From: a virus | Length of the DNA: 64,000 nucleotides | Strand: one strand, 5' to 3' | IMG/VR virus record: IMGVR_UViG_3300004481_000333 | Location: 1 to 64,000 of that record | Part shown: piece by piece, positions 1 to 64,000 of the stretch | How positions within the stretch are numbered: position 1 is the stretch's first letter | Layout: every line of letters starts with the position of its first letter | Notes under the pieces: generated by a model | The model's input: only the letters and a program-made list of their open reading frames with translations | What the model was told of the DNA's origin: nothing | Database searches by the model: none | Program-made: the position numbers and the translations under genes

Positions 1-35
1 GCCAGCGGCGTATCGGATCAACAGCTCTTCTGCGG

Positions 36-398
36 TCACGGCCGCCACCCTTTCGGTGGCGTCCAGTGCGCCTCCTTGGCCTTGATCGCCCAGTCGGGCC
101 ATGGCTTGCCCGACGCCACTGCGAGCGCGATGGCGGCTAGCGCTGATTGTGCCTGCTGGCGCGTCTCCCAGACGTACCTGTGATGGTCGAATTCCGCTCC
201 AGATTCTCGGCAGCACTTGTCAGCGATCCATGACAACCATTGGTTTGGGTCCGTTGGAGGATCTTTTGGCTGACGATCTTCGCCGACCCACAGATTGATC
301 TGTCCGAACTCTGGGTCTTCCCATCCGATGGCCCACGAGTCGCGCTCGCCATCGACCACCAGGCAAAATCCCTCGGAGTCCTGCACTCTCTTGGCCAT
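36..398 (-). CDS. hypothetical phage protein
   Basis: 120-aa ATG ORF, Trp-rich, divergent from the main + operon. Confidence 0.6.
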   Translation of the reverse strand: MAKRVQDSEGFCLVVDGERDSWAIGWEDPEFGQINLWVGEDRQPKDPPTDPNQWLSWIADKCCRESGAEFDHHRYVWETRQQAQSALAAIALAVASGKPWPDWAIKAKEAHWTPPKGWRP

Positions 399-540
399 GA
401 CGCCGGTCCCAAAGCACCAACCGTGCCACGCCCCAAAGCGTCCGGAAACCGCCTACCAGATGCACCAGATGCGTCACCGTGTTCGCGCCATAGTTTTGCG
501 AATCTGTCCGGAATACTTCGTCATATCAAGCACTTGTGTT

Positions 541-560
541 GTGCGAACTGAACTTCGCAC
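541..560. promoter_or_regulatory. candidate operator palindrome in divergent intergenic region
   Basis: GTGCGAA-N6-TTCGCAC perfect inverted repeat in the AT-richer gap between divergent ORFs, upstream of an HTH gene. Confidence 0.4.
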
Positions 561-620
561 TGGGAAGCGCTGTTCGCGCCAGCGGACCTCAGGAATGGCC
601 GAAATACTTGTGGCACGGAT

Positions 621-857
621 TTGGCTTGCCGCTCACCCGTGCGTAGCGTCGCGAGCCAAAAAATCCAGATCTGGTTGTCCATGGAACATCTGTCACGCGA
701 GCAGGCGGCGTACCAGCTAGGCTGCACGGTCACGCAGCTCGGCCTCGCGCTGCAGTCAAGTTGGATGCCACCCGTCGCGGACCTGTGCCTGTGGCAGGAG
801 GTCACTGGGATCGACCCTGCGGAGTGGCTGTCGAAGGACGAGGAGAACGAGTCGTGA
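621..857 (+). CDS. Cro/XRE-like HTH regulator
   Basis: LSREQAAYQLGCTVTQL...WMPPV...QEVTGIDPAEW matches the XRE HTH pattern; first gene of the operon. Confidence 0.6.
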   Translation: MACRSPVRSVASQKIQIWLSMEHLSREQAAYQLGCTVTQLGLALQSSWMPPVADLCLWQEVTGIDPAEWLSKDEENES

Positions 858-1066
858 AACAACGCATCCTGGACGCTGTGCGGTCTGCTCAGGGGCCCAT
901 CGGTAGTCTGGACCTGGCAACTGCGCTGGGGATTCAGTTGGGCAGCTGCCAGCGACACGAGCTGGACGCCCTGTGTCACGCGATGGGCGAGCTCCTGCTA
1001 GAGGGAAAGCTCAAATACCACCACGAGTCCATGGGGTTCGTGGTCGGTCCTGAGAGGTCAAAGTAG
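854..1066 (+). CDS. small winged-helix-like protein
   Basis: GTGA overlap with the upstream stop; ILDAVR...SLDLATALG...LLLEGKL pattern. Confidence 0.5.
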   Translation: MKQRILDAVRSAQGPIGSLDLATALGIQLGSCQRHELDALCHAMGELLLEGKLKYHHESMGFVVGPERSK

Positions 1067-1071
1067 GATTC

Positions 1072-1389
1072 ATGACTGTGCCCACGTATCGGATCAAGAT
1101 CATTGGTGAGGACTGCGAGTGCGAAGCGTGCCGGAATCGTGCTGCATCCCCAGATGCTGAACGCACAGGTGGAACGATGATTGAACTCGAGACACCGAGT
1201 CTGAAGCTTGCGTTTCCAAACGCCGGCTCTCATCGGGTAGAGCTGGTGCGGTTGGTGGGGTGGACCCGAGATGGGATATCTGGCGCAACGCTGACCACGT
1301 GGTGGACGCCGTTCGAAGACTGGGTTGGTGCGAGACCATTGGGATCACGCGGTTGGTTTGAGATGTGTCCAGCGGAGAAGGATCCATGA
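1072..1389 (+). CDS. hypothetical protein (CxCxxC)
   Basis: ATG ORF in operon. Confidence 0.55.
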   Translation: MTVPTYRIKIIGEDCECEACRNRAASPDAERTGGTMIELETPSLKLAFPNAGSHRVELVRLVGWTRDGISGATLTTWWTPFEDWVGARPLGSRGWFEMCPAEKDP

Positions 1390-1466
1390 TCGACCGCATC
1401 GTGTGGGCTATCATCGTCGCGTTGGCCACTCTGGCGCTGGGCGTTGGGATAGGAGCACTACTGTGA
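1386..1466 (+). CDS. small membrane peptide MIDRIVWAIIVALATLALGVGIGALL
   Basis: ATGA-coupled 26-aa hydrophobic ORF read by hand; not in the ORF track. Confidence 0.5.
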   Translation: MIDRIVWAIIVALATLALGVGIGALL

Positions 1467-1564
1467 CGCGTGAAACCGAAGACTTGTTGTTCGGCTACTC
1501 GATCCTGTTCCTCACCACGGTGGCAGTCTCGTGGTTCGGGATGGCAATCATGGGGTGGTGGTGA
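1463..1564 (+). CDS. small membrane peptide
   Basis: GTGA-coupled 33-aa ORF with one TM helix (LLFGYSILFLTTVAVSWFGMAIMGWW). Confidence 0.5.
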   Translation: MTRETEDLLFGYSILFLTTVAVSWFGMAIMGWW

Positions 1565-2028
1565 TGGCGAAGTCAAAGCACTATGCCTTCCCCCTCTACC
1601 GGACCCGACTCTACCGGGAACGCCGGTGTCTCATCCCGGTCGGCATGCCTGTCGTGAATTCCGCCGAAGTGCCGGCTGCCATCGCGCTGCACATCATCGG
1701 GGACTCTCCTGTCGAGAAAATGCTGGTGATCTACCGAGGTCCGGCGGACGATTACCGTGGCTGCGAGATCGTGGCCATGGGCAACATGGAAGCTTCCGGA
1801 TTCAGTCCTCGAGATCTGTTCCGTGGCGCCATCGTGGCGAACGCGCTAGGCATCATTCTCGCCCACAATCACCCCAGCGGGGACGTGCGGCCGAGCACCG
1901 ACGACATTGAGACGACCCGCAAGGCCAAGCTTGCTGGATCCCTGCTAGGGATCGACGTGGTCGACCACGTGATCGTCTCCGCCGCGGGCGACTGGCACAG
2001 TCTTGTAAACGCAGGAGAGATGCCGTGA
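1564..2028 (+). CDS. RadC-like JAB/MPN domain protein
   Basis: E...PRDLFRGAI..NA..IILAHNHPSGDVRPSTDD...LLGIDVVDHVIV, the JAB metal motif. Confidence 0.9.
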   Translation: MAKSKHYAFPLYRTRLYRERRCLIPVGMPVVNSAEVPAAIALHIIGDSPVEKMLVIYRGPADDYRGCEIVAMGNMEASGFSPRDLFRGAIVANALGIILAHNHPSGDVRPSTDDIETTRKAKLAGSLLGIDVVDHVIVSAAGDWHSLVNAGEMP

Positions 2029-2354
2029 AAGCAACAGCTAAAAACACTAGCGGTATTGAACTGATCCGATCCGAGCGGGAGCGACAGATACTGGATGAGG
2101 GATACGACAAGTATCACGACGACTGCCACACGCGGGAAGAGATTGCGTGGGCAGCCGCGTGCTACGCGGCCCCGGAAGAAATCTGGCGACGTGATACTGC
2201 GTCGCGTGATTTCCTTCTTAAGGATCCGTGGCCGTTCGATTGGTACGACAAGCGCCCTGTAGATCCGACTCCGGAACAGCGCATCCGGTCCCTTGTGAAG
2301 GCGGGGGCCCTGTGCGCAGCCGAGATCGACCGCTTGCTGAGGAGGTCGCGATGA
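2025..2354 (+). CDS. conserved phage hypothetical protein
   Basis: ERERQI..EGY...HDD...AAACYA...WP...LVKAGAL.AAEIDRL pattern common in phages. Confidence 0.7.
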   Translation: MKATAKNTSGIELIRSERERQILDEGYDKYHDDCHTREEIAWAAACYAAPEEIWRRDTASRDFLLKDPWPFDWYDKRPVDPTPEQRIRSLVKAGALCAAEIDRLLRRSR

Positions 2355-2773
2355 TCCCAGACGAAGAAGAGCTTCCGGTAGGGATCGCGGGAGACCGGAT
2401 GGAGCGATCGCTTGCCGGATTCAAGCAGGCATGTGGCGTCTTGATAGCAGAGGAACAGGAAAGACCTCTCCCGAACAATGCCCTGATCGGGGTGTTGCGC
2501 GATGGTGTTCAACTGGCTCGCGAACTAGACGAGAGGGGGCCGATGATGCCATCTTTTGCAACCGAGATGCGCCTCATGACGCTGGCGCGCGACAAGTGCT
2601 TGGAGCAGATTCGACTCCTAGAACACAATCGCGACGAGGCTCGCCGCTGGAACGAGTCGCACATCAAGCGCCTCGAGGACGAGATCAAGCGGCTACGCTC
2701 CGAGCTCGAGGCAGCAAAGACGTGGCAACACGCTTACCAGAAGGGCGCCACCAAACGGAGGATCGTTGGCTGA
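2351..2773 (+). CDS. coiled-coil hypothetical protein
   Basis: GGAGG SD, ATGA coupling, heptad-rich C-terminus. Confidence 0.6.
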   Translation: MIPDEEELPVGIAGDRMERSLAGFKQACGVLIAEEQERPLPNNALIGVLRDGVQLARELDERGPMMPSFATEMRLMTLARDKCLEQIRLLEHNRDEARRWNESHIKRLEDEIKRLRSELEAAKTWQHAYQKGATKRRIVG

Positions 2774-3024
2774 TGGACTGGAAACCGTTGCTCCGGTGCG
2801 GGGAGTGTTCGTGCGCGGCTGGGCCGTGGCACGAGGGAACCGAGAAACCACCCGACGTCGCGGGAGTGCATCTGGTATACCTCGGAGAGGGTTGGTACAA
2901 AATTGTGCAATGGACCGGGTCGTTCTGGTTCGATGAATTCGACCCACATTTACGTCCATTACCAGACGGGATAGTCCTACAATGGGCTTCTGTTCATGTC
3001 CTGAATGATAGGATATCGCGATGA
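2773..3024 (+). CDS. hypothetical protein (DUF551-like)
   Basis: PWH...KPP...VHLVY...W....VLQWASV pattern. Confidence 0.5.
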   Translation: MDWKPLLRCGECSCAAGPWHEGTEKPPDVAGVHLVYLGEGWYKIVQWTGSFWFDEFDPHLRPLPDGIVLQWASVHVLNDRISR

Positions 3025-3356
3025 TGATCCGATCCAGGCCCGCGACCGACGCATACCGCAAAGGGTGGGAAGCTACCTTCGCCAAGGATGGTTGCGTAGG
3101 CCTCAACAAATATTGTCTCAGCTGGTGGGTACCCGTGGATCTGTACTACCAATTCAAGCGCAATTGGGACGATCCAGTGTTGATACTTGGGCAACGCGGG
3201 ACGGAACGGGGTTTGGATGCCTTCGAGGTCATTGTGGTAGTTCGGGCCGAGTCCGAAGAGAAGGCACGCCAAAAGATTTTGGATGCACATGGTATTCCCG
3301 TGGAACTCGAGTGGATAAAGCCGCGTTGGAATCCACAGAATCAAGCCAATGACTAA
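3021..3356 (+). CDS. hypothetical protein, paralog of 3563-3892
   Basis: shares SWW.P..LY and AESE..AR.KI..AH..PVELEW with the downstream gene. Confidence 0.65.
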   Translation: MMIRSRPATDAYRKGWEATFAKDGCVGLNKYCLSWWVPVDLYYQFKRNWDDPVLILGQRGTERGLDAFEVIVVVRAESEEKARQKILDAHGIPVELEWIKPRWNPQNQAND

Positions 3357-3405
3357 GACCGCCATCGCCTGGACCAACGCGCGACACCGTCACGAGGGCT
3401 CATGA
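3349..3405 (+). pseudogene. truncated 5' copy of the DUF5131 gene
   Basis: MTKTAIAWTN... versus MAKTTIAWTD... at 3892; stops after 18 aa. Confidence 0.6.
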
Positions 3406-3563
3406 GACCCGGAGTATTTGTTCACCACCGCTTGGGCTACGGGGCACCACGGATGCTGGTTGTGCGCGTCTTCGGTCCCAAAGCTGTGGATCCGCGCCTT
3501 GTCCTGTGCGTTTGGACTAGCGGCATCGGGTACTGGCTGCGCGCAAACTTGGAGCAATTCTGA
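3402..3563 (+). CDS. small protein, possibly YodC/DUF2158-like
   Basis: 53-aa ORF MRPGVFVHHRLGYGAPRMLV...VLCVW, coupled at both ends; read by hand. Confidence 0.5.
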   Translation: MRPGVFVHHRLGYGAPRMLVVRVFGPKAVDPRLVLCVWTSGIGYWLRANLEQF

Positions 3564-3892
3564 TGGTCAAGACATTCCAGCCATATTGGGTCAGCTGGTG
3601 GGAGCCGTGGGAGCTCTATTTTGCGTTTGAGTGGCACGGACCATGGTGGGTATCGGGAGAACGCGATGTGTCTACTAGCCTAAACCAAATCCTACCGGTG
3701 GACCTATCGATTTGCGCGGCCGTCATGGCCGAGTCGGAAGATCAGGCCCGATCAAAGATCACGAATGCGCATGACAATCCAGTGGAACTTGAGTGGCGGT
3801 TCGTGACCGCAAAGCCTGCGGATTGGTCTCCATTCAACGATCGCTTCACGCGCAGAGATTGGATGAACTGGCCGTGGCCAGTGGAGGAGTGA
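3563..3892 (+). CDS. hypothetical protein, paralog of 3021-3356
   Basis: 109-aa Trp-rich ORF, TGATG coupling. Confidence 0.7.
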   Translation: MVKTFQPYWVSWWEPWELYFAFEWHGPWWVSGERDVSTSLNQILPVDLSICAAVMAESEDQARSKITNAHDNPVELEWRFVTAKPADWSPFNDRFTRRDWMNWPWPVEE

Positions 3893-4737
3893 TGGCAAAG
3901 ACCACCATCGCCTGGACCGACTACAGCTGGCCCGTGATCAATGGGTGCCACAGGGTCAGCTTGGGGTGTTCGCAATGCTACGCCGAGCGTCTGACCGCTA
4001 CGCGGCTCCGGCACGTGCCGCGATACCAAGGTCTCGCGGAGTGGCGCAACGGGTACCCGCACTGGACGGGTGAGAGCAGACTGGACCGCGACGAGCTGTA
4101 CAAGCCGTTTCGCTGGAAGCGGCACAGACGTGTGTTCGTCTGCCAGATGGGTGACCTGTTCTACGAACGAAACACGGACGAACAGATTGTTGAGGTGTTC
4201 GGCGTCATGGCGGCATGTCAACAGCACCAGTTTCAGGTGCTGACGAAGCGGCCGGAACGTGCACTGGATGTGTTGACGACCACCCAATTCGCGGCGCAGG
4301 AAATCGACTTCGCTGACAACCTAGTTTGGGACAAACTCACGTGGGTTTGGCCCCTGCCAAACGTCCACATGCTGACGTCTGTCGAGCATCAGGCAACGCT
4401 GGAACCGCGCATGAAGGCACTGGTACGGCTCCCAGCGGTCATGCGGGGACTGAGCGTCGAGCCCATGCTGGGTCCGGTGGATCTTGAAGCGGTGTCTCCT
4501 CCCATGCTCGATCTCCTGGGTTGGATCATCATCGGGTGCGAGAGTGGTCCGGGGCGCCGGCCATGTCGGATCGAATGGGTAAAGGCGCTGGTCGAGCAAT
4601 GCAGGCGGCATCGGATTCCGTGCTTCGTCAAGCAGCTGGATTTGGACGGCCGTGTCTCGCATGACCCAGCCGAGTGGCCAAAGTGGGCCCGAGTGCGGGA
4701 GATGCCTAGACCGATCGAAGGGAGATGGAACCGATGA
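3892..4737 (+). CDS. DUF5131 (phage Gp37/Gp68) family protein
   Basis: TTIAWTD.SW..INGCHRVSLGCSQCYAE, VFVCQMGDLF, FQVLTKRP, LSVEPMLGPVDL, WIIIGCESG, FVKQL. Confidence 0.9.
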   Translation: MAKTTIAWTDYSWPVINGCHRVSLGCSQCYAERLTATRLRHVPRYQGLAEWRNGYPHWTGESRLDRDELYKPFRWKRHRRVFVCQMGDLFYERNTDEQIVEVFGVMAACQQHQFQVLTKRPERALDVLTTTQFAAQEIDFADNLVWDKLTWVWPLPNVHMLTSVEHQATLEPRMKALVRLPAVMRGLSVEPMLGPVDLEAVSPPMLDLLGWIIIGCESGPGRRPCRIEWVKALVEQCRRHRIPCFVKQLDLDGRVSHDPAEWPKWARVREMPRPIEGRWNR

Positions 4738-4964
4738 CCGGGAAGGCCCAGTCGGGATGGCAAAAGCGGACATACAGATCATGGTACTGGTTCGATGCGA
4801 AGACCGGCACGTGCCGAGGGATTGTTTCCTACGATCCGACATTGGCGGGGTTCGATCCTGCAAAACCGTGGTGGAAGGCATTGACCCCGGGATGCACGAC
4901 GTTCCACTCGAGCGAACAACAAGCGCTGGACGCGGCCACAGAAAGGCTGACGGAGAAATCGTGA
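4725..4964 (+). CDS. hypothetical protein
   Basis: 79-aa ORF coupled in operon. Confidence 0.55.
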   Translation: MEPMTGKAQSGWQKRTYRSWYWFDAKTGTCRGIVSYDPTLAGFDPAKPWWKALTPGCTTFHSSEQQALDAATERLTEKS

Positions 4965-5034
4965 GCGAAGGCACGATCCAGCAAGTCCTGACGGGACAGG
5001 CCACTTGGTGCCTAGTCCAGGGTAAGCGTTTCCA

Positions 5035-5613
5035 ATGATCCAAAACTCCCATATCACGCGCCACCTACTCAAGCTTCGCATCATCGCCCTAGACCCGGGA
5101 CTAGGTCAGGCTCGCCCCGGCTACGGCACGGGTGTCGTGATTCTGGAGTGCGGCAACGACGCGCCGCGGTGGGTTTGCCTGCACTCCGAGCTCCTGGAGA
5201 ACCGAACGGACCGCATGACCGACAGCGAGATCGCGTGGTACACTGCCGTCAGTATCAGCTGGATCGCGGCGACATGGTCGCCTCTGGACCTCGGAGTGCT
5301 TGAGACCGTGGAGTACCAGGGGGCCAAGCGGGCACAGCAGACCATCCGGCTCTCGCTCCTGGTGGGGGAAGTTCGGCACGCGCTGACGCTTGCTATCGGG
5401 GATCGTACCTGCATCGTGGAGCCTCGACGTACCCAGGTCATGAGGCACCTCGGAGTTCCGCGTGCCGACCAAGCGGAACGGTTCGTGCGCCGCCTAGTGA
5501 AGGGCGTGGGACCAAGCGAGCATGAGGCATCGGCAGCAGCGGCTGGCTTAGTTGGGTTCGAGATGTGGAGACGGCTGCAGGTCAAGGCAACCGCACGAAA
5601 GACGAAGACGTGA
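5035..5613 (+). CDS. RuvC-like Holliday junction resolvase
   Basis: RIIALDPG...GTGVV, GVLE, PRRTQV and HEASAAAAG RNase H-fold motifs. Confidence 0.7.
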   Translation: MIQNSHITRHLLKLRIIALDPGLGQARPGYGTGVVILECGNDAPRWVCLHSELLENRTDRMTDSEIAWYTAVSISWIAATWSPLDLGVLETVEYQGAKRAQQTIRLSLLVGEVRHALTLAIGDRTCIVEPRRTQVMRHLGVPRADQAERFVRRLVKGVGPSEHEASAAAAGLVGFEMWRRLQVKATARKTKT

Positions 5614-6158
5614 CAAGCGCAACTACCGAGACTCTCTACAGCCACGACGGCTCCCGTTGGGCAACGTTCGGTCGGGAGCTGAAGCCCGACGGATCCCGAA
5701 TGTATCGGTACGAGCTGACGATCATGTTACAGACGGAACTGTTCAACCAATCTCCCCATCTGGTGGCGTTCCTGATGTGCAATCCTTCCGTCGCGACGCA
5801 CGAGAAGAACGATCCCACCGTTGCGCGATGCGTCGACTTCGCAAATCGATGGGGATACTCGGGACTAGTGGTCCAGAATCTGGACGCCTACATCACGCCG
5901 TATCCGACCGAACTGGGACAGGTTCAGGACCCAGTGGGACCCGAGAATGATCGGTTCATTCAATCTCTGGCAGACCGCAAGATCGATGTCGTGTGCGCGT
6001 GGGGTGTGCAACCGCTCATCCTTCCACGATCCTACCAGGTTGCCAGAATGCTACAGCACACACGACTTTGGTGTCTCGGCACCACCGGCCGAGGTTATCC
6101 CAAGCATCCACTCTACCTAAAGCGCGATACCAAGCGTGTTCGATGGAGTCCACAATGA
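5610..6158 (+). CDS. DUF1643 family protein
   Basis: YRYEL, MCNPSVA...NDPTVARC, GPEND, VVCAWG, PKHPLY. Confidence 0.85.
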   Translation: MTSATTETLYSHDGSRWATFGRELKPDGSRMYRYELTIMLQTELFNQSPHLVAFLMCNPSVATHEKNDPTVARCVDFANRWGYSGLVVQNLDAYITPYPTELGQVQDPVGPENDRFIQSLADRKIDVVCAWGVQPLILPRSYQVARMLQHTRLWCLGTTGRGYPKHPLYLKRDTKRVRWSPQ

Positions 6159-6505
6159 AGCTAGTCTACGTCGCAGGGCCCTACAACGCCCCCACAGATT
6201 GGGAGCGCGAGAACAACATCTGGCACGCCCGTTCCGCGGGTGCTCAGGTGGTGATGCACGGCGCTTACCCAGTCATTCCCCACGCCAACACGGCGCACTT
6301 CGGCGGACTGGCGGACGAAGAGCTCTTTTACGCCGGATCCATGGCGCTTCTGGAGGCGTGCCACGGAATTCTGCTTCTCAACGGCTGGAATGTCAGCAAG
6401 GGGGCACAAAGCGAATTTGCGCGCGCAGTTGAGCTTGGACAGCTGGTGTTCCAAGAAGTACTACCATCCGATTGGTTGGCAATGAAGGAATGGGCGCAGT
6501 CATGA
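6155..6505 (+). CDS. DUF4406/nucleoside 2-deoxyribosyltransferase-like protein
   Basis: LVYVAGPY...PVIPH...LEACHGILLLNGWNVSKGAQSE. Confidence 0.8.
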   Translation: MKLVYVAGPYNAPTDWERENNIWHARSAGAQVVMHGAYPVIPHANTAHFGGLADEELFYAGSMALLEACHGILLLNGWNVSKGAQSEFARAVELGQLVFQEVLPSDWLAMKEWAQS

Positions 6506-6696
6506 ACGAAGACGACAAAACGATAAGCCAGATGCAGAAGCTATCGATTAGCAAGCTGTTTATGCCAGGCTATCTAGTGGCTGCGTCGGTCGAGCTTCAA
6601 AGGTCACGAGAGCTCATCGCGGTGTTGAAACGGTTCTGTGATACGGTCGAATGTCCCGACTATGTGCATTGCGCTTGGGAAGAGTTCGAAAAGTGA
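6502..6696 (+). CDS. hypothetical protein
   Basis: ATGA-coupled ORF. Confidence 0.5.
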   Translation: MNEDDKTISQMQKLSISKLFMPGYLVAASVELQRSRELIAVLKRFCDTVECPDYVHCAWEEFEK

Positions 6697-7325
6697 ACCA
6701 TCACCTTCACCGCTGGTTCTCCCAGGTCAGGGTCTTCCTGGACACCTTGCCCGAAGGCGCCACCACGACCGACGTCGCACGCGCGCTGGATCCGAACCCC
6801 GACACGTGGGCGTGCTCCCAGGCGCGTCTGTCGAACGCGAGCAAGGACGGGGATCTGTCGGTGCATGGAATTTCGCGCCTTCACTTCCGGTCCGACCACC
6901 CGCGCGGAACCTACGTCTACTACACCCGAGAGCACGCAGAACGGGTCGCATCATCGGTCCGGACGTGCCAAGCGTGTGGCATCATGCAACCGGTCTTGAC
7001 CTTTTCAGTCACGCACCGGGGCACTACCGAACTTAGCCAGGTCTGCAATGCCTGCCGGGACGCTGGCCACATGAAGACCAAGCGAGTGGTAGACGCGGAA
7101 CGAAAGCGAATGTGGCGTCTGATCCACCAATCCGAGAGGGCGAGGGGAACGGGTGCCAGAACGGGACAGGAGTACGAGACCCCTCGGCGCCGGGTCAAGG
7201 TCTGCAAGACCTGCTGGAACGCGCCATGGCGGCTCAGGGAGCCGTGCCCAACGTGTGGCGCCAAGCCACGACTCGAGGCGGTCGCGAAGAACTACGCCCC
7301 GACTGGGGTACAGTGGGACTTCTGA
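6693..7325 (+). CDS. Zn-finger protein
   Basis: four CxxC pairs (CQAC, CNAC, CKTC, CPTC). Confidence 0.6.
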   Translation: MNHHLHRWFSQVRVFLDTLPEGATTTDVARALDPNPDTWACSQARLSNASKDGDLSVHGISRLHFRSDHPRGTYVYYTREHAERVASSVRTCQACGIMQPVLTFSVTHRGTTELSQVCNACRDAGHMKTKRVVDAERKRMWRLIHQSERARGTGARTGQEYETPRRRVKVCKTCWNAPWRLREPCPTCGAKPRLEAVAKNYAPTGVQWDF

Positions 7326-7373
7326 AACCAAGGTCAATCCGATGATTGACCCCCCAAACGCTGAAAGGAAGTC

Positions 7374-7688
7374 ATGGCAAAAAAGCATGCTGACATGGAG
7401 CAAGGACGCGAGTGGATCCGAGGCGAGTCGAACTTCGGCCGGCGCCGGTGGACATTTCGCGATTGCGACGGGGAATACTGCTTCCTACAAGACTCTGGCG
7501 AGGTAGGTGTACCTCCTCGGTGTCGTCTAGGTCCGAACGAGGTTCGCCATCACCACGTAACCGGAGATCACCTTGCGTCGATCTACCTCGACCAGGAGCA
7601 GGCCCGGACGCTCGGGATGGCCCTGCTGCACTTTGCCGAGAAGGGCTACATGCCTGCCAAAGTCCGCAACCCACGAGGGTCCAGATAA
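7374..7688 (+). CDS. conserved phage hypothetical protein
   Basis: AAGGA SD; FRD.DG..CFLQDS...LG...LDQEQA...L.HFAEKG pattern. Confidence 0.65.
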   Translation: MAKKHADMEQGREWIRGESNFGRRRWTFRDCDGEYCFLQDSGEVGVPPRCRLGPNEVRHHHVTGDHLASIYLDQEQARTLGMALLHFAEKGYMPAKVRNPRGSR

Positions 7689-7712
7689 TCTCCAGAGCGA
7701 GGATATGGCGCC

Positions 7713-7946
7713 ATGATAAATCACCTCTACCCCACCTGGACCCGATCTGGCTGGGTCCGCAACCCCCGCACGGGGGAGTACCATCACCAGGAGTTCGGCG
7801 TCGTGTCGAAGGTGCTTTCCAGGTGGATGCTCGAGATCCCTACGGCCAACCGGGAGTCGCCCGAGAAGGCGACGCTGATTCGGAGAACCCGCTTTGACGC
7901 CATGAAGGCCGCTTCCGATCTGGCAAGAAGGAGTCAGAGCAAATGA
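7713..7946 (+). CDS. hypothetical protein
   Basis: GGAGG SD, ATG ORF. Confidence 0.55.
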   Translation: MINHLYPTWTRSGWVRNPRTGEYHHQEFGVVSKVLSRWMLEIPTANRESPEKATLIRRTRFDAMKAASDLARRSQSK

Positions 7947-8149
7947 CGCAACGACGGAAGACGTACACAATCCCCAAAACTCTCTGGGACGCGTGGGTGA
8001 AGGGGCGGAAAGTGTCACGTAAAAATCAGGCACTGATGTCCGAGATTGATGCCGCTCTGGACACACCCGGGACCCGCGTCCAGTTGACCATGTACGGACG
8101 GATCTTCCGCACGCTTGTGAGCGACGGGAAGGCCCTGGAGGAGAAATAG
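7943..8149 (+). CDS. hypothetical protein
   Basis: ATGA coupling, AGGAG SD. Confidence 0.55.
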   Translation: MTQRRKTYTIPKTLWDAWVKGRKVSRKNQALMSEIDAALDTPGTRVQLTMYGRIFRTLVSDGKALEEK

Positions 8150-8150
8150 A

Positions 8151-8636
8151 ATGCCAACCCTAATCAGAACCGTGCAACGTGAGATCATGGTAGCTATGAC
8201 GCCCGAGGAACTTGAGGAACTGGCGTCCAACATCGCCGACAAGTGCGCGCAGGCGGACGAACTCCGCGCTCGCATTGCCGAGCAGTCGGCGCCACTCAAG
8301 CGCGACCTCAAGCTTCTGGAGAAGGAACGCTTTAGCGCCTCCGAGAGCCGGAGGTCTGGCAAGACCAAGCGCCTGGTAGAGTGCGAGGAAATGCTAGTGG
8401 GGGATCGGGTGCAGGTCTTCCGCGCACACGAGCTGGTTGACGACCGACCCGCGACGGATGCGGACCGGCAGCTCGTGCTTGGGGAGCAGCGGCCCGCAGA
8501 AGAGGACCCGGTCTCGGTGGAGGAAAACGACCCAGACCAGAGTTCGACCAGCGGGAAGATGGTCCACATCCCGGCGCGCAAGCCACCCAAGACGGCGGTC
8601 CAGCAGGGGCCGCTCAAGAGAGGACGGAAGTCGTGA
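8151..8636 (+). CDS. hypothetical coiled-coil protein
   Basis: GGAGG SD; 161 aa. Confidence 0.65.
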   Translation: MPTLIRTVQREIMVAMTPEELEELASNIADKCAQADELRARIAEQSAPLKRDLKLLEKERFSASESRRSGKTKRLVECEEMLVGDRVQVFRAHELVDDRPATDADRQLVLGEQRPAEEDPVSVEENDPDQSSTSGKMVHIPARKPPKTAVQQGPLKRGRKS

Positions 8637-8836
8637 CCATCAACCAAGGTAAAGGAAATCGACCCGTCGTCACGATCGAGAACATGCATGTCTCAACCGA
8701 GGCTGACGTTTGGGAAGAGCGGCGTGGAGATCTGAAGGTGCGAGTCGACCTGACAGCACTCGGAGGATCCAACGAGAACTCCTCCACCTTTCCTGAGGAG
8801 ATAGTGTCCACTGGCGAAAGAGAGAAGAACAGATGA
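8633..8836 (+). CDS. hypothetical protein
   Basis: GTGA coupling. Confidence 0.5.
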   Translation: MTINQGKGNRPVVTIENMHVSTEADVWEERRGDLKVRVDLTALGGSNENSSTFPEEIVSTGEREKNR

Positions 8837-9138
8837 TCGTCTACCACGCTACAGGCACGCGGCCCATAGCGGTCGAGTGCTCAGAGCCTGGATACCCGAA
8901 CGTAGACTCCAACGGGGAAATGATGTCAGATAACACCCATTTCTCAACGGAGGGTGAAGCATGGGAAGCGCTCCGTTGTGAGCTGAAGGCGGGAGTCTAC
9001 TTGGCAGCACGCCGAGTTACCGATTCTAGGAAGGAGCTGGATCAGTACACTACCTACCTGGCAGACTGCACGCTTGAGTGGGTCTCGTGCGAGCGAGAGT
9101 TTGAGAAGTGGGTCCGCGACTTGAAGGACAGCGAATGA
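8833..9138 (+). CDS. hypothetical protein
   Basis: ATGA coupling, 101 aa. Confidence 0.6.
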   Translation: MIVYHATGTRPIAVECSEPGYPNVDSNGEMMSDNTHFSTEGEAWEALRCELKAGVYLAARRVTDSRKELDQYTTYLADCTLEWVSCEREFEKWVRDLKDSE

Positions 9139-9614
9139 TCCACTCTGAGCTTGTCGATCGCGCCGTCTGGTGGCTTCGGGGAACCCGTAGGTGCCCGGTT
9201 GTTATGCGCGAGTGCGGAGCAACCTGCGGAAACGAGATCCCGGACGCCATCGGGTGGACTTCCCGGGGAGTTTCGATCGTGGTGGAGTGCAAGTCCAGCG
9301 TGCAGGATTGCTACGCGGATAGGTTGAAGCCATGTGAGCGGTCCGGATCACGCTGCGGAGAATTTAGGTACGTCATGACGGATTGCCCCGGCATCACATT
9401 GGATCGCCTGATTCCTGGGTGGGGTCTACTCAGAGTTGGCGCTCGTATCCGCAGAGAACGCGAGTCGGACATGTTCCAGCGTTCCCATCTGTCCGAGATC
9501 CGGCTATTGGTGGCAGAGATGCGCCGGTGCGTGAGACCCGGAAAGCCTGGTGGAAATGGTCTGATAGACCCGTCGGCTCTGTTCGACGACGAGGAAGAGA
9601 AGGATCGCGAATGA
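9135..9614 (+). CDS. PD-(D/E)XK nuclease-like protein (MmcB-like)
   Basis: EIPDAIGW...IVVECKSSVQD..AD..KP. Confidence 0.75.
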   Translation: MIHSELVDRAVWWLRGTRRCPVVMRECGATCGNEIPDAIGWTSRGVSIVVECKSSVQDCYADRLKPCERSGSRCGEFRYVMTDCPGITLDRLIPGWGLLRVGARIRRERESDMFQRSHLSEIRLLVAEMRRCVRPGKPGGNGLIDPSALFDDEEEKDRE

Positions 9615-10072
9615 GCTGCTCAACCTGTGATCACGTGCGACGAACAGAACCTTTGGGTCTTCATTTGACTTGCGCACGTTTCGGAGTCCCAGTGTTCGGA
9701 TACGACGATTGTCCTAGCGACACATCAAACCAACAGGAGTCCAACATGGCAACACGAAAGCAAGAGACCGATACCAATGCGCTTCTTCCATCAATACCCA
9801 TACCGACGCTATCGATGCCGATCGACGCGACCGAACCACAGCCCACCAAGCAGCGTCGCAAGCGATCCGACGCGGGGCAACCGCGCACAGAACGACGGAT
9901 CCAGAAAGGCTTGTTGGACCCACTTGAAATTGCCGTCAGGGAGCTGCCCAAGGCAATCGAACAGCTGAAGGCTTACGAGGCCATCAAGCGCAGGGTCGAT
10001 ATGTACACCACCACGATCCGGATGTTCGGTTCTGCGGAGCAGAAGAACCAATTCGATCTGGGGGAGTCGTGA
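9611..10072 (+). CDS. hypothetical protein
   Basis: N-terminal CxxC; internal AGGAG-ATG at 9746 is an alternative start; RRKRSDAG motif. Confidence 0.55.
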   Translation: MSCSTCDHVRRTEPLGLHLTCARFGVPVFGYDDCPSDTSNQQESNMATRKQETDTNALLPSIPIPTLSMPIDATEPQPTKQRRKRSDAGQPRTERRIQKGLLDPLEIAVRELPKAIEQLKAYEAIKRRVDMYTTTIRMFGSAEQKNQFDLGES

Positions 10073-10332
10073 AAGTCTACATCACGAAGTACGCGTTGAC
10101 GTCGGGAATTGTCGAAGAGGAAGCAGAAGTACCTGAAAACCCGGATCAGTATGCTGCGGGAAGGATATTCGTGCACCACAGGGCACTGACGCTAGGCCAC
10201 AGCGCTTTCGCTTCTCGCGAGGAAGCCGAAGCGATGGCACGAAGGATGGCGGTCAAGAAGATCGCGTCATTGACGAAGCAACTGTTCCGCCTGGATGCAC
10301 TCGCCAAGACGCCCAAGTGGGCTGACAAATGA
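10069..10332 (+). CDS. conserved phage hypothetical protein
   Basis: KVYITKYALT.GI...KKIASL.KQL pattern. Confidence 0.7.
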   Translation: MKVYITKYALTSGIVEEEAEVPENPDQYAAGRIFVHHRALTLGHSAFASREEAEAMARRMAVKKIASLTKQLFRLDALAKTPKWADK

Positions 10333-10568
10333 TACGCGACACCCGTTCCCCCCAAGAAGTGCACGTCGGTCCCGGCTGGCGTGCACACGTTGACCAGCGC
10401 GTCGACCGACCTGGTGAGCACGCTATTCTGGGGGTGGACGGTCAGTACCGTGGCGAGACGTTCAAGCTCGCCGTCACGTGCATCCTGTGCCACGGATGCG
10501 CACCACGTGGCGCCATCATAGCCGCGTTGGAAGCCGCGCTTGAGGCGGCGAGGACTGGTGCACCATGA
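10329..10568 (+). CDS. hypothetical protein
   Basis: coupled ORF. Confidence 0.55.
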   Translation: MIRDTRSPQEVHVGPGWRAHVDQRVDRPGEHAILGVDGQYRGETFKLAVTCILCHGCAPRGAIIAALEAALEAARTGAP

Positions 10569-10996
10569 CGGACTTGACTGCTCGACAGCGAGAGGTTTTC
10601 GACTTTCTCGTGGCGTACCAGAAGCGCAACGGGATTCCTCCAACATTGCGTGAGATGTGTAAGAACCTTGGGTTCAGTTCTCTCAATGCGGGGTTGGCCC
10701 ATCTGGAAGCTCTCGAACGCAAAGGATACCTGAACCGCACCAAGATGATCAGTCGAGGCATCAGGTTGACTCCGAAACCCATTGAGGGTTCGATGCGGCA
10801 ACGGGCCGAGCACGCTTTCGATGAGATGTTCGGAAAAGCATACGTGCAGTTCCGGTGGACTGATTCGGACGGACAGGAAGTAGAAAACTGCGTCCACAGC
10901 TCGGCACTACGGACGAGTGTGGTGAACCTAATGGTCGAGTTCGCTGAGAAGGAAGGAGTTCCGGATGATCAAGATCACGTCCCTGAAACCAGGTGA
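10565..10996 (+). CDS. LexA-type DNA-binding domain protein lacking the S24 peptidase domain
   Basis: LTARQREVFDFL....NGIPPTLREMC..LGFSS.NA...HLEALERKGYL...SRGI; no Ala-Gly site or Ser-Lys dyad recognisable. Confidence 0.85.
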   Translation: MTDLTARQREVFDFLVAYQKRNGIPPTLREMCKNLGFSSLNAGLAHLEALERKGYLNRTKMISRGIRLTPKPIEGSMRQRAEHAFDEMFGKAYVQFRWTDSDGQEVENCVHSSALRTSVVNLMVEFAEKEGVPDDQDHVPETR

Positions 10997-11282
10997 TGTC
11001 GTGTATGACTGCCACCGGCAGAAGATAGGCAACACCACAGCGTCCGAGCTTGGTGTCTGGACGGTCAAGATCCTGGATGTCGACATCGAGAGGTCTATCG
11101 TGCGTTTTTCGTGGAACGGAAACTCACCAGACGTGTACCATGGTAAGAAATTCTCTTGGCGGCGTTGGCCTCCTGAATGGATTCCGAAGGTGTTCGGAAC
11201 CACCAAGTGCGCCATCTGTTATAGGAGCATGGAGGAAGGACACCACCCGGACTGCATTCACCCCAAGGCGATGAAGCGATGA
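10965..11282 (+). CDS. hypothetical protein
   Basis: LKPGDVVYD; C-terminal CxxC..H..C. Confidence 0.6.
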   Translation: MIKITSLKPGDVVYDCHRQKIGNTTASELGVWTVKILDVDIERSIVRFSWNGNSPDVYHGKKFSWRRWPPEWIPKVFGTTKCAICYRSMEEGHHPDCIHPKAMKR

Positions 11283-11575
11283 ACCACAGAGGACTCAATC
11301 CTCACGCACGCCATCCGACGGGACTCCGGGAGTGCCCGGAACGAATTCTGGAAGCGGCGCGTCGGGACCCGGAGGACCGCGTGCTTGCCATCGCGGCCCG
11401 GTGCATCCAGTGCATTCCATCGGCGGAAGGCGTCCGGTCGTGCGAGCGCCGCAGCTGTGCTCTGTGGCGCCTGCGTCCGTACCGCCTTGACGCCCCGCCC
11501 AGGTCCGCCCCGCATCTCGAGCGGCCAGAGCCAACCTACGAGAAGGAACCGGAAACAGAACTGGAGGAAGCATGA
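11279..11575 (+). CDS. small Cys-rich hypothetical protein
   Basis: AIAARCIQC...VRSC...SCALW.LRPY. Confidence 0.6.
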   Translation: MNHRGLNPHARHPTGLRECPERILEAARRDPEDRVLAIAARCIQCIPSAEGVRSCERRSCALWRLRPYRLDAPPRSAPHLERPEPTYEKEPETELEEA

Positions 11576-11846
11576 GCGAGATCAAAGTTGAAGATCCAGG
11601 GGTTGTCCCGATAGACGCGAAAACAGAGTTCGAGATCAGTCTGTCAACTAGACAATTGTGGGACGCGGCGCTGATGTACATGGAGAAGCATCAGCTTGCT
11701 CCCGAGGGTACCTACGCTTTTGTTCTCACGTGGAGCCTGGATGCTTCTGGATGTAGATTGACCGCCAAGATGAGGAAGCACCAGTGATCAAGCTTCCTCT
11801 CACGCCAGTCGAGCGGGAACCGGAAACCGAACTGGAGGAAGCATGA
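11545..11846 (+). repeat. 31-bp direct repeat (11545-11575; 11816-11846)
   Basis: GGAACCGGAAAC(A/C)GAACTGGAGGAAGCATGA, 30/31 identical; includes SD and start codon. Confidence 0.9.
11572..11787 (+). CDS. hypothetical protein
   Basis: GGAGG SD, ATGA coupling. Confidence 0.6.
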   Translation: MSEIKVEDPGVVPIDAKTEFEISLSTRQLWDAALMYMEKHQLAPEGTYAFVLTWSLDASGCRLTAKMRKHQ

Positions 11847-12457
11847 TCATGGTTGCCGCCCTGTTCGTTTCTCGCAAGGGGCCATACTGGGGGCGTCCAG
11901 ACGTGGATCCTTGGGACGACGTGCGGGATGCTCGGCTCTACGCTGGACCATGGCCTGTGGTGGCACACCCTCCGTGCGAGCGATGGGGTCGCTACTGGAA
12001 CGGAGGTCCGAGCGCAAAGGTTCGACGTATCAAGGGAAACGATGGCGGTTGCTTCGCTGCTGCATTCGATTCCGTGCGGAAGTATGGTGGAGTAATAGAA
12101 CATCCGGAAGCGTCTTCGGCGTGGGAAGCATTCGGATTGCTGGCTCCGCCATTCGGAGGAGGGTGGGTGAATGCTGACTCCTGTGGTGGCTGGACTTGTT
12201 GCGTGGAGCAGGGTCACTACGGTCATCGAGCAAGAAAGAAAACATGGCTGTACGCATATGGGATACACCAATTGCCCAAGCTACTCTGGGGTGCATCACA
12301 AGCGTCGATTCGATTAGACGCAGGATACCACTCGTCCGAAGAGCGGCGCAGAGCAGTACGTACTGGAGCGGTGCAACGGATGTCCAAGAGAGAGAGCGCG
12401 CTTACTCCACCCGAATTCGCTGAGGTATTGCTCTCCATAGCAAGGATGTCGAGATGA
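11843..12457 (+). CDS. conserved phage protein, C5 cytosine methyltransferase-like
   Basis: VAALFV..GPY...DPWD..RDAR.YAGP.PVVAHPPC, GGVIEHP, GHRARKKTWLY, TPPEFA; PC catalytic-like motif. Confidence 0.55.
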   Translation: MIMVAALFVSRKGPYWGRPDVDPWDDVRDARLYAGPWPVVAHPPCERWGRYWNGGPSAKVRRIKGNDGGCFAAAFDSVRKYGGVIEHPEASSAWEAFGLLAPPFGGGWVNADSCGGWTCCVEQGHYGHRARKKTWLYAYGIHQLPKLLWGASQASIRLDAGYHSSEERRRAVRTGAVQRMSKRESALTPPEFAEVLLSIARMSR

Positions 12458-12666
12458 CCAAGCTACCACTCACTCCAGTCGAGCAAGAGGCGGTGGGCGT
12501 AATCAGTGGCGGACGGCTCGAGTCCCTGCACCGGGCCAACATGCGTGTGGTCCTGATGTGCCATGCGTGCAAGCACTGGCAACCCGGTCCACGGGAGTGC
12601 GAGTGCGCCATCTTGGTCCCAACCATGGGGATGCACTGGGGCTGTTGCGACGGAGTTCCGGCATGA
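12454..12666 (+). CDS. small Cys-rich protein
   Basis: CHACKHW...CEC...WGCCD. Confidence 0.55.
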   Translation: MTKLPLTPVEQEAVGVISGGRLESLHRANMRVVLMCHACKHWQPGPRECECAILVPTMGMHWGCCDGVPA

Positions 12667-13094
12667 GCAAGCCCAAGCCAAAACCCAAACCAGACTGCCG
12701 AACCTGTGGCGCCTGCTGCTGCCCGTGGCAAGACCAATCGGTCTTCTGCGATCTCGAGCAACGGGATGTTGCCCGTCTTCCCAAAGGCTTCGTCAATCGG
12801 CATGTCGTGACCGACTCGCCGTTCGAGAGCCTAGTGGTATTCTTCATTGACCAAGCTTCTCCCTACGCATCGATCGAGACCAAAGAGGTCGAGGTCAAAC
12901 GTGGACCCATGAAAGGCCTCCAAGTGATTCAGTGCGCGGCCCTGCGTGGGTCCCTGATGCATCAGGTCTCGTGCTCGGTCTACGCCAACCGGCCTAGCGT
13001 GTGCCGAAAGGCAGTCAAGCCTGGTGACAAGACGTGTCTTGCTGCGCGTCGGTTGGTCCAAGATGCGATCGATCGACTGGAGGCGGCTGAGTGA
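12663..13094 (+). CDS. YkgJ-family CxxCxxCC (Fe-S/Zn cluster) protein
   Basis: DCRTCGACCC...CAAL...CSVYANRPSVCR. Confidence 0.8.
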   Translation: MSKPKPKPKPDCRTCGACCCPWQDQSVFCDLEQRDVARLPKGFVNRHVVTDSPFESLVVFFIDQASPYASIETKEVEVKRGPMKGLQVIQCAALRGSLMHQVSCSVYANRPSVCRKAVKPGDKTCLAARRLVQDAIDRLEAAE

Positions 13095-13315
13095 TGCGCC
13101 TCACCCGGATGCCGCCATCCGATTCTCCACGGTGGGACTCAGCGCTGTCCGAGATCCGGAGCCAGATGTCTGGCCCCATGACGTCTCGCGAGCTCAAGCA
13201 GCTCGCGATCCTGACACGCTGCGGCTCAGCCACCAACGCCTTGGTGGTCGGAGAGATGAGGGGGATCTGGTGGTGGGACCGGGCGGGACGGCGGTGGGTT
13301 CCTGGAGTTGACTAA
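13094..13315 (+). CDS. hypothetical protein
   Basis: coupled ORF. Confidence 0.5.
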   Translation: MRLTRMPPSDSPRWDSALSEIRSQMSGPMTSRELKQLAILTRCGSATNALVVGEMRGIWWWDRAGRRWVPGVD

Positions 13316-13331
13316 GTGGATGATGTGATGT

Positions 13332-13553
13332 ATGGCTAAAAACATGCTCAGTCAGGAAGAGAAGCAACTACTGCGCGACAGGATGGCTGAACGGGCCGCA
13401 GGACACCGGTCTTGTCGCCTATCACCCCGGGACATCGTAGCGATTGGTAGAGCCTACGCGAACGGGGAGAGTCCAAGCACCATCGCACGTCGGTTCGAAG
13501 TGTCGACCCAAACGATTCACTACCACCTTCGGAAGCTATTGGAGAGCGAATAG
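13332..13553 (+). CDS. HTH DNA-binding protein
   Basis: GESPSTIARRFEVSTQTIHYHL. Confidence 0.75.
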   Translation: MAKNMLSQEEKQLLRDRMAERAAGHRSCRLSPRDIVAIGRAYANGESPSTIARRFEVSTQTIHYHLRKLLESE

Positions 13554-13573
13554 CTTCCAAAGGCGGGTACAAA

Positions 13574-14152
13574 GTGAGCCTATTCAGCTCGATCGACCGC
13601 AGGATCAACGCGGATTCTTGGTTTCGTGGGCTGTCCCATGAGGCACAATTGCTCTGGTTCCGCCTCCTGACCGGACCACATGTCACCCAGGTGGCGGGTC
13701 TCTGGTCGGCTACCGAGGAAGGCTTGGCCCGCGCGTTCGGGTTCTCGCTGGAACGGTTCCGGGAACGGTTCCGGGAACTGTCTAGGGAACCGTCTCGACG
13801 TGGTTTCCCAAGGGTGCTCTCAGACTGGTCCGCTGGGGTGGTCTGGATCCCCAACGCGTTGGACTTCCCGTGTAACCAACCGGCCAATGAGAATGTTCTA
13901 AAAGGGTGGATCCAGCATCTAGAACTCGTACCAGAGTGTGATCTAAAAAACCAAGCATTACGGCACTTTGGGCAGTGGGTAAAGTCTCAGGGAAACCGTT
14001 TCCCAAACGGTTTGCCGAACGGTTTCCCGAACGGTTCCGGGAACGGTATAGGGAACCGTTTCGACCTGGTTTCGCCTCAGGAACAGGATCAGGAACAGGA
14101 TCAGGAACAGGAACAGAACCAGGAACCAGGTTTGTTGGATGTATCTTTATGA
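13574..14152 (+). CDS. phage replication initiator-like protein
   Basis: ADSWFRGLSHEAQLLWFRLLTGPH N-terminus, QEQDQEQDQEQEQ linker, internal iterons, upstream of DnaB. Confidence 0.7.
   Translation: MSLFSSIDRRINADSWFRGLSHEAQLLWFRLLTGPHVTQVAGLWSATEEGLARAFGFSLERFRERFRELSREPSRRGFPRVLSDWSAGVVWIPNALDFPCNQPANENVLKGWIQHLELVPECDLKNQALRHFGQWVKSQGNRFPNGLPNGFPNGSGNGIGNRFDLVSPQEQDQEQDQEQEQNQEPGLLDVSL
13990..14063. repeat. iteron-like 12-bp repeats (candidate replication origin)
   Basis: tandem (G/A)AACGGTT-core units at 12-bp spacing; related GGAACGGTTCC copies at 13750-13772. Confidence 0.6.
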
Positions 14153-14718
14153 TTTCTCATTCTGAGCCAGATCGATCACCTGTAAGCGTAGGGATCACGC
14201 GCGACGAGCTGGTCGTCTGTCCGCCGGACCTCCGGCTCACTTCCGGGCAGGTCGTGGCTCTCGAGATTGCGGGGGTGCCAGAATGGGCGGCGGAACTTCT
14301 GCTTCGCGAGTGGGTCGTGATGGCGTGCGCGGAATCCGACCTTCGGCTGCTCACGACGTGGCGCAAGTGGGCCGCGAGGCATGTCTTGCTCACGTGGCGG
14401 GAACCCACCAGGCGGCCTCGGCGCCCTGAGGAGGCTCCGACGCCGGAGGATCGGGCTCGGCGCCGGGCGGAACTGCTGGCTGCGCACAAGCGTGCCGAAG
14501 ATGAATACCTGGCCTACGTGGCGGAGTGCGGCCGCCCAACGGCTGAGCAAGTCAGGTCTCTGGAGCTCGCCGGGGTCCTGATCCCGGGCGGCGCGGCGCG
14601 TGGCGGGGGTCAGGACGCGTCGGGGCCCGGTGGCGGCTACGGTACGACCCCCCCGACTCCGGACGCGCTACAGAGGCAGCTGGCGGCCCTGGCGGCCATC
14701 GACCAAGAGGGCACGTGA
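14149..14718 (+). CDS. hypothetical replication-associated protein
   Basis: ATGA-coupled between initiator and helicase. Confidence 0.55.
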   Translation: MISHSEPDRSPVSVGITRDELVVCPPDLRLTSGQVVALEIAGVPEWAAELLLREWVVMACAESDLRLLTTWRKWAARHVLLTWREPTRRPRRPEEAPTPEDRARRRAELLAAHKRAEDEYLAYVAECGRPTAEQVRSLELAGVLIPGGAARGGGQDASGPGGGYGTTPPTPDALQRQLAALAAIDQEGT

Positions 14719-16202
14719 TGGATACCACGGGCCGGGTACCCCCAAACTCTCTGGACGCCGAGGCCGTGCTGGTCAGCGCGTGTCTGCTGGTGCCGGGCCT
14801 GATCGACGAGGTCCAGGCGTTCTGCTCGCCGGTAGATTGCTACTCTGTGGCGAACCGCCTGATCCTGGAGGCGGCTTGGGATCTGCACTCGAAGAGCCGG
14901 CCAATTGACATGGTGTCTGTCGCGACTCACCTTCGGGACGCGGGTAAGCTCCAGCAGGTCGGAGGGTCGGCGTACCTGGCCCAGGTGGTTGACGCTACGC
15001 CGGCCGTCCACAACGCGGAGGAGCACGCACGGGAGGTCCGGGCCAAGTCCCGGCTGCGGCAGGTCATCCAGGTCTGCCAGCGCTACGCGGCCGAAGGGTA
15101 CGGATGCCCCGGTGACGTGCAGGACTTTATCGACCAAGTCGAGCGGGCCGTGTTCGACATCGCGCAGGCTGAGCAGCAGTCGGATCTGGTGGAGATCCGA
15201 GAGGTCGTGCGTGACTGCTATCGCGTCCTGTCCGAGGCCGCGGAGCGCGGGACCGCCATCACGGGCACGGCCGTTGGCATCACGGAGCTCGACCGCATGA
15301 CGTCGGGGGCGCACCCGGGAGACTTTTGGGTGATCGCTGGTCGACCCGGATCTGGAAAAACTTCTCTGGCCATCACGATGGCGCTCTCGATTGCGGCACC
15401 CCGAGCGTGTGGGTTGGCAAGCGAAGCTGATGCGAATGGGGACGCGACAGCTTACGAACTGGGCGGCGTCGTGCCGTACTTCAGCATGGAGATGCCGCGT
15501 GAGCAGATCGGAAACCGATTGCTGGCCGCAGAAGCGCGAGTTGATCTGTCGAGGATCCGTTCCGGTCACCTACGGCAAGACGACTGGTCGAAGCTGACCT
15601 GCGCCGTGACGCGCCTTGCTCGGATGCCAATCTGGATCGACGACACGCCGGCTCTCACTATGCTTGAGCTGCGGGCGAAGTGCCGGCGCCTGAAGGCGCG
15701 ATGTCAACGCGAAGGCAAGAAGCTTGCCGCCATCATGGTCGACTACCTGCTGCTCATGCAGGGTCTCAGAACGAAAGGGCAGTCGCGTGAGGAGGAGATC
15801 TCGGAACTGTCGCGCGGCATGAAGATCGTGGCAAAAGAACTGGCTGCACCCGTCCTTGCCCTCACGCAGCTCAACCGAGAATGCGAGAAGCGTCCTGACA
15901 AGCGACCGCAGCTGAGCGATATTCGCGAAAGCGGGAGCCTGGAACAGGACGCGGACAATGTCCTTTTCGTCTACCGAGACGAGATGTACCACAAAGAATC
16001 GGTGGACCACGGCTTGGCAGAGTTGATCTTGGCCAAGCAGCGGAACGGCCGAACCGGGATGGTCAAGGTGAAGTGGACCGACTTCTGCAGTCGCTTCGAC
16101 AACCTGCTGTCCACCTATTACGACGACTTCGATGCTGCCTCAACGGGCAGCACCGACGCGGACTACGGACTCGAACAACCGCCCCACTGGGCAGATAGGT
16201 AG
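14715..16202 (+). CDS. dnaB: replicative DNA helicase
   Basis: PPNSLDAE, AGRPGSGKT Walker A, FSMEM, MVDYL, LTQLNR, RPQLSDIRESGSLEQDAD, KQRNG. Confidence 0.97.
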   Translation: MMDTTGRVPPNSLDAEAVLVSACLLVPGLIDEVQAFCSPVDCYSVANRLILEAAWDLHSKSRPIDMVSVATHLRDAGKLQQVGGSAYLAQVVDATPAVHNAEEHAREVRAKSRLRQVIQVCQRYAAEGYGCPGDVQDFIDQVERAVFDIAQAEQQSDLVEIREVVRDCYRVLSEAAERGTAITGTAVGITELDRMTSGAHPGDFWVIAGRPGSGKTSLAITMALSIAAPRACGLASEADANGDATAYELGGVVPYFSMEMPREQIGNRLLAAEARVDLSRIRSGHLRQDDWSKLTCAVTRLARMPIWIDDTPALTMLELRAKCRRLKARCQREGKKLAAIMVDYLLLMQGLRTKGQSREEEISELSRGMKIVAKELAAPVLALTQLNRECEKRPDKRPQLSDIRESGSLEQDADNVLFVYRDEMYHKESVDHGLAELILAKQRNGRTGMVKVKWTDFCSRFDNLLSTYYDDFDAASTGSTDADYGLEQPPHWADR

Positions 16203-16260
16203 AGGAGAGAAACCATGACAGTCGACAAGTGTCCGTTTTGAACAAACCAAGGGAAGAGGA

Positions 16261-17211
16261 ATGGCAACAATCGACCAAGTATCAGCGCTGATCTCGGCCC
16301 ACTGCCGCAGGGATGAGGACAGATTTCGGAGCACTGTCCAACAGATTAGGTCCAGCCATGCGTCGCGCAAAGAATGGAGCGCTGCGAGTGCGATCGAGCG
16401 GGCCTATTCGTTTGATACCATGGACACACAGAATCCAGTGTCCGTGCCTCACGAAGTCCGGGGGATGCTGGCCCTTCGGGAACGACGAGTGGTAGCCAGC
16501 GACATGGTGCTGGACAGGGAACTTGAGAACCAGTTCACCCAGATCGTGACGGAGCACAAGGAGAAAGCAAAGCTGCGAGAGCACGACCTGGAACCCATGC
16601 GGAGGGTCCTTATGGCGGGTCCTCCTGGGACTGGCAAGACCATGGCGGCCAGCAGACTTGCTGGCGAGCTCGGACTACCGCTCTATTTCACCAACCTGCA
16701 CAGCATAATCGGAAGTCTGCTAGGAGAGACTGCGGGCAGACTTGGTAAACTGTTCGAGTGGATCCGAACCGCGCAAGCTGTAGTGTTGTTCGATGAGTGT
16801 GACACGCTTGGCAGCAAGAGAGAACCTGGGTCGAGTAACGCACAGGGGGAGATGAACCGCGTCATGGCCAGCCTGTTGACCTTTCTGGAAAGCGATGTTG
16901 GAGACTGCGTGGTACTTTGCGCGACAAACATGCCTGAGGCGCTGGACCCGGCATTCGTGCGGAGGTTCGACGCTTACCTCGAGTTCAGAATGCCGACTTA
17001 CGAACAAGGCTTCCGGCTTATTCACAAAACGTTGGAGAAATTCGATTTCGAGCCCATCACATACGAGCTACCTGAGTTGAGCCACCATGATCTGGTAGAG
17101 GCGGCGCGGTGGGCCGCGAAGAGGGCGTTGTTGGCAGGGATGCCGGTTCTCTCGGACCATCTAAAGGAGGGGTTGATGCGACGCGAGAGACTGGGACGGA
17201 GGGAGCCATGA
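16261..17211 (+). CDS. AAA+ ATPase
   Basis: GPPGTGKT, VVLFDECD, ATN..LDPAFVRRFD. Confidence 0.9.
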   Translation: MATIDQVSALISAHCRRDEDRFRSTVQQIRSSHASRKEWSAASAIERAYSFDTMDTQNPVSVPHEVRGMLALRERRVVASDMVLDRELENQFTQIVTEHKEKAKLREHDLEPMRRVLMAGPPGTGKTMAASRLAGELGLPLYFTNLHSIIGSLLGETAGRLGKLFEWIRTAQAVVLFDECDTLGSKREPGSSNAQGEMNRVMASLLTFLESDVGDCVVLCATNMPEALDPAFVRRFDAYLEFRMPTYEQGFRLIHKTLEKFDFEPITYELPELSHHDLVEAARWAAKRALLAGMPVLSDHLKEGLMRRERLGRREP

Positions 17212-17873
17212 AACACCGCCCCATGATCTTCAGCGGCCAGAACCCCCTGCTGGTCCGATCTGGAAAGAAGACCAGGACGAGCCGCATGATGAAGCCTCAG
17301 CCCGGCGGATGGGAGAAGCATTGGGAGTGGAAAGGCCACAATCTGTGCTCACCAGCTGGGAAGGAGTGGCTTCTGGCGCTGGCGCCCCACGGACAGCCCG
17401 GGGATCTCCTTTGGGTCAAGGAGGAGTTCCAGCTGATGGACCTGGAGGACGGCAAGCAATGGACCAAGTCAAGATACTTGAACGACGCACGTGGCGAGGT
17501 GGAGGTTCTGTACAGAGCGGGTTGCCTCGATTGCGATGACGAGCGAGTAGGCACATGGAAGCCAGCTTTCTTGATGCCCCGCTGGGCCAGCCGAACTCAG
17601 CTGGAGATCACGGACGTTGACGTCCAGTGCATTCAGGATATCACGGAAGAAGACTGCTTGGCTGAAGGAATCATCAGGACCAAGTTCCCGTTCAGCGACC
17701 CCGGCAACGATTTCTGTTACACGATGGGGCCTTGGACTGTTGACGCTGCTCGATGGAGCCACTCAGCAAAGGCGTGCTTTGAAAACGCCTGGGAGGCGAT
17801 GCACGGAAAGGGGTCGTGGAACAAGTCGTGCTGGGTCTGGGTCTACCGTTTCCGTCGCGTGGAGGGGCCATGA
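17208..17873 (+). CDS. ASCH/PUA-like phage protein
   Basis: RPMIFS...SGKKTRTSR, GQPGDLLWVKE, WKPAFLMPRWASR.LEITDV...IQDITEED.LAEG, WVWVYRF. Confidence 0.8.
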   Translation: MKHRPMIFSGQNPLLVRSGKKTRTSRMMKPQPGGWEKHWEWKGHNLCSPAGKEWLLALAPHGQPGDLLWVKEEFQLMDLEDGKQWTKSRYLNDARGEVEVLYRAGCLDCDDERVGTWKPAFLMPRWASRTQLEITDVDVQCIQDITEEDCLAEGIIRTKFPFSDPGNDFCYTMGPWTVDAARWSHSAKACFENAWEAMHGKGSWNKSCWVWVYRFRRVEGP

Positions 17874-18331
17874 TTGCGCTTTCGATTCGCCGCCCGTGGC
17901 CATGGGCGATCCTGCATCTGCCACGCGAGATCGCGAAGGACATCGAGAACCGCGACTGGCCCACCAGTTTTCGCGGCAAGTTCTTGGTCCACGCTTCCAA
18001 GGGATGCACCAAGTGGGACTACACGACCGGTGCGATCTGCATTGAAGACGCAATTGAACAGCTGGTTCCTATGGAGACGGAGACTTGTACAACGCTTCAG
18101 GGGCTTGGATTCCAAGAGTTGAAAGACATGCCCGCTGGCGCGATCGTCGGATGGGCCGAGATCACGGATTGCGTTGAGACGTCGAATTCACCGTGGTTCA
18201 GTGGACGATACGGATTCGTGCTGGGACGTCGGGGAGTGCTGCAGCCCATCCCGTGCAAGGGACAACTTGGGTTCTTCCGCGTGCCGGAGGACGTGGCTCA
18301 AGCGGTTAGAGAGCAGGCCATCCGTGGATGA
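17870..18331 (+). CDS. ASCH domain protein
   Basis: ALSIRRPWPWAI...KDIENRDW...RGKFLVHASK...GAIVG...CKGQLGFF. Confidence 0.9.
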   Translation: MIALSIRRPWPWAILHLPREIAKDIENRDWPTSFRGKFLVHASKGCTKWDYTTGAICIEDAIEQLVPMETETCTTLQGLGFQELKDMPAGAIVGWAEITDCVETSNSPWFSGRYGFVLGRRGVLQPIPCKGQLGFFRVPEDVAQAVREQAIRG

Positions 18332-18674
18332 CAAGCGCGCTTTGGGACCCGAGATGCTGGCCGAAGGCTGGCGCGTGCTGGGTAGCGACGACATCGTTTG
18401 GTTCCATTCACCATCCGGGATAGCTGTCACGGTCACCCAGGCACAACGGCGCCAATGTCTGCTTCCTGTCCAGGGGGATGAGACCCCGAATCCCAAGACG
18501 CTAGGCTACGCTGTTCTGTGCCGGGAGTCAGGAGATGGCTTCTGGGTCCAATACTACGGAGTTGCGGTCAGGCGTGCACGTGAGATCCGGGCATCAATTC
18601 TGCGGGACCACGTGATGACCGAGACGGCTAAAGGAGGGGTTGATGCGACGCGAGAGACTGGGACGGAGCCATGA
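18324..18674 (+). CDS. hypothetical protein
   Basis: overlapping ORF whose 3' end is formed by the duplicated 41-bp sequence. Confidence 0.5.
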   Translation: MDDKRALGPEMLAEGWRVLGSDDIVWFHSPSGIAVTVTQAQRRQCLLPVQGDETPNPKTLGYAVLCRESGDGFWVQYYGVAVRRAREIRASILRDHVMTETAKGGVDATRETGTEP

Positions 18675-18692
18675 AAAACGGAGGAAGAGCAG

Positions 18693-19499
18693 ATGTTCAG
18701 CGTGACAGAGAAGGCGTTGATCGAAGCAGTTCAAACGAGATTGCGAGAGCCAAATGACGACAAAGGAGCAGAGATGCCCAAGGACGAGAAAGTGAATCCA
18801 ACTACCGATACGGCGGCAACCACGTACAACGAACCACCACAGAATCTCGCTGCTGGACCATGGCGTGCATTCCCAGAGAATAAGCCGACGCTTGGTGGGC
18901 CAAAACTCGTGGCGGTGAGCCACGCAACGGCGTCCTCAGGGTTCAAGTTTTGGACCCTGAGAATGGCACGTTACGACAACATCGGAGAGGGGTGCCCACG
19001 ATGGTGGTGTGTAGTGACGGACATGCCGTTGAGTGTTTCTCACTACGCGGACTTGCGCGATCCAATAGTGTCCGACGCGCCTACTTCCGATCCGGATCTT
19101 CCCGCGATTCCGAGACTTGAGTGCCCATTGGAAGAGGCGTCTGTTGAGCCAGCGCTCGAGCCCAACCTCCACTGGTCGTTCAAGCGCACGCCGTGCGAGA
19201 CCGACCTGCGGAGAATCCTGCGGGAGTCCGAGGAGGCGGGGGCAAGGGCGATTGGGATTCGACTGTGCGGGCAGGCGATCGTGGGACTGAGAAAGAAGGC
19301 TCTGGAGGCAGCTGCGGGACTCAGCTTGATGAACTCCCTGGGTGTGATGGGCCAAAGAGGTTTACTGTCATGCGGCTCACTAGAATGGATGCTTATGTGG
19401 GTCTCGGGAGACCCCGCAGAGGCAGCCAAGGCGGCGTTGGCCGAACTGGACGCCTGGGCTGGCAAGCGGCACCGCACGACCGTGGCGGTGTTCAAATGA
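18693..19499 (+). CDS. hypothetical protein
   Basis: 268 aa, GGAGG SD. Confidence 0.6.
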   Translation: MFSVTEKALIEAVQTRLREPNDDKGAEMPKDEKVNPTTDTAATTYNEPPQNLAAGPWRAFPENKPTLGGPKLVAVSHATASSGFKFWTLRMARYDNIGEGCPRWWCVVTDMPLSVSHYADLRDPIVSDAPTSDPDLPAIPRLECPLEEASVEPALEPNLHWSFKRTPCETDLRRILRESEEAGARAIGIRLCGQAIVGLRKKALEAAAGLSLMNSLGVMGQRGLLSCGSLEWMLMWVSGDPAEAAKAALAELDAWAGKRHRTTVAVFK

Positions 19500-19630
19500 G
19501 CCTCTCGGACGAGAAACGGAGGTATCTTGAGAGCCTGTCGCCAACGCAGGGATGCTTCGAGATCCAACGATGGGCCCACGCCGGCTGCACGGGAGTCGGG
19601 CGCGGGAGTTCTGCAGGGCAAAAAAAGTAG

Positions 19631-19659
19631 TTGACAGCGTCCATCGTATGATGCATGAT
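19631..19659 (+). promoter_or_regulatory. sigma70-type promoter
   Basis: TTGACA-N17-CATGAT preceded by an A-tract (UP-like). Confidence 0.75.
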
Positions 19660-19686
19660 GCACCGTAGTCCAGGAAGGTAACTGCT

Positions 19687-19845
19687 ATGACCGATCAGGA
19701 CGCCAGAAGGCTAGCTGCTGAATCGCGGTGTGATCTTAGGACCGTGCGCTCCATGCTGGTCGACCCGGCAAGCGTGCGTCCGGTCAGCAGGACACGCATC
19801 GAGGAAGCAGCCAAGAGGTTGAAGATCAAACTTCCAAGAGCGTAG
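19687..19845 (+). CDS. small LacI-type HTH regulator (52 aa)
   Basis: MTDQDARRLAAESRCDLRTVRSMLVDPASVRPVSRTRIEEAAKRL resembles the LacI headpiece; AGGAAGG SD; below the ORF-track cutoff. Confidence 0.7.
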   Translation: MTDQDARRLAAESRCDLRTVRSMLVDPASVRPVSRTRIEEAAKRLKIKLPRA

Positions 19846-19848
19846 CAA

Positions 19849-21660
19849 ATGGTCAAAGCAAAAACAGTTCAGCGTTCCGGCCAGGGTCGTCGCAGGAAGG
19901 GCGACCTCCACTCGCCCAAAGGCGAGGCCAAAGTGCACTCAGCCAATACTGAGCTCAAGCGCTCAGTACCTCTGCATCCCGGCGACCTTGGCTCGAGCGC
20001 TGAACCGAAGAGACCGAAGTCTCTCGGCTCAAAAGAGTTGGACGAGGCGCGCGATTGGCTGATCGCGGAGCTCTCTTCCATGGGGGTAGCGAAGCCGGTA
20101 GTGTTCCGAGGCCGGAAGGGACACGGAGTAGAGGTCAAGGACGGACGTCGAAAGTTGGGTGGAATTGACAACGCCGACTTGATTACGCGCAACGTTCATG
20201 CCGTAGAGGACTTGTTTCGGCTGCATGGGTCGGTTACGATAGAAATCGACCCGAAGGCAGCGCACGCGCACAAAGACATCCTGTTCGGAGTGTGTAGAGC
20301 CCTCGTTGCGGGCCAGCGGGCAGTGATGCGGGCTCTGTACCGTGGAGAGCACGACACTCCGGCGGCACGGGACCCCGACTTCGTCGCCTATTGCGCACTA
20401 AGCAAGAACAAGGTCGACCAACTGATCGCCAAAGGTGGTACCCTCCTGTCGAACAGCTACGCCTATCCGATTCTGCGGTACGCAGCATCGCAATGGCTCG
20501 CCAATTCAAAGACAGAAGTAGAGCGCAATCTCAGCGTTGCCAGCAACCAGATAGGGTCCGCGTCGAAGAATGCTGAGCGAAAGTGGCGCGATTGGATGGG
20601 GCACCAGGACGAGCAGTCTCTTCCGAGATTCACCACGCCATCATGCGAGGTCGACGCCGACCAGTACAAGCTAACGATGAAGGGTCGAGAGCTGTCGGTA
20701 GCTCTCAAGATTCAGGGAGCGGACGGCGGAAGAATACCTGTGATCGATCTCGATGCCTACGCTCGCGGTGGATCTGGATGGGCGGACCTGCGGCGCATCC
20801 TCTCGGGGGAATGGGAGCGCCGATCTGCACGGTTGGTGTGGGACGATGCCCGTAGGAGATGGCTCCTGAAAATCTCGGTCATGAAACCCAGACCGGAGTT
20901 GAAGCATGGGGTAGGTGCCATGGTCGTGTGTCCGGGCGTGGACTCACTTGTGCGCGTATGGGGAAGCAACGGATGGCGCGGTCCGGCCGATGACACCGCC
21001 AGCATCATCGCGCGCAAACTCAGGATCGATTCCAGGAAGTCACAACTCGGGCAGCACAAGGATTTCCAGGGTCATGGGGCACGCGGACATGGCCGCGGTA
21101 GGTTCACCAAGCTTCTGCGGAGATTTGGTGATGCGGAAGCGAGATTCGACAAAACGCATATCCAGCAAGGCGCGGCCCGCGTGGTACAACTGGCGCTCGG
21201 ACAACGTCTTGGAAAGAATGGGTGGTCCGAGCGAGAAGGTTCGGTGGGTGAGGTTCTGGTCAACAGTTTTGGATCATTTTGCCCGACGCATCCGGACCGT
21301 CGCATCGAGCGAGTGCTCCGACGATTCCCCATCTGTGCCCAACGGGACGCGATTTGCTGGGCTCTACGCAAGGCTGGAATCCCTCATCGGGTTGTCAAGA
21401 GCGCGAATCTTTGCCCCGCGTGCGGAGAGGCTAAGGTTGTCCACTACAGCGGCATGGATTGGTGCTGCCCCAAGTGCCACCTGCGCGCGCCCCGAGACCT
21501 ATGGACCGCATGGCAGACGTTCATTGCCGGAGGTGATAGCCAACACTACGACCTTTCCGAAGTCGGAAAGGAGTTCCGAGAAGCGGCAGAATATGCGGAA
21601 TCGATCCGCAGGAAGGCAGAACAGAATGGATCCGAAGAAACTGAAGAAGCTGCTCAATGA
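19849..21660 (+). CDS. TnpB/Cas12f-like RNA-guided protein, predicted RuvC-inactive
   Basis: WLLKIS..KP then RuvC-I AMVVCPG (Asp->Cys); GHGARGHGRGR Cas12f-like segment; RuvC-II VLVNSFG (Glu->Asn); KAGIP.RVV; CPAC/CPKC Zn ribbon; RuvC-III RDL; adjacent mini-array. True start may lie downstream of 19849. Confidence 0.8.
   Translation: MVKAKTVQRSGQGRRRKGDLHSPKGEAKVHSANTELKRSVPLHPGDLGSSAEPKRPKSLGSKELDEARDWLIAELSSMGVAKPVVFRGRKGHGVEVKDGRRKLGGIDNADLITRNVHAVEDLFRLHGSVTIEIDPKAAHAHKDILFGVCRALVAGQRAVMRALYRGEHDTPAARDPDFVAYCALSKNKVDQLIAKGGTLLSNSYAYPILRYAASQWLANSKTEVERNLSVASNQIGSASKNAERKWRDWMGHQDEQSLPRFTTPSCEVDADQYKLTMKGRELSVALKIQGADGGRIPVIDLDAYARGGSGWADLRRILSGEWERRSARLVWDDARRRWLLKISVMKPRPELKHGVGAMVVCPGVDSLVRVWGSNGWRGPADDTASIIARKLRIDSRKSQLGQHKDFQGHGARGHGRGRFTKLLRRFGDAEARFDKTHIQQGAARVVQLALGQRLGKNGWSEREGSVGEVLVNSFGSFCPTHPDRRIERVLRRFPICAQRDAICWALRKAGIPHRVVKSANLCPACGEAKVVHYSGMDWCCPKCHLRAPRDLWTAWQTFIAGGDSQHYDLSEVGKEFREAAEYAESIRRKAEQNGSEETEEAAQ
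19867..20027 (+). ncRNA. putative tracrRNA-like scaffold overlapping the 5' end of the Cas12f-like ORF
   Basis: CTCCACT (19906-19912) and CCTCTGCATCC (19969-19979) are complementary to two parts of the array repeat; long stem 19867-19892/19980-20005 and terminal hairpin 20005-20027. Confidence 0.65.
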
Positions 21661-22363
21661 GGCTGGAATCTGCTTCACCCAGTGGAACGACTGGGAACTA
21701 GTACAGCGCGAACTCTCGAAGCTCAGGGTTGCGCGCGACAAGGCTGAAGCACACTACTGCCTGTTTCTGTGTGGCGTCGAGGCCTGCTCGGCGGAGTGGC
21801 GTAGCGGGCTCGATTCGAAGGAACCGCAGACATTCGACCATTGGCTGCGCAAGCAGTCTCTGCATGATGACCCGGCGCGCTACCGGGCTATGCTGATCGC
21901 TCTCGAAACCAAGGGGCTTGAGTGGGTGCAACGAGTCGGACCGATTGCGATCGCGACGGTCGTAAAGAATCTTCCATCAGAACTTCGGGACGAAGGATTC
22001 AGGCGTCTTGCGGACAAGAGAGCTGACGTCGGGCAACCGGTATCGTCTAAGATCGGTCCGGCGGTTGTGGCGGCCGTCAAAGCGGCGCACCAGGACATCT
22101 GCCCTCCCATGCCGAGACATCCGAAGCTCGTGAAGTTGGGTGCCAAGCTGCAGACGTCGAGGGGTCAAGTGAAGTCGCTGGAGGATGAGCTCAAGGAAGC
22201 TAGGTCTACCATTGCGGAGCGAGACCGGACGATCGAACGGCTCATGGCTGAGAATTCCGAGCTTCGCGAGCGGCTCGGTGCTGCGCAAACCGCGCTAGGC
22301 GCTCGCACGCAGAAACCTCGAAAAACAGTGGGGACGCAGCAACCGGCGATGCCGGCCGAGTAG
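21626..22363 (+). CDS. coiled-coil accessory protein coupled to the Cas12f-like gene
   Basis: 245 aa from ATG 21626, overlaps the upstream stop; C-terminal heptads VKSLEDELKEARSTIAERDRTIERLMAENSELRERL. Confidence 0.7.
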   Translation: MDPKKLKKLLNEAGICFTQWNDWELVQRELSKLRVARDKAEAHYCLFLCGVEACSAEWRSGLDSKEPQTFDHWLRKQSLHDDPARYRAMLIALETKGLEWVQRVGPIAIATVVKNLPSELRDEGFRRLADKRADVGQPVSSKIGPAVVAAVKAAHQDICPPMPRHPKLVKLGAKLQTSRGQVKSLEDELKEARSTIAERDRTIERLMAENSELRERLGAAQTALGARTQKPRKTVGTQQPAMPAE

Positions 22364-22439
22364 AAGCAATGGAGATGGCGAAGACCCGCTCGCAAAGTAC
22401 AGCGCAAGGTAGCAGGATCGTGGAGGTCCTAGCTGGCGG

Positions 22440-22646
22440 GTCAGGACAGCTGAAAGGATGCGGAGGAAGTGGAGCATGACCATCACGCACGCACGGGCCC
22501 GGGACATTCTGGTCGCTGTGGGCAACAGGATGCAGAGGAAGTGGAGCCGATCGAGCGCGGTCCTGCGGGTCACTTCACCTCGGCGTCGCTGTGGGCAACA
22601 GGATGCAGAGGAAGTGGAGCTAAGGCCTGGCAGGCAACCAAAGAAC
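22440..22646 (+). CRISPR. mini CRISPR array: 3 repeat units, 36-bp repeat
   Basis: GTCGCTGTGGGCAACAGGATGCAGAGGAAGTGGAGC identical at 22512-22547 and 22585-22620; 5'-degenerate copy at 22440-22475; unique spacers of 36 and 37 bp plus a third segment after repeat 3. Confidence 0.85.
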
Positions 22647-22675
22647 GGCCCCCATGGAACAACGCCACGGGGGCC
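22647..22675 (+). terminator. hairpin closing the array
   Basis: GGCCCCCATGG...CCACGGGGGCC stem; no U-tract. Confidence 0.45.
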
Positions 22676-22904
22676 AGGCATCATTACCTCGATCTGAGGC
22701 TCCCTTCGGCTCTCGCCGACGTGCTTGGGATTAGGTAGGAGAAGACTAGCACGCCAGCGAGGTCGTTGACCAGCCGGCGCATTCGTGCCAGAACGAATAA
22801 GCCCCGCCGACCGAGAATCGACGGGGCTCTGGAAGGATCGAGACCTGCTACATCAGGAGTAGCAGGATGGCAGTCTTCGGTCAACCAGGTCCACTGGGGG
22901 CAGC

Positions 22905-24125
22905 GTGAGTCGGTGGTGCAGAGCCGAAAAGGCCGAGCGTTCCCGGGTGAGGGAGCGGGGTCCACGGCAGCCTGAACATCCACCAGACTTCCCCGAAACC
23001 GAGCGTTTCGCTCTCGAGCGGGTCTTCAGCTGGCTTTGCTGGGTCTCGTCGTCGCCTGCGGGATCGATGCTGGGTCGTCAAGAGCTTTTCGGGCTGCCGA
23101 TCCGAGAATGCCAGCGGTGTAGGGGCACGGGGCTGGTTCAGCGCCAGCCACGCCGGGAGCCCCGGTTCGCGGAGTTCGCGATCCTACTGGGCTGCTTGGA
23201 GGAGGAGGCGAGGCAGCGGTGGGAGGCGCTTCAGGCCCAGATCGAGCCAGAACTGGGGGACAAGCAATGCCCGAGATGTCGAGGAAGCGGAAGGACGCAG
23301 GCCAGGATCGGGGCGAAGCCCATCGGTACCTGGTATCAATCTCCGTCGATTGAGTGCCCCGCAGGCGTCCGGAACTGCTCGGGTCAGGCCCCATGGTCAG
23401 AAGAGGTCGTGTGCGCATCGGGGCATCCAGACGCTCGCGACTGGTATGAGCCCAACCCTGAGAGCTATGCCTACATTGGGGCACAACTGTCCAGGTTGCT
23501 GCTGGTAGAGCGCCGGCACGGAGCTAGGTCCGTGAGTGTGCTGCAGATCTGGTACGGCCCGGACGCGCGACGGTATGACCCCGAGGAGGTCCCGATCCCG
23601 ACCGACGATGCTTTGCGCGTGCTTGAGCTTGCGCATCAAGAGGGCGCGTTGGTGCTGGACGTCGAGACCGAAGAGGACGTTCCGGCTGAGATCGCGAAGC
23701 GACTCAAGTCCTACAACGAGGAGTGGCGGGACCGGCACGAGGCGGAACGTAATGGTAGCGCGATTGCGCCGTACTCCATGGGCGCGTTTGAGATCTCGGC
23801 TCTGCTGCGTCCCAAGCGGATCCAGCGATCCGAAGAGCTGGGGCGTCAGGCACAGCTGGTCCAGATCTGGCCCGCGACCGCGACGGGGCGCAAGGCGCTT
23901 CGTGGCATGTCGGACATCGAGAATTTGCGTTCCACCATTGAGACCAAGCGGGGTGGACACCGAAAGGTCGCTCAGCTGGACCGGGAGGCGGAGAAGCTGT
24001 TGAGTCGAGCGCAGCGGTATTGGTGCGCGACCAAGCGGGTATCACCGACTCTCATCGTCGTGGCGGACTGGAGGGCAACCGCCGAGGTTCTGGTGAAGGA
24101 AATCCTTGCCCGGAGGGCGGCGTGA
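22905..24125 (+). CDS. Zn-finger protein, possible antiterminator/late regulator
   Basis: two DnaJ/Q-type motifs, CQRCRGTG and CPRCRGSG; position near the end of the early/middle operon. Confidence 0.55.
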   Translation: MSRWCRAEKAERSRVRERGPRQPEHPPDFPETERFALERVFSWLCWVSSSPAGSMLGRQELFGLPIRECQRCRGTGLVQRQPRREPRFAEFAILLGCLEEEARQRWEALQAQIEPELGDKQCPRCRGSGRTQARIGAKPIGTWYQSPSIECPAGVRNCSGQAPWSEEVVCASGHPDARDWYEPNPESYAYIGAQLSRLLLVERRHGARSVSVLQIWYGPDARRYDPEEVPIPTDDALRVLELAHQEGALVLDVETEEDVPAEIAKRLKSYNEEWRDRHEAERNGSAIAPYSMGAFEISALLRPKRIQRSEELGRQAQLVQIWPATATGRKALRGMSDIENLRSTIETKRGGHRKVAQLDREAEKLLSRAQRYWCATKRVSPTLIVVADWRATAEVLVKEILARRAA

Positions 24126-24568
24126 TGGAGCGCAGATGGCTAAGGCTGCGGGAAGCTGCGGAACGGCTCGAGATGGGGCGCGACCGGAACGCGGCGCGCA
24201 AACTCGAACTCGACCTCATGGATGTCCAGAAACGGACCGGGGTCACGATGCTTCGCAGGAAGGGTCCCGGTAGCGCGATCCTAGTGGACTGGGATCGAGC
24301 GGAGGGACACCTGGCGCGTCGGAAAGCCACGGCGGATCAGTACCAGGATTGGCACGACGAGCTCTGCCGGCTCGCGGCCGAGATGGCGGATCAACGCGAC
24401 AACGTGAACGTGCAGCCCCAGATTGACCGGATCAATGGGCGTCTGGACCGACTTGGCTGTCAAATCGATACCGTCCAGGAGGATGCGCGCCGGCGCGATT
24501 CCGCCATGCTGGCCATGCTGACCCAGCTGGTGGCCAAGATGGGGGAGCTGGCGCGAGATCCTACGTGA
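24125..24568 (+). CDS. HTH (excisionase-like) plus coiled-coil protein
   Basis: WLRLREAAERLEM N-terminus; coiled-coil C-terminus. Confidence 0.55.
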   Translation: MERRWLRLREAAERLEMGRDRNAARKLELDLMDVQKRTGVTMLRRKGPGSAILVDWDRAEGHLARRKATADQYQDWHDELCRLAAEMADQRDNVNVQPQIDRINGRLDRLGCQIDTVQEDARRRDSAMLAMLTQLVAKMGELARDPT

Positions 24569-25058
24569 TCGCAAGGCTAGACAGGACCTCGTCTGCTGGG
24601 CTGTACGTGTAGTCTCCCCTCCGAGCTTTGCGCCAGCGTTCGAGTTCGCTGGTCCAGACGGCCTCTCCGTCATTGGACCACGCGTTCGACTGGCCGTCGA
24701 AGGGTCGGAACAAGTGAACGACGTCGATTCCGCGCTTCAGAAGCGGGACCGCGATCAGGGAGTAGCGATGACAGTCTGTCGGGTTTTCTTCCTGACACAT
24801 CAGGATGACGTGACCAGGATGGTTCTCGAGCCATGCGAGTCCCGCGGTCGTGACGGAAAAGGGAGGCTTGTTTCCCAGCGTTTCTCCGCGCCAAACGTAC
24901 CTACGTCCCAGTAGGGTCGTGAGGTCGTCGCGTGAGAACCCGCGCTTTACGCGCCCAGAGGGGCGCGCTCGAACGTCAACCAAGAGGGAGCTCGTCCGGT
25001 CCACGAGGGCGAAAAGCTGGCTAGTTGCGAGGTGCTGGTATCCGACGCTTAGGTACAT
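24561..25058 (-). CDS. DUF488 family protein
   Basis: SVGY...LVDVR..P...F...YVWRGETLG...LMCQEENPTDCHR.LIA. Confidence 0.85.
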   Translation of the reverse strand: MYLSVGYQHLATSQLFALVDRTSSLLVDVRARPSGRVKRGFSRDDLTTLLGRRYVWRGETLGNKPPFSVTTAGLAWLENHPGHVILMCQEENPTDCHRYSLIAVPLLKRGIDVVHLFRPFDGQSNAWSNDGEAVWTSELERWRKARRGDYTYSPADEVLSSLAIT

Positions 25059-25127
25059 GCGTTTCCGATCTCGGTAGCGCGTGGCCACCGCTACGGGCCT
25101 CCATGACTGGGGACCCGGATGCGGAGG

Positions 25128-25445
25128 TCAGACGGAGGGGTCGAGTTCGGGGAATCCGAGCTCTTCGAGCGCGTCCGTGAGATCCTGGCCCGTCAGTGGC
25201 GTGACTAGGGCCCGTCCGTTGCGCGCCACTCTGGTGATGCGTGCCATGCCTCGCCCATAGATCGCGCGGTTATCTGTGGTGCCACACCAGCCCTCTAGTC
25301 GAGGCTCGTGGCTCCCATTGGTGTAGGGTGGACGGTCGCGGAGCTGCCATCTCTCCGCCATGTTGTTCTGGTCCTGGATCATGACCAAGAAGCCGATTTG
25401 TCCGAGCTTGGTAGGTTCGTCGTAGGTATCGATCCACTGTGCCAT
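25128..25445 (-). CDS. hypothetical protein
   Basis: GAGGA SD, 105 aa. Confidence 0.65.
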   Translation of the reverse strand: MAQWIDTYDEPTKLGQIGFLVMIQDQNNMAERWQLRDRPPYTNGSHEPRLEGWCGTTDNRAIYGRGMARITRVARNGRALVTPLTGQDLTDALEELGFPELDPSV

Positions 25446-25559
25446 TGCGGTTCAGTCCTCTCTTCTCGCGCGGCCACGGGACAATCCCGAGGCTCGGCGG
25501 TGGGCCCCCCGGCGCGCCACGAACGCGCGGCCGTCGTTACCGGGCGGGGGGCTGTGGTC

Positions 25560-25940
25560 TCAGTCGAGCCGCTCTGCCGGGAGGTCCGCGATACACTCGT
25601 CGCCCAACTGAGCGTCGTCGATCACACCCGCCACACGTCGGATCGCGCGGACTGTTTCGGCGGTGTCGGGCCGGCCGTCTATTGCGTCGACCAAGAACCC
25701 TGCACTGGCTCCACGCCAACCGATGTGGACGCCACCGGAGCCCGAGTCGAGCTCGCCGTAGACGAGGCGCCGACCGTCGTCGTGCTGGCGGACTCGGATG
25801 TACCAGACGTGATTTGCCTGACACTCGACCTGACCGTCGTGTCGACTGGCGCCGGCGATTCTGGGCCAAAGCTCGGGGTCGATCCTGACCGGCGCGCGGT
25901 CGCTCATGGCAACCGTGATGGTGTTTTTTGGTAGGGTCAT
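25560..25940 (-). CDS. hypothetical protein
   Basis: ATG preceded by the GAGACCACCACCC motif. Confidence 0.65.
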   Translation of the reverse strand: MTLPKNTITVAMSDRAPVRIDPELWPRIAGASRHDGQVECQANHVWYIRVRQHDDGRRLVYGELDSGSGGVHIGWRGASAGFLVDAIDGRPDTAETVRAIRRVAGVIDDAQLGDECIADLPAERLD

Positions 25941-26020
25941 GGGTGGTGGTCTCACTTTCTGCGGGGGCTTTTCCCTCGCCCGCCGGGGTCCTGGTGGGCC
26001 CCGGTACGGCGCCGGAATAG

Positions 26021-26383
26021 CTATGCGTCGACCCATCCGGCTTTGAGGAGTTTTTGCCAACGCCCTTCGTGATACCGTACCTGGATCGTGCTTCGGACCT
26101 TCGGTCCAGGGATCGGATTCCGTTCTACGAATTCGGCCGGCGTAGAACCGTCACCCTTACATCGGACGGAACCTGTGGACGGGAAACCTTCTGGATCGGT
26201 CGTGGTCCAGCACGACCTTTGGTAGGTAGCGATATCGCCCGCGCTTGGTCTTCGGCCGTTATACGGATTTCCGACGGTTGCCTCCACTGGCCAAGACAAA
26301 GAAACTTGCTCGGGCTTGTTCCAATCAGTCTGGACTGTCGTCACGTACAATTTGCCATCTCGCTCAGTAAGTGTTCCGATCAT
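26021..26383 (-). CDS. hypothetical protein
   Basis: GGAGG SD before MIGTLTERDG. Confidence 0.6.
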   Translation of the reverse strand: MIGTLTERDGKLYVTTVQTDWNKPEQVSLSWPVEATVGNPYNGRRPSAGDIATYQRSCWTTTDPEGFPSTGSVRCKGDGSTPAEFVERNPIPGPKVRSTIQVRYHEGRWQKLLKAGWVDA

Positions 26384-26399
26384 GACCAGATACCCCCTC

Positions 26400-26762
26400 C
26401 TAGCGACAGGACTTGACGGGCGATACGCGCGCCAGGAACTCGACTTCGACCGTGGGGTCACCGACCGAGTAACATGCGTCGAGCTTGTCGCCCAGGAGCT
26501 CCCGGACGCGGGCGACATCGAGTCGACGGCTGCCATTGCGCTCCGCCATCGTGACGACCCCCTCGATGCCGTCCAAGATCATGATGCCGCGTGCGGCGAA
26601 CATGAGGGCGGCTGGGCGCGCGACGGCCTCTAGGCGCTTGACCTCGGCCTTGAGCTCGGAGATCCGGGCGTACTGCTGGACGATCCGGACCTGCTCGAGT
26701 GAGACGATTGGGCTCGCATGGAGGGTGATTTCGGTCGATTTTGCGGATGATTTCTTGGCCAT
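26400..26762 (-). CDS. hypothetical protein
   Basis: GGAGG SD; 120 aa. Confidence 0.65.
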   Translation of the reverse strand: MAKKSSAKSTEITLHASPIVSLEQVRIVQQYARISELKAEVKRLEAVARPAALMFAARGIMILDGIEGVVTMAERNGSRRLDVARVRELLGDKLDACYSVGDPTVEVEFLARVSPVKSCR

Positions 26763-26860
26763 TTGGGGGCCTCCGGTGGTGGTTTTTGGTGGTTTTGGTG
26801 GGTAAAGTGGTGGATCCGCTACGGCCGGACCGTGGTTCGGTCCAGCCGGCTGCCGAGCCG

Positions 26861-27277
26861 CTACTCCGAGCTACGGTAGTCTTTGGCCGCGACCCAGGCC
26901 TGGTAGTCGTCGTGGTATCCTTGGTCTCCGCTTACGACGCCAGATAGATCTTCAAAGAAGACGATTTGGCCGACGGAGATCCCGTAGTCTACCCCACCTG
27001 GAAGCACGCCAGCAGCATAGGCTCTCTTGATTAGGTCTTTGACGGATGCTGCTAAATCGACGATCGGAAAGTTGTCGGACTCGCGACCAATACTGATTTG
27101 AGCGGCTACCGCTGTACAGGTGAGACGCTCGGCCTCCGGCGAGTCGGGCGGTAGATCGGTCAATGAGGCTCTGAGGGCCTCGTAATGAGCAGCACGGGCG
27201 GCTGTCGCGGCGGCGTCTAACTCGGACTGTCGCGAGGTGCGGAATCGGGAGATTGCGAGATTGGCCTCGGTGTTCAT
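26861..27277 (-). CDS. hypothetical protein
   Basis: GGAGACCACCACCC-ATG leader. Confidence 0.6.
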   Translation of the reverse strand: MNTEANLAISRFRTSRQSELDAAATAARAAHYEALRASLTDLPPDSPEAERLTCTAVAAQISIGRESDNFPIVDLAASVKDLIKRAYAAGVLPGGVDYGISVGQIVFFEDLSGVVSGDQGYHDDYQAWVAAKDYRSSE

Positions 27278-27365
27278 GGGTGGTGGTCTCCGGTTGGTGG
27301 GGTGGTGGGAACCCACCGCCCACCGGGTCTGACCGTCGTCAGGCCCGGGGCGGCGAAGGGATCCG

Positions 27366-27656
27366 TTACTCCGCGACTGCCTCGACCTGCTCGATCGCGG
27401 CTTCGAGCTGGATCTCTCGGGCCCGGGCGTGACGGGCCGCTGCCTGCTCGTTGGCCAACTGGGCGCGGAGAAGGCGCCCCAGGGATTCGGCCTGCTCGGC
27501 GCGGCGCGACTGGTCGATCGCGAGCGCGAGCTCGTGTTGGGCGACCGTGAGGGCGTCGAAACCGTCGGCCTGCTGTGCGGCCAGGACGCGGGGACTATAG
27601 ACCGCCAGGGCGGTCTGGGGGCGGAGATGTCGTTGGGGACGGGACTTGCGTTTCAT
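27366..27656 (-). CDS. hypothetical coiled-coil protein
   Basis: GAGGTCCACC-ATG leader. Confidence 0.6.
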   Translation of the reverse strand: MKRKSRPQRHLRPQTALAVYSPRVLAAQQADGFDALTVAQHELALAIDQSRRAEQAESLGRLLRAQLANEQAAARHARAREIQLEAAIEQVEAVAE

Positions 27657-27731
27657 GGTGGACCTCGGGTGGTTGGGGGTGGGGGTTGTGACGCGACTGC
27701 GGGGGCCCGGAGGCCCCCGGATGTCGAGCCG

Positions 27732-27932
27732 CTACTTGCTCACCTCCGCCGCCGCGGCTTTCCAACCGTCGAAATACGCCGATTCAATTTCCGGCCAATC
27801 GCTCGGGTCTGGTGAGTACCACTCTCTGAGACGGACATGATCTTCAGGAAGCGGCTCGTCTGGAGTTTCCCAACCCGTCTCGATAGCAGACTCGCGTCCT
27901 AGTTTTTTGGCGTATGCAAGTGACTTTTTCAT
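27732..27932 (-). CDS. hypothetical protein
   Basis: GGAGAACCACCACC-ATG leader. Confidence 0.6.
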   Translation of the reverse strand: MKKSLAYAKKLGRESAIETGWETPDEPLPEDHVRLREWYSPDPSDWPEIESAYFDGWKAAAAEVSK

Positions 27933-27998
27933 GGTGGTGGTTCTCCGGTGGTTGATCCGCTCGCTGCCGGGTCCCGGGGGGCCCGGTATGCGAGAGGG

Positions 27999-28232
27999 TC
28001 AGGCGTACCGGATGCGCTCGCGTAGCTTCACGGCCGCCGTCGTGGTGGCCATGGTGTAGACGAGCTCCGGGATGGCGTCGGGAGTAGTGCGCCGTAGGCC
28101 GTCCTGGAGACGGCCCAGAATACGGACGGCCGCGTCCCGGGTCCGGTGGCGAGAGAGGATCCAGCCGTGGGTGGGGGTGTCGATACGGATCGTGATGTAG
28201 GTCATGGTTGTGGTCGTCTTGCTGAGTGCCAT
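27999..28232 (-). CDS. hypothetical protein, probably leaderless
   Basis: ATG 6 nt after TATATA of the duplicated promoter-like element. Confidence 0.55.
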   Translation of the reverse strand: MALSKTTTTMTYITIRIDTPTHGWILSRHRTRDAAVRILGRLQDGLRRTTPDAIPELVYTMATTTAAVKLRERIRYA

Positions 28233-28278
28233 GCTCTATATATAGCCCATCGTGGGTCAGTTTGGGGGTCAAATCGAC
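28230..28278 (-). promoter_or_regulatory. promoter-like element, copy A
   Basis: reverse complement GTCGATTTGACCCCCAAACTGACCCACGATGGGCTATATATAGAGCATG, similar to 29200-29249. Confidence 0.6.
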
Positions 28279-28307
28279 ATGCCTCAAAAGAATGGCCACC
28301 CGGTCGG

Positions 28308-28895
28308 TTACGCCGTTTTGGCCACTGGCCACATCAGGCCCGTAATGGCGACGGCCGCTTCTTGTAGCGCTTTTCCGCGCGCTTCCCAGGTGGCGGCCTG
28401 AACGCGCGTGGCCTTTTCGGGGCCGTGATAACGGGCCAGTAGCTGTTCGCCGTCAACAAACAACCGGTTGGACAGTCGGGTCATCTCAATCTGGTAGGGC
28501 CGGACTCGATTTGCCAGCTGGCGAGCCTGCTCCGAGAGCTGTGTCCGCGCCTTTTCTAATTCGCGACCCAATCGCTCGATTTCATCCTTAGCGGCCGCGA
28601 GCTCGGCCGATACATTCAGGAGTTCCTGTTGCTCTTCCGATTGGGCCGGCTGGTAAGCGTCACACAATTCGCTGGCGAATTCGGACCAATGACCCGGGTG
28701 GGATAGAATTTCCGTGATATCCTGCCCAGTTAGGTCGCGGCCCAAAATCCGACTTAGCTCTCGGAGATCCTGGTCGGTGGCGTCCAGTTGGTCATTAGTA
28801 GGAGAGACGTAAGACTCCGGAGTAGGGTACGGCCTGTGATCTACGGCTTTCCTTGCGATCTGACCGGCCATTAGTGTGTAAAGTAGATTATCCAT
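28308..28895 (-). CDS. hypothetical coiled-coil protein
   Basis: 195 aa, heptad region. Confidence 0.6.
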   Translation of the reverse strand: MDNLLYTLMAGQIARKAVDHRPYPTPESYVSPTNDQLDATDQDLRELSRILGRDLTGQDITEILSHPGHWSEFASELCDAYQPAQSEEQQELLNVSAELAAAKDEIERLGRELEKARTQLSEQARQLANRVRPYQIEMTRLSNRLFVDGEQLLARYHGPEKATRVQAATWEARGKALQEAAVAITGLMWPVAKTA

Positions 28896-29199
28896 CGGTG
28901 GTGTTTCTCGGTGGTGGGTTACGAAAATCTCTATTGCGAGAGTCGTGCCAGGAGACCCCCACGAAATCCTCGCTATTTTCGCTCTGCCGGCCCGTTCAGT
29001 GGTGACAAGAATTGGCCAGGCCCGCTGGTCAAAAGGATCGAGGATTTGAAGATTTCTACCCGCTGGCCAGCGCGGAACCAGCGGAAAACACGCTGTGCGC
29101 GCGAATTGTCACCCAATTTGGACCGATTTGAAAAACTTGCGAGGTCCGGAACAGGCCAACCATGGGCCACTAAGCGGCCAGCCGTTCTTTAGATGAACG

Positions 29200-29249
29200 G
29201 TCGATTGTCTCCCCAAACAGACCAATCGTGGGCTATATAGATAGCCATG
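29200..29249 (+). promoter_or_regulatory. promoter-like element, copy B
   Basis: GTCGATTGTCTCCCCAAACAGACCAATCGTGGGCTATATAGATAGCCATG. Confidence 0.6.
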
Positions 29250-29639
29250 CTATCCACCCAAACCACCACTGTTTCTAAACCCACCGGCCGGAAGCCTATC
29301 TCCTCGGCCGACTGCCAGATCGCTGAGACAATCCTGAGCCAGCTCGGAGGCCTGGGCCGCCTGACGGCCATGCTTGGGGTCCGGCGCGTGGCCCCGATGG
29401 ATCGTGGCCTGGTCATCCGGTTCGCCGCCCGCGCGCGCCGGCGGATTAACTCAATCACGGTCGAGTTCTGCCGGGACGACACGTACCGGGTCGAGTTCTG
29501 GTCGATCCGTCTGCCGGCCGACCCCGTTCGGGTCTCGGAGTACTCTGGGATCTACGCCGACTCGCTCAGAGAGCTCATTGAGGGAGAGACCGGTCTGGCC
29601 CTCAGCTTGGCGCCCAGTATCGCGCCCAGGGGGGCGTGA
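29247..29639 (+). CDS. conserved phage hypothetical protein
   Basis: IAETILSQLGG..RL.AMLG...DDTYRVEF...GIYADSL...IE.ETGL pattern. Confidence 0.75.
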   Translation: MLSTQTTTVSKPTGRKPISSADCQIAETILSQLGGLGRLTAMLGVRRVAPMDRGLVIRFAARARRRINSITVEFCRDDTYRVEFWSIRLPADPVRVSEYSGIYADSLRELIEGETGLALSLAPSIAPRGA

Positions 29640-29833
29640 TGGTCTCCCTGCCGGTCCGGCTCGAGTGGCGTGGTCCCCTGCGGGTGGTTCCCGGTCCACG
29701 AGGCGACGCTGGGTGGACCATGCTCCAATTCGGCCACATATCCGAGGCCGTCGATTGGGCTAGGGGCCATGTGGCTTGCCTGATGCCAAACCAGCCGCCC
29801 GAGGTGCGGGCTGCCGTCAGGGTGCCGCGATGA
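29636..29833 (+). CDS. hypothetical protein
   Basis: coupled ORF. Confidence 0.5.
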   Translation: MMVSLPVRLEWRGPLRVVPGPRGDAGWTMLQFGHISEAVDWARGHVACLMPNQPPEVRAAVRVPR

Positions 29834-30231
29834 CTAGGCCTGACCAGGACGGGTGCGAGTCGAGGGCGTCCAATCCCAGCCACGCCCTCATGGCGTCTCG
29901 CCTACAGTCCAAACGCGAGGCCCACCTGCTCCGAGAGGCCGAGGTATGCCTCCGGCCCGAGATCGACCTCCCGGTGGCGGTCCGGCTCCTACTCGACGAG
30001 TGCCGATCCTACTTCCAGGGCGTCCGGCCAGAGCCCCACGGCTCGCGAGTCCGGCTCGAGATTTGGGGCCCCAACGAGGCCCGTCTGGCCCGCTGGCTTA
30101 TGGCCCGCGAGGGTTTTGAGACGACCTGCCGACCCAAGCCATCCGACCTATACATCCAGATCCTGGAGGTATCGGTCAGATCCAACAAGGTCACTCAGCC
30201 CAGGAGGGCAACGTCCCACCCATCACCCTGA
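29830..30231 (+). CDS. hypothetical protein
   Basis: ATGA-coupled ORF. Confidence 0.5.
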   Translation: MTRPDQDGCESRASNPSHALMASRLQSKREAHLLREAEVCLRPEIDLPVAVRLLLDECRSYFQGVRPEPHGSRVRLEIWGPNEARLARWLMAREGFETTCRPKPSDLYIQILEVSVRSNKVTQPRRATSHPSP

Positions 30232-30270
30232 TGGCCCACCAGATGGTGGAGCCAACAGCCAAAGGTACCA

Positions 30271-30585
30271 ATGACCTTCCGCTTCAGCCGGATCGGCGTC
30301 CTCATTGCCCAGAACCCGCCCCAGGCCGCCCGTGAACTCGAGCGCCTGTTCACCCGCTACGGAACCCGTCGCGCCGTGGCACACGCGATCCCTTGCAGCC
30401 CCGAGACCATACGCCGCTGGATCCAAGCTCTTCAGCACCTCGGCCTGGAGGTCCAGAACCGACACGGGCCCGGTCGCCCTCCCAAGCCAATCCCAGCGCC
30501 ACCACGCAAGCGACGAACCAAAACTGGGCCCAAGGCCGGCCCCTTCAGCGATCCGGCCCCGCGTGGTCCCGAAAAATCGACCTAA
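30271..30585 (+). CDS. HTH protein with AT-hook-like basic tail
   Basis: GTRRAVAHAIPCSPETIRRWI; PGRPPK. Confidence 0.65.
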   Translation: MTFRFSRIGVLIAQNPPQAARELERLFTRYGTRRAVAHAIPCSPETIRRWIQALQHLGLEVQNRHGPGRPPKPIPAPPRKRRTKTGPKAGPFSDPAPRGPEKST

Positions 30586-30712
30586 AAATCGACCTCGCAG
30601 CCGTTTCGCTGCGGTCCCGCCACCACCAATCTGGCCGAAAAGCGGACCTGAACCTGGCAGAAGTTGCCCAAAGCTGGCGCCCGTCCGGAGAGCATACGTG
30701 AGGGGATAGAAA

Positions 30713-31117
30713 GTGGCGAAGCCCCAAGGTCCGGAGAAGGCGTCGTTCCGCCAGCTTTCCAAGCGAATGCCTACGTGGAAGCTTGAGAAGGCTCACGAAA
30801 TGCGTCTGAATCAGACGCTTACGGAACGTATTCTGTGGCATCGGCTGAGAGCCCGAAAACTGGGAGTGAAGTTTCGGCGTCAAGTACCGTTGCTCGGTTA
30901 CATCGCAGACTTCGCAAGTCTTAGGGAACGAATTGTTGTCGAGGTCGACGGCAAGACTCACGATGACCAAGTTGACTACGATGCCAACCGTGACGACGCA
31001 ATGCGTCGATTCGGCATCAAGGTAGTACGGATCCCTTCGTGGTTGATCTTGTCGAATCCGGAAGGAGCCGTGCGGATCATCCAGAACGCCATCAAAGATC
31101 GGAGTCTGGACTCCTGA
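30713..31117 (+). CDS. DUF559 (Vsr-like) endonuclease
   Basis: LWHRLR..KLGVKFRRQ....YIADF.....IVVEVDG..H...D..RD....FGIKVVRI. Confidence 0.9.
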   Translation: MAKPQGPEKASFRQLSKRMPTWKLEKAHEMRLNQTLTERILWHRLRARKLGVKFRRQVPLLGYIADFASLRERIVVEVDGKTHDDQVDYDANRDDAMRRFGIKVVRIPSWLILSNPEGAVRIIQNAIKDRSLDS

Positions 31118-31261
31118 CAGGTATCCAGACTCTGCTGGCCGGATCGGTCTGTCAACAGAAAAGCGACACAACCGAATTTTGACGCTTGGCTGTTTGGCCT
31201 ACGGTACGCAGAGTCTGCGAGCCTCTTCCACCTCCCCAGCGGAACCACCTGAAAGCTCGCG

Positions 31262-31468
31262 ATGGCGGCAACGACACTACCGGCTGGGAGTAGGGCTAAC
31301 TCCGGCCAGCCAGATCGGGTCCAGACTCCCCGCACCCGACTAGGGGACCGCGACCCACAATCTTGGGACGTCGTGCCTGACCAATACTGGGACAGGTTGC
31401 TCCGATTGATGGCGCTCCTGCCTCCGGCGCAGGAGGAAGACGGGCCGGATCCGGAGCCGTTCGTCTAG
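31262..31468 (+). CDS. small hypothetical protein
   Basis: 68-aa ATG ORF. Confidence 0.4.
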   Translation: MAATTLPAGSRANSGQPDRVQTPRTRLGDRDPQSWDVVPDQYWDRLLRLMALLPPAQEEDGPDPEPFV

Positions 31469-31562
31469 GGACGAATGTAGGCCGGCCGGAAGCACTAGAT
31501 TCCGCGCATTTGTGCGCGAAACCCCGGGTGACGACCCGGGATCTACCAGAAAGGGATTCCCA

Positions 31563-31640
31563 ATGGTAGCTCGAAAGTTCTCTACCCGCGCTGGTGGCGG
31601 CAGGATCAAGTTCCGAGCCGGTCTCGGCGGAGCAGGCTGA
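31563..31640 (+). CDS. 25-aa Gly/Arg-rich peptide MVARKFSTRAGGGRIKFRAGLGGAG
   Basis: GAAAGGGA SD; read by hand. Confidence 0.55.
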   Translation: MVARKFSTRAGGGRIKFRAGLGGAG

Positions 31641-31643
31641 GGC

Positions 31644-31769
31644 GTGGCCATCTCGGTGCCTGCCGTGACCGGGATGCTGGTGAGCCAGGGCGCGCGGAAC
31701 ATAGCGCGCCTTGGCAGAAGCCAGGCGGCCCGTGGGCGTTTTAGTGCTTGGCTTGGCGGGTCTGGCTGA
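31644..31769 (+). CDS. 41-aa peptide ending RGRFSAWLGGSG
   Basis: GTG start 3 nt after the previous stop; C-terminus resembles that of the preceding peptide. Confidence 0.5.
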   Translation: MAISVPAVTGMLVSQGARNIARLGRSQAARGRFSAWLGGSG

Positions 31770-31771
31770 GC

Positions 31772-32470
31772 GTGCGGGCTCTAGAGTCGACATTACACCA
31801 ACTAGAGGAGGCACGTCGCGGTAGTGCCGCGTGCCTTCTGGCCTTCAGTGGCGGCAAGGACTCGCTGTGCTGTGGGGAACTGGCGCATCGCGTGTTTGAA
31901 CGCGTTGAGGGGTTCTTCATGTACCTCATTCCGGGCATGGAATGTGTGGAAGAGGCGCTGGAGGTTGGGCGCAAGCGATGGGGGATGCAGATTCGGCAGT
32001 ATCCGCACTGGGTATTGAGCAAGCTGTTGAACTCGGGCGTCTACCGGTTGACGCACGATCTCGACACCCGGTTGTTTGATAAGCAGTTTCCAGATCTAAA
32101 GCTGAAGGACATCTACGCGCTGGCTCGAGCAGATTCTGGGATTCAGCTTCTCATGACTGGGGCTAAGAAGGCGGACTCGATTTGGCGGCGCAAGATGCTA
32201 GGCAACTGGGGCAGTCAGGAAGACGTGCTGTATCCACTGATCGAGTGGAGCAAGGTGGACGTCTTGGCTTTCATGAAGGCCAACGATCTACCGGAGCCCA
32301 GTAGTTCGGAGAAGAACGCGACGGGAATCGATTTGACTCCTGCGTCGCTCTTGTGGCTACACGACCAGCATCCCCGGGACTTCGCGCGGCTCTGTGAGGT
32401 GTTCCCATTGGCGGAGGCGATAGTGTGGCATCGGAAGTTCTATGGCGGCGAAGAAGCATCGGCAGCCTGA
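31772..32470 (+). CDS. PAPS reductase-like PP-loop (adenine nucleotide alpha hydrolase) protein
   Basis: LLAFSGGKDS, TGAKKADS..RR, YPLIEWSK.DV. Confidence 0.85.
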   Translation: MRALESTLHQLEEARRGSAACLLAFSGGKDSLCCGELAHRVFERVEGFFMYLIPGMECVEEALEVGRKRWGMQIRQYPHWVLSKLLNSGVYRLTHDLDTRLFDKQFPDLKLKDIYALARADSGIQLLMTGAKKADSIWRRKMLGNWGSQEDVLYPLIEWSKVDVLAFMKANDLPEPSSSEKNATGIDLTPASLLWLHDQHPRDFARLCEVFPLAEAIVWHRKFYGGEEASAA

Positions 32471-33209
32471 ACCGGCATCAGAACCGGTTGTGGAAGAGGC
32501 GGCCGTACTGCATCCGCTTCAGCGTTTCGAGTTCGTGACGATTCATCGGCGCGACATCCAGAAGGCGCCGTACAATCCTTGTCGCATCACCGATAAGGCG
32601 CGCGAACAGCTGCGTATCAGTCTGGAGAAGAACGGGTTGGTGGAAGGGCTGGTGTGGAACGTGCGCACCGGAAACCTTGTGGGAGGACACCAGCGGCTGG
32701 AAGAGTTGGACGGGTATTTTGGGTCCGACAACTATCTACTGACGGTCTGCAAAAACGACGTGTCGGAAGCGAAGGAAGTAGAACTCAACGTCGCATTGAA
32801 CAACGAGGCTACCCAGGGCGAATGGGTTCCTGAGTCACTGAAGGTTTTGCTGCAGCGCAAGGACGTAGACCACGCCGCCATGGGGTACGATACCGCGGAT
32901 GTCTTCACGATGTTCGGAGGATCCGTCTTCAACGGACCACAGGCAGCTGAGCAACTGGAGAAGCTGGCTGATCGCTTGAAGGACACCCAGGCGGCCTATG
33001 ACAAGATCGTCAAAAAAGACGCCGGCAAAAGCGAGAAGGACGACGACCAGTACTACATGGTGATCGTTTTCCGAAACACGCGCGACCGTTTGGACTTCAG
33101 CGAGCAACTCGGGCTCGAGGAAGGGCGTCTGTACGTGTCGGGGACGCAGATGCGAGGCCTGTTCAAGCTTGTGGCGAAGCAACCAAGCGAAGATGCGGCA
33201 GCGGAGTAG
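32442..33209 (+). CDS. ParB/Srx-like N-terminal domain protein
   Basis: APYNP.RI...LRISLEKNGLVE.LVWN.RTGNLVGGHQRL. Confidence 0.85.
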   Translation: MAAKKHRQPEPASEPVVEEAAVLHPLQRFEFVTIHRRDIQKAPYNPCRITDKAREQLRISLEKNGLVEGLVWNVRTGNLVGGHQRLEELDGYFGSDNYLLTVCKNDVSEAKEVELNVALNNEATQGEWVPESLKVLLQRKDVDHAAMGYDTADVFTMFGGSVFNGPQAAEQLEKLADRLKDTQAAYDKIVKKDAGKSEKDDDQYYMVIVFRNTRDRLDFSEQLGLEEGRLYVSGTQMRGLFKLVAKQPSEDAAAE

Positions 33210-33212
33210 TGG

Positions 33213-33833
33213 ATGCCTCCCAGTGACATGGACCCTCCGAAAAGGAACGGAGGACAGAAACCAAAGCTCAACAAGGCGTTGACCGAAAAACTGTGCAAGC
33301 TCGTGAGCAGCGGGATCCCCAAGACCACGGCGGCCGGTACGGTAGGGATTCATTCCATCACGCTCTACCAGTGGCAACAGAAGGGCCGCGCTCATCTCGA
33401 GAAGGGTGAGCAATCCCGTTACAGCAACTTCGTGGAGCAGCTGTACCAGGCCGAAAGCATCGCACGCGCCACCATCTTCGCACAGTGGCAACAGTGCTCC
33501 CGATACAACAGGGGTTCCCCAACTGTCATCCAGATCGATGAAAAAGGAAAGCAGAAGGTCCTGGAAAAGGGCGTTCCAAGCGGACCAGAAGGCGACTGGC
33601 GTTCGTATCGAGAAATGCTGCGTTGCATGGACCCGGACAACTGGGCCGAACGGGTCAAGACCGAGCTCACGGGTAAGGATGGTGGACCTGTGCGGGTAGA
33701 GAAAACATCCCCCGCTGCCCTTGCGGCCGAGGCGCGCAAGCTCATTGCCGAGACGTTCCGATCTGGTGACTCGACTCAGCAGACGGAAAACACAGATTCG
33801 GAACCAGAAGATCCGGACGAAGGGGAAAAATGA
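33213..33833 (+). CDS. terminase small subunit (putative)
   Basis: N-terminal HTH (GIPKTTAAGTVGIHSITLYQW) and C-terminal ELTGKDGGPV; upstream of TerL. Confidence 0.75.
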   Translation: MPPSDMDPPKRNGGQKPKLNKALTEKLCKLVSSGIPKTTAAGTVGIHSITLYQWQQKGRAHLEKGEQSRYSNFVEQLYQAESIARATIFAQWQQCSRYNRGSPTVIQIDEKGKQKVLEKGVPSGPEGDWRSYREMLRCMDPDNWAERVKTELTGKDGGPVRVEKTSPAALAAEARKLIAETFRSGDSTQQTENTDSEPEDPDEGEK

Positions 33834-34111
33834 ACCAAGAAGCCGAAGCTACGGAAACCGTGAGTTCGGGCGGAGTACCTGGGAAGACGCATCAAATCTC
33901 AGCTATGGTCTTGAGAGTTGGCGGTAGATGCTTCATGAAGTTCTCCATGAACTACACCCCGGAATCGAAAGACTTCGAGGTGCGCTTCGCCATCTCGGAC
34001 GACCCGATCAACTCTAACGATGGAGTCTCATGGCGCATCAGCGAATCTGAGATGAAGCAGATCCTGGCCAACGCGGCGGCGCTTGATGCAATGGCCGTTG
34101 CCACAGAGTAA
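33830..34111 (+). CDS. hypothetical protein
   Basis: ATGA-coupled. Confidence 0.55.
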   Translation: MNQEAEATETVSSGGVPGKTHQISAMVLRVGGRCFMKFSMNYTPESKDFEVRFAISDDPINSNDGVSWRISESEMKQILANAAALDAMAVATE

Positions 34112-34119
34112 CCACCCCC

Positions 34120-34608
34120 ATGCCCGCGAACCTGATCGACACCCTGAACGAGATCCTGGCGGCCGAGCGGGTCGCGGAGGACCAGTACCGCCTGCAGAGC
34201 AAGCTGGCGGATATTCAGGGGTACTCCAGGCTCGCGACCAAGTTCGCGGAAGAGCAACAGGAAGAGTCGGGGCACGCGGACCGCGTTGTGGCCCGGATCG
34301 ACTTCTTGAGGGGATCCCCAGTGCCGTTTGGTCCAACACCAACTGTGCCGCGTGAGCTCCCCAACCTAGAGCAGGTGGGCGCGACCCCAGAGGCCATGCT
34401 GGCTGCCAACAAGGCGGCGGAGCTGCGTGCCATCGCGCTCTACAACGGCGCAATCGAGCTCACGCTATCGCTGAAGGACCACGGAACCAGACTCGTCCTG
34501 GAGCCAAACCTGCGGGACGAGGAGCAACATCTCCTGTGGGTGGAACAGCAGCTATCGCTCATCCAGTCGTTGGGCGTCGAGAACTGGCGCCAAACGCTGG
34601 TGGTATAG
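34120..34608 (+). CDS. bacterioferritin-like ferritin protein
   Basis: LNEILAAE...QY, EESGHAD...RIDFL.G.P, ELRAI..YN, D.GTR, DEEQH..W.EQQL.LI..LGVENW. Confidence 0.85.
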   Translation: MPANLIDTLNEILAAERVAEDQYRLQSKLADIQGYSRLATKFAEEQQEESGHADRVVARIDFLRGSPVPFGPTPTVPRELPNLEQVGATPEAMLAANKAAELRAIALYNGAIELTLSLKDHGTRLVLEPNLRDEEQHLLWVEQQLSLIQSLGVENWRQTLVV

Positions 34609-34622
34609 GTGAGGAGGACTCC

Positions 34623-34781
34623 GTGCCGTTCAAGTCACAAGCACAACGCGGATTCATGTACGTCCATCACCCCAAGCTCGCGAAGAAGTTCGAGAAGGAG
34701 ACGCCCAAAGGCAAGCTCCCCGAACACGTGAAGCCCAAGAAGGGTGGATCGGGAAGCAAGCCGGGCCGGAAGCGATTCTGA
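34623..34781 (+). CDS. small basic phage protein
   Basis: MPFKSQAQR.FMY..HP.LAK.FE.ETPKGKLPE.VK; GAGGAGG SD. Confidence 0.7.
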   Translation: MPFKSQAQRGFMYVHHPKLAKKFEKETPKGKLPEHVKPKKGGSGSKPGRKRF

Positions 34782-34803
34782 GAAAACTGAAAGGGGCACG
34801 AAT

Positions 34804-35154
34804 ATGCAACTTGAGTGGAATGCTCAACAAATCGAGTGGGATGAAAATCAGCAAGTGATCACGAAGTGGTACGCTACGATTGCTGGTCCCGATATGATGA
34901 GCGGGACAGTGGGTGTTGTGCTGTCCGGGGTCATTGCAGAGAGAGCGCGAAAGCAAGGAAAGCACTTGCCAGGGTTCATGCGCGAAATTCAGCGCAAGCA
35001 GTTCGCAGCTGGAATCAAAGACTTGTTCAGTGATTCGGGGGCGCCTGTCGACATGCTACGAGAGCCATTCGCGTCTCTGGATGACGCTAAGGCCGGAGTC
35101 TTGGCTGCATTGCAGGCTCAGTACCACCAAAGAGCCAAAGGGGTATTCCAATGA
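34804..35154 (+). CDS. hypothetical protein
   Basis: ATG ORF in operon. Confidence 0.55.
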   Translation: MQLEWNAQQIEWDENQQVITKWYATIAGPDMMSGTVGVVLSGVIAERARKQGKHLPGFMREIQRKQFAAGIKDLFSDSGAPVDMLREPFASLDDAKAGVLAALQAQYHQRAKGVFQ

Positions 35155-35645
35155 TCGTGCTCGATGAGGTTCATGTTCAGTCAGCGGAGCAAGCGAAGAA
35201 AACCTGGGAAGCTGCAGAGACGCTCAATCCATACGACGCCAAGGTGACGTCCAGCAACAAGCTTCCCGAAGCTCCGAAGAAGAAAGAGCGGTCCACCGAG
35301 CAGCCGTATCCAATCGACACTTCCAAGATCGATGCAAAGCAGCGCGAATTCTGGGGACGAGAGGGCTGGCACAAGACCCAGGCTAGGCTCGTCCGAGACG
35401 TCGCCGTCATCATCGGAGCCCGCGTGCCAGAGGCTACTTCCATGGCGTTCAGGACAGAGTCGTGGGCAGGCTATTGCCCCATGATGTGCGTCCTGTGCCC
35501 CAATGGTATCAGTATAGCTTCCCACGACATGGCTCAGCTTCTGGCTGAACGGAATGGCATCGTTTTCTTTTGGACCGACGACGAGGACGCGGCCGACTTC
35601 GAGATCCAACTCCGGGAGCCGCGCTCCGTCGCCAAGAGGCCGTGA
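35151..35645 (+). CDS. hypothetical protein
   Basis: ATGA coupling. Confidence 0.6.
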   Translation: MIVLDEVHVQSAEQAKKTWEAAETLNPYDAKVTSSNKLPEAPKKKERSTEQPYPIDTSKIDAKQREFWGREGWHKTQARLVRDVAVIIGARVPEATSMAFRTESWAGYCPMMCVLCPNGISIASHDMAQLLAERNGIVFFWTDDEDAADFEIQLREPRSVAKRP

Positions 35646-36091
35646 TGGCCCACCAGAGCAGAGACCTAAGGAACCGTCAGCAGTATGGGGTGAGGACGAA
35701 TCCTGCCCCAGCGGTTCGGCCACCGGATGTCCAGGCGGCACCAAAGGCCCCTGAGCCCTCTACTGTGACCCAGCCAGCGGCCCCGCCGCGTGTGGAGATC
35801 GAGACGAGCAAAGCTTCCGAGACTCCGGCACGTCCAGCGGTCACGAAACCTGTTCCTCAGGCGAGATCAACACGGTCAATATCTCCAAAGCCTTCCACCG
35901 TCGAGGAACCGCGTTTCCGCTTTGGAGGCCCGGTAAAACATGTGCTTCGTCGTGACATCGCGGGGTTCATCACCGTGTCGAAGTACGGGCCGAACGGGAA
36001 CACGCGACACGACCACTACTTCGAGTTCGATCCCATGACGGGCAAGGTGGGCCAGGAGATTCTGCTAGATCGAATCGATGATTCATACTAG
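35645..36091 (+). CDS. hypothetical protein, Pro-rich N-terminus
   Basis: TGATG coupling. Confidence 0.55.
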   Translation: MAHQSRDLRNRQQYGVRTNPAPAVRPPDVQAAPKAPEPSTVTQPAAPPRVEIETSKASETPARPAVTKPVPQARSTRSISPKPSTVEEPRFRFGGPVKHVLRRDIAGFITVSKYGPNGNTRHDHYFEFDPMTGKVGQEILLDRIDDSY

Positions 36092-36165
36092 GGGCGCAAT
36101 CACATTGGGACGCGAGTCCCCATCCTCCCGCGACGCCGGCGGACAATCGGGCGAACGAGGATCAG

Positions 36166-37506
36166 ATGTTCCTGCGCTCTGCAGACGACAACGCACACGA
36201 ACGCGTGCGCGACATACTGCTCAAGACATATGACCGAGAACTGCCACAGGAAGCCGCAGCTCTGGAGGCTTGGTCCAGCACGTTTCACCGATATCAGCTC
36301 CGGTGGCTCTTTGAGCCCGCTCGGTATGCCATCTTCAACAAGTGCCGACAAATCGGTGGTACCTACACGATTGCGGCCTGGACGCTACTGCGCGCTGCCT
36401 ATTTCGCACAACCGAACTATATTGTATCGAAGGGCGAGGACGAAGGCCTGATCGCGCTAGAATATGCGCGAAAGCACGCGGAAGTTCTGGGCGTACTGGG
36501 GTCCAGATTGGTCCAAGTCACGCGAGCGCGAGCCACATCCTTGGAGTTTGCCAGCGGAGGCATGATTGATGTTCGACCCTCGACATCCGGTGCTCGCGGA
36601 TATCACGGGAACGTAGTCCTGGATGAGTTTGCGTACCATCAGCACCCAGATCTGGTGTGGGAATCAGCAGCGGGAGCGACATTCCACGGCTACGACCTGA
36701 GAATGCTAAGCACCCCAAACGGGATAGGAAATCAGTTCCACGGCTTCTGGAAAGATAAGAAGAAGTCGCGGGACTGGGCAGGACATTCTGTCACGGTTTG
36801 GGATGCGCAGCGCGACGGAATGCAGGTAGATCTTGACCACTGTCGGAAGATGGCGCGCGGTGACAAGCGCCTATTCGGGCAGATGTTCGAGTGCAAGTTC
36901 CTGGACGCTGACGACCAGTACTTGCCGACCGACCTCCTGCAGGACGCCCAGCAGGACATGATCTGGACGAGCAATGGCGCGACCTATGCCGGGCTCGACA
37001 TCGGATCCACTGTGGATCGGACAGAGCTTGTGGTTGTGCGTGTCACGCCGGACGGAACCCGCAACGTCATCGCGACACAAACGTGCAAACGTACAGAATA
37101 TGGCGACTTGGTTCGACTCGTCGAGACAGCGCTACATCAACATCGATGCGTTCGTATTTGCATCGACGCGACCGGAATCGGCATTTTCCCAGCGCAGCAG
37201 CTCCAGGCCCACTTCGGTCGCACGAAGGTGGAACCAGTCATGTTCACAGCGTCGGTCAAGGAAGAGCTGGCGGGCGTGCTGTTCCAGGTGCTGCAAGATC
37301 GAAAACTGAAGCTACCGCCGGACGACGAGCAGATGTTCGACGACCTCTGCTCCTTGCGTCGCATCGTGACGACCGCGGGTAACATCCGGTACGACGCGCC
37401 ACACACGGATGAGGGTCACGCTGATAAAGCGTGGGCCCTGGCTCTGGCCCTCCACGCTTGCGCAAAACCCATCAGCTACCGCCACGAGAGCGAAACCAGC
37501 AGATAG
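36166..37506 (+). CDS. terL: terminase large subunit
   Basis: NKCRQIGGT Walker A, VVLDEFA Walker B, STPNG, AGLDIG, DATGIG, GHADKAWA. Confidence 0.93.
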   Translation: MFLRSADDNAHERVRDILLKTYDRELPQEAAALEAWSSTFHRYQLRWLFEPARYAIFNKCRQIGGTYTIAAWTLLRAAYFAQPNYIVSKGEDEGLIALEYARKHAEVLGVLGSRLVQVTRARATSLEFASGGMIDVRPSTSGARGYHGNVVLDEFAYHQHPDLVWESAAGATFHGYDLRMLSTPNGIGNQFHGFWKDKKKSRDWAGHSVTVWDAQRDGMQVDLDHCRKMARGDKRLFGQMFECKFLDADDQYLPTDLLQDAQQDMIWTSNGATYAGLDIGSTVDRTELVVVRVTPDGTRNVIATQTCKRTEYGDLVRLVETALHQHRCVRICIDATGIGIFPAQQLQAHFGRTKVEPVMFTASVKEELAGVLFQVLQDRKLKLPPDDEQMFDDLCSLRRIVTTAGNIRYDAPHTDEGHADKAWALALALHACAKPISYRHESETSR

Positions 37507-37512
37507 AGCCCA

Positions 37513-39312
37513 ATGGCAGACGACGCAGGACTGGATCGAGCGCATCATACCGCTCAAAAGTACCTGACGCCACGCTATCGGCATCTCGACAAGCTGAAGC
37601 GCTACGTCAAGGGTACGCAGTACAGCCACCTGAAGGACTGGTGGGATGATTGCCCCCTGTGGGAAAAGGCCCCGTGTCTCGTCTACCCTGTTGCCGATCT
37701 CGCAATCGGGTCGAACAAGGAACTGCTGCTTGGGGATGAGCGGTTTCCCACGATCACAAGCCGACCCGAGCAGGACGAGAAGGACGAGGGGCTAGACGAG
37801 CAGTCGAGCGCGGAATTGGACAAGCTGATCAAGAAGATTGAGAAGCAAGTCCGGTTCAAAGCCAGATGCCGACAAGCGTTCGAATCTGCTCAGGGGACGT
37901 GTGACGCCATCGCGATCCTGGGCGCACGTCGCGGAAAACTGTTCATCGAAATCCAATCCCCGAAGCGCTGCACGCCCACGTTTGACGCCAACGGAGATGT
38001 CGCTCGTCTAGAAATACGATACCCGTTCTTGCGCAAGGACAGCCAGAACCAGTGGCAGTGCTACTTGTACAGAAGGGTCATCAATGATCAGCTGGATATC
38101 CTGTACCAAGAGGCGATTGGGAACCCCGATGGGACTGAACCTGGGTGGACGGTAAAGCAGAAAGTGCCCCATGGCTTCGGCTTTTGCCCCGTAATCTGGC
38201 ACAAGAACTCGGAGTCCGAGGACGACGATGTCACTCAGTTCGATGGCCATGCGATTCATGAAAACGTGCTGGGTGAGATTGATGGACTGAACTACACGAT
38301 CTCGCAACGACACCGCGCCGTCCTGTACTGCGGAGACCCGCAGGTTGTGGAAATCGGGGTGGAGCCTGGCTATAGCCCGACCGAAGTCGCGACCCAGAAC
38401 ATGGTTGAGGCCACACTCGATGGAGGACTGGCGACGGGACCTGATGGCGGCAACCCGCAGATTGGATCCTACGGACCGAAGTGCCGACGCAGCAAACTCG
38501 CTGGAGGGCGCAAGAAGGGCCCCGGGTACCCGTGGCAATACGCTGACCCAAACGTCAAGGTGTTCTACCTGACCCTACCCCCTGAAGCCCTGAAGGCCGT
38601 TTTCGACCACTGTGAGGACCTGTACAGCAAGCTTTGCGACTCCATGGCGGTCGTGATCCCGGGGCCTCAGATGGGGAAGCTCCTGCAGGTAATCACGGGC
38701 AAGGGCATCGAGGCCCTGAGGGCCAAGCAGCTGGATCGGTGCGACGGATACCGCGACGACTTCGGTGACGGCTTCATCCTGCGCGCGATCGACATGCTGC
38801 TAAGGATCGCTTACCAGTTGGGTAGTCAGAGCCCGAATACTTTGCCTGGACTCGTGGGCCTCGATTCAGCGCTGCAAATACTGCAGAAGTCCGCCATCGG
38901 TGGCGATGGAATCTGGATGGGACCGCGCCTGACGCTCAAGTGGGGCAACTACTTCCGTCCCGACGCGGAAGACGAGCAAAAGACGGTTGCGACTGCGAAC
39001 GATTCGAGGTCTCTCACGACGCTGCGCAGCAAGGTGCAGAAGATCGCGCCCACGTTCGGCATCGAAGACCCCGATGCTTACCTGAAAGACCTGGAGAAGG
39101 AAAATGCGGACCGCGAGGCCAAGGAGGCCCTGCGGATGCATGAACTCCAGAAGACGCTAGTCCCAAAGGAAAAGCCTGGTGAAGGAAGATCAAGAAACCC
39201 AGCAGTTCCTGAGGGAGGAGGCGAAAACGAATCGTCGCCGTCAGGCCCTGGTGGCGGCGGTCCTGCTGCTGCTAAAGCGTCGGGGAAGAAAGCTCGCGAA
39301 GCAGCAGATTGA
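37513..39312 (+). CDS. portal protein
   Basis: 599 aa directly after TerL; PHGFGFCPVIW SPP1-like motif; TGKGIE. Confidence 0.8.
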   Translation: MADDAGLDRAHHTAQKYLTPRYRHLDKLKRYVKGTQYSHLKDWWDDCPLWEKAPCLVYPVADLAIGSNKELLLGDERFPTITSRPEQDEKDEGLDEQSSAELDKLIKKIEKQVRFKARCRQAFESAQGTCDAIAILGARRGKLFIEIQSPKRCTPTFDANGDVARLEIRYPFLRKDSQNQWQCYLYRRVINDQLDILYQEAIGNPDGTEPGWTVKQKVPHGFGFCPVIWHKNSESEDDDVTQFDGHAIHENVLGEIDGLNYTISQRHRAVLYCGDPQVVEIGVEPGYSPTEVATQNMVEATLDGGLATGPDGGNPQIGSYGPKCRRSKLAGGRKKGPGYPWQYADPNVKVFYLTLPPEALKAVFDHCEDLYSKLCDSMAVVIPGPQMGKLLQVITGKGIEALRAKQLDRCDGYRDDFGDGFILRAIDMLLRIAYQLGSQSPNTLPGLVGLDSALQILQKSAIGGDGIWMGPRLTLKWGNYFRPDAEDEQKTVATANDSRSLTTLRSKVQKIAPTFGIEDPDAYLKDLEKENADREAKEALRMHELQKTLVPKEKPGEGRSRNPAVPEGGGENESSPSGPGGGGPAAAKASGKKAREAAD

Positions 39313-39853
39313 TCCCATGCAGGCGCTGGCTCAGCTGGCGCGCGATTTGCGAGACTACATCTATCTTGGGCGCCGCGAGGCACGCAGGATCGCGATCGAG
39401 ACACTGGAACGCGAGCTCAAGGCTGCGGGATATCAGGGCCGGATCAACTGGTCCGGAATCTTGAGCGAGAACGCGGACCTGGACGACGCCACAGGCGCTG
39501 GGCGCGGATACCTCGGCATCGTGTGGAAGCGGTACGAGGAAAACAGAGCGCACGGACTCGACGAGCAAGAGTCGATCTTGACTGCACTCAAGGATTCGGA
39601 TCGACGCCTAAAGGTTGTGGCGGCGACATCGGTCCTGGCCGCGTTTGCGGAAGAACGCACGGAAGTGCAGGAGCAGATCGCCCCGGAGGCGGGACTCATC
39701 CAGGTCTGGAACGTCTCGTGGTGCAAAGGAACGTGCGCCACGTGCGCAAGCCTGGACGGGACTTGGCGCCCCCTTGGTTGGCAGTTCCCTTACGGGCCCC
39801 CAACGCTGCACCCGAATTGCGGCTGCTACATCGACTTAGTTCCGGCCAGTTAG
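39179..39853 (+). CDS. minor head protein (Mu gpF/SPP1 gp7-like)
   Basis: TCATCASLDG...PPTLHPNCGC. Confidence 0.85.
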   Translation: MKEDQETQQFLREEAKTNRRRQALVAAVLLLLKRRGRKLAKQQIDPMQALAQLARDLRDYIYLGRREARRIAIETLERELKAAGYQGRINWSGILSENADLDDATGAGRGYLGIVWKRYEENRAHGLDEQESILTALKDSDRRLKVVAATSVLAAFAEERTEVQEQIAPEAGLIQVWNVSWCKGTCATCASLDGTWRPLGWQFPYGPPTLHPNCGCYIDLVPAS

Positions 39854-39887
39854 GCGAGCGCCCTCGCGGCCTAGACAAGGACCCCCA

Positions 39888-40583
39888 ATGTCCATCATTC
39901 CCTCGACTGCCAGCAACTCCCTGTGGCGCGCAAGTGCACGAGACCAAGCTACCCTTGGAGCCGTCTGGGACGACCCCATCGCGCTCAATGTGGCCGTGGC
40001 AGATGGGGTCATGGGCAGCACCGACACGGAAGTGACGGAACAAACGTATGTCCTCACGGACTTCACGGGGGATCTGGTAGGAGCGGCAGGGGAACTCCTG
40101 GACGTCGCTTCCGGTACGAACGTTCCCCGTAGTCTGTCCATCACGACTACCGCGCAGTCGGCCGCCTACAACGTTACGGATCCCATTTTGGTCACGGGGA
40201 CGTGGTGGTGGACCGGAGTCGCGGTCACGTTGTCCGTCTATCTTACGGAAACGAATGGCAACGAGACGGTCTATTCACCCGACCTTTTGCTGGACCTGAC
40301 CAACATCGTGGTGCCAGCACAGCTGCTCGACACCGGGTCCTTTACGGTGGGGTGTGGAACAGCTGTCGCAATGCTGGGAAACTTGTCTCCACACCGGAAG
40401 AATGGCGGAGGATCACGCGGGATCTACGTTGGAACAACGGGAGTCTTGTCCGTGAAGTTGATGGAAAAGGCGTTTGCCGACGCCCCCGTCCCCTACACAA
40501 ACTTCCCCGCCGGAATCGAGTCCCTGTGGATTCGGTCGATCCATGAGGCCACGACCGCCACCGGGTTGGTGAGGGTCTTGTGA
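39888..40583 (+). CDS. virion structural protein
   Basis: Thr-rich beta-type protein ending TTATGLV, in the head cluster. Confidence 0.55.
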   Translation: MSIIPSTASNSLWRASARDQATLGAVWDDPIALNVAVADGVMGSTDTEVTEQTYVLTDFTGDLVGAAGELLDVASGTNVPRSLSITTTAQSAAYNVTDPILVTGTWWWTGVAVTLSVYLTETNGNETVYSPDLLLDLTNIVVPAQLLDTGSFTVGCGTAVAMLGNLSPHRKNGGGSRGIYVGTTGVLSVKLMEKAFADAPVPYTNFPAGIESLWIRSIHEATTATGLVRVL

Positions 40584-41062
40584 GCGAGTCGGCAGTCCCG
40601 ACGCATTGCCCCGCATGTGGGCATGAGGTGCGGCGCGCCTCGTTCCAGATAAGCGAACAAGGGATGCAGCAGATTTGCAACAACTGCGCGCATCCGCTGG
40701 CACAGGCGCCCATGATCGCAGATGTCCAGATGTTTGCCGATCCGCATCGGAAGGAACAGCTGCGCCAGACGAATCTTCCGTTCGTGATCCCAGAGGATGA
40801 AACACCCCAGGAGCGCCGCTTGGCGTCCCGGACGGAAAAGCAAGGAAGTCCTCCGCAAACGCTGCAACAAGCATCCAAGAAACGATTCACCCCTCGTAAC
40901 TTCATCAAGGAAGCGAGGGCGGAGTTGAAGGCGCTGGACATCGAGATCAAGCGTCTGGAGTCCCTGAAGTCCCACCGGGCAGAGGTGGCGAGAATGCTCG
41001 AGGCGGCGAAGCAAATCGCCACCGAGAAGAAACCAGCGAAGCCGCTTAGGGCTATCGCGTAA
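40580..41062 (+). CDS. Zn-ribbon hypothetical protein
   Basis: CPACG...CNNC. Confidence 0.55.
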   Translation: MSESAVPTHCPACGHEVRRASFQISEQGMQQICNNCAHPLAQAPMIADVQMFADPHRKEQLRQTNLPFVIPEDETPQERRLASRTEKQGSPPQTLQQASKKRFTPRNFIKEARAELKALDIEIKRLESLKSHRAEVARMLEAAKQIATEKKPAKPLRAIA

Positions 41063-41090
41063 TCCCAACCACCCGAACCAGGAATCCCCA

Positions 41091-41534
41091 ATGGCGACTA
41101 AGTACGCAGTCCTTCGTGGCATCCAACTGCTCCAAGAGAACTTTTCCGGAAATGGCGTGCGACAGTGCGCGCTATGCACGTTCGATACGCCGGCCTACAC
41201 GGCCAGCACGGACCTCGACACCATGACGTTCAGCGGAGAACGCGACACCGGAACCGACGGGTCCCCAACGCTCGCGACCGCGATCCAAAACCAACGGCGC
41301 GACGGCAGGACCGTGACTCTGCGTGGCGGCATGTGTGTTCAAGCCGGGCTGAGTACCGCGGCTGCAGCGGTCTATGCCGGCTTCGTGACAACCAACCCGA
41401 TCGGGTTCATGCAGGTGAGCAGTGGGAACCTGTTGGCCTCACTGACGAACGCCGCGGGGGCCGACACCACCGCAGCCGCTACCGCTGCACCCATCAGCAT
41501 CGTGGTCGCTTACGACCTCTCAGCCCAAACGTAA
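41091..41534 (+). CDS. virion structural protein
   Basis: Ala/Thr-rich, head cluster. Confidence 0.55.
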   Translation: MATKYAVLRGIQLLQENFSGNGVRQCALCTFDTPAYTASTDLDTMTFSGERDTGTDGSPTLATAIQNQRRDGRTVTLRGGMCVQAGLSTAAAAVYAGFVTTNPIGFMQVSSGNLLASLTNAAGADTTAAATAAPISIVVAYDLSAQT

Positions 41535-41616
41535 CAGCGTGAATCGCTGGGCGCACGGTGCACCCGGCGTTCTCCCACCGCGACGACGGCGGAAAATCGG
41601 TCGATAGGAGACACCC

Positions 41617-42405
41617 ATGCCCGAACCCAATGATCATCCTGGACGCGCACCCGCTACTTCTGAGACTCCAGTCGGAGGGGCGCCGCCTGCTGCGCCTCCT
41701 GCTGGAACTACCGCCGCTGGTGCGGCTCCGCCAGCAGCCGCGCCCCCTGCTGCGCCTCCCGCCGTGCCTCCCCCGGGGCAGCCAGTCCGGGTCGACGACA
41801 TCCCGGAAGAGGCACTGAAGCCCCGCCTGGCGAGGGAACGCGCAGCCGCCGAAACAGCGTTGCTGAAGAAGCTTGGAGTCAGCAAGCCCGAGGAACTGGA
41901 CGCGATCGCGACCGAGCTGAAGGAACGGCGCGAGAAGGAAAAGACCGAGGCCCAAAAGGCCGCGGAAGCGACGCAAAAGCTGACAGAAGCGGAACAGAAG
42001 CTGGCGTCCAACTCCGAGACGATCAACTTCTATGCCCAGCACGAGCTGAAGCAGCTGACAGCGGAGCAGCAGACTGCCGTAAAGCAGCTGGCAGGGGATG
42101 ACGGTGCATCACAGCTGCGTGCCATCGCGGCCCTGAGACCCACGTGGGGCGCCACGGCGGGCGTAACAGCTCCCCCAGGATCCCCACCGGGTGTTCCAAA
42201 CCCGATCCCTGTTCCTCCACCGATGGCACCCGTTGTGCCCGCCACGACGGCCGTCCCCCCCGGAGCCCCGGCGCCAGCGGCCGCGCAACCTCCGGACCCA
42301 CGCAAAGAGTACGAGCGTTTGTCGTCAAAGGACGGAAATCCGTTCCTTGCCGCCATGCACGCACAGCAACATTCACCCGACGTCATTTACGGACGTCGCA
42401 CATAA
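41617..42405 (+). CDS. capsid scaffolding protein
   Basis: Pro/Ala-rich ends around a coiled coil (RLARER...EKTEAQK), directly upstream of the MCP. Confidence 0.8.
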   Translation: MPEPNDHPGRAPATSETPVGGAPPAAPPAGTTAAGAAPPAAAPPAAPPAVPPPGQPVRVDDIPEEALKPRLARERAAAETALLKKLGVSKPEELDAIATELKERREKEKTEAQKAAEATQKLTEAEQKLASNSETINFYAQHELKQLTAEQQTAVKQLAGDDGASQLRAIAALRPTWGATAGVTAPPGSPPGVPNPIPVPPPMAPVVPATTAVPPGAPAPAAAQPPDPRKEYERLSSKDGNPFLAAMHAQQHSPDVIYGRRT

Positions 42406-42473
42406 ACGGTCACAACAACACAAGATCCCGCCTCCGTTCAAAGGGGCTCGGTTGCGGGTGAGAAGGAATAGCC

Positions 42474-43565
42474 ATGCCGCTTCTGACACGTCTGCACGTC
42501 CCCGAGGAATTCTACGATCGCACCTCGGACATTCTTCTCGTCCAACCCGAGCCCCAATACACCATGGCTCAGCTGTGGCGCGTCGCCCTGATGGCGGCGA
42601 TGCCAAACGTCGGCGACCTCATGAATCCTGGTCGCCCAGCGCTTCTGCAGAATGGGGCCCCGTACAGCCAGTTCGAACGCGACCAGCTCATGCTCGCCAC
42701 CGGTTTGCCGGCGGAGATGTTCGCTACGCGCGTCAAGTGGGATGCGGAACCGGGTGACACCATCAGGTTCAACCGGCCCCAATATGCCAACACAACCTAT
42801 ACGCTGTCGTCTCGGCAGATCGGTCGTGGGGTAACGATCAGCACGACCCCCATCGCGATCAACTCCGAGCAAGCGGCGCTGACGCTGGGCCGATTCGGTG
42901 GACCCTACGACCAGGAGAACGGACGCGTCGCTCCTCTTGGCCTCGATACGTTCGATTGGTCCATGGGCGTCCACAAGGTGGAAGACATGGTTGGGTCGCA
43001 GATGCGTCGCGACTTCACGCGGTTTATCGACACTGCGTTGACGCTCCTGCTGGACAACGGCTCGGTCCTGCGCCCGGCTGGTATGACGGACGACAATACT
43101 CCGACTACTGCCGACGATTTCGGTCTGGACGTGGATGTTTGCCAGAAAACCCGCCAGTCACTGGTGGACGGCAACGTCGCATCGTTTGCTGACGGCCGGT
43201 ACATCCTGAAGATCACGCCGACGCAGCGGCGCCAGATCGAGGCCACGCGAGACTGGCAGACTTTGTCGAAGTTCCACCCAGAATACAACGCCCTGTTCCC
43301 CAAGACCTATGTTGGAGACTTCCTGGGATTCCACGTGCTGGAGTGCACGACCAACACGACTGCGGCCAATACGAGTTCCATTACGATCAACTACGCACAG
43401 GCGTTTGGTCGCGACGTCTTCTTGGCGGGTCTTGGCAAAGCCATGCCGGGCGTCTATCCCGCGTCGGACGACAACTACGGCCAGACACCGAAAGCCATCT
43501 GGCTCGCGTTCCTCGCCTTGGGGCTCGCGGATTCGCGACTCTGCCGCAGCATCCACACCGGATAA
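42474..43565 (+). CDS. major capsid protein
   Basis: 363 aa after the scaffold; PGDTIRFNR, VGDFLGFHVLE, DNYG HK97-fold-like features. Confidence 0.8.
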   Translation: MPLLTRLHVPEEFYDRTSDILLVQPEPQYTMAQLWRVALMAAMPNVGDLMNPGRPALLQNGAPYSQFERDQLMLATGLPAEMFATRVKWDAEPGDTIRFNRPQYANTTYTLSSRQIGRGVTISTTPIAINSEQAALTLGRFGGPYDQENGRVAPLGLDTFDWSMGVHKVEDMVGSQMRRDFTRFIDTALTLLLDNGSVLRPAGMTDDNTPTTADDFGLDVDVCQKTRQSLVDGNVASFADGRYILKITPTQRRQIEATRDWQTLSKFHPEYNALFPKTYVGDFLGFHVLECTTNTTAANTSSITINYAQAFGRDVFLAGLGKAMPGVYPASDDNYGQTPKAIWLAFLALGLADSRLCRSIHTG

Positions 43566-43603
43566 CGGCAACCCCATCAGGTTAGAGACGAAGGAAAAGC
43601 AAG

Positions 43604-44005
43604 ATGAACGCAAGAGTCCGATTCCAGGTCTCGGGGTCTACCGGGACCGCAAACACACAATCGGTTGGCTACAACGTCGACGGCACCGCGCTGGCCGTCG
43701 GCACCGACCGATCCGGGAGACCCAAGCCCGGAACGCTTGCCGCCTACGTGGAGGCAGACTGCACCGGAAGCGTCACATGGACGCCGGCGTGGCGTGTCAG
43801 CGACGACAATACCACGTTCTACAACCTGGCGGTGGAGGGCAATGTGGCCGAGACCGCGATTAGCGTCACGACTACGGGTCGCATGTTGTCTGCCCCGCAG
43901 GCGGTGCATGGATTCCGCTACGCGCGGCTTCGGTTGACCACCGGTGGCGCGACTGGCGTCACGGCAAACGTCTGCGAAATCTCGTACTGCTACACCGTCG
44001 AGTAA
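43604..44005 (+). CDS. virion structural protein
   Basis: VSDDN..FY, FRYARL jelly-roll-like pattern; after the MCP. Confidence 0.55.
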   Translation: MNARVRFQVSGSTGTANTQSVGYNVDGTALAVGTDRSGRPKPGTLAAYVEADCTGSVTWTPAWRVSDDNTTFYNLAVEGNVAETAISVTTTGRMLSAPQAVHGFRYARLRLTTGGATGVTANVCEISYCYTVE

Positions 44006-44018
44006 GGCCCGATCCACG

Positions 44019-44627
44019 ATGCCGCTCTCGACCGCCGAACTGGACCGGATCCGCACCGAGCTTGGGGTCAACGCCCTGTTGATCGGTGCGGAGCCCTACA
44101 TCGGCGTCTATGCGGTGTTCGAGCAGGTGATCCAGCCATACCTTAGGGAGGGAGCCGATACGACTTCCTCAACCGACGTCACGGCATCCCCAGCAGGGGA
44201 GGTCGTGACCTTGACGCTCGCCAGCGCGACGGGCTTCTCGGCGCATGACCAGGTCGTGATCGATGTAGACGACTTCGAGGAGAGAGCGACCATTCGAGCC
44301 GTCGGGGTGCCGACCATTTCAGTGATCTTACGCAAGGCCCACAGTGCCCCGTTCCCCGTGACCGTTGACGGTGGGCTTGTGATTGTACGTGAGTGCCTGA
44401 AGCGCATTCGCGAGGCCAAACTGAAGATCAGCCGTCTACACCCCGGCTCCGGAGCCCTCAAGAAGGTCGACGAGATCGAGTTCCATGCCCCCGGCAACAA
44501 GACATCTATCGGGACCGCAACCGAGATGTTGACCCTGTGGAGGCAAGAATTGGCGTTGGCTTTGGGACTCGATGGAATCCTGAAGCAAAAACGTAGGGGC
44601 TCCGGAGGATCGGTCGTCCTCTACTGA
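44019..44627 (+). CDS. head-tail adaptor-like protein
   Basis: position; ALKKVDEIEF motif. Confidence 0.55.
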   Translation: MPLSTAELDRIRTELGVNALLIGAEPYIGVYAVFEQVIQPYLREGADTTSSTDVTASPAGEVVTLTLASATGFSAHDQVVIDVDDFEERATIRAVGVPTISVILRKAHSAPFPVTVDGGLVIVRECLKRIREAKLKISRLHPGSGALKKVDEIEFHAPGNKTSIGTATEMLTLWRQELALALGLDGILKQKRRGSGGSVVLY

Positions 44628-44639
44628 ACAACAGACTCT

Positions 44640-44681
44640 GGCCGGCCCGGCGAAGTCTGCCCCTTCTTAGCCGGGCCGGCC
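44640..44681 (+). terminator. GC-rich hairpin
   Basis: GGCCGGCCCGGC...GCCGGGCCGGCC 12-bp stem in an intergenic gap. Confidence 0.5.
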
Positions 44682-44691
44682 GAGAACCACC

Positions 44692-45141
44692 ATGGCGACC
44701 CTCCTGGATGACCTGCGCGAGCTGGCGGACGAGACGCGCGGTATCGCTGAAACCGACATCCCGATCCGCACGACCCAGGTGACGGTCCGGCGTCGTGTGT
44801 GGGACACAGCCATCGGGACTGGCAGCTATCGAGACTTCGACCTTGTGATGCCGCAGCGCTACCCAGTGCGGAACATGACGTCCAAGGAGATCAGTGCAAG
44901 CGGTGGCCGATACTCGACTGAAGACCTGAAGTGGGGCCCCATCACGCCGAGCTTCGAGGGCGGCGGCGGCTATGCCCTGGCGGACATTTGCCCCCGCGCT
45001 GAACCGGGATTAGAGCACCGGACCCAGATTTTCTACCTCCTAACAGGCGCTGTGACGGGGGAATACAAGCTGGATTCGTTCAGCAGTACCAGACCGTTCC
45101 GCTACATGGTAGTTTTGCTTCGGTCACGCAGAACACCCTAG
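44692..45141 (+). CDS. head closure/neck protein (putative)
   Basis: position and size. Confidence 0.5.
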   Translation: MATLLDDLRELADETRGIAETDIPIRTTQVTVRRRVWDTAIGTGSYRDFDLVMPQRYPVRNMTSKEISASGGRYSTEDLKWGPITPSFEGGGGYALADICPRAEPGLEHRTQIFYLLTGAVTGEYKLDSFSSTRPFRYMVVLLRSRRTP

Positions 45142-45170
45142 GAAGAACGCCAACCGGGCAGAGGTTGAGC

Positions 45171-46352
45171 ATGGAAAAGCCGAGCATCTGCCTCGTCATG
45201 ATGGTCAAGGACGAGGCCAACGTAATCGAGCGCGCCCTGGAATCGTGCCGCAACGTAGTTCAGGACTTCGTCATCACGGACACCGGGAGCCGGGACGGCA
45301 CTCAAGACGTGATCCGCAGTTGGGCGGCCCGTCATGGGGTCCCGGGCACAGTGGTGGATGGAGAATGGTTGGGATGGGGAGGGAGCCGTACCAGGGCATG
45401 GGGGAATGCTCAATCCCAATCCAAGTCCGTCTATGGCCTTATCCTTGACGCGGATGATGTCGTTGAGGCGTCCGGCCCCATCAACTTCCGAGACCCGGCA
45501 GACGGGTACTACGTCCGGATCACGAAGGACGTGTGCTCGTGGAGGCGGCCCGACATCCTTCGGATCCAGCATCCGTGGAAGTGGGAAGGTGCGGACCACC
45601 CAAAGCTCCTGAGCCCGTCCCAGGTGGGATTCGGCAAGTGCCCGGAGTTCAGAATTCGTGTCTACCCCGATGGGTCGCGGACAACCACCCAACCCAACCC
45701 GTGGAGTAAGTTCATCCACGGAGCCGACCTGTTGCGGCACGACCTGGAGGACAACCCTGGGGACGAACGCGCAACCTATTACTTGGCGCAGAACCTGCGG
45801 GACGCAGCTTTGGCGGCCCTATCCCTGGTTGAAGGAACACGCCAAGAAAATGGCGTCGAAGCGGGGACTCAGGCGGCTATCAACCTGGGCCGGCAGTGGT
45901 TCACCGAGTCATTGGCCTGGTACAAGAAGCGGATCTTGCTGGGCGGCTTCGAAGAGGAGCGCTGGCAGGCCATGTGGGCCATCGGCTGCATTCTGGACGA
46001 GCTGGGACGTGACATCGAGGTTCCCAGTACGCTCCTGGCTGCCTACCAGATGCGCCCATGGCGTTCGGAGCCCCTGGTCTGCCTGGCAGAGCACTACCGG
46101 AATCGGGGGTGGAATGACGCGGCCCTGCTGGTGGCCAAGCAGGCTGTGACGCTGCCGTATCCCGAAGACGATCTGCTCCCCGTGCGGGATGACTTCTACG
46201 AGTGGGGCGCGCAGTTCGCCTATGCCCACGCGCTGGCCTCCACGGGACAGAAGGATTTGGCGTCGGCCATTCGGAAGTGCGGGCATGGGTGGCCGGCAGA
46301 GGCCCAACAGGAGCTGGACGAGCTGCTTGCAGGGGGATCTCATGGGACTTGA
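45171..46352 (+). CDS. GT2 glycosyltransferase with C-terminal TPR repeats
   Basis: ICLVMMVKDEA..IERALES, ITDTGSRDGT, ILDADD, RATYYLAQ, AYQMRPWRSEPL. Confidence 0.88.
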   Translation: MEKPSICLVMMVKDEANVIERALESCRNVVQDFVITDTGSRDGTQDVIRSWAARHGVPGTVVDGEWLGWGGSRTRAWGNAQSQSKSVYGLILDADDVVEASGPINFRDPADGYYVRITKDVCSWRRPDILRIQHPWKWEGADHPKLLSPSQVGFGKCPEFRIRVYPDGSRTTTQPNPWSKFIHGADLLRHDLEDNPGDERATYYLAQNLRDAALAALSLVEGTRQENGVEAGTQAAINLGRQWFTESLAWYKKRILLGGFEEERWQAMWAIGCILDELGRDIEVPSTLLAAYQMRPWRSEPLVCLAEHYRNRGWNDAALLVAKQAVTLPYPEDDLLPVRDDFYEWGAQFAYAHALASTGQKDLASAIRKCGHGWPAEAQQELDELLAGGSHGT

Positions 46353-46476
46353 GACCTTCTCGTGGTACCAGAGGATATGGTGCTACGTTCGGTATCGGCT
46401 CGGCTTGTCTATTCGGCTTCCGAAGCGTTTCTTCGACGAATGCTCATCGGCGATGCGGCGACTGGGGGTACCATGA
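46342..46476 (+). CDS. small hypothetical protein
   Basis: coupled 44-aa ORF. Confidence 0.4.
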   Translation: MGLETFSWYQRIWCYVRYRLGLSIRLPKRFFDECSSAMRRLGVP

Positions 46477-46808
46477 TCCGAAGCTGCACGATCCACAAGG
46501 GACCCATGGTGCTCGAGAAGCACCGATCAGGAAGGACGAACGCGGACCGATATGTAGAACGCCTGGTACTTGATGTGCGACTACCACTCGAGCTGCGGGT
46601 CACCAGTACGTCCAAGCGCATTGGCGACCACTTCGAGTGCGACATCCACACGCGGTGGACCCCCAAAACAGTGAACCTTGCGCGAACAGCGCTGGAACTG
46701 TTGAGCACGATTGCGCACTCCAAAAAAGGAAATACAACCATGTGCAACACCAAAGGCAAGGTCGGAACCAAGGGCAGCAAGGGCGGACGTAAGGGCAAGG
46801 GCAAGTAG
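46473..46808 (+). CDS. hypothetical protein with Lys/Gly-rich tail
   Basis: ATGA coupling; internal AAGGA-ATG at 46740. Confidence 0.5.
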   Translation: MIRSCTIHKGPMVLEKHRSGRTNADRYVERLVLDVRLPLELRVTSTSKRIGDHFECDIHTRWTPKTVNLARTALELLSTIAHSKKGNTTMCNTKGKVGTKGSKGGRKGKGK

Positions 46809-46829
46809 TCGAGACAGCAAGGGGCAACC

Positions 46830-47546
46830 ATGGAAATCGAACTGCTGGGTCAGAAGGTAGAGGGAGAATCCGAGTTCACGGCATCAAGAGGAGGATACCA
46901 AATCCTTCTTTCCCCTGGAGTTGGGACGTTGTTTTACGGCACGTCACCGTGCATGACGGTGAGAAGCGATGACATCCACGAAATGGCTCGCCAGCTTGAG
47001 GCGAAAGCACGAGAACTCTGGTCAGAGGAACAGGACTGGTTCGGCGGTAGAACACCCAGCAAATCTCCGGAGTTCCCAAATCCCGATGACGTGGTCGTAA
47101 AGAACCACAATGGTCTAGAGGTCACCTGCACGCGAGATCCGAATCCGAACCGCATCGCCCGCACGATGGTTGATGACATGAGTAAAGTCATCAGGGTTCG
47201 TGGGAAGCCAGCGGCGGCGCCGGTGAATCCTCAGTTGCTTCCAGAGCGGTCAGAAGAGATCTTCGCGAAGACGGCACCTCAGTGTCAACATGACCTCAAG
47301 CTCTTTGAGGACGACATGATTCGGAGGTTGGATACGTCTCAGATCGACAAGCTAGCGACATTCCTCCTGGCGCACGATCTGATGCCCAAGGGATTCGAAG
47401 GCGGAGCGATCGACTGCGCGATCGAACTGCTCAAAGCGTTCTATCTTCACCCTCCTGCCGCATCCAATCCGAGTACCATAGCCCCAAGTGACCGAGTATC
47501 GCGTCAAGAGCTTCGGAGAAGCCTACCGGCTGATGAACCGGCATAA
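46830..47546 (+). CDS. hypothetical protein with a segment resembling the TMP C-terminus
   Basis: NPNRIARTMVDD versus NPNRIARTVVDE in 52831-54669. Confidence 0.6.
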   Translation: MEIELLGQKVEGESEFTASRGGYQILLSPGVGTLFYGTSPCMTVRSDDIHEMARQLEAKARELWSEEQDWFGGRTPSKSPEFPNPDDVVVKNHNGLEVTCTRDPNPNRIARTMVDDMSKVIRVRGKPAAAPVNPQLLPERSEEIFAKTAPQCQHDLKLFEDDMIRRLDTSQIDKLATFLLAHDLMPKGFEGGAIDCAIELLKAFYLHPPAASNPSTIAPSDRVSRQELRRSLPADEPA

Positions 47547-48051
47547 CCGGCAGCGGGAACGTCGGATCCAGAATGCCATTGCGGCGACTGCGCGGGAAGG
47601 CGCGAATCATGTCCGGCACAACGTTCCGGTGGCGTTCAGCGAACTCCGGGACAGCGTGCACGCTGAAGGGCACCGGATCGTGGCAGACGCCCCCCACGCG
47701 GCCCCGGTAGAGACCGGAAGCCGCCCCCACTGGCCCCCCCTGGCCCCCCTGATCGCTTGGGTGAAGCTCCGGGGAATGCAGGCCCTGAACGCTCGAGGCG
47801 AGGTGAAGCCCAGCAAGCGCTTGGCCGGCACCACTAGCCGCCGGCACGCTCTGGCCGTGGGTTTTCAGCTCGGACTACTGCGGGTCCAGCGGGGCGTGGC
47901 GGACATTGGGGACCCGGTTCGGGTAGCGAAACGGATCCAGCTAGCGATCGCACAACACGGGACGAAACCTCACTGGTACATGCGGAGCGCGGTGCCACAC
48001 GTGGTTCAGGTCCTGGACCGTCTGATTCAAGCGGCGATGCCGGACAAGTAG
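47488..48051 (+). CDS. HK97 gp10-like tail component
   Basis: PVAFSELRDS...APHAAPVETGSRPHWPP...GTKPHWYM. Confidence 0.75.
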   Translation: MTEYRVKSFGEAYRLMNRHNRQRERRIQNAIAATAREGANHVRHNVPVAFSELRDSVHAEGHRIVADAPHAAPVETGSRPHWPPLAPLIAWVKLRGMQALNARGEVKPSKRLAGTTSRRHALAVGFQLGLLRVQRGVADIGDPVRVAKRIQLAIAQHGTKPHWYMRSAVPHVVQVLDRLIQAAMPDK

Positions 48052-48116
48052 ACACCGGCGAAAGGGGCAAAATGAAAACAACGAAAGCGCACTTCGCGCT
48101 GCTCCCGTAGTACACC

Positions 48117-48764
48117 ATGCCAGAAGCCATCCAGGAAGTGGTCGTGAACGCGCTAGTGCGCTTCATCGCGGCCCAGATGCCGGATGCGCAAGTGACGGCT
48201 CATTGGCCAGAGGCCGACCAGGACCTGCCGCCTCGTGGCATCACGGTCCTTGCCGCCGGGGATCCCGTGACGGACCCCATGGCTCCGCAGGTCGAGGACT
48301 ACACGGCCGTTGACGCCACGACGGGACTCTACACGTGGTCTTTCAGTTTCTGCACTCAGCCGTTGCAGATCGAGATCTGGACCCAGAGTCGCATGGAGCG
48401 GGCACACATGAAGGACCAGCTCAACACGACGCTGCACCTGGGTGAGCTCTTCACGCTGGGCAGCGGCGATCCGGTACGGCACGGGGTCCTACTCCGGCTC
48501 GAGCCGAGCCTGGATGGATTCGAAGGGTTCGTCGACTGCGATTTCGACCTAGCAACGGACAACGATTCGCCATTTGCGGTACGAGCCGACGAACGTCGCG
48601 CGACCGTGACGGGCGAGGCAAACTTCATCGTTAGCATCCAAGCACAGAGTCCGCGACTTCTGGCGGACGCGATGGGTCGCACGCAGGCCCGGCTCCGGAT
48701 GCTGATCGACGGACAGAGCGCGGATAACGCCACGAGTGGCGAGCGCACAAGCGTCCCGGGCTGA
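48117..48764 (+). CDS. tail terminator-like protein
   Basis: position before the sheath; QIEIWTQSR.ER. Confidence 0.55.
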   Translation: MPEAIQEVVVNALVRFIAAQMPDAQVTAHWPEADQDLPPRGITVLAAGDPVTDPMAPQVEDYTAVDATTGLYTWSFSFCTQPLQIEIWTQSRMERAHMKDQLNTTLHLGELFTLGSGDPVRHGVLLRLEPSLDGFEGFVDCDFDLATDNDSPFAVRADERRATVTGEANFIVSIQAQSPRLLADAMGRTQARLRMLIDGQSADNATSGERTSVPG

Positions 48765-48859
48765 TCCGCTAACCCTCCTGCCAACCAAAAGTCATCATCT
48801 CGGGCTGGGGCACCCCGGGAATGTGAGCAAAGCACCCAACCCACACACGAGGGCTTTCT

Positions 48860-50395
48860 ATGGCTCTATTCGTGACCTCGACTTCTAGCATCTCGATGCA
48901 TGGCGCCTACGCCATCGAGCGAGAACCACCGGCACTCATCCGCGGTGCCGGGACCGCGGTGGCTTGCATTGTAGGGCAGTTCCCATGGGGACCAAGCTAT
49001 CGAGACACGACCCCTACCCGGGCCCCCTACATCTCGACCGACATCAACGACTTGGTCTTGACGTTTGCGCCGCCCGGTATGGACCGCACGGGGTCGGGGT
49101 ACTTGGCGTTCATTCGCAAGTACTGGCCGGATCTGCGACCCATCCGGGTTGTGGGCACGACCGCCGCCGCCGCATCAGCCAACCTGGTAGATGGCGCAAC
49201 AACCATCTGTGTCGCGACGCTGAAGTACTGTGGAACCGCTGGCAACTCCGTCACGTTTGACGTCACGGACGCGAGTGATGGAGACGCAACCCACTTCAAC
49301 CTCGTAGTTACAATCACAGGCGCTAGCGGCACCTATACCGAGACGGTACACAACATCAACGCTTCGGGAGGGACGTTCGTTTCCCCGACTGAACTCACGA
49401 CGTGTCGTCTTCTGGGCACCATCACGCGATCCAACACGGGTCGCCCGGACAACATCACAGGAAGCGCGTTCTCGGGTGGTGTGACAGGCACAATCAACTC
49501 CACGCAGTACATCGGTACTGCTGGAAGTGGTGACTTCGGCATCGCTGGCGCCGAAAACGACGATTCCGTGTCCGTCATCTTCGCCGATGACCCTGGCGAC
49601 ACGGACCGCGCGGCCGTCATGGCCGGGATCGTGGCACACGCGACCCTCATGGGAGACCGACGCGCTATCATCCACGTGGACTCCGGAATCACGGTCATCG
49701 CGACTCTGCGGGCGGACGCCATCCTGACGGGAAACCGAAACTGGCAGACAGCTTTGGTTGACCCGTGGGTGACGATCAAAGACGACATCGACAGCACGGC
49801 CCGCACGGTTCCGGGTGACTCGTTCTTGGCCAGCGTGTTGTGCCAACTGCCTCCGTCCACATCGGCAGCGTTCAAGAACTCGATGGTGCGCGACATGCTG
49901 CGCCACATCGTGAGCCTAGAGACACCGCGTGGTCTCGCAGCCGGAACAAACGCTGACTATGGCATCACAACCATCCGGCCCCACAAGAAAGGTGGTTGGT
50001 GCTTCGAGGCGTGCGTCACCACGCTGGCTCCATCCAATCCTGCGAAGCGGCTCTTCACTCGGACTGGCATGGGGATCTACATCGCCAAGTCGTGGTCCGA
50101 CAGCGTGCAAGAGTGGGTCGACGCCCCGAACGTGCAGGCTATCCAGGACGAGCTGATCCTGAGCCTCGATGCCTTCATGCAGACGCTGAAAAAGAACGCG
50201 ACGACGGACCCCATCCATCTGCCGCACGTCATCGACTACGGCATTCTGGACCCACAGGGGTTCAATGACTCACAGTCAATAGCGAACGGGTTCTACTACA
50301 TCCCGCTGGATGTCCAGACGTCGTCCGGCATGGAGAAACTGATTCTGACGTTGCGCTTCGGCGAGAACGTCACGATCGATGCCGCCAACCGCTAA
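48860..50395 (+). CDS. contractile tail sheath protein
   Basis: GAY.IE, IVGQFPWGP, GTAGNSV, FSGG.TG, VDPWV; 511 aa. Confidence 0.85.
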   Translation: MALFVTSTSSISMHGAYAIEREPPALIRGAGTAVACIVGQFPWGPSYRDTTPTRAPYISTDINDLVLTFAPPGMDRTGSGYLAFIRKYWPDLRPIRVVGTTAAAASANLVDGATTICVATLKYCGTAGNSVTFDVTDASDGDATHFNLVVTITGASGTYTETVHNINASGGTFVSPTELTTCRLLGTITRSNTGRPDNITGSAFSGGVTGTINSTQYIGTAGSGDFGIAGAENDDSVSVIFADDPGDTDRAAVMAGIVAHATLMGDRRAIIHVDSGITVIATLRADAILTGNRNWQTALVDPWVTIKDDIDSTARTVPGDSFLASVLCQLPPSTSAAFKNSMVRDMLRHIVSLETPRGLAAGTNADYGITTIRPHKKGGWCFEACVTTLAPSNPAKRLFTRTGMGIYIAKSWSDSVQEWVDAPNVQAIQDELILSLDAFMQTLKKNATTDPIHLPHVIDYGILDPQGFNDSQSIANGFYYIPLDVQTSSGMEKLILTLRFGENVTIDAANR

Positions 50396-50414
50396 CCGCT
50401 GAGGGTAAAGAACG

Positions 50415-50858
50415 ATGGCAACCAGTAGCCGAATCCTGCCCCGGTGGAAGGGCAAAAACGACAAGATCATCTTCAGCTGGAACGATACACAGCTGGCACT
50501 TCCGGCCTTGAAGTCTTGGGACTTGGCGCCACAGGCGGAAGTCGCAGAAGACGACTACCACGACCAGGATCGCACCGATACGGTCGTGGTCTTGAAGTAC
50601 TACGAACTCAACTTCGAGTACTCGCAAGAGGGACTGGAGCTCTTGGAAGTCTTCCTGGACAACCAGGAGAACGAGGATCAGAACGCGATTCCGCAAGACG
50701 GTTGGATGGGAATTCGGATCAAGAAGAACGACGGCACAAGCGTCCGTCTTGCCGGATCCGGAATGACGCTCATGCCGTGGAAGATGGGTTCGCCAGCGCG
50801 CGCGCAGAACAACACGTTCAACGCGACGCTGCGGATCAAGTATCTGAAGCGCGCGTGA
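50415..50858 (+). CDS. tail tube protein
   Basis: 147 aa directly after the sheath. Confidence 0.7.
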   Translation: MATSSRILPRWKGKNDKIIFSWNDTQLALPALKSWDLAPQAEVAEDDYHDQDRTDTVVVLKYYELNFEYSQEGLELLEVFLDNQENEDQNAIPQDGWMGIRIKKNDGTSVRLAGSGMTLMPWKMGSPARAQNNTFNATLRIKYLKRA

Positions 50859-50914
50859 TCAAGTAGCGAAACGACAACTGGACGGCACGTGGGGGGAAAC
50901 CAAAAGGGAGCAAG

Positions 50915-51397
50915 ATGGCAAAGTTGGAAGTCGATGAGGTCAAGGGAGCGGATGGGCAGGAGTGCTACCAAGTGCACCTCACGGGGTTCGGACATTCGGG
51001 CCGAGCCGTCCAGTTTCGCGAGCTATCGGAAGACAAGATCGAAGACATCGAGCGTCGGGCCGCTGAGATCGCTGGACCCGACTCGGACATGAGGGAACTC
51101 CAGAGGACGATCCAAAGAATTGGGGCCTGCACGTTCGTAATCGCCATCACGGAGCATTCCATCATGCCGGCTCTGCCACCTGGAGCAAAGCAGGATACTT
51201 CGGGACCTCGGTATCCAGACTGTTCCGGTACCAAGTGGGTCAAGATGACGTTCCAGCTGATGGAGAATCGTGGTGGCAATCGCCTGAAGGCCAAGGACTT
51301 GAGCGCCCTTGATCAGCTCTACATGCACCTCCACACCGTCACGATGGGCGAGGTGCAGGACCTCATGGGAAAAGTCCAACCAGTTTCCATGGTCTGA
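50915..51397 (+). CDS. tail assembly chaperone
   Basis: after the tube; G GGA AAA slippery site near the 3' end. Confidence 0.7.
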   Translation: MAKLEVDEVKGADGQECYQVHLTGFGHSGRAVQFRELSEDKIEDIERRAAEIAGPDSDMRELQRTIQRIGACTFVIAITEHSIMPALPPGAKQDTSGPRYPDCSGTKWVKMTFQLMENRGGNRLKAKDLSALDQLYMHLHTVTMGEVQDLMGKVQPVSMV

Positions 51398-51642
51398 GCT
51401 GGGCCTACTGGGAGCGGCGTCTCGCGCGGCTCTCAGACCAGGTATTTCGAGCCCGCTATGGGAACATCCCGCCTCCTCCGCTTCGAACGAGCTTCGAACG
51501 CGCCGCTTTTACCTACTTTCTACGAGAGCACTTGAAGCGCGAGGTGGGAGAACGCGAAGAACCCGATACACCAGTACATCAAATCCACAGCGAACTTGAC
51601 GAGCTAGACACCGATGGTCGACCAGATTCCCCGCTTGGCTGA
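51367..51642 (+). other. -1 programmed frameshift extension of the tail assembly chaperone
   Basis: G-GGA-AAA at 51367-51373; the -1 frame is open for about 90 codons to TGA 51640-51642. Confidence 0.7.
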
Positions 51643-52822
51643 CCTCAGGGGCGCGGCTTGGTGGTTCCTCTACCAAAATCGCCGTAAGGCGTACCAGCAT
51701 CTCTATAGTGGCCGCTGGGGTGACGTCGTCGAAGGATGGGTCGCCCAGGCGGCCATTTGTCGTAGCCGGCTCGGCCATGAGATGCTATCGGCACGGCTAC
51801 CCCTGTCGGCTGGGTCGCCGCTGCGCGATCTGGCACTCAGCGAGTTCTTTGCTGAGATCCCGTCAGGATCCACCAGGGCCGTAGGAGAAGTCATTCTGAC
51901 CCGTACTGCTGGGTCGATGCCGGGTGGCATCATCCGAGCTGGACATCGGTTCCAGAAGACTGCCGACACGACCGCTCATCCACCGGTTCCGGGAGCTGAG
52001 TATACGGCTGAAGTTACGGTCTCGGTCGCACCTGCAACAATATCCGCCATCATCCCTGTCATCGCGACTGCTCCCGGTACTGAGGCCAATACGTATATCG
52101 ACCTAGCAGATCCATCAATGGAAACGGAGCTATCTCCGGCGAGTTCCAGCGACGCTTTGTTCGACACCAACTTCTCCGTCACAGGAGTACGGGCGGCAGG
52201 AGGTAGCGTATCCATCAGTGATACCTTGATCCGTGCCATCGCGCGATCCTGCTATACAGGACGGCAAGGTCCCAATTCATGGGCAGCCGTGGCGGGTGTT
52301 TTGACGGCGGGTCGAGGTGTCGAGTGCGCGCAGTACTTTGAAGACCCCGCAAACTCACGGGGTGTCGTGTACGTAGCGGATGCCAGTTGGGCATCTTCGG
52401 ACCGACTGTGCGAACTGCTAGCCCAGGACTTGAGGGGACAGCCAGGGCGTCGGGAATGGTTAGGGTTTGGGTCGAAGGTCGATGTTTTGGGAGTTCGCAA
52501 CTACTCGATCTCGATTGTCGCAACCTTGCAGACACGAGAGGCCGTAGACGAGACTAGTATCATACCGTCCTTGGTCAAAGCGGCTCGGTACTACTTCGAT
52601 GAACGTCTAGGCTGGTGGAACTACCGTACCAACACGCTTGCTGCCGCACTGTGTGCTGCTGACAGCAGGATCATCGGCTGCACGATGGTCTCGATACAAA
52701 ACACGAACGGAAGTTCCACCTTTCCGCAAAATGCTAGCAAGTGGGTGCCACATGACGACGTGTGGCTTTTGCACTACCTCGTGGCGGATGACGGTATGCG
52801 CATAACGTTCGTAACGGTCTAA
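51614..52822 (+). CDS. baseplate J-like protein (copy 1)
   Basis: AVGEVILTR...GGIIRAGHRF...PVIATAPGTEAN...AAGG...SD..IR. Confidence 0.7.
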   Translation: MVDQIPRLADLRGAAWWFLYQNRRKAYQHLYSGRWGDVVEGWVAQAAICRSRLGHEMLSARLPLSAGSPLRDLALSEFFAEIPSGSTRAVGEVILTRTAGSMPGGIIRAGHRFQKTADTTAHPPVPGAEYTAEVTVSVAPATISAIIPVIATAPGTEANTYIDLADPSMETELSPASSSDALFDTNFSVTGVRAAGGSVSISDTLIRAIARSCYTGRQGPNSWAAVAGVLTAGRGVECAQYFEDPANSRGVVYVADASWASSDRLCELLAQDLRGQPGRREWLGFGSKVDVLGVRNYSISIVATLQTREAVDETSIIPSLVKAARYYFDERLGWWNYRTNTLAAALCAADSRIIGCTMVSIQNTNGSSTFPQNASKWVPHDDVWLLHYLVADDGMRITFVTV

Positions 52823-52830
52823 GTCGCCTC

Positions 52831-54669
52831 ATGTCGACCAAGTACATTGTCGAGATAGACCTCCGGAAGACCGGAGACTTTGGCACGCAGCAGATGGGTC
52901 ATGCGGCCCGGGCGGCCTCGCATCTCGACTCCCGTATGGCGCGCCTGAAGGAGGGATGGTCCAATCTGAGGGCGGGAGCTGACAAGTTCTTGGGCATGGC
53001 GGACCGGATGGCTAACTTCGCCGTTGGGATTGGGAAGACGGCAATCATTGGGGGAACCATCGCGGCCATCGGAGGGCTGACGTATGCAGTTGCTGGACTG
53101 AACAAGGCGGCAGAGGGAGCACAGGTGGCGCTGGGAGCCATCTTCAACGCGCAGGGCATCAGCTCCAACATCGATACCGGAATCGCGCGAGCTGGCGACG
53201 TGGTGCAGCAGATGCGGAAGGACGCGGCATCGCTACCAGGTGAATTCGAGGACCTGCGCAACATCTTCGTCACAGGTGCCATCCCGGCGTTCCAAGCAGG
53301 TCTGACCCCGGATGCTTTCCGGAATCTTTCAAGTCAGATCATGGCTGCGGGAGCTGTAAGCCAGTTGCCGATGGACATGGTGGCGCGCGAGGCGGCGCAA
53401 CTACTGAGCGGTAGATCTGGAGCACACAACGTCTTCGGTACCCGCATCATGGGCCTTACGGGAGGGGCGGCGGAAGAGTTCAACAAGCTATCTCCCGAGA
53501 AGCGAATCTCGCGCATCCAGGAGGCGATGGGGAAGTATCAGCCCGTCATCGCCAAATACGCCAACACGTTCGATGCTATGTGGACGACCGCGATCGATAA
53601 CGGTAAGCAGTTTGCGCGTGTGCTATCCGAGCCGCTGTTCAACTTGGCGAAAGATGGGCTGAGCAGCCTCAACAACCTGTGGTCCGAAAACCAGCCGGCA
53701 ATCGAGCGGTGGGCGGGAGTCGTGGGCCTGAGGATCCGTAACGCTTTCCAGTGGGGCTGGGACAAGATCCAAGAGTGGTGGCCAGCCGTATCGGCATTTG
53801 CCGAGAACGCGTGGACCAAGATGGCGGCCATCTGGGTGGAACTTGAGCCATACGTGGCGCGGTTTGCCAAGTGGCTGCAAGAAGCCCTGAAGGACCCCGG
53901 CACGATCGACAAGCTCATCACGCTGGCCAAAATGTACATCGGGTTTAAGCTCGCGACGGGCATCGGCGCCCCGATGGCGCAGGGCTTTATGGGACTGAAC
54001 CAGATGATGGGCGGAGCGGGCGGGATGTTGGGCGGAGCCGGTGCGGCGGCAGCCCCCATGGCGTTTGGTGCCCCCATGGCCGCCACGGCACCTGCTATGT
54101 CTGCCATCCTTGCACTTGGCGGCGTGGCGGCGGCGGCCTGGCAGTTCAGTGAGCTCTTGAACGACTTGGCACAAGAGGAAAAGAAGAACGCGGAGGCGAC
54201 GGCCGAATGGGCGGACCGCATGGTGTCGGCATACACGTCCGAGGAGGAGCTGATTCTGGGAGTCACGGCGTCATTCCAGGATCTTGATATCGCGACCAGC
54301 GAACTCAAAACGTCCATGCTGGGCGCGGCCGCAGCGGCGGCCGATGTCAGGCTCTTCAACGAAAACGTGGTGAAGCCGGACCGGGAACGCCGGGCAGAAC
54401 AGCTTTGGGGAGGATTCGATCTGGTTGCCGAGAGCGCGAAAGTTTTGGCAGATACCATGGCCGAGACGGCCCAAAAACCAAAGAAGGGTGGCGTCAAGCA
54501 TCCAGGAGGAGGGGGTGGCACTAGCATTGCCAAGGTCGAGATCGTAGTCACGTCGAACCATAACCCGAACCGAATCGCCCGCACGGTGGTTGACGAGCTT
54601 GGACGGATATCGCGCATCAAGCACTACAGTCCTGGCGCCACCAACTATGCGGCAGGTCGACCTACATGA
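52831..54669 (+). CDS. tape measure protein
   Basis: 612 aa Ala/Gly-rich helical protein; LPGEFEDL motif; Trp-periodic region. Confidence 0.8.
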   Translation: MSTKYIVEIDLRKTGDFGTQQMGHAARAASHLDSRMARLKEGWSNLRAGADKFLGMADRMANFAVGIGKTAIIGGTIAAIGGLTYAVAGLNKAAEGAQVALGAIFNAQGISSNIDTGIARAGDVVQQMRKDAASLPGEFEDLRNIFVTGAIPAFQAGLTPDAFRNLSSQIMAAGAVSQLPMDMVAREAAQLLSGRSGAHNVFGTRIMGLTGGAAEEFNKLSPEKRISRIQEAMGKYQPVIAKYANTFDAMWTTAIDNGKQFARVLSEPLFNLAKDGLSSLNNLWSENQPAIERWAGVVGLRIRNAFQWGWDKIQEWWPAVSAFAENAWTKMAAIWVELEPYVARFAKWLQEALKDPGTIDKLITLAKMYIGFKLATGIGAPMAQGFMGLNQMMGGAGGMLGGAGAAAAPMAFGAPMAATAPAMSAILALGGVAAAAWQFSELLNDLAQEEKKNAEATAEWADRMVSAYTSEEELILGVTASFQDLDIATSELKTSMLGAAAAAADVRLFNENVVKPDRERRAEQLWGGFDLVAESAKVLADTMAETAQKPKKGGVKHPGGGGGTSIAKVEIVVTSNHNPNRIARTVVDELGRISRIKHYSPGATNYAAGRPT

Positions 54670-55733
54670 CGTCCCTGACGGAGAAGTTCGACGAGTCGGG
54701 CCGGAGTGCCAAGTGGTCGTTTCGGCAGCTGGGAGGCCCCAAGAAGACGCTGGAACTCTTCGGGCGCTTCGGACCCCTGGGTCGAGCCAGGCGTGGCACG
54801 GTCGTGAAAGATGGGATGCGTGTCGCACAGGAACGCGTCTTCTTCTCTGGCGATACGCCCCCGACCAGAAGCGAATTCGGGTTGCGGTTTGACGACTACG
54901 AAATTCATGGACGATGGTCGGACCGCTACCTCGGTACCGGGGTCGCGATTGCGAAGTGCCGAGAGGTCAAGACATTCGTTGCGGATCGGCAGGAGTTGTT
55001 GATCAGCTGGGGCGATATCGTGTCGGCTCACGGCTATATCGAGCAATTCTTGCCAGAACGCGAGGGACGTGGAGAGATCCCTTGGTCGATGGTGCTCAAC
55101 ATCGATTGGGACAACCAAGTGGGTAGGATGCCCACCGACATCCCAGACGAACGGCAACCCCGGGACTTCATGGCGGAGATCCGAAAGGCGCTGGATGAGA
55201 AGACGGCCAAGATGGCGAACTTCCCACCGACCCTGAAGGGCTCGATCGCGGACTTCATCAACGGCGTACTGGGTAGCCTGAATGGCGTCTCGAGTTCACT
55301 GGCAAATGCGGCGGACCAGATCAACGATCTGGCAAACGCGCCTTTTGCTGCCCTGCGGGGACTCCGTGCGGCGATTGGGCAGTTCAGAACCGTGCTGGTG
55401 AAGCTGCACACGACCTATGATGACTTCGAAGCCAACTTCGCCCTGGAGGTAGAACGCGCCGACGACGTGCAGTCGTTCCTGGGATTCAAGGCAGACTTCA
55501 GTGATGGTTGCTACCGAGCACTGGCGGTTCTGGCCGAGATGGATCGCCAGGCCGCCCTGGCGGAGCGCGGAAACATCAAGCAGCTGTACGAGGCGCGAGA
55601 AGGCGACACGTGGGAATCCATCGCGGCCTCGACGTTGGGATCCTCAGAACGGGCAAAGGACATCCGGGAGGCGAATGGGCTCGAGTCTGGACAGCCCCCG
55701 ATTGTCGGTACGACCTACGTCATTCCGAGGTGA
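54666..55733 (+). CDS. baseplate/tail initiator protein with C-terminal LysM
   Basis: YEAREGDTWESIAA..LG......IREANGL...G..YVIP. Confidence 0.75.
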   Translation: MTSLTEKFDESGRSAKWSFRQLGGPKKTLELFGRFGPLGRARRGTVVKDGMRVAQERVFFSGDTPPTRSEFGLRFDDYEIHGRWSDRYLGTGVAIAKCREVKTFVADRQELLISWGDIVSAHGYIEQFLPEREGRGEIPWSMVLNIDWDNQVGRMPTDIPDERQPRDFMAEIRKALDEKTAKMANFPPTLKGSIADFINGVLGSLNGVSSSLANAADQINDLANAPFAALRGLRAAIGQFRTVLVKLHTTYDDFEANFALEVERADDVQSFLGFKADFSDGCYRALAVLAEMDRQAALAERGNIKQLYEAREGDTWESIAASTLGSSERAKDIREANGLESGQPPIVGTTYVIPR

Positions 55734-55736
55734 TGC

Positions 55737-57113
55737 GTGACGATCCAGCGTCCTCGGATGCTCGCCACTCTGTCGGTACCAGTTCTTGGTACACGGGAGC
55801 AGAGAATCGGGCAGGCAGCATCGACCGAAGAGCAAACCATGACGGTTCGGCCCAAGGAAATCACCTTGGAACGCACGGACCACAACACGTCTGACGAGTT
55901 GTCTATCACGCTCGACTGGGCGGAATGCGGTATCGATGCCCGCCTACTCGATAACGCGCGGGTCACGCTCTACCTCGGGCAAGCCAACGAGTTCAACGTC
56001 TGGAAGCCGGGTCCCGACCACTGCCTATTCATCGGTCTGGTGAAACTGCCAGAAAGCACTCGTGAAGCCGAGACCCCTGGCGAGATGAAACTCGAGGCCG
56101 TGGACTACACGACGCTGTTCATCAACGCCAAGCCGTTTGGCAGCAGTGGCGTACCCCTCTACAGCGACACCCTGCGGGGAGCCTGGAAGCGCGTCTGCTC
56201 CCAGACGCCGGGGGCCGACATTCTGGCGGAGCGCTTGGTGGGTAAAGACGTCGATCTGGGAACGCAGGTCGGAAAAGGCGTGGCGGAACGCTTCCGGAAG
56301 CTCGGGAAGATCACGACTAAGCCAGATGATGACGCCTGGGCGGTGTGGCAACGATGCGTCGGCATGTTGGGACTAGTGAGCTGGATCGATCTGGACCAGT
56401 GCATCATCAGTACCGCCACCAACCTCTACACGGAAGAGGACCCGCCAAAGCTCATCTGGGCACGTAACTGCACGACCTGGAACGAACGCCGGGGTGACTA
56501 CTTCTCCCACAAGGGGGTTGCGGTTACGAGCTACGACCCATTGACGGCAACGGTCAAGGAATCGTTCTACCCACCCATCGGGGACCCGAGAACCAAGCGG
56601 AAGTCCCTGAAGGCGCTGCCGGTCAAGAAAAAGGCCAGCGAAGCCAAGGCGCTGCAAAACGAGGACCGTGAGTGGCTGTCGATCCCGGGCGTCACGGAAC
56701 AGGCAGAGCTTGACGTCATCGCTCAGCGCGTCTGGGAAGAGAGAAGCCGGCAAGAACTCTCGGGTCATGTCGAGACGCCTAACATGGAGACCGAAACCAT
56801 GGCAGGCGCGCCGTTTGACCTCCTGCGGCTCAAGGCAGGGGATTCGATTTCGGTATCAATTGAAGGACAGGACCGAGCCCTGTTGGCTCGGATGCCCATG
56901 GACGAACGGATTCAGTTTCTCCGGGAGCGCGGATATCAGGAAGACGTGACACGTCTCATTGCGTCCAATGCCGGCATCATCGCCGGCCTTCCATCAGTCT
57001 TCATCACCAAGACGGTTCGGATCAACATGACGGTCAGTCGCGAGATGCCGCACTTTAGCATCGGGATCGACTACGTGAACCGGATATCGATCGATGGGAG
57101 TGCGAACCCATGA
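55737..57113 (+). CDS. baseplate hub protein
   Basis: position after the LysM protein; 458 aa. Confidence 0.65.
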   Translation: MTIQRPRMLATLSVPVLGTREQRIGQAASTEEQTMTVRPKEITLERTDHNTSDELSITLDWAECGIDARLLDNARVTLYLGQANEFNVWKPGPDHCLFIGLVKLPESTREAETPGEMKLEAVDYTTLFINAKPFGSSGVPLYSDTLRGAWKRVCSQTPGADILAERLVGKDVDLGTQVGKGVAERFRKLGKITTKPDDDAWAVWQRCVGMLGLVSWIDLDQCIISTATNLYTEEDPPKLIWARNCTTWNERRGDYFSHKGVAVTSYDPLTATVKESFYPPIGDPRTKRKSLKALPVKKKASEAKALQNEDREWLSIPGVTEQAELDVIAQRVWEERSRQELSGHVETPNMETETMAGAPFDLLRLKAGDSISVSIEGQDRALLARMPMDERIQFLRERGYQEDVTRLIASNAGIIAGLPSVFITKTVRINMTVSREMPHFSIGIDYVNRISIDGSANP

Positions 57114-57937
57114 CGTTGGTGGAGCAACTGAGGCGCGTCATCGAGGCCTTCATGCCTGCCCCTCCCCCGACCGGTAGCTTGGAGCTCGGAACTGTGGGGT
57201 GGGAGGATGGCAAGGACCACTACGACCTCGTGGGGGGACAGCCAACCCTCGTCAAAGTGACGCTCTGGCGCGGCGCGACTCCGGGGTCCGGCAAGGCCCG
57301 GACGAACGGCAGGGCCGGTGGAACCCAAGTGCTGTGCCGTGTGAGTCGGCCTCTGAACTTCATCCCAGAGGACGGTAGCGAGGTCATGGTGGCGTTGCCG
57401 GCAGGATACGAAACGACTCCAGGGGCCGGGTTCATCCAGAACGTTACGGCGCCAGCGCCCGAGATCCAGCATTCCGAGACCAAGGCCAAGATGGAGTTTG
57501 GTCCCGAGGTCGACCTCGTCATCAAGGCAAGGTCCGTCACGATCTCGGACTATCAGGACCGCTACATCACGGTCGGACCCGACTACGGGATCAAGGGGGG
57601 AGCGGGGCAGACGGCATCTGGTACCCGTCAGGACCTCAGCGGCTTCTGCCTGAAGGACGGCAAGTGGCAGTTCTACGTGGCGGACGCGGATGGCTACACG
57701 GTCTCGGCTCTTCAGCTGGCCCAAGAGGCGACGCTCATCTGCAATGTCGCAGATGACGGCAAGCAGGTGAAGATCAAGCTTGCTGGCGGGGACTCGACCT
57801 ATATGTGCGCCGGAAAGTTCATGGCGCTTTACGCCACCGGACTCTTGGGGAACCCCGCGGGATTGCCGGCAGCCGTCATGGCGGGAGGGGTCCCGGTGCC
57901 ATCCACAAACACCTTCATTGCCGGAGTGGCGCCCTAG
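57110..57937 (+). CDS. baseplate spike (gpV-like)
   Basis: IPEDGSEVMVALP OB-fold motif. Confidence 0.65.
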   Translation: MTLVEQLRRVIEAFMPAPPPTGSLELGTVGWEDGKDHYDLVGGQPTLVKVTLWRGATPGSGKARTNGRAGGTQVLCRVSRPLNFIPEDGSEVMVALPAGYETTPGAGFIQNVTAPAPEIQHSETKAKMEFGPEVDLVIKARSVTISDYQDRYITVGPDYGIKGGAGQTASGTRQDLSGFCLKDGKWQFYVADADGYTVSALQLAQEATLICNVADDGKQVKIKLAGGDSTYMCAGKFMALYATGLLGNPAGLPAAVMAGGVPVPSTNTFIAGVAP

Positions 57938-57938
57938 C

Positions 57939-58121
57939 ATGTACGTCTACCCGCCCGCTCCACCCAAGCCTCCGGCACCACCCACCAGCATCGAGGTTGG
58001 CCTCTGCACCTTCCCCCTGCCGCCCCTGCCATTTGAGCTGCCGAGCCTCGTGTTGGAGCTACCGATCCCGGATTTGACGTGGCTGTTCGAGATCGATCCC
58101 TCATGCCCGCTCAACGGCTAA
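57939..58121 (+). CDS. small Pro-rich protein
   Basis: 60 aa, ends SCPLNG, directly after the spike. Confidence 0.5.
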   Translation: MYVYPPAPPKPPAPPTSIEVGLCTFPLPPLPFELPSLVLELPIPDLTWLFEIDPSCPLNG

Positions 58122-58657
58122 GCGGCCGGGCAGCTGTCGACACAGGTCCAGCCGGACGCTGGGTCGGAACACACGGACTGCCAAGTTGACGCTACCGACT
58201 GCTGGGCACGTGAGCACGTGCATTGCCCGGTAGGGATCTGGTAGCAGGACCAGACGGATGGCTCGGTGCCGATCATGGGCAACTGGGTCGCGGGCGCGCA
58301 GATGTTGACCAGACGCCAGGTTCCTCGATCCGACACGCCACCAGGGGCATAGAGATCCAGGAAGGCACGGCAGTCTGGGACGCCCGAGATGGCGAGCGGC
58401 TGGCACACGCAGTACACGTCTCCCGTTTCGACTGCCTGCTCGACGCAACAGTCGGTGGGGATCGGTGGAGCGGCCGGAGTCGGTTCCGTGACGTCGGAAG
58501 GATCCGGATCCGTGATGTCACCTCCATCCCCAGTTCCCGCGCCCTGGACGAGCCAGGAAGAGGGCTCGGGACCCACGTCGGGCATCTCCCCGTCCGAGCA
58601 GGACGCGAGCGTGAGGGTCAAGAGGGGAGAGAGCCAGTAGGGTTTCGAATGGGCCAT
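58118..58657 (-). CDS. Cys-rich lipoprotein (moron-like)
   Basis: signal peptide with lipobox LTLASC; Pro/Asp linker; Cys-rich C-terminal domain; antisense to the tail operon. Confidence 0.75.
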   Translation of the reverse strand: MAHSKPYWLSPLLTLTLASCSDGEMPDVGPEPSSWLVQGAGTGDGGDITDPDPSDVTEPTPAAPPIPTDCCVEQAVETGDVYCVCQPLAISGVPDCRAFLDLYAPGGVSDRGTWRLVNICAPATQLPMIGTEPSVWSCYQIPTGQCTCSRAQQSVASTWQSVCSDPASGWTCVDSCPAA

Positions 58658-58709
58658 GAGTTCAAGATTACCATCTTGAGGCCGGCCCGCAAGCTGAACG
58701 GTTGAACAG

Positions 58710-59384
58710 ATGGCCTACATCCGCACCATTGAAGTCCGGTCTCCGACCAGGATCCGGGTCTTTTGGGAGGGGTCCAGCGGGCTTCCCAACCTTGCGAGCG
58801 AATACCAGGTAGTTTCTTTGGACGACCGGGGTACCTCGCCGCCCGTCGTGGCGGTCGTGCTCATCACGTCCGACGCGACGCAACGCGAAATCGTGTTGGG
58901 AGTCCGGCTGGTAGGTGGGGCCCGGTACCGCCTTGACTCCAGCGCGTCCACCCGCATTTTCATGGCCCCCGAGGCCCGGCCATCGGTTTCGCTTTCCCGT
59001 GGATCCAACGCGTGGGATCGAGAGTTCTATCAGGTCGACCTCGACCTGGACGACGACCTGCATGAAGATCCGTCGGGAGATCTGGCCACCATTGCGGGCC
59101 GTCCCAACGTAGACCGAGCCGTGATCCGGCAGTGCCTATGGGATGGTCTTCCCTGGGATCAGACGTGGGGCGCGCAGCTGAGTGAATTCATCGACGGACC
59201 GACACCCATCTTGGTGAACGTCACGGCCGCCATCACGCGCCAACTGGGTCGCGATGACCGCATCATGTCCAGCACGGTTGCACCCGATACCAGTCAGGCA
59301 TCATCGGGTGTCGTGACGCTCAACGTGAGCCCCGTCTACGGGACGGGTGAACGCAGTTCTGTAGAGGTACCCTTTGCCGAGTGA
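58710..59384 (+). CDS. baseplate wedge protein (gp25/W-like)
   Basis: PSGDLATIAG..NV...WGAQL.EFI...L.RDDRI. Confidence 0.7.
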   Translation: MAYIRTIEVRSPTRIRVFWEGSSGLPNLASEYQVVSLDDRGTSPPVVAVVLITSDATQREIVLGVRLVGGARYRLDSSASTRIFMAPEARPSVSLSRGSNAWDREFYQVDLDLDDDLHEDPSGDLATIAGRPNVDRAVIRQCLWDGLPWDQTWGAQLSEFIDGPTPILVNVTAAITRQLGRDDRIMSSTVAPDTSQASSGVVTLNVSPVYGTGERSSVEVPFAE

Positions 59385-60507
59385 TCGAGAACTCCCAACC
59401 CTGGACGACCTCCGGGCAGTGTTCCGCGGGGCCGTGGCGTCGAGGGAACTAGGGGAATGCGCGGACACGCACACGGGGGCCATTTACGACTGCATGGCCG
59501 GCATGGGCGCCATGGTGTGGCGCGCAATTGCGGAAAGGGACCAAGCGGCGTTCCGTACCGTCTATTTGGATGGTGCGAAAGAAGACTACCTGGATGTTCG
59601 CGCCCTGAGTCGCTTGGGCGCCACAAGGATTGAATCCGTTCCCGGAACCGGAGAGGTTTGGATCGAAAGAGCTGGACTGACGGAGGGAACGATCTGGAAG
59701 GGTACGAGAATCGCACTCTCTATTGCTGGAGGAGAGATCCAATACTTTGAGGCATCCTCGGACTACGAGGTTCTGGCAAACGTGGTCGAAGTGAAACTGC
59801 CTATCCAGCAGGCAACGGCGGGGCAGTGTGGAGAGGTTGATCTTTCGGAATCCGAATGCACGATCCTAAGGATCGATGACCCGCTATGGGACACGTGGAA
59901 CGTGACGTACATCGCGTGTTCGGCTGGTACGGTCTACGAACAGGATCGGGACTACCTGGCGCGAGGGAGGGCAGATGTGTTGGATGCTCGTGTTGGATTC
60001 CCGTCCGCAATCGAGCAAGCATGTCGGGATGCGGGAGCGGCGCGAGTGGTGCTGTTCGCCCCAGACTTTGGGGGAATCGATACCGGCCTGAGTAATGTGG
60101 TCGTGGGAGACTCCGGAGGAAGCACACCAGACGGACTCTTGAGTGCGTGCCGGTTAGCGCTCGCACAAACGGCTATCCTGGGAGTCAATGCCCAAATTTT
60201 GCCTATGACGCGGCAAGCGGTCGCGATCCAAATCACCGTCAGCCTCTGGACTGCCACGGCTGAGCAAGCACAGATCGCCTCCGACGTTCGGAGCTCAGTC
60301 CTGGCCTACTTCGAAACCCGCCAGAACCCGTTTTTGTGGACCTACTCGGGGATCCGCACGGCGGCTTTCAAGGCTCTACGAAACGTGCATGAAATCGTGG
60401 TCACAGGTACGGCTGAGCCAAGCGAGGCTACGCTGTTGGTTGCGCCCGTGATCGAGTGGGAAGCATTGGAATCAGGAATCGTGGTCCTGTTGGAGTTGGC
60501 GGCATGA
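59374..60507 (+). CDS. baseplate J-like protein (copy 2)
   Basis: YLDGAKEDYLD....R.....G.GEV...GTI.KGTR...E.D..Y.AR. Confidence 0.8.
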   Translation: MPSDRELPTLDDLRAVFRGAVASRELGECADTHTGAIYDCMAGMGAMVWRAIAERDQAAFRTVYLDGAKEDYLDVRALSRLGATRIESVPGTGEVWIERAGLTEGTIWKGTRIALSIAGGEIQYFEASSDYEVLANVVEVKLPIQQATAGQCGEVDLSESECTILRIDDPLWDTWNVTYIACSAGTVYEQDRDYLARGRADVLDARVGFPSAIEQACRDAGAARVVLFAPDFGGIDTGLSNVVVGDSGGSTPDGLLSACRLALAQTAILGVNAQILPMTRQAVAIQITVSLWTATAEQAQIASDVRSSVLAYFETRQNPFLWTYSGIRTAAFKALRNVHEIVVTGTAEPSEATLLVAPVIEWEALESGIVVLLELAA

Positions 60508-61322
60508 CGGTCGAGATCACGGGTTTGGTTCCAGGAGGTCCCAGACTCGTCATCGCAACCCGGGAAGACGTCCTGGCCCAGTTGCCGTCTGATGTTCTGT
60601 CGGAGCAAGAACAGCCGGTCCTGGATGCGGCTGCCGATGCCTTGCTGGCGATTGCGTTGGCTTATCAGGAATATGGCGGTCGATGCGCAGCCAACTGCGA
60701 TCCGGACCGTGCGGAAGATCAATCTCTTCGTGCCGTTGCAGCCGACAGAGGAAGCGAGCAAGCGGACGGGGAAGATCAGGAACTGTTCCGAAACCGGATG
60801 CTTGGCATTCAGGCGTCCGTCACGTTCGAGGCCATCCGGGATGCCGTGAATGCCATCCTGGCTAGCTGGACGGATAAGACGTGTCGCATTCTTGAGAGCG
60901 GGATGGATGGTGCCTTCCTCCTCACGGCTGTCACGGACGCGACCTCTGATTGGCATTCGTTCGTGGCGCGCACGGCGTCCTACCCGGATCGCATGTATGA
61001 AGACGATGCGGCAGTCAACGGAGGCGTCTACTTCGCGGGCCGCGGTGGTACGGGACTGCATCTGTTCTTCGCCACTACGCGACGACTATTCGTGATTCTG
61101 CTTCCCTCTCTAGCCCAGATCCGTGGCAACTTCTTCTACACGGCTGTCTCGGACGTGGGTGCTGGGACGTTCCTTTACCTGGCCGCAACTGACCCCGGCG
61201 TGACCTTCATGGGCTCCGACGGGGGTACGGCACAAGCGATCTACCGAGCCATCGCCAACAAGGTGGATTCGTTGGTCGGCCAAAGCATCAGCTACTCCAT
61301 CATCGAAGACAGGAGTCTGTGA
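60504..61322 (+). CDS. baseplate wedge protein (gpI-like)
   Basis: GEDQELFRNR...VTFEAIR. Confidence 0.65.
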   Translation: MTVEITGLVPGGPRLVIATREDVLAQLPSDVLSEQEQPVLDAAADALLAIALAYQEYGGRCAANCDPDRAEDQSLRAVAADRGSEQADGEDQELFRNRMLGIQASVTFEAIRDAVNAILASWTDKTCRILESGMDGAFLLTAVTDATSDWHSFVARTASYPDRMYEDDAAVNGGVYFAGRGGTGLHLFFATTRRLFVILLPSLAQIRGNFFYTAVSDVGAGTFLYLAATDPGVTFMGSDGGTAQAIYRAIANKVDSLVGQSISYSIIEDRSL

Positions 61323-61326
61323 GCCA

Positions 61327-64000
<2,674 letters not shown>

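Follow-up and report, generated by a model that had tools for sequence, protein, structure and literature searches.

The locus lies in a 64,000-nt window, the whole stretch of DNA that was analysed. The window comes from an 85-kb record, 78% complete, of a tailed phage. The phage location originally claimed for the 603-aa gene holds. The three open reading frames were recovered where they had been placed, at 19687-19845 (52 aa), 19849-21660 (603 aa) and 21626-22363 (245 aa). The 603-aa effector gene is followed by an overlapping partner gene, a conserved leader and three 36-nt repeats, which together are referred to as the cassette. The features are as follows.

19631-19659, plus strand: sigma-70-like promoter match TTGACA-N17-CATGAT (10/12 matches), a possible operon promoter in the window phage
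19687-19845, plus strand: 52-aa ORF, putative HTH protein, its stop 3 nt ahead of the effector start codon
19849-21660, plus strand: 603-aa effector with Cas12f fold and inactivated RuvC site (triad C361/N472/D550), assigned by predicted structure, Foldseek and family profile
19897-19926, plus strand: N-terminal peptide KGDLHSPKGE (residues 17-26), a candidate docking motif, conserved and in a predicted disordered region
20929-20931, plus strand: Cys361 at the RuvC-I catalytic Asp position (HMMER, 'mvvcpgv' against 'mgidlgv' of AsCas12f)
21262-21264, plus strand: Asn472 at the RuvC-II catalytic Glu position (alignment column via family member P0042)
21412-21477, plus strand: CxxC...CxxC zinc ribbon (TNB domain), retained (PF07282, E 0.0024, below the family cutoff)
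21496-21498, plus strand: Asp550, the retained RuvC-III Asp (via P0042; invariant in 5/5 sequences)
21626-22363, plus strand: 245-aa partner, its start codon 35 nt inside the effector gene and preceded by GGAAGG
22364-22439, plus strand: leader, with a conserved ~60-nt element (CCGCTCGCAA...GCGGG) found in the window and in the related loci L002 and L006
22440-22620, plus strand: CRISPR array of three 36-nt repeats, 76 nt downstream of the partner gene
22440-22475, plus strand: repeat 1, with a degenerate 5' half
22476-22511, plus strand: spacer 1
22512-22547, plus strand: repeat 2
22548-22584, plus strand: spacer 2
22585-22620, plus strand: repeat 3
22621-22676, plus strand: sequence trailing the last repeat, a potential source of one more guide

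The original prediction suggested looking for the same neighbourhood in other phages, and the cassette, with effector, partner, leader and array, was found in two ~106-kb phages (loci L002 and L003 in genomes G002 and G003) as well as on a 4.5-kb contig of an Armatimonadetes MAG (L006). The overlapping gene pair, the leader and the 36-nt-repeat array recur with 55% identity in L002/L003 and 34% identity in L006, while the flanking genes are unrelated between loci. The window and L002 are homologous only over ~19800-22620, indicating that phages of different backgrounds have the cassette in common. Within our best overall explanation, this sharing probably reflects horizontal transfer. As the homology starts ~50 nt ahead of the effector start codon, most of the 52-aa ORF and the promoter-like site fall outside the part common to L002, and neither L002 nor L006 has a counterpart of the 52-aa ORF. 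The promoter-like sequence is present as described, but one site against 0.8 expected in shuffles is not above chance by itself. The LacI-type HTH proposed for the 52-aa ORF was not borne out: it has no LacI Pfam match, and the CytR DNA-binding domain is hit at a non-significant E value of 0.36.

The 603-aa protein has a Cas12f fold. In the structure prediction and Foldseek comparison that had been proposed for it, the model has a pLDDT of 84.7 and a pTM of 0.72, and the best match is AsCas12f (8j12_A, E 8.9e-20, TM by target 0.60). The best 13 rows are all Cas12f chains, with E values from 8.9e-20 to 1.9e-12. The effector family profile matches Cas12f sequences with E values from 7e-35 to 3e-18 (OsCas12f 7e-35, AsCas12f 5e-34), and PADLOC assigns the protein to Cas12f/Cas12u3. 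The expected GHG-type segment, QGHGARGHGRGR, is present. Residues 1-51 have pLDDT values below 50. This region harbors the KGDLHSPKGE peptide, of which G18, H21, S22, P23, K24, G25, and E26 are invariant in 5/5 sequences, and akin motifs occur in many of the closer effector homologues.

We then inspected the RuvC site. The predicted motifs MVVCPGV (C361), VLVNSFG (N472), and APRDLW (D550) and the CxxC...CxxC ribbon are all present, and two of the three catalytic residues are replaced as predicted, Asp by C361 and Glu by N472, while D550 is kept. The RuvC-II column is based on P0042, whose 'iliedy' pairs with 'iqmedl' of AsCas12f in HMMER. The triads of three close effector homologues are CSD, CAD, and CAD, respectively. 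The zinc-ribbon residues C522, C525, C540, and C543 are invariant in 28/28 sequences. With two of three catalytic residues lost, the effector most likely binds guided DNA rather than cutting it.

The partner is a conserved protein. Its predicted structure (pLDDT 83.3) comprises an all-helical domain (residues 3-154) and a single long helix (residues 166-228), the latter corresponding to a coiled coil. The window partner and the L006-type partner align in hhalign with a probability of 98.1% and an E value of 6.5e-14. Partner homologues are few. L002 carries the effector and partner genes together, and for two partner homologues the longest listed contigs (62,528 and 2,636 bp) have the same size as those of effector homologues. 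In agreement with the description of a coiled-coil neighbour that is neither a sigma factor nor a Tn7 protein, the partner matches neither family. No nuclease family or fold was found for it. The N-terminal domain has no Pfam match at E values up to 10. Two weak leads to DUF3102 (PF11300) are the only pointers to a family or fold: the atlas feature neighbours of the partner are DUF3102 clusters (0.92-0.94), and the best Foldseek row in BFVD is a DUF3102 phage protein (E 0.073).

For the leader element, a long stem enclosing inner hairpins is predicted, lying directly against repeat 1. The stem has 20 pairs, of which four show compensatory changes among only three sequences. The array matches the original description of three 36-nt repeats (at 22440, 22512, and 22585) separated by spacers of 36 and 37 nt. 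Repeats 2 and 3 are identical to each other, and repeat 1 is 69% identical to both. The 3' half of the repeat, GGATGCRGAGGMAGTGGAGC, is common to the window and L002/L003. In L002/L003 and L006, too, the homologous gene pair is followed by related 36-nt repeats that have the same conserved 3' half, so the window repeats are more than a chance occurrence. With a minimal array of two spacers and a degenerate repeat 1, the window copy may have a lower activity than the related ones. The trailing sequence ends in a G+C-rich hairpin (22646-22676), which has a terminator score on the minus strand and no T-run on the plus strand. A tracr-like RNA was not recovered: there is no anti-repeat above background and no Rfam match, and the duplex scan found no above-background anti-repeat syntenic across the window, L002, and L006.

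The relatives show that the array turns over. G002 has 22 spacers and G003 has ~21. The two genomes have 0 mismatches over the 8,528 bp upstream of the array, share the distal spacers, and end in a truncated last repeat, while the G003 array has one extra spacer adjoining the leader compared with G002. A single leader-proximal difference between otherwise identical phages suggests a recent acquisition, although a one-spacer difference between two assemblies could reflect loss instead of gain. The window and G002 have no spacers in common. Cas1, Cas2, Cas4, and Y1 TnpA are absent across the whole 85-kb record, extending what had been noted for the window, and these four and Sigma70_r2 were found in 0/3 phage records, two of which are at least 99% complete. 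The three records likewise have no rpoE gene and no DinG homologue, and a scan of the genes neighbouring the cassette found no transposition family, whereas type V-K (CAST) systems are associated with Tn7-like tnsB, tnsC and tniQ. The spacers have no match in their own phage genomes and no spacer-length match in 301 Armatimonadota genomes or the L006 host genome, and none of the searches run found a protospacer. No host Cas12f with matching repeats was found either; the repeat-core scans returned the cassette phages and single matches that look like chance.

Among known systems, type V-F Cas12f (AsCas12f, OsCas12f, and Un1Cas12f) is closest in sequence and fold. These nucleases and the effector have in common the WED/REC/RuvC/zinc-ribbon layout, the GHG(R) segment, and a compact size, and both systems have a CRISPR array with repeats of ~36 nt. 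Type V-F effectors use a tracrRNA with an anti-repeat and act as an asymmetric homodimer on one guide RNA. The cassette differs from type V-F in being phage-borne, without cas1/2/4 and with no tracrRNA found. The effector differs in that Cys and Asn replace the RuvC-I Asp and RuvC-II Glu of the Asp-Glu-Asp triad. Further differences are an additional N-terminal region that carries the conserved peptide, a helix at the C-terminus, and a partner gene that looks obligate. The relation of the effector to TnpB is more distant than that to Cas12f: the NCBIfam model guided_TnpB gives it 23.6 bits, the cutoff being 100. Nuclease-dead TldRs of the TnpB/Cas12 lineage, some of them phage-encoded, also act by binding, but they use one omega-RNA-like guide beside flagellin or ABC-transporter genes and no CRISPR array, whereas the cassette has an array. 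A fixed self or host target of the TldR type was not found for the cassette spacers in the genomes named above.

The dCas12f-sigmaE system, as presented in PMC13472631, resembles the cassette in pairing a nuclease-dead Cas12f derivative with a non-Cas protein and, presumably, in RNA-guided DNA binding. That source describes it with a C-terminal truncation removing part of RuvC and with single chimeric guides instead of an array. In contrast, the effector keeps the RuvC-III/zinc-ribbon region and a multi-spacer array, and the cassette lacks the operonic rpoE (ECF sigma factor), the partner having no sigma family match. The effector profile matches dCas12f-sigmaE (PDB 9n9c) only weakly, with an E value of 6.7e-4 compared with 1e-34 for active Cas12f, and the cassette resides in phages rather than on Bacteroidota chromosomes. 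For Cas12m2, binding-only interference from a non-canonical RuvC is established (PMC10442227), and this mode is listed for V-C and V-M in PMC12669027. By analogy with Cas12m and Cas12c as these two sources describe them, a degenerate RuvC would be expected to go with tight crRNA-guided binding and silencing without cutting. The effector is not a Cas12m by sequence: its best match, UnCas12m4a (E 3.5e-8), covers only profile positions 379-517, the zinc-ribbon region, and the Foldseek match to Cas12m2 has an E value of 3.7e-11 and a TM of 0.32. Cas12m also acts alone, whereas the effector has a partner gene. Other phage type V systems (Cas12j/CasPhi, Cas12l/CasLambda, and Cas12r of Thermus Lalka phages) likewise consist of a compact effector and an array without adaptation genes. 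Their arrays are thought, according to 10.64898/2026.04.20.719267, to be aimed at competing mobile elements, with adaptation left to the host. Unlike the cassette, Cas12r is an active nuclease (D238A abolishes interference) with 29-bp repeats and a spacer-first crRNA; Cas12j/CasPhi and Cas12l/CasLambda have been characterised as genome editors, and none of the three has a coiled-coil partner.

On balance, we favour the reading that the cassette is a self-contained, Cas12f-derived type V system that carries out binding-only, CRISPRi-like interference against competing elements with the help of an accessory subunit. The effector, retaining the Cas12f fold, zinc ribbon, and guide/target-binding architecture, would bind crRNA-specified dsDNA, and the RuvC-I Asp to Cys and RuvC-II Glu to Asn changes mean that it should do so without cutting. 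Points against this are that Asp550 and the zinc ribbon are kept and that, in other TnpB branches, some activity can persist with altered RuvC sites (PMC10691335). The 245-aa partner would be co-translated with the effector and may bind it as an accessory subunit, serving as a dimerising adaptor either to stabilise the complex once bound or to bring in a further factor. Guides would come from the downstream array, with the 3' half of the repeat as handle and the spacer on its 3' side. As the phages encode no Cas1-Cas2, new spacers would probably be installed by that of the host. The targets would lie outside the phage genome, most likely in competing mobile elements, and binding would silence or block them. 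In L006, a DinG-family helicase gene (PADLOC typeIV_DinG, E 1.6e-115) overlaps the effector start codon. A bolder extension, which we regard as tentative, is an undescribed type V subtype acting as a phage adaptive 'CRISPRi weapon' and a class 2 counterpart of type IV-A. Here, the dead Cas12f would provide the RNA-guided address and the partner the effector arm, which would bring host machinery, for instance RNA polymerase, the replisome, or a helicase of the DinG type, to the target, and the L006 version with DinG in the operon would be the ancestral or complete form.

It is rather unlikely that the effector serves as a dedicated RNA-guided regulator of transcription of host or phage genes, its few guides directing repression or activation at specific host loci and the partner being the regulatory module. 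The combination of a dead effector and a non-Cas partner parallels TldR and dCas12f-sigmaE as described in PMC13472631, the two-spacer window array is tiny, and the partner N-terminal domain is weakly similar to HTH-type (DnaA C-terminal) models (TM 0.37). However, the relatives carry at least 20 diverse, turning-over spacers in place of fixed guides, and the lack of a spacer common to the window and G002, of self-targets in the phage genomes, and of spacer-length matches in the 301 Armatimonadota and L006 host genomes speaks against such a role. That targets are still destroyed, by a rearranged active site or by a nuclease or helicase recruited via the partner, seems improbable. Retention of Asp550 and the zinc ribbon, the L006 DinG gene, and the residual activity that PMC10691335 considers possible for altered RuvC sites in some TnpB branches would fit, but two of the three metal-binding residues are Cys and Asn, the second being Ser or Ala in close relatives, the all-helical partner has no nuclease family or fold, and DinG is missing from the three phage records. 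We consider it very unlikely that the window copy is a decaying or inert remnant, in spite of its three repeats, the divergent first one, and the lack of adaptation genes in a 78% complete record, since both ORFs are intact, the zinc ribbon, GHG segment, and N-terminal motif are kept, and the gene overlap and leader are conserved. Least likely of all is a counter-defence decoy that would inhibit host CRISPR by soaking up host Cas12f guides or competing for targets, for although the effector is of Cas12f lineage and PMC12669027 mentions a phage-encoded, partly inactivated Cas9 variant proposed as an anti-CRISPR, the cassette has its own variable arrays and dedicated partner, and the repeat-core scans turned up no host Cas12f system whose repeats match.

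Nuclease-dead Cas12 relatives, phage-encoded CRISPR systems, and binding-only interference are already known. What appears to be new is that a dead Cas12f-lineage effector has a live, turning-over array, is carried by phages, and is strictly paired with a conserved accessory protein; the literature searched gave no description of this combination, consistent with the original suspicion. If confirmed, binding-only interference by the cassette would constitute a type V variant with an added accessory subunit, and the 2025 classification considers it probable that further accessory proteins of class 2 are still to be discovered (PMC12669027). It would also show how phages turn non-destructive RNA-guided targeting on rivals or hosts, and would provide a DNA binder that is compact, programmable and dead by nature, with a natural module for recruitment. 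The analysis also brought to light a larger branch of Cas12f proteins with another residue in place of the RuvC-I Asp, and the literature searched gave no account of its genomic contexts. This branch contains ~170 representative clusters, and the Asp is absent in 132 of the 133 aligned representatives.

The cassette is a rare phage-borne type V locus, with a RuvC-dead Cas12f-like effector, a conserved accessory protein that fits no known family, a conserved leader, and an actively changing array. The observation behind the original prediction is real, and mostly as first described; an ORF check recovered every coding feature at the expected position.

Features of the cassette
19631-19659, TTGACA-N17-CATGAT promoter-like site
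19687-19845, ORF of 52 aa
19849-21660, effector ORF of 603 aa
21626-22363, partner ORF of 245 aa, starting 35 nt within the effector gene, with a GGAAGG motif before it
22440, 22512, and 22585, starts of the three 36-nt repeats of the CRISPR array, with spacers of 36 and 37 nt

Repeat 1 is 69% identical to repeats 2 and 3, the differences residing in the 5' half. The proposed promoter is present as a site but does not exceed chance (one found versus 0.8 expected in shuffled sequences), so it proves nothing alone; it precedes the part of the window that has homology to L002, the cassette locus of phage record G002. No counterpart of the 52-aa ORF was found in L002 or in L006, an Armatimonadetes MAG contig of 4,466 bp. 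The array is closely followed by two G+C-rich hairpins (22646-22676 and 22799-22829), which on the minus strand have T-rich tails and score as intrinsic terminators, and on the plus strand have no T-run. No convincing minus-strand gene terminates there, and the hairpins are not kept in G002, where an ORF directly follows the truncated last repeat.

Single-sequence searches with the effector gave weak matches, namely AsCas12f at E 2.8e-5, PADLOC Cas12f and Cas12u3 at E ~1e-6, NCBIfam guided_TnpB at 23.6 bits, and the Pfam TNB domain at E 0.0024 (below cutoff). Exhaustive HMMER searching collected homologues in 172 representative clusters at E<=1e-3, 95 at 1e-10, and 16 at 1e-30. A family profile built from 28 of these clusters matches the solved Cas12f proteins OsCas12f (E 7e-35) and AsCas12f (E 5e-34), a Cas12m (E 3.5e-8), and a sigma-associated dCas12f (E 6.7e-4). 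The AlphaFold2 model computed from the family alignment (pLDDT 84.7, pTM 0.72) has residues 1-51 disordered. Searched with Foldseek against the PDB, the model is closest to AsCas12f chains (E 8.9e-20, TM 0.60 by target), followed by other Cas12f structures, dCas12f (3.2e-12), TnpB, and Cas12m2. The predicted Cas12f kinship is borne out in this comparison, and the effector, as modeled, is a Cas12f-fold protein.

In the HMMER alignment, 'mvvcpgv' of the effector is opposite 'mgidlgv' of AsCas12f, and therefore Cys361 occupies the position of the RuvC-I Asp. P0042, a member of the family, can be aligned with AsCas12f over the full length and fixes the columns of the RuvC-II Glu ('iliedy' opposite 'iqmedl') and the RuvC-III Asp, which in the family alignment correspond to N472 and D550 of the effector. 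Two of the three RuvC residues are replaced, as had been read from the motifs, and D550 is kept. The close homologues have the triads C-S-D (P0002), C-A-D (P0003), and C-A-D (the L002 protein). The GHG segment and the four cysteines of the zinc ribbon do not vary among the aligned sequences (28 of 28). In RuvC and RNase H-fold nucleases, two-metal catalysis should not survive the loss of two of the three carboxylates that bind the metals. The RuvC site of the effector is degenerate in the alignment, and such a loss of catalysis would be expected.

We then counted RuvC triads in the wider family, using the 133 representatives with lengths of 400 aa or more. Asp-Glu-Asp occurs in only one of them (P0155), and another, P0153 (1,094 aa), is probably misaligned. 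In the other 131, RuvC-I holds His, Arg, Asn, Lys, or a hydrophobic residue; HED (55) and RED (20) are the triads seen most often. A quick FastTree, rooted on P0155, tentatively places the effector in a subclade whose RuvC-I residue is Cys, Val, Leu, Ile, or Met and most members of which have no Glu either. This subclade nests within an Arg-Glu-Asp clade in which an N-terminal peptide is conserved (KGDLHSPKGE in the window), and the Arg-Glu-Asp clade sits beside His-Glu-Asp clades. The peptide (19897-19926) lies within the predicted disordered region, yet few parts of the effector are as well conserved across distant homologues, a pattern that would be expected of a candidate docking motif. 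In the sample of Armatimonadota genomes, apart from G001, we found just weak TnpB-like C-terminal matches, and IMG/VR searches with P0010, with P0042, and with the profile of the L006-type partner gave no match.

The same neighborhood recurs in other phages. G002 (106,685 bp, 100% complete) and G003 (105,770 bp, 99% complete) each encode an effector of 575 aa (55% identity) and, overlapping it, a partner of 243 aa, and each has an array with 36-nt repeats. In L006, an effector homologue of 530 aa and of the Arg-Glu-Asp type (34% identity) comes first, then a 198-aa partner homologue that overlaps it, and then three repeats of 36 nt whose 3' half is related. The L006 partner matches that of the window in BLASTP (E 5e-7) and in hhalign (probability 98.1%, E 6.5e-14). 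The leader is conserved in the window, L002, and L006 over about 60 nt directly upstream of repeat 1, and this element is predicted to fold into a long stem with inner hairpins, in which 4 of 20 pairs have compensatory changes among three sequences only. In tblastx the window resembles L002 at ~19800-22620 alone, and the flanks are unrelated. L006 also contains, at 98-2065, a gene for a 655-aa DinG/XPD-family helicase (Pfam Helicase_C_2, E 1.6e-42; PADLOC 'typeIV_DinG, CAS-IV-A associated', E 1.6e-115), which overlaps the start of the dCas12f-like gene by 23 nt. Elsewhere in this genome there is another DinG-like ORF, of 908 aa and with just 37-38% identity, and no homologue of the helicase is found in the three phage records.

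Homologues of the partner are few (four by single sequence, eight by profile). The 106,685-bp contig carries both the effector and partner genes, and two partner homologues are on listed contigs of 62,528 and 2,636 bp, the same lengths as those listed for effector homologues. The partner model (pLDDT 83.3) comprises an all-helical domain (residues 3-154) and one long helix (residues 166-228). Pfam, PHROGs, NCBIfam, and PADLOC gave coiled-coil noise and no explanatory family, Foldseek of the model against the PDB gave no match, and VIA-align matched the long helix only (Z ~7). Weak but concordant hints are to DUF3102, an uncharacterised family of phages and plasmids (Atlas feature scores 0.92-0.94; BFVD top match E 0.073). 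Resemblance to a DnaA-C-like HTH reaches a TM of only 0.37, and no nuclease-like motif or fold was found in the partner. That the partner is not a sigma factor agrees with the lack of a family match and of any sigma-70-family protein in the three phage records.

The G002 contig starts and ends within the array, where it was broken, and the direct 'terminal repeat' marking this record as complete thus consists of array sequence, a CRISPR repeat plus spacer. Read around the contig ends, the array counts 22 spacers (34-39 nt), including one duplicate, and its last repeat is truncated. Upstream of the array, G003 and G002 agree at 8,528 of 8,528 positions; the G003 array has one extra spacer directly beside the leader, plus one duplicated spacer. 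The two arrays have 16 distal spacers in common, and a third contig, L015, has the same distal array end. Leader-end acquisition of spacers yields such polarity. The one-spacer difference between G003 and G002 suggests leader-end acquisition, and may also reflect loss. Searches whose controls behaved as expected found no Cas1, Cas2, Cas4, Y1 transposase, or sigma-70-family protein in any of the three phage records, and the lack of cas1, cas2, cas4, and TnpA noted for the window extends to all three. Because these records encode no Cas1, Cas2, or Cas4, we infer that spacer adaptation is supplied in trans by a host module, as likewise proposed for the Cas12r phages (10.64898/2026.04.20.719267). 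Contig L033 of the Armatimonadota genome G130 has at 1504-1535 a single-copy match to the G002 repeat (94% over ~33 nt; for this genome, E 2.2e-5), with no repeats around, and two unrelated metagenome contigs, L019 and L020, have one exact copy apiece of the 22-nt repeat core. These stray matches are possibly chance in G+C-rich DNA.

The conserved 3' half of the repeat is GGATGCRGAGGMAGTGGAGC, and its L006 version is GGTGCGAAGGAAGTGGAAG. This conservation fits a type V crRNA, in which the repeat would supply a handle on the 5' side of the spacer. No folding of the repeats by themselves is predicted (z-scores 0.24, 0.15, and -1.07). The tracr-like RNA of the original prediction was not recovered: a duplex scan of the three loci on both strands gave no anti-repeat above background, and Rfam and tRNA scans gave nothing relevant. 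One candidate, an 11-nt complement CCTCTGCATCC at ~19970 within the effector CDS, scores at background level; it is present again in L002, absent from L006, and was rejected as tracrRNA evidence.

The best-supported mechanism, to which we assign a moderately favorable probability, is binding-only interference against external DNA, whereby the effector-guide complex would bind such DNA without cutting it. By local blastn-short, spacers of the window, G002, and G003 match the 85-kb genome and related loci at chance level (<=17 nt), and the G002 array has no non-array BLAST match better than E 0.011 in the whole G002, G003, and G000 records. Spacers searched against GenBank phages and plasmids gave no match, or E 0.4 only. 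No spacer-length match was found for the G002 array in 301 Armatimonadota genomes or for the L006 array in its own genome. Exact scans of IMG/VR, which covered two of ~25 spacers and which mismatched protospacers escape, returned zero matches for 28 nt of window spacer 2 and the array itself only for 26 nt of the newest G003 spacer.

Cas12r of Thermus phages was rejected as the same system, as it differs in having an active RuvC, 29-bp repeats, and another crRNA layout. Membership in Cas12m, suggested by the HDD/HEK triads of that group, was rejected on sequence, the family profile matching a Cas12m far more weakly than Cas12f. Cas12m2 has an HDD triad and is binding-only (PMC10442227), a dCas12f-sigmaE system exists (PMC13472631), and the 2025 classification lists inactivated V-C, V-M, V-O, V-P, and Cas12b3 (PMC12669027). 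The passages compared, also from PMC10691335 and the Cas12r preprint, do not describe a Cas12f-lineage dead effector with such a partner. Full-text literature searches, whose coverage excludes most subscription papers, found no account of such a system.

The virus of the window is a tailed phage, and its record is linear, 85,413 bp long, and estimated to be 78% complete; the window covers the first 64 kb.

Phage genes outside the cassette
14715-16202, DnaB-like helicase (PHROG E 1.6e-99)
16261-17211, AAA-type ATPase of 316 aa (phrog_3757 E 4e-63; clamp-loader families match more weakly)
36166-37506, large terminase (PHROG E 1.2e-39)
37513-39312, portal (PHROG E 5.3e-5)
48860-50395, tail sheath (PHROG E 8.7e-20)

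No tRNA genes were found in the record. No RNA runs are listed as containing the sampled words of the window, and a single DNA run contains 0.07 of them. Downstream of the array, a 406-aa ORF (22905-24125), of which L002 and L010 (the other G002 contig end) have no shared copy, has repeated CxxCxGxG-type zinc-finger motifs and weak matches to the DnaJ central domain (E 4e-4) and to the PHROG 'anti-termination protein Q-like' (E 1e-4). Upstream of the cassette, the AAA-type ATPase adjoins the DnaB-like helicase in a replication module.

Follow-up and report, generated by a model that had tools for sequence, protein, structure and literature searches.

The operon and its Cas12f-like effector

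The window, by which we mean the whole 64,000-nucleotide stretch of viral DNA that was analyzed, contains a Cas12f-like gene followed by an accessory gene and a CRISPR array, all read from the plus strand. Between 19400 and 23000, a sigma-70-like promoter was recognized on this strand at one site only (19631-19659; TTGACA-17-CATGAT, 10/12 matches). It is followed by a 52-codon open reading frame (19687-19845, plus strand), whose stop codon lies 3 nt ahead of ATG 19849, the first codon of the effector ORF (P0001, 603 residues; 19849-21660, plus strand). The 52-codon frame matched no family above the cut-off (the Pfam match to SBDS_domain_II, at E 5e-4, fell below it) and is not present in the six related loci L001, L002, L004, L005, L130 and L131. 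The structured RNA described below occupies 19867-20005 on the plus strand. No terminator-like site was found on this strand before 23000, so that no intrinsic terminator lies 3' of the RNA, and processing of the RNA must therefore be assumed.

A conserved accessory gene (ORF2; 21626-22363, plus strand) begins inside the effector gene, with which it shares 35 nt, and encodes 245 residues with a helical N-terminal domain and a long coiled coil. The gene also lies 3' of the effector gene in L001, L002, L004, L130 and L131, the proteins of which align with that of the window, and in L005, where it is known from DNA reading only. Pfam gave coiled-coil matches only and no family for the accessory protein, and no fold match was obtained at E ≤ 0.001. 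Downstream of these genes are an array leader (22364-22439, plus strand), in which the motif CGCTCGCA (22387-22394) is invariant in four loci and which holds a repeat-like piece, AGGATCGTGGAGG, and a mini CRISPR array of three repeats (22440-22620, plus strand), 2.5 kb from the RNA. The repeat, GTCGCTGTGGGCAACAGGATGCAGAGGAAGTGGAGC, is found at 22512-22547 and 22585-22620, and a degenerate copy retaining the 3' 21 nt is found at 22440-22475; the two spacers (22476-22511 and 22548-22584) have no second match within the window. One DNA sequencing run contained 8% of the words and gave three short contigs, at 19621-19857, 20772-20970 and 21491-21676, all outside the RNA.

The initial annotation called the effector Cas12f-like, and this assignment was borne out by profile and fold searches. 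The family profile search matched Cas12f1 (9i8y, E 1.4e-32) and AsCas12f (E 4e-30), Foldseek matched AsCas12f (8j12, E 1e-18, TM 0.68-0.73), and PADLOC returned Cas12f and Cas12u3 at 1.4e-6. The protein has the sequence features and the fold (WED, REC, RuvC and zinc-finger TNB) of Cas12f, a fold that it shares with the type V-F effectors (Cas12f/Cas14), and zinc-finger cysteines C522, C525, C540 and C543 are invariant. The RuvC D-E-D triad is not intact; the position of the RuvC-I aspartate is occupied by C in the window and by R in the family consensus, and that of the RuvC-II glutamate by N in the window. With the RuvC-I aspartate missing, the effector is probably a DNA binder rather than a nuclease, as judged from its sequence. 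About 200 cluster representatives belong to the effector family at E ≤ 1e-30.

A structured RNA complementary to the CRISPR repeat

As the initial annotation noted, the first part of the effector ORF is dense in stems. The minimum free energy (MFE) of 19860-20035 is −89.0 kcal/mol, compared with a mean of −54.8 (sd 4.0) for shuffled sequences (z = −8.6; 0/200 as stable), and every stem listed in the initial annotation is present in this fold. Nucleotides 19867-19892 pair with 19980-20005 to form a closing stem, inside which are three hairpins and an unpaired junction, all on the plus strand. Hairpin 1 (19899-19917; GGGCGA/TCGCCC) has the loop CTCCACT at 19906-19912, hairpin 2 (19921-19944) carries the motif AAGGCGAGG, which is kept in every locus having the RNA, and hairpin 3 (19947-19968) is formed by TACTGAGC and GCTCAGTA. 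The junction, CCTCTGCATCC (19969-19979), follows hairpin 3 and has 8 of its 11 nt unpaired in the MFE fold. A small hairpin, AGAGAC-CGAA-GTCTCT (20011-20026, plus strand), is located 3' of the closing stem and codes for part of the conserved peptide PKSLGS; L005 has another hairpin at this position, and the KSLGS peptide is retained there despite three synonymous changes. A search of 18500-24000 with Rfam covariance models at E ≤ 10 gave three unrelated weak matches, none of which falls in 19860-20035.

Three segments of this region had been proposed to pair with the repeat, and the strings CCTCTGCATCC, CTCCACT and CGGCGAC (19980-19986) were all confirmed at their positions. The junction is an 11-nt complement of repeat nucleotides 17-27, and the hairpin-1 loop pairs with repeat nucleotides 29-35 (AGTGGAG) in a predicted pseudoknot-type duplex of 7 nt. 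The third segment is able to form 7 bp with GTCGCTG at the 5' end of the repeat, including one G-U pair, but in the fold it makes up the 3' side of the closing stem, and neither L005 nor L001 has an equivalent; CGGCGAC is not conserved, and the contact is bipartite rather than three-part. Within 17000-25000 of the window, no complement to the repeat exceeds the junction in length. An 11-nt match to the RNA at 19867-20005 was reached by shuffled repeats in 4/2000 trials, and when junction and loop were scored jointly for the window, the observed value was reached by 0/1000 shuffled repeats. Duplex energies calculated with RNAduplex discriminated poorly: across four loci, shuffled repeats did as well in 12, 60, 0 and 122 of 200 cases, which was weakly significant in the window (12/200) and not significant in L005 (60/200) or L002 (122/200). 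Helix-length tests limited to the expected segments were used in their place. Type V crRNAs retain about 20 nt of the repeat, and the two predicted contacts jointly span this part. Counting against a role of the junction in guide formation, it sits within a multiloop that is shut by the long stem, and the fold prediction places 3 of the 11 junction nucleotides in pairs.

The covariation analysis across homologous loci that had been suggested as a check was carried out with seven loci for which DNA was compared (the window, L001, L002, L004, L005, L130 and L131, representing about six lineages), and in all seven the pairing is conserved and co-varies with the repeat. The window and four of the loci are viral records. 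The same RNA architecture is found at the 5' end of the related Cas12f-like genes in all six other loci, with fold z-scores of −6.3 in L005, −8.9 in L001, −5.65 in L002 and −7.84 in L004; the sequences of the closing stems are unrelated between loci. A consensus structure of five sequences has 47 pairs, 23 of which are changed on both sides, compared with 2-7 such pairs when partners were slid by 1-3 columns, and 87.8% of cells are paired, compared with 30-41% in the slid controls; the observed values were reached in 0/500 shuffles, the consensus structure and the pair counts having been drawn from one and the same MAFFT alignment. Hairpin 3 (helix 4 of the consensus) is paired in 100% of cells, with two-sided changes in four of its eight pairs, and hairpin 1 shows a compensatory change to GGGTGA/TCACCC in L005.

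The contacts with the repeat are likewise retained while their sequences differ (GGATGCAGAGG, CTGGTGCAGGC, GACCAGTG, GGTGTGGA, TTTGGCGGATG and GAGTAGGTGGGG). In each of the seven loci, 8-12 bp join the junction to repeat nucleotides −8 to −19, numbered back from the 3' end, and a second duplex joins the hairpin-1 loop or region to the final 5-10 nucleotides. The L130 RNA forms 10 + 10 bp with its repeat through a sequence that differs from that of the window, and changes in its loop are matched by changes at the repeat end (10 bp), as is also the case in L131 (7 bp); the L131 junction, which was located by eye, scored 11.5. The contacts in L002 and L004 are short, with 8 bp for the junction and 5-6 bp for the loop. 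A matrix of own versus foreign repeats for the seven loci was dominated by its diagonal, the best repeat for each RNA being its own or that of a sister locus, and the observed pairing score was reached by 0/1000 shuffled repeats in five loci, 9/1000 in L002 and 15/1000 in L004.

Between the window and L005, nucleotide identity is 86% in 19867-20005 and about 58% in the remaining gene, and the synonymous difference is 0.23 in codons 6-53 as against 0.77 elsewhere in the gene, a threefold suppression that, judged by this comparison, points to RNA-level selection. A scan for the motif CCACTCNCCNAARGGNGAGG returned 11 viral and 108 genome stretches; among the matches listed (97 of the 108 in the genome set), no fetched stretch encodes a relative by tblastn, except for L010 and L016, which are second copies of the two L005/L006 contigs. 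No further relatives were found in the genome-contig scan (query A1) or the viral scan (query A9).

Translation of the RNA region and alternative explanations

The RNA falls within the gene's first 160 bases, and this DNA thus appears to be used twice, for a helper RNA and for coding protein. The reading frames suggest that in the window's clade the RNA is also translated, seemingly as an N-terminal tail for which disorder is predicted (codons 1-53). The cas12 frame is open across the RNA in five of the seven loci, the other frames having 0-5 stops, and a peptide motif in the same frame, L..P.GE...SA, was found in 13 of the best 30 family representatives, compared with 0/153 in a control window. 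Differences between the window and L005 in codons 54-63 are distributed over the three codon positions as 2, 1 and 6, mostly third, and no in-frame ATG or GTG was found in L005 between the structure and the conserved helix. An ATG is present at the 5' border of the RNA in six of the seven loci, and is preceded by a strong Shine-Dalgarno sequence in L130 (AAAGGAG) and L004. Arguing against dual coding, the RNA lies outside the cas12 ORF in L002, where the frame is closed by a TAA 8 nt 5' of a separate cas12 ATG with its own GGAG, and in L131, where stops occur inside the RNA; L001 has GGAGG and an ATG 3' of the RNA, and ATG 19849 in the window is without a good Shine-Dalgarno site. The initial annotation had offered dual coding or a protein start near 20038-20080. 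The former is better supported in the window's clade; the internal starts (TTG 20038 and ATG 20080) are not conserved and were dropped. GTG 19933, which matches an ATG in L005 (both after GAGG), was also rejected as a start, P0002, P0003 and L001 having K, G and K there.

We consider it likely that 19867-20005 is a tracrRNA-like scaffold for a nuclease-dead Cas12f-like effector, that it pairs with the repeat at two sites, and that it is also translated in the window's clade. The promoter at 19631 would drive transcription of both the effector gene and this RNA of about 140 nt, whose long closing stem would gather the three hairpins. The hairpin-1 loop would bind the last 7 nt of the repeat, adjoining the spacer, and the unpaired junction, 5' of the closing-stem 3' arm, would bind the 11 repeat nucleotides just upstream. 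The effector may bind the resulting dual RNA and then DNA, without cutting it. Ribosomes in the window's clade would read the same bases from ATG 19849 as the disordered tail, and the RNA would lie in the untranslated leader in other lineages. The RNA would probably be freed by RNase III cutting within the closing stem, which has at least 20 bp, and on any one transcript such release and translation would be mutually exclusive. A more far-reaching proposal, that dual use is obligate throughout the phage-borne family, is tentative, and we regard it as somewhat doubtful. According to this proposal, one primary transcript would be both the translated N-terminus of the dead effector and the tracrRNA, and a cut by host RNase III would free the tracrRNA and remove the start codon, so that each transcript would give either helper RNA or protein; pairing with a repeat on the same polycistronic transcript would be a possible trigger.

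The element could instead be a cis-regulatory leader of the mRNA and not a guide component, tuning translation or stability to the crRNA supply through repeat pairing or effector binding, with a crRNA that needs no tracrRNA. The RNA is continuous with the mRNA, no terminator lying between them, the ATG at its border would suit a leader, and the closing stem contains or adjoins this ATG in L004 and L001. There are precedents for RNA-based autoregulation of Cas expression, CreR reportedly being one of them. However, the bipartite geometry, with a loop and a 3' segment, copies the tracrRNA-repeat contacts of Cas12f, the pairing spans exactly that part of the repeat which type V crRNA retains, and no internal hairpin was seen when the repeat was read by eye; moreover, the solved Cas12f relatives use a tracrRNA, according to the available text of PMC8053092. 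We find a solely cis-regulatory role unlikely, and regulation in cis and service as a guide scaffold are mutually compatible.

It is very improbable that the true tracrRNA is encoded elsewhere, on the minus strand of the trailer (22621-22893) or antisense to the repeat-like leader, with the 5' element being unrelated to guides. Both strands of the trailer fold well (z −5.8 and −5.6), its minus strand has terminator-like hairpins at 22646-22676 and 22799-22829, and the leader carries the repeat-like piece AGGATCGTGGAGG. The trailer, however, has no complement of at least 8 nt to the repeat and fails to align with the trailers of L001 or L002, and it was rejected as the tracrRNA. In L005, in L131 and with the first repeat of the window, the duplex at the junction is kept on the plus strand by G-U pairs (10.5-11.5) but broken on the minus strand (6), and repeat decay, which in L002, L130 and L131 affects the array end distant from cas12, puts the leader on the cas12 side. 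Folding energy left the strand unsettled, the minus strand being as good or better in L005, L002 and L131. That the region does nothing but code for a conserved N-terminal peptide (G.L..P.GE...SA), with fold and complementarity as GC-rich, low-complexity by-products, would accord with the in-frame motif and the open frames but is scarcely credible, in that the RNA is outside the cas12 frame in L002 and L131 and its core motif AAGGCGAGG is in another codon frame in L004, the closing stems vary in sequence yet stay paired, the anti-repeat co-varies with the repeat, synonymous change is suppressed, and the peptide is predicted to be disordered.

Relation to known systems and implications

The predicted tracrRNA-type geometry, with a loop contacting the spacer-side end of the repeat and a single-stranded segment contacting it further upstream, agrees with that of Cas12f as far as it is set out in the available text of PMC8053092. 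In Un1Cas12f, whose tracrRNA measures 140 nt, AR:R 1 involves the loop of stem 3 and AR:R 2 involves the tracrRNA 3' end, and the sgRNA of this type V-F system resembles the window RNA in having multiple stems, a length of about 140 nt, and a loop and a near-3' segment that pair with the spacer-side and the upstream repeat, respectively (PMC8053092). Unlike that of Un1Cas12f1, the putative tracrRNA of the window lies on the same strand within its effector's own 5' ORF or leader, and the long closing stem brackets its entire length. The window effector is also without the RuvC-I aspartate, and the operon includes the conserved coiled-coil gene. Pseudoknots with repeat 3' ends are described as general for Cas12 tracrRNAs in the accessible portion of a preprint (bioRxiv 10.1101/2025.01.20.633832). 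The same source describes Cas12p ("Cas12 hacker"), which is similar in being a phage-borne miniature Cas12 (500-700 residues) with a long tracrRNA, the 5' part of which is pseudoknotted with the repeat 3' end. Cas12p, however, is nuclease-active and depends on host thioredoxin, its fold match to the window effector is weaker (9jfs, E 7e-10), and an overlap of tracrRNA and ORF is not described in that portion of the preprint (bioRxiv 10.1101/2025.01.20.633832).

The dCas12f linked to sigma-E and the array-linked dCas12f cluster are, like the window effector, Cas12f-derived, inactive and presumed RNA-guided DNA binders with a partner protein, as described in the available sections of PMC13472631. 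Foldseek matched the window effector to dCas12f (9n9c) at E 1.7e-13, but in profile comparison 9n9c scores weakly (E 9e-5) next to active Cas12f1 (1e-32), and neither Pfam nor a fold search identified the window partner as a sigma factor. In addition, the dCas12f-sigma-E system is described in those sections as using a single guide and no tracrRNA (PMC13472631), whereas a separate anti-repeat RNA and a CRISPR array are indicated in the window. The V-U24 group (Altae-Tran et al. 2023) has a non-canonical RuvC-I and an associated HTH protein, and the window family, with its replaced RuvC-I aspartate and constant helical partner gene, may correspond to it; the accessible text does not mention a tracrRNA in the effector 5' end (PMC10691335). 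The window partner is helical and no HTH was recognized in it by Pfam or fold search. VIPR systems were set aside, since they have GGYNN repeat arrays and a different protein.

The omega-RNA (reRNA) of TnpB provides another case in which a guide scaffold shares DNA with the ORF of its RNA-guided protein. It overlaps the 3' end of the tnpB ORF and carries the guide itself, whereas in the window it is the 5' end of the ORF that overlaps, and a separate array 2.5 kb away would supply the guide. Omega-RNA is placed downstream of tnpB in the available text of PMC10691335.

A tracrRNA embedded in the 5' coding region of its own effector would be a variation on the known tracrRNA theme, and this is probably what the window contains. 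A literature search, thin on subscription papers, found no description of a tracrRNA within the 5' coding region of an effector gene. tracrRNAs are usually sought in intergenic DNA adjoining the array, and automated prediction would miss the window RNA because gene callers annotate the region as the effector N-terminus. If the "ORF only" were cloned after recoding, the guide scaffold would be lost, and the two short contacts, provided that the pairing rules hold, would define compact guides for a small relative of Cas12f that binds DNA. The locus offers a testable case of RNA-structural and coding constraint acting on one sequence in a CRISPR effector gene, within a wider system in which a constant coiled-coil partner and an array accompany a nuclease-dead Cas12f-like protein. 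It also gives a hint of a built-in coupling between the supply of helper RNA and translation of the effector; if the obligate dual use is true, the ratio of RNA to protein would be set, and effector synthesis would be turned off after guide loading.

Predicted fold of the 5' region and pairing with the repeat

The Cas12f-like effector gene (19849-21660, 603 aa) lies in a viral record, 85,413 bases long and an estimated 78% complete, of which the window is a part. Because the only + strand sigma-70-like promoter found in a promoter scan (TTGACA-17-CATGAT) is at 19631-19659, and a terminator scan found no + strand terminator-like site before 23000, the unit looks, from its sequence, like one operon comprising a 52-codon ORF, the RNA and effector, a 245-aa coiled-coil gene (21626-22363), a leader and the CRISPR array. 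The array has three 36-nt repeats (22440-22475, 22512-22547 and 22585-22620), the first degenerate with its 3' 21 nt kept, and two spacers (22476-22511 and 22548-22584), neither of which has a second match within the window.

When folded as RNA, 19860-20035 reached -89.0 kcal/mol versus -54.8 +/- 4.0 for dinucleotide shuffles (z = -8.6), and 0 of 200 shuffles folded as well. The predicted fold contains a closing stem (19867-19892 with 19980-20005), hairpin 1 (GGGCGA/TCGCCC), the loop of which holds most of CTCCACT, hairpin 2 (19921-19944), hairpin 3 (TACTGAGC/GCTCAGTA), an unpaired junction containing the greater part of the anti-repeat, and a small hairpin (20011-20026); every stem listed for the region in the initial annotation is present in this fold.

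A word-based search for relatives of the effector returned the proteins P0002 to P0004 only, and a full profile search returned 2090 cluster representatives at E <= 1e-3, including 200 at E <= 1e-30. The related loci compared were L005/L006 (two viral contigs with the same effector, 55% identity), L001 (34% identity), L002 (25% identity, 23 repeats), L004, with a type II-like Cas1 after the partner gene, and the viral contigs L130 and L131; L003, a more distant relative with another gene order, had no comparable 5' RNA in the 300 upstream bases read. The homologous 5' regions gave fold z-scores of -6.3 (L005), -8.9 (L001), -5.65 (L002) and -7.84 (L004), those of L130 and L131 being folded without a z-score. 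A long closing stem, unrelated in sequence between loci, is formed in the window, L005, L001, L002, L004 and L130, and in these six it encloses the first hairpin, the AAGGCGAGG hairpin, usually a third hairpin, and then an unpaired stretch; L131, read by eye, has a short closing helix only. Covariation, which the initial annotation had suggested looking for across homologous loci, was evident in a five-sequence MAFFT alignment, where RNAalifold gave 47 pairs, 23 of which retain pairing through changes on both sides (2-7 in controls with partners slid by 1-3 columns), although the consensus structure was derived from the same alignment, of five sequences only, two of them close. The consensus structure had 87.8% of cells paired versus 30.0-41.1% in the slid controls, and 0 of 500 shuffles matched any of the five observed structure measures. 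A second copy of the hairpin 2 motif (AAAGCGAGG...CACTCGC) was seen in L131 at 3913-3940, approximately 150 nt downstream of the first and inside the effector ORF.

The anti-repeat, CCTCTGCATCC (19969-19979), matches repeat nucleotides 17-27 as a perfect complement and is the longest complement to the repeat within 17000-25000, and CTCCACT (19906-19912) is complementary to repeat nucleotides 29-35. Both contacts had been proposed in the initial annotation, the second as lying largely in the hairpin 1 loop, and these, like all the strings it quoted, were located where it had placed them. A third proposed pairing, of CGGCGAC with GTCGCTG, exists in the window but was dropped because CGGCGAC forms the closing stem's 3' arm and neither L005 nor L001 has a counterpart to it. 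The other two contacts are present in all seven loci, the junction being complementary to repeat nucleotides -8 to -19 from the repeat 3' end, and a segment in or at the hairpin 1 loop to the last 5-10 nucleotides. The junction and loop duplexes are 11 and 7 bp in the window and L001, 11 (one G-U) and 7 bp in L005, 8 and 5 bp in L002, 8 and 6 bp (one G-U in the latter) in L004, 10-11 and 10 bp in L130, and 12 (one G-U; read by eye, scored 11.5) and 7 bp in L131. The paired sequences differ between lineages, and therefore the RNA side and the repeat side have evolved in step. When the seven RNAs were each scored against the seven repeats, every RNA did best with its own or a sister-locus repeat; of 1000 shuffled repeats per locus, none matched the observed combined score in five loci, 9 did so in L002 and 15 in L004. 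In two weaker tests, the observed length of perfect Watson-Crick runs was matched in 4 (window), 460 (L005), 3 (L001), 70 (L002) and 179 (L004) of 2000 shuffles, and the RNAduplex energy by 12 (window), 60 (L005), 0 (L001) and 122 (L002) of 200 shuffled repeats. We conclude that this is a conserved RNA structure with two co-varying predicted contacts to the repeat.

A purely cis-regulatory leader is a less likely reading, although it would fit with the repeat pairing. The trailer at 22621-22893 could be proposed as the tracrRNA source, as both of its strands fold strongly (z about -5.7) and it ends in two terminator-like T-tract hairpins on the - strand (22646-22676 and 22799-22829), the next genes being apparently on the + strand; however, it contains no complement to the repeat of at least 8 nt and has no counterpart in L001 or L002.

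The complementarity alone would be equally valid with the - strand as the source of both RNAs. The RNA and the repeats share one transcript orientation, and several sequence features favour the + strand. G-U pairs preserve the + strand junction duplex in L005, L131 and the first repeat of the window (10.5-11.5 versus 6 on the - strand), the sole - strand gain being 1.5 at the L002 loop. Degenerate repeats are at the cas12-distal array end in L002, L130 and L131, and the contacted nucleotides fall within the part of the repeat retained in type V crRNA in the + orientation only. Promoter-like hexamers were seen by eye immediately upstream of the RNA in L004, L005 and L131, although a promoter scan of L005 gave no hit. 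Folding energies of the two strands do not decide the matter.

RNA constraint and the effector reading frame

The initial annotation had left open whether the RNA is dual-coding or the protein starts further downstream. Between the window and L005, nucleotide identity is approximately 86% in the RNA and 58% elsewhere. In codons 6-53, which cover the structure, the proportional synonymous difference is 0.23 versus 0.77 in the remaining 511 codons, and the non-synonymous difference 0.106 versus 0.308, with 4, 6 and 10 differences at the three codon positions versus 184, 135 and 324 in the rest. This pattern marks selection acting on the RNA as such. Translation of the core motif AAGGCGAGG gives K-G-E in the window and K-A-R in L004, and therefore the peptide is not what is conserved there.

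Translation through the RNA nevertheless seems real in the clade of the window. The differences from L005 in codons 54-63, just past the closing stem, number 2, 1 and 6, mostly third positions; KSLGS is retained despite three synonymous changes and differing local hairpins, and L005 lacks any in-frame ATG or GTG in the stretch from the structure to the conserved helix with which the folded protein begins. Five of the seven loci keep the cas12 frame open throughout the RNA (the other two frames carry 0-5 stops), and a strong Shine-Dalgarno sequence precedes the 5'-border ATG in L130 (AAAGGAG, 7 nt) and L004. Among the family representatives, the in-frame peptide motif [LP]..P.[GCA]E...S[AP] was found in 13 of the top 30, in 2 of the following 40 and in none of the final 83, and a control window gave 0 of 153. 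In contrast, the RNA of L002 is in a separate 51-codon frame closed by a TAA, 8 nt after which comes a cas12 ATG that has a GGAG of its own, that of L131 is upstream of the ORF and contains stops, and in L001 GGAGG and an ATG follow directly after the RNA, layouts that speak against an obligatory fusion of RNA and ORF. Of the two options, dual coding is the better supported for the window's clade. That the region merely encodes a conserved peptide is contradicted by L002 and L131, by the frame shift of the core motif in L004, and by the compensatory stems and co-varying anti-repeat. We read the RNA as the primary, ancient leader element, which in many lineages, including that of the window, the ORF traverses, yielding a disordered passenger tail.

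The effector and its neighbouring genes

In the AlphaFold model (mean pLDDT 75), effector residues 1-53 have pLDDT <50 and lack secondary structure, the fold beginning near residue 60. The effector alone matched AsCas12f (7wju) in PDB at E 2.8e-5, and the family profile matched Cas12f1 (9i8y, 1.4e-32), AsCas12f (4.3e-30) and Un1Cas12f (4.2e-20); the model matched AsCas12f with a Foldseek E of 1e-18 and TM 0.68-0.73. By profile and model, the effector has a Cas12f fold. The RuvC-I aspartate position is C in the window effector and, in the family alignments (A7 and A8), R in the consensus (VRR), and the RuvC-II glutamate position is N in the window effector. Since a RuvC residue is missing, the protein most likely binds DNA rather than cutting it. 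Many family members retain the RuvC-II 'VEDF' and a RuvC-III aspartate, the glutamate being also lost in the window's clade, as if the active site had decayed in steps.

The order effector, coiled-coil gene, array is kept in L001, L002, L130, L131 and L005 (the last from DNA read only), and in L004 with cas1 inserted. The partner gene is invariably 3' of the dead Cas12f-like gene, at 21626-22363 in the window, 2218-2883 in L001, 7125-7784 in L002, 3011-3604 in L004, 5235-5870 in L130 and 5701-6411 in L131, the six loci included in the protein alignment. Its product is helical with a C-terminal coiled coil of approximately 60 residues (model pLDDT 82); Pfam gave generic coiled-coil matches only, and PDB no fold match at E <= 0.001. 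As the effector does not seem to cut, its output may come from this protein. In L002, the start regions of effector and partner (5513-5560 and 7108-7155) are near-identical copies of about 45 nt reading GCGGAGTAA.CAAAATGTGCGC.ATGGCCCGACAA..., so that both proteins begin MCAMARQ; the duplication may match their expression.

A type II-like Cas1 (PADLOC Cas1_II, E 9.5e-81) is encoded between partner gene and array in L004 (3601-4605), and thus an adaptation gene is present in some family members; none was found in the stretches read of the phage copies. An invariant leader motif, CGCTCGCA (in the window and L002, ACCCGCTCGCAAAGT), is present in the window (22387-22394), L005, L001 and L002, approximately 50-65 nt upstream of the first repeat, with effectors only 25-55% identical; it may act as a promoter element for the array or be bound by a protein or an RNA. 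Second mini-arrays, each with three copies seen of a different 36-nt repeat, were observed in L001 (CRISPR-like, about 196-395, just upstream of the RNA/effector gene and flanked on both sides by the same sequence of about 35 nt) and at the very end of the window's own record (G000:C1, about 85248-85411; L127 1649-1812), distant from every cas gene found.

Comparison with Cas12f guide RNAs and a possible mode of release

The Un1Cas12f1 complex contains a 140-nt tracrRNA with four stems, in which the stem 3 loop forms duplex 1 with the repeat (AR:R 1) and the 3' end forms duplex 2 (AR:R 2) (PMC8053092). The window RNA is of the same size and is predicted to make the same two kinds of contact, and is therefore termed tracrRNA-like. 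That it is the tracrRNA, as inferred in the initial annotation, is probable, with the structure, two co-varying contacts and a Cas12f-like geometry in its favour. A preprint on phage Cas12p considers a pseudoknot with repeat 3' ends characteristic of Cas12 tracrRNAs (10.1101/2025.01.20.633832), and the 2025 classification notes repeated origins of tracrRNA, many in number, within type V (PMC12669027). The published natural dCas12f regulators differ in relying on single guides together with a sigma factor (PMC13472631). In the literature searched, no account was found of an effector gene whose 5' coding region contains its tracrRNA.

On a primary transcript from 19631, the effector message would start with the tracrRNA-like RNA, and the array may lie at the 3' end of that transcript. 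RNase III requires approximately two helical turns of duplex, and the closing stem (20 bp or more) would be a plausible site, cleavage of which would free the RNA to pair with the repeats and be bound by the effector. We speculate that cleavage would also strip ATG 19849 from the message, and therefore that tracrRNA release and translation of the effector would compete, which is the autoregulation suggested in the initial annotation.

Follow-up and report, generated by a model that had tools for sequence, protein, structure and literature searches.

A leucine-zipper protein encoded between a Cas12f-like gene and a CRISPR array in phages: a candidate accessory protein of a probably nuclease-dead effector

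Introduction

As far as is known, Cas12m and TldR act alone; Cas12k depends on Tn7-like partners, and V-K loci are regulated by the MerR-type CvkR. In the portions of the reports available, Cas12m (type V-M, PMC10442227) and TldR (10.1101/2023.11.30.569447) are described as RNA-guided DNA binders that silence without cutting. The dCas12f-sigma-E systems of Bacteroidota are RNA-guided transcription systems, whose loci also encode HTH proteins of unknown role, and the excerpted text of the same study also refers to a distinct group of putative dCas12f proteins beside CRISPR arrays (Hoffmann, Wiegand et al., PMC13472631). In addition, type V-U24 combines, in the accessible part of its source, an effector whose RuvC-I site is noncanonical with an "HTH protein" associated with it (Altae-Tran et al. 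2023, PMC10691335).

The locus considered here comprises a Cas12f-like effector gene, a second gene, hereafter the partner, and a small CRISPR array (Table 1). It was found in the window, which is the whole stretch of 64,000 nucleotides of viral DNA that was analysed and which belongs to an 85-kb virus record.

Table 1. Features of the effector/partner/array locus (window positions, except for the partner domains, which are given in residues of the protein)
Feature	Position	Strand	Description and basis
Sigma-70-like promoter candidate	19631..19659	+	TTGACA, 17 nt, CATGAT; 10/12 consensus matches; ahead of the module
Cas12f-like effector gene	19849..21660	+	603 aa; degenerate RuvC triad; family profile against AsCas12f
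Partner gene	21626..22363	+	245 aa, starts MDPKK; translation, homologs, AlphaFold2
Partner domains	1-154; 166-228		All-alpha N-domain (1-154); Pro-rich basic linker; leucine zipper (166-228); disordered, basic tail; AlphaFold2 and heptads
Leader	22364..22439	+	76 nt; box GACCCGCTCGC at 22383-22393; imperfect inverted copy at 22432-22442
Mini CRISPR array	22440..22620	+	Three 36-nt repeats and two spacers, then a third spacer-like segment to about 22656

The partner gene and its product

According to the list of open reading frames, the partner gene is contained in an open frame (20915-22363) that differs from that of the effector. The ATG at 21626 was taken as its start because all four close homologs (52-72% identity) begin at the same Met, and the sequence AGGAAGG, located at 21610-21616, 9 nt 5′ of this ATG, can be read as a putative ribosome-binding site. 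Since 27 remote homologs covering the N-domain (E 5.5e-13 to 8.7e-4) were found besides the four close ones, the frame is more than a chance occurrence, and this conservation establishes the partner, as judged from sequence, as a real gene. An expression look-up listed no RNA dataset and a single DNA run, with a share of 0.08.

The preliminary description had placed the partner between the Cas12f-like gene and the array, with its start inside the last 35 nt of the effector, and had assigned to its product a helical N-terminal domain followed by a coiled coil. These points were borne out: the overlap corresponds to 21626-21660, the three-repeat array begins 76 nt downstream of the partner gene, and the N-domain modelled alone reached a pLDDT of 94.2 and a pTM of 0.83 (AlphaFold2, 32-sequence alignment). 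In the model of the whole protein (pLDDT 79.5), helices extend to residue 154 and are followed by a single helix that coincides with the zipper. The zipper presented LLVLIINLL at the a-positions, with one Asn, and LSLARLLAR at the d-positions, L, I, V or M occupying 12 of the 18. It is thus heptad-regular and of the dimer type, and a parallel homodimer would be expected from these heptads. Across the partner family, the C-terminal part carried a median net charge of +6, and the N-domain, with a median pI of 6.35, was not basic.

The partner is without an established known family or fold, DNA-binding ones included. For the window partner (P0001), Pfam and PHROGs returned coiled-coil-type matches only, and Pfam revealed no domain of an enzymatic, sigma-like or RNAP-binding kind in this protein or in the 32 family members. 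At E up to 1, P0001 matched no HTH family, no sigma family (ECF sigma, region 2/4) and no DUF3102 (PF11300) in Pfam; moreover, neither an HTH family nor DUF3102 was present among the 25 commonest of the 52 Pfam families matched by the 32 members. The bZIP_1 family matched six of the 32 (best E 1.9e-5), P0001 not being one of them. Another candidate, phrog_3671, matched eight of the 32 members, but it was rejected as the partner family, the match lying on the zipper in both members inspected.

Structural comparisons led to a similar picture. Foldseek searches of PDB with the whole model and with the N-domain model gave no match at E up to 0.001, and the same held for a BFVD search with the partner model. 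DUF3102 proteins appeared at BFVD Foldseek ranks 3, 22, 25 and 45 (TM 0.36-0.50, E 0.3-2.8), and four of the 30 listed matches of an Atlas feature search were DUF3102 clusters, with a score of 0.92. A wide VIA search with the whole model returned coiled coils only, and a PDB sequence search with the partner-family profile gave only coiled coils as well, at E 0.0086 or worse. With the N-domain, the best VIA scores were Z 6.6 for AAA+ lid-type bundles and Z 5.3 for a ParB DNA-binding domain, both within the range common for helical models, and a second VIA search with the partner reached Z 5.6 at best. The sole structural trace of a sigma factor was a SigC fragment (Z 4.3, rank 43) in the N-domain search.

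The effector and its RuvC site

The effector-family profile matched AsCas12f (7wju, 8dzj) with an E of 1.6e-20 over 327 profile positions, which included the WED, REC, RuvC and zinc-finger regions; the Pfam match to Cas12f1-like TNB fell below threshold (E 0.0024). In the window effector, the RuvC-II Glu is replaced by Asn (VLVNSF), and the RuvC-I Asp (GVD) and RuvC-III Asp (PRD) are retained. Therefore, of the features that define type V-F Cas12f, it presents the Cas12f-like core and lacks the intact D-E-D triad. At least one triad substitution was observed in each of the seven aligned effectors. The RuvC-II Glu was changed to Asn, Ser, Ala, Ala or Asn in five of six aligned effectors, the RuvC-I Asp to Thr or Lys in P0009 and in the L013 effector, and the RuvC-III Asp to Glu in the L004 effector. 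As far as these residues can be trusted as a guide, the window effector is probably nuclease-dead.

Conservation of the effector, partner and array

The preliminary description regarded the partner as a dedicated cofactor that could supply the output of the non-cleaving effector. The co-occurrence check that it proposed, in which homologs lying mostly apart from Cas12f-like genes would speak against such dedication, was carried out here and found a directly adjacent Cas12f-like gene and a CRISPR array in all seven partner loci with readable context, that is, the window, L001, L002, L004, L013, L016 and L017, which correspond to about five lineages, since L001/L002 and L016/L017 are near-identical pairs. 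Among the 27 remote members, such context covers only P0010, which belongs to locus L004, and, through a relative in locus L013, P0032. Two further loci, L005 and L006, were left out of all locus counts; they had been considered as partner loci and were rejected, the weak partial matches lying inside a 377-aa ORF beside a helicase and being probably unrelated.

In L001 and L002, a 575-aa effector is followed by a 243-aa partner with the same 35-nt overlap as in the window, and the array reaches the contig end. L004 encodes a 629-aa effector (33% identity, E 1e-95), whose gene overlaps that of the partner P0010 by 4 nt, and its array counts about 29 repeats; L016 and L017 encode a 657-aa effector and a 245-aa partner, which overlap by 47-83 nt depending on the start chosen, with at least 20 and 13 + 8 repeats, respectively. 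In L013 (GenBank KX853510.1), a GenBank phage, the gene order is reversed and the adjacency is kept: Rctr197k_118, the partner homolog, comes first, then the 467-aa effector Rctr197k_117 and, after it, an annotated CRISPR. In every lineage seen, the partner overlaps the effector gene or stands within about 50 nt of it. The partner-family profile matched exactly one ORF per locus (E 2e-64 to 7.5e-37), and identity across the linked loci drops to 21-28% for the partner and 27-33% for the effector. The flanking genes vary by lineage while the trio is constant, with an M50 peptidase upstream in L004 and unrelated ORFs in L001. Moreover, the longest contig is 62,528 for both P0004 and P0007 and 2,636 for both P0005 and P0008, and the members of each pair probably share a contig. 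Taken together, these observations indicate that the partner is very probably a dedicated component of an effector/partner/array module.

Searches for additional relatives were negative within their scope: viral-contig scans returned none for P0011, P0010, alignment A5 or the L013 partner, alignment A5 gave none against genome contigs, and tblastn of P0001, P0017 and P0025 against GenBank phages gave no match.

Other features were observed near the module. Between 19400 and 23000 the promoter candidate was the only such site; shuffles gave an expectation of 0.8, so that it is weak evidence when taken alone. A 406-aa zinc-finger gene downstream (22905-24125) presented a faint ECF-sigma match (E 0.15) and Q-like matches; it was rejected as a module member, its homolog lying about 34-36 kb from the module in the phages G001 and G002. 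A 52-aa ORF (19687-19845) was likewise rejected as a conserved part, since nothing corresponding to it precedes the effector in L001 or L004.

The CRISPR array and its leader

The repeats of the window array begin at 22440, 22512 and 22585, two of them being identical and the first 69% identical, and the spacers measure 36 and 37 nt. Relatives share the 3′ end of the repeat (..TGGAGC) and have larger arrays. L002 harbors a leader-proximal extra spacer relative to L001 (from the near-identical phages G001 and G002), although both contigs end inside the array and the difference could be an assembly effect. As for targets, the three spacer segments of the window had no match elsewhere in the 85-kb genome, and none of the 39 spacer segments of the window, L001, L002 and L004 had a convincing match in the collected loci (best 17 nt). 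The window and L004 arrays had no blastn match in GenBank phages, and an exact-match search of viral_contigs and genome_contigs with the first 26 nt of window spacer 1 was negative.

The leader contains a box, GACCCGCTCGC, whose inverted copy, with two mismatches, abuts repeat 1. Related boxes were found in the leaders of L001, L004, L016 and L017, and copies of the CCNCTCGC type are located between the partner (or effector) and the array. With at most one mismatch, the window 11-mer occurs twice in L004 against 0.06 expected, and at least two occurrences were seen in none of 200 shuffles. The pattern ACCCKCTCGY occurs three times in L004, all within the 300-nt leader, against 0.04 expected; this pattern was written after both leaders had been seen, and only the 11-mer shuffle test in L004 is free of that bias. 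The leader of about 260 nt holds all three box matches (at most one mismatch) in L016 and three of four in L017, and the L001 leader contains a perfect inverted pair. In the window, the box count does not exceed chance (2 against 1.07 expected in 64 kb), and it is the location that counts. L013 shares only a 10-mer, which is weak evidence, given that such a 10-mer turned up at some place in the locus in 23 of 200 shuffles.

The arms of the L004 box differ at the same central position, so that an RNA stem would have a U-U mismatch; because of this mismatch, half-sites for a protein fit better than a hairpin. On the other side, further segments are also common to the leaders of L004, L016 and L017, and these leaders may encode a tracrRNA, in which case the box could be an RNA element.

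Possible roles of the partner

Of the earlier proposal, the dedication to the effector has stood, being seen in seven of seven loci, but the supply of its output found no backing in an enzymatic, sigma-like or RNAP-binding domain, and a dimeric DNA-binding reader of the array-leader box is an equally good reading. We tentatively favor, at somewhat less than even likelihood, a role as a dedicated accessory protein, dimeric and probably able to bind nucleic acid, in a dead-Cas12f system of phages. The partner would be made together with the effector through translational coupling and would form a parallel homodimer via its zipper. It would then bind nucleic acid, the pair or triplet of leader boxes being the most concrete candidate site, and from there it would control the array, through crRNA or leader function, and may also tether or organise the effector. 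The specific box-reading mechanism is itself a shade more doubtful, and a plain locus regulator would not need its ORF to overlap that of the effector, which speaks against it, as do the failure of the family and fold searches to establish a DNA-binding protein and the N-domain that is not basic.

The overlaps (35 nt in the window and L001, 4 nt in L004, 47-83 nt in L016/L017 depending on the start chosen) predict coupled, near-equimolar synthesis, as would suit a stoichiometric subunit of the effector complex, in which the N-domain or the zipper binds the dead Cas12f-like protein and the partner, as a dimer, links two effectors to each other or bridges DNA, giving at the targets a stronger roadblock, silencing, or recruitment of a host factor such as RNAP or the replisome. 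That the adjacency outlasts the inversion of gene order points the same way, as does the loss of a full triad, with which the effector needs an output other than cutting. Arrays of 13-29 spacers and the extra L002 spacer also resemble many-target interference and not a one-gene regulator, and dCas12f acting through bound sigma-E offers a precedent, in the excerpted account of PMC13472631. Even so, the partner presented no known output domain, no output can be inferred without a known target, and no effector-partner fusion was found among proteins of 446-2000 aa, which is weak evidence. Prediction of the effector-partner complex scored 0.00 in two runs without controls and speaks neither for nor against binding. 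Such a subunit is unlikely, though it deserves weight. A little less likely still is the particular version in which the dimer, formed through the zipper, docks on dead Cas12f already bound to its target and turns guided binding into action on host or rival-phage DNA; if true, transcription control, replication block or DNA bridging would follow from the docking dimer, and the module would be a natural CRISPRi/CRISPRa-like phage device with dozens of guides and a fold without described relatives.

In certain type I systems, IHF designates the leader-repeat junction at which spacers are integrated. By analogy, a partner dimer on the boxes, which abut or stand near the first repeat, might mark that junction for integration by host Cas1-Cas2 in trans; the arrays are long, their leader-proximal ends differ between G001 and G002, and no ORF of at least 80 aa (L004) or 100 aa (L001) intervenes between partner and array. 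But that difference may come from assembly, as both contigs end inside the array, and the window array has only three repeats. An adaptation factor is improbable. A small phage regulator or structural helper of a generic kind, linked to the module by phage ancestry alone, seems slightly more improbable yet. The wider family of 27 remote homologs does combine a helical domain with a zipper, as phage proteins commonly do, and the similar structures found in BFVD belong to ordinary, uncharacterised phage proteins, among them several that carry the DUF3102 label. Against mere ancestry, however, the trio persists while its flanking genes change between lineages, the homolog of the window's downstream 406-aa gene being about 34-36 kb away in G001 and G002; the adjacency is kept in L013 despite the inverted order; and the trio is retained where identity has fallen to 21-28% (partner) and 27-33% (effector).

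Comparison with known systems

The partner was not described in the Cas12f/phage or DUF3102 literature in the portions available, and the supplements of PMC10691335 and PMC13472631 may bear on its novelty. If effector and partner cooperate, they would constitute a compact RNA-guided system for binding DNA, made of two components and viral in origin, which raises the question of what use a phage has for dozens of non-cutting guides. A single partner, a single effector and one short leader box provide a handle for experiments.

Like dCas12f-sigma-E as presented in the excerpted text of PMC13472631, the module couples a Cas12f derivative, with a probably inactivated RuvC, to a small dedicated partner. 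Unlike it, the phage partner shows no sigma-70 or ECF domain, and the module is found in phages and has retained genuine CRISPR arrays, the largest with about 29 repeats. Furthermore, the phage effector retains the zinc finger and the RuvC-III region, whereas the dCas12f of that study is, in the part of it available, C-terminally truncated (PMC13472631). The type V-U24 entry with its "HTH protein" is possibly, as compared by description alone, the only literature match to the module. The L013 and P0009 effectors, in which the RuvC-I Asp is replaced by Lys or Thr, and the conserved small partner would fit the accessible description of V-U24 (PMC10691335); unlike in that description, it is the RuvC-II Glu that is lost in the window branch, its RuvC-I Asp being present, and the partner has no demonstrable HTH.

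With Cas12m and TldR, to the extent that their published portions allow, the effector shares a compact, TnpB- or Cas12-derived architecture, a non-canonical triad and an expected action by binding, but a second protein is conserved with the phage effector in every locus seen. With Cas12k and CvkR it would share the dependence of a dead Cas12 on dedicated neighbour proteins, or its regulation by them, although transposition genes are absent here and the partner matches neither the MerR nor another recognised DNA-binding family. Among dead Cas12 and TnpB derivatives, the sources as excerpted present TldR and Cas12m as repressors and dCas12f with sigma-E as an activator, all of them RNA-guided; the module described here appears as a further dead-Cas12f branch, in phages, with arrays of up to about 29 repeats and a zipper protein in every locus seen.

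Organization of the module in the window

The CRISPR array and the genes encoding the effector, a Cas12f-like protein, and the partner, a 245-aa protein, were located in the window, which covers the first 64 kb of a virus record of 85,413 bp estimated by CheckV as 78% complete. The effector and partner genes share 35 nt that are read in different frames, and an AGGAAGG sequence, read as a candidate ribosome-binding site, is found 9 nt ahead of the partner ATG. With the ORFs, the overlap, the leader (the DNA between the partner gene and the array) and the array all located, the observation of the preliminary description, in which a partner gene overlaps the effector gene by 35 nt and lies between it and the array, was right in all particulars.

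Features of the module and its surroundings, in window coordinates
Feature	Position	Strand	Basis or detail
AAA ATPase	16261-17211		PF00004, E 4.8e-28; phrog_3757
phrog_3193 protein	17816-18331
52-aa ORF	19687-19845		directly 5′ of effector
Effector ORF, 603 aa	19849-21660	+	ORF listing
16-nt stretch	19964-19979		5′ end of effector ORF; 88% complementary to repeat (22528-22543, 22601-22616; inverted repeats)
Partner ORF	ATG 21626, stop ends 22363	+	start backed by homologs
Leader	76 nt, between partner gene and first repeat	+	sequence
Leader box	22383-22393		GACCCGCTCGC
CRISPR array	three 36-nt repeats at 22440, 22512, 22585	+	spacers of 36 and 37 nt
Terminator-like hairpins with T-runs	22646-22676, 22799-22829	-	just downstream of array
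406-aa protein	22905-24125		CxxCxGxG zinc-finger motifs

Several neighboring elements were also inspected. The AAA ATPase and the phrog_3193 protein upstream of the module are ordinary phage genes. No ORF comparable to the 52-aa one was found upstream of the effector in two of the other loci (L001 and L004, described below), where ~500 and ~320 nt, respectively, appear non-coding. The 16-nt stretch is a possible anti-repeat, and the two hairpins might mark the end of a convergent transcript. The 406-aa protein presented weak matches to Q-like antiterminators (phrog_6060, E 1.1e-4), and its gene was rejected as a module member because a homolog is placed ~34-36 kb from the CRISPR module in G001 and G002, near-identical phages of L001 and L002.

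Conservation of the partner, the effector and the array

A word-based search revealed four close partner homologs (52-72% identity), all of 242-243 aa and all metagenomic. When 1.84 billion representatives were searched in full with a profile, 29 proteins reached E ≤ 0.001: 27 remote relatives of 172-254 aa, whose alignment took in the N-domain and some of the zipper, plus the close homolog P0003 and a 4,333-aa coiled-coil false positive, which was left out.

In two IMG/VR phages of ~106 kb (L001 and L002), a 575-aa effector homolog (56% identity) is overlapped, again by 35 nt, by a 243-aa partner, and is accompanied by an array that reaches the contig end and is built from a related 36-nt repeat. 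The metagenome contig L004 encodes P0010, one of the remote partners (21-28% identity); its gene overlaps the last 4 nt of the gene for an effector homolog of 629 aa (33% identity, E 1e-95) and is followed by ~29 repeats. An IMG/VR search from the effector side returned four loci, L001 and L002 plus the new L016 and L017, the latter two both carrying a 245-aa partner homolog overlapping the effector end, with arrays of 20 or more repeats in L016 and of 13 + 8 repeats in L017. Moreover, the remote member P0032 matched, by tblastn, the GenBank phage Rctr197k (KX853510.1; locus L013) directly beside the match of the window effector. Its annotation lists, in order, a 205-aa hypothetical protein, a 467-aa 'transposase-like protein' and a CRISPR repeat region, so that the partner precedes the effector; the 205-aa protein aligned to the window partner at E 9e-5 and to the partner-family profile at E 6.5e-37.

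Taken with the window, the trio is therefore present in 7/7 loci with readable context, from about five lineages, the context of remote relatives having been read only through the P0010 locus and the P0032-matched locus. The co-occurrence analysis proposed in the preliminary description thus found effector and array beside every partner so examined. The longest contigs are equal in size within each of two homolog pairs (P0004/P0007 and P0005/P0008), which suggests two more co-located pairs.

A Cas12f-like effector with a broken RuvC triad

A profile built from the 603-aa protein and three relatives matched AsCas12f (PDB 7wju, 8dzj) at E 1.6e-20 over 327 profile positions, as well as other Cas12f structures, and the Pfam TNB domain was detected only below threshold. 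The catalytic triad, read from the alignment to AsCas12f and from alignments of six and five family members, was complete in none of the aligned effectors. The window effector and its branch kept the RuvC-I Asp (GVD or GLD), with the RuvC-II Glu replaced by Asn, Ser or Ala; the L004 effector (2204-4093) additionally carries Glu for the RuvC-III Asp. In P0009, another family member, and in the Rctr197k effector (L013 6630-8033), the RuvC-I Asp is replaced by Thr or Lys and the Glu is kept. Because different branches lost different triad positions, the alignments argue that cutting is not under selection in this family, although such branch-wise loss is no biochemical proof of lost cutting. TnpB relatives with rearranged active sites are known, according to PMC10691335. 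A G-x-GA(R/K)GHG motif is invariant across all effector branches, and an insertion (LGKNGW..) precedes RuvC-II in all effectors except P0009 and Rctr197k.

Architecture of the partner protein

In the AlphaFold2 model of the whole partner (pLDDT 79.5), eight short helices extend as far as residue 154 and a Pro-rich linker leads to one long helix (166-228); the N-domain alone, modeled from a 32-sequence alignment, reached pLDDT 94.2 and pTM 0.83. The long helix displays a clean heptad register (a = LLVLIINLL, d = LSLARLLAR), and Asn at an a-position is typical of parallel dimeric zippers such as GCN4. Family members have a near-neutral N-domain (median pI 6.35) and a basic remainder, with linker, zipper and tail taken together carrying a median net charge of +6; five positions are near-invariant (R34, W58, F70, Y86, G105). 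No fitting curated family was found in Pfam or PHROGs for the partner or its family members, and structure searches with the partner models gave no decisive fold match. A weak resemblance to DUF3102 proteins of phages, a family without a known function, emerged from two look-alike methods that are independent of each other.

Leader boxes and array details

The box in the window leader is accompanied by an inverted, imperfect copy that adjoins repeat 1, and the L001 leader contains a perfect inverted box pair. Counting the exact 11-mer of the window at ≤1 mismatch, L004 harbors two copies against 0.06 expected (0/200 shuffles reach two), one in the leader and one inside a spacer (5784-5794, 1 mismatch), the latter of which may be fortuitous or may hint at self-related targeting. 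All three copies in L016 lie within its ~260-nt leader, and 3/4 of those in L017 lie within the L017 leader. In L004, the degenerate ACCCKCTCGY matched three times where 0.04 matches were expected, each time within the leader; this count is biased, as the motif was composed after both leaders were seen. The resemblance is weak in L013, which has only CCGCTCGCAA and two CACCGCTCGC copies in common. The box could be part of a leader-encoded tracrRNA; DNA half-sites are mildly favored, because the L004 arms differ without compensation.

Further details concern the arrays. In L004, a solitary repeat copy (4792-4823) directly follows the partner stop codon, and the next ~250 nt (4824-5077), which may be a tracrRNA gene, share blocks such as AACC.AGGTGGTTTG.ATCACCT with the leaders of L016 (4592-4852) and L017 (6067-6325). 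The two L017 arrays (6321-7222 and 7255-7787) adjoin, and their repeats differ in the 5′ halves and have a common 3′ end (..TGTATGGG..TTGGAG), which would fit one tracrRNA for both. Between the near-identical 106-kb phages, comparison of L001 10830-11074 with L002 10830-11226 revealed one extra leader-proximal spacer, and the last spacer of L002 is duplicated; this suggests ongoing spacer gain in these phages, although both contigs stop within the array.

Possible roles of the partner

The partner gene is very probably a dedicated component of the module. The opposite view, that it is a mere hitch-hiker, was ranked low; the genes flanking the trio differ between loci. Ranked first is the reading in which the partner would form a zipper-mediated dimer binding nucleic acid; the most concrete candidate for its site is the leader boxes. 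The proposal of the preliminary description, an effector-bound subunit supplying the output of the effector, comes second, and the two are not mutually exclusive. Participation in leader-directed spacer uptake was also placed lower than the dimeric nucleic-acid binder.

Comparison with known systems

To our knowledge, Cas12m and TldR are binders without a partner, whereas the module described here combines the effector with a conserved partner protein. As described in PMC13472631, the dCas12f-sigma-E system shows that a dead Cas12f can act through a bound partner, and its loci also encode unexplained HTH proteins. In the PNAS census (PMC10691335), a single sentence describes type V-U24 as having a noncanonical RuvC-I and as being associated with an HTH protein of unknown function; V-U24 may correspond to the effector-family branch that comprises L013 and P0009.
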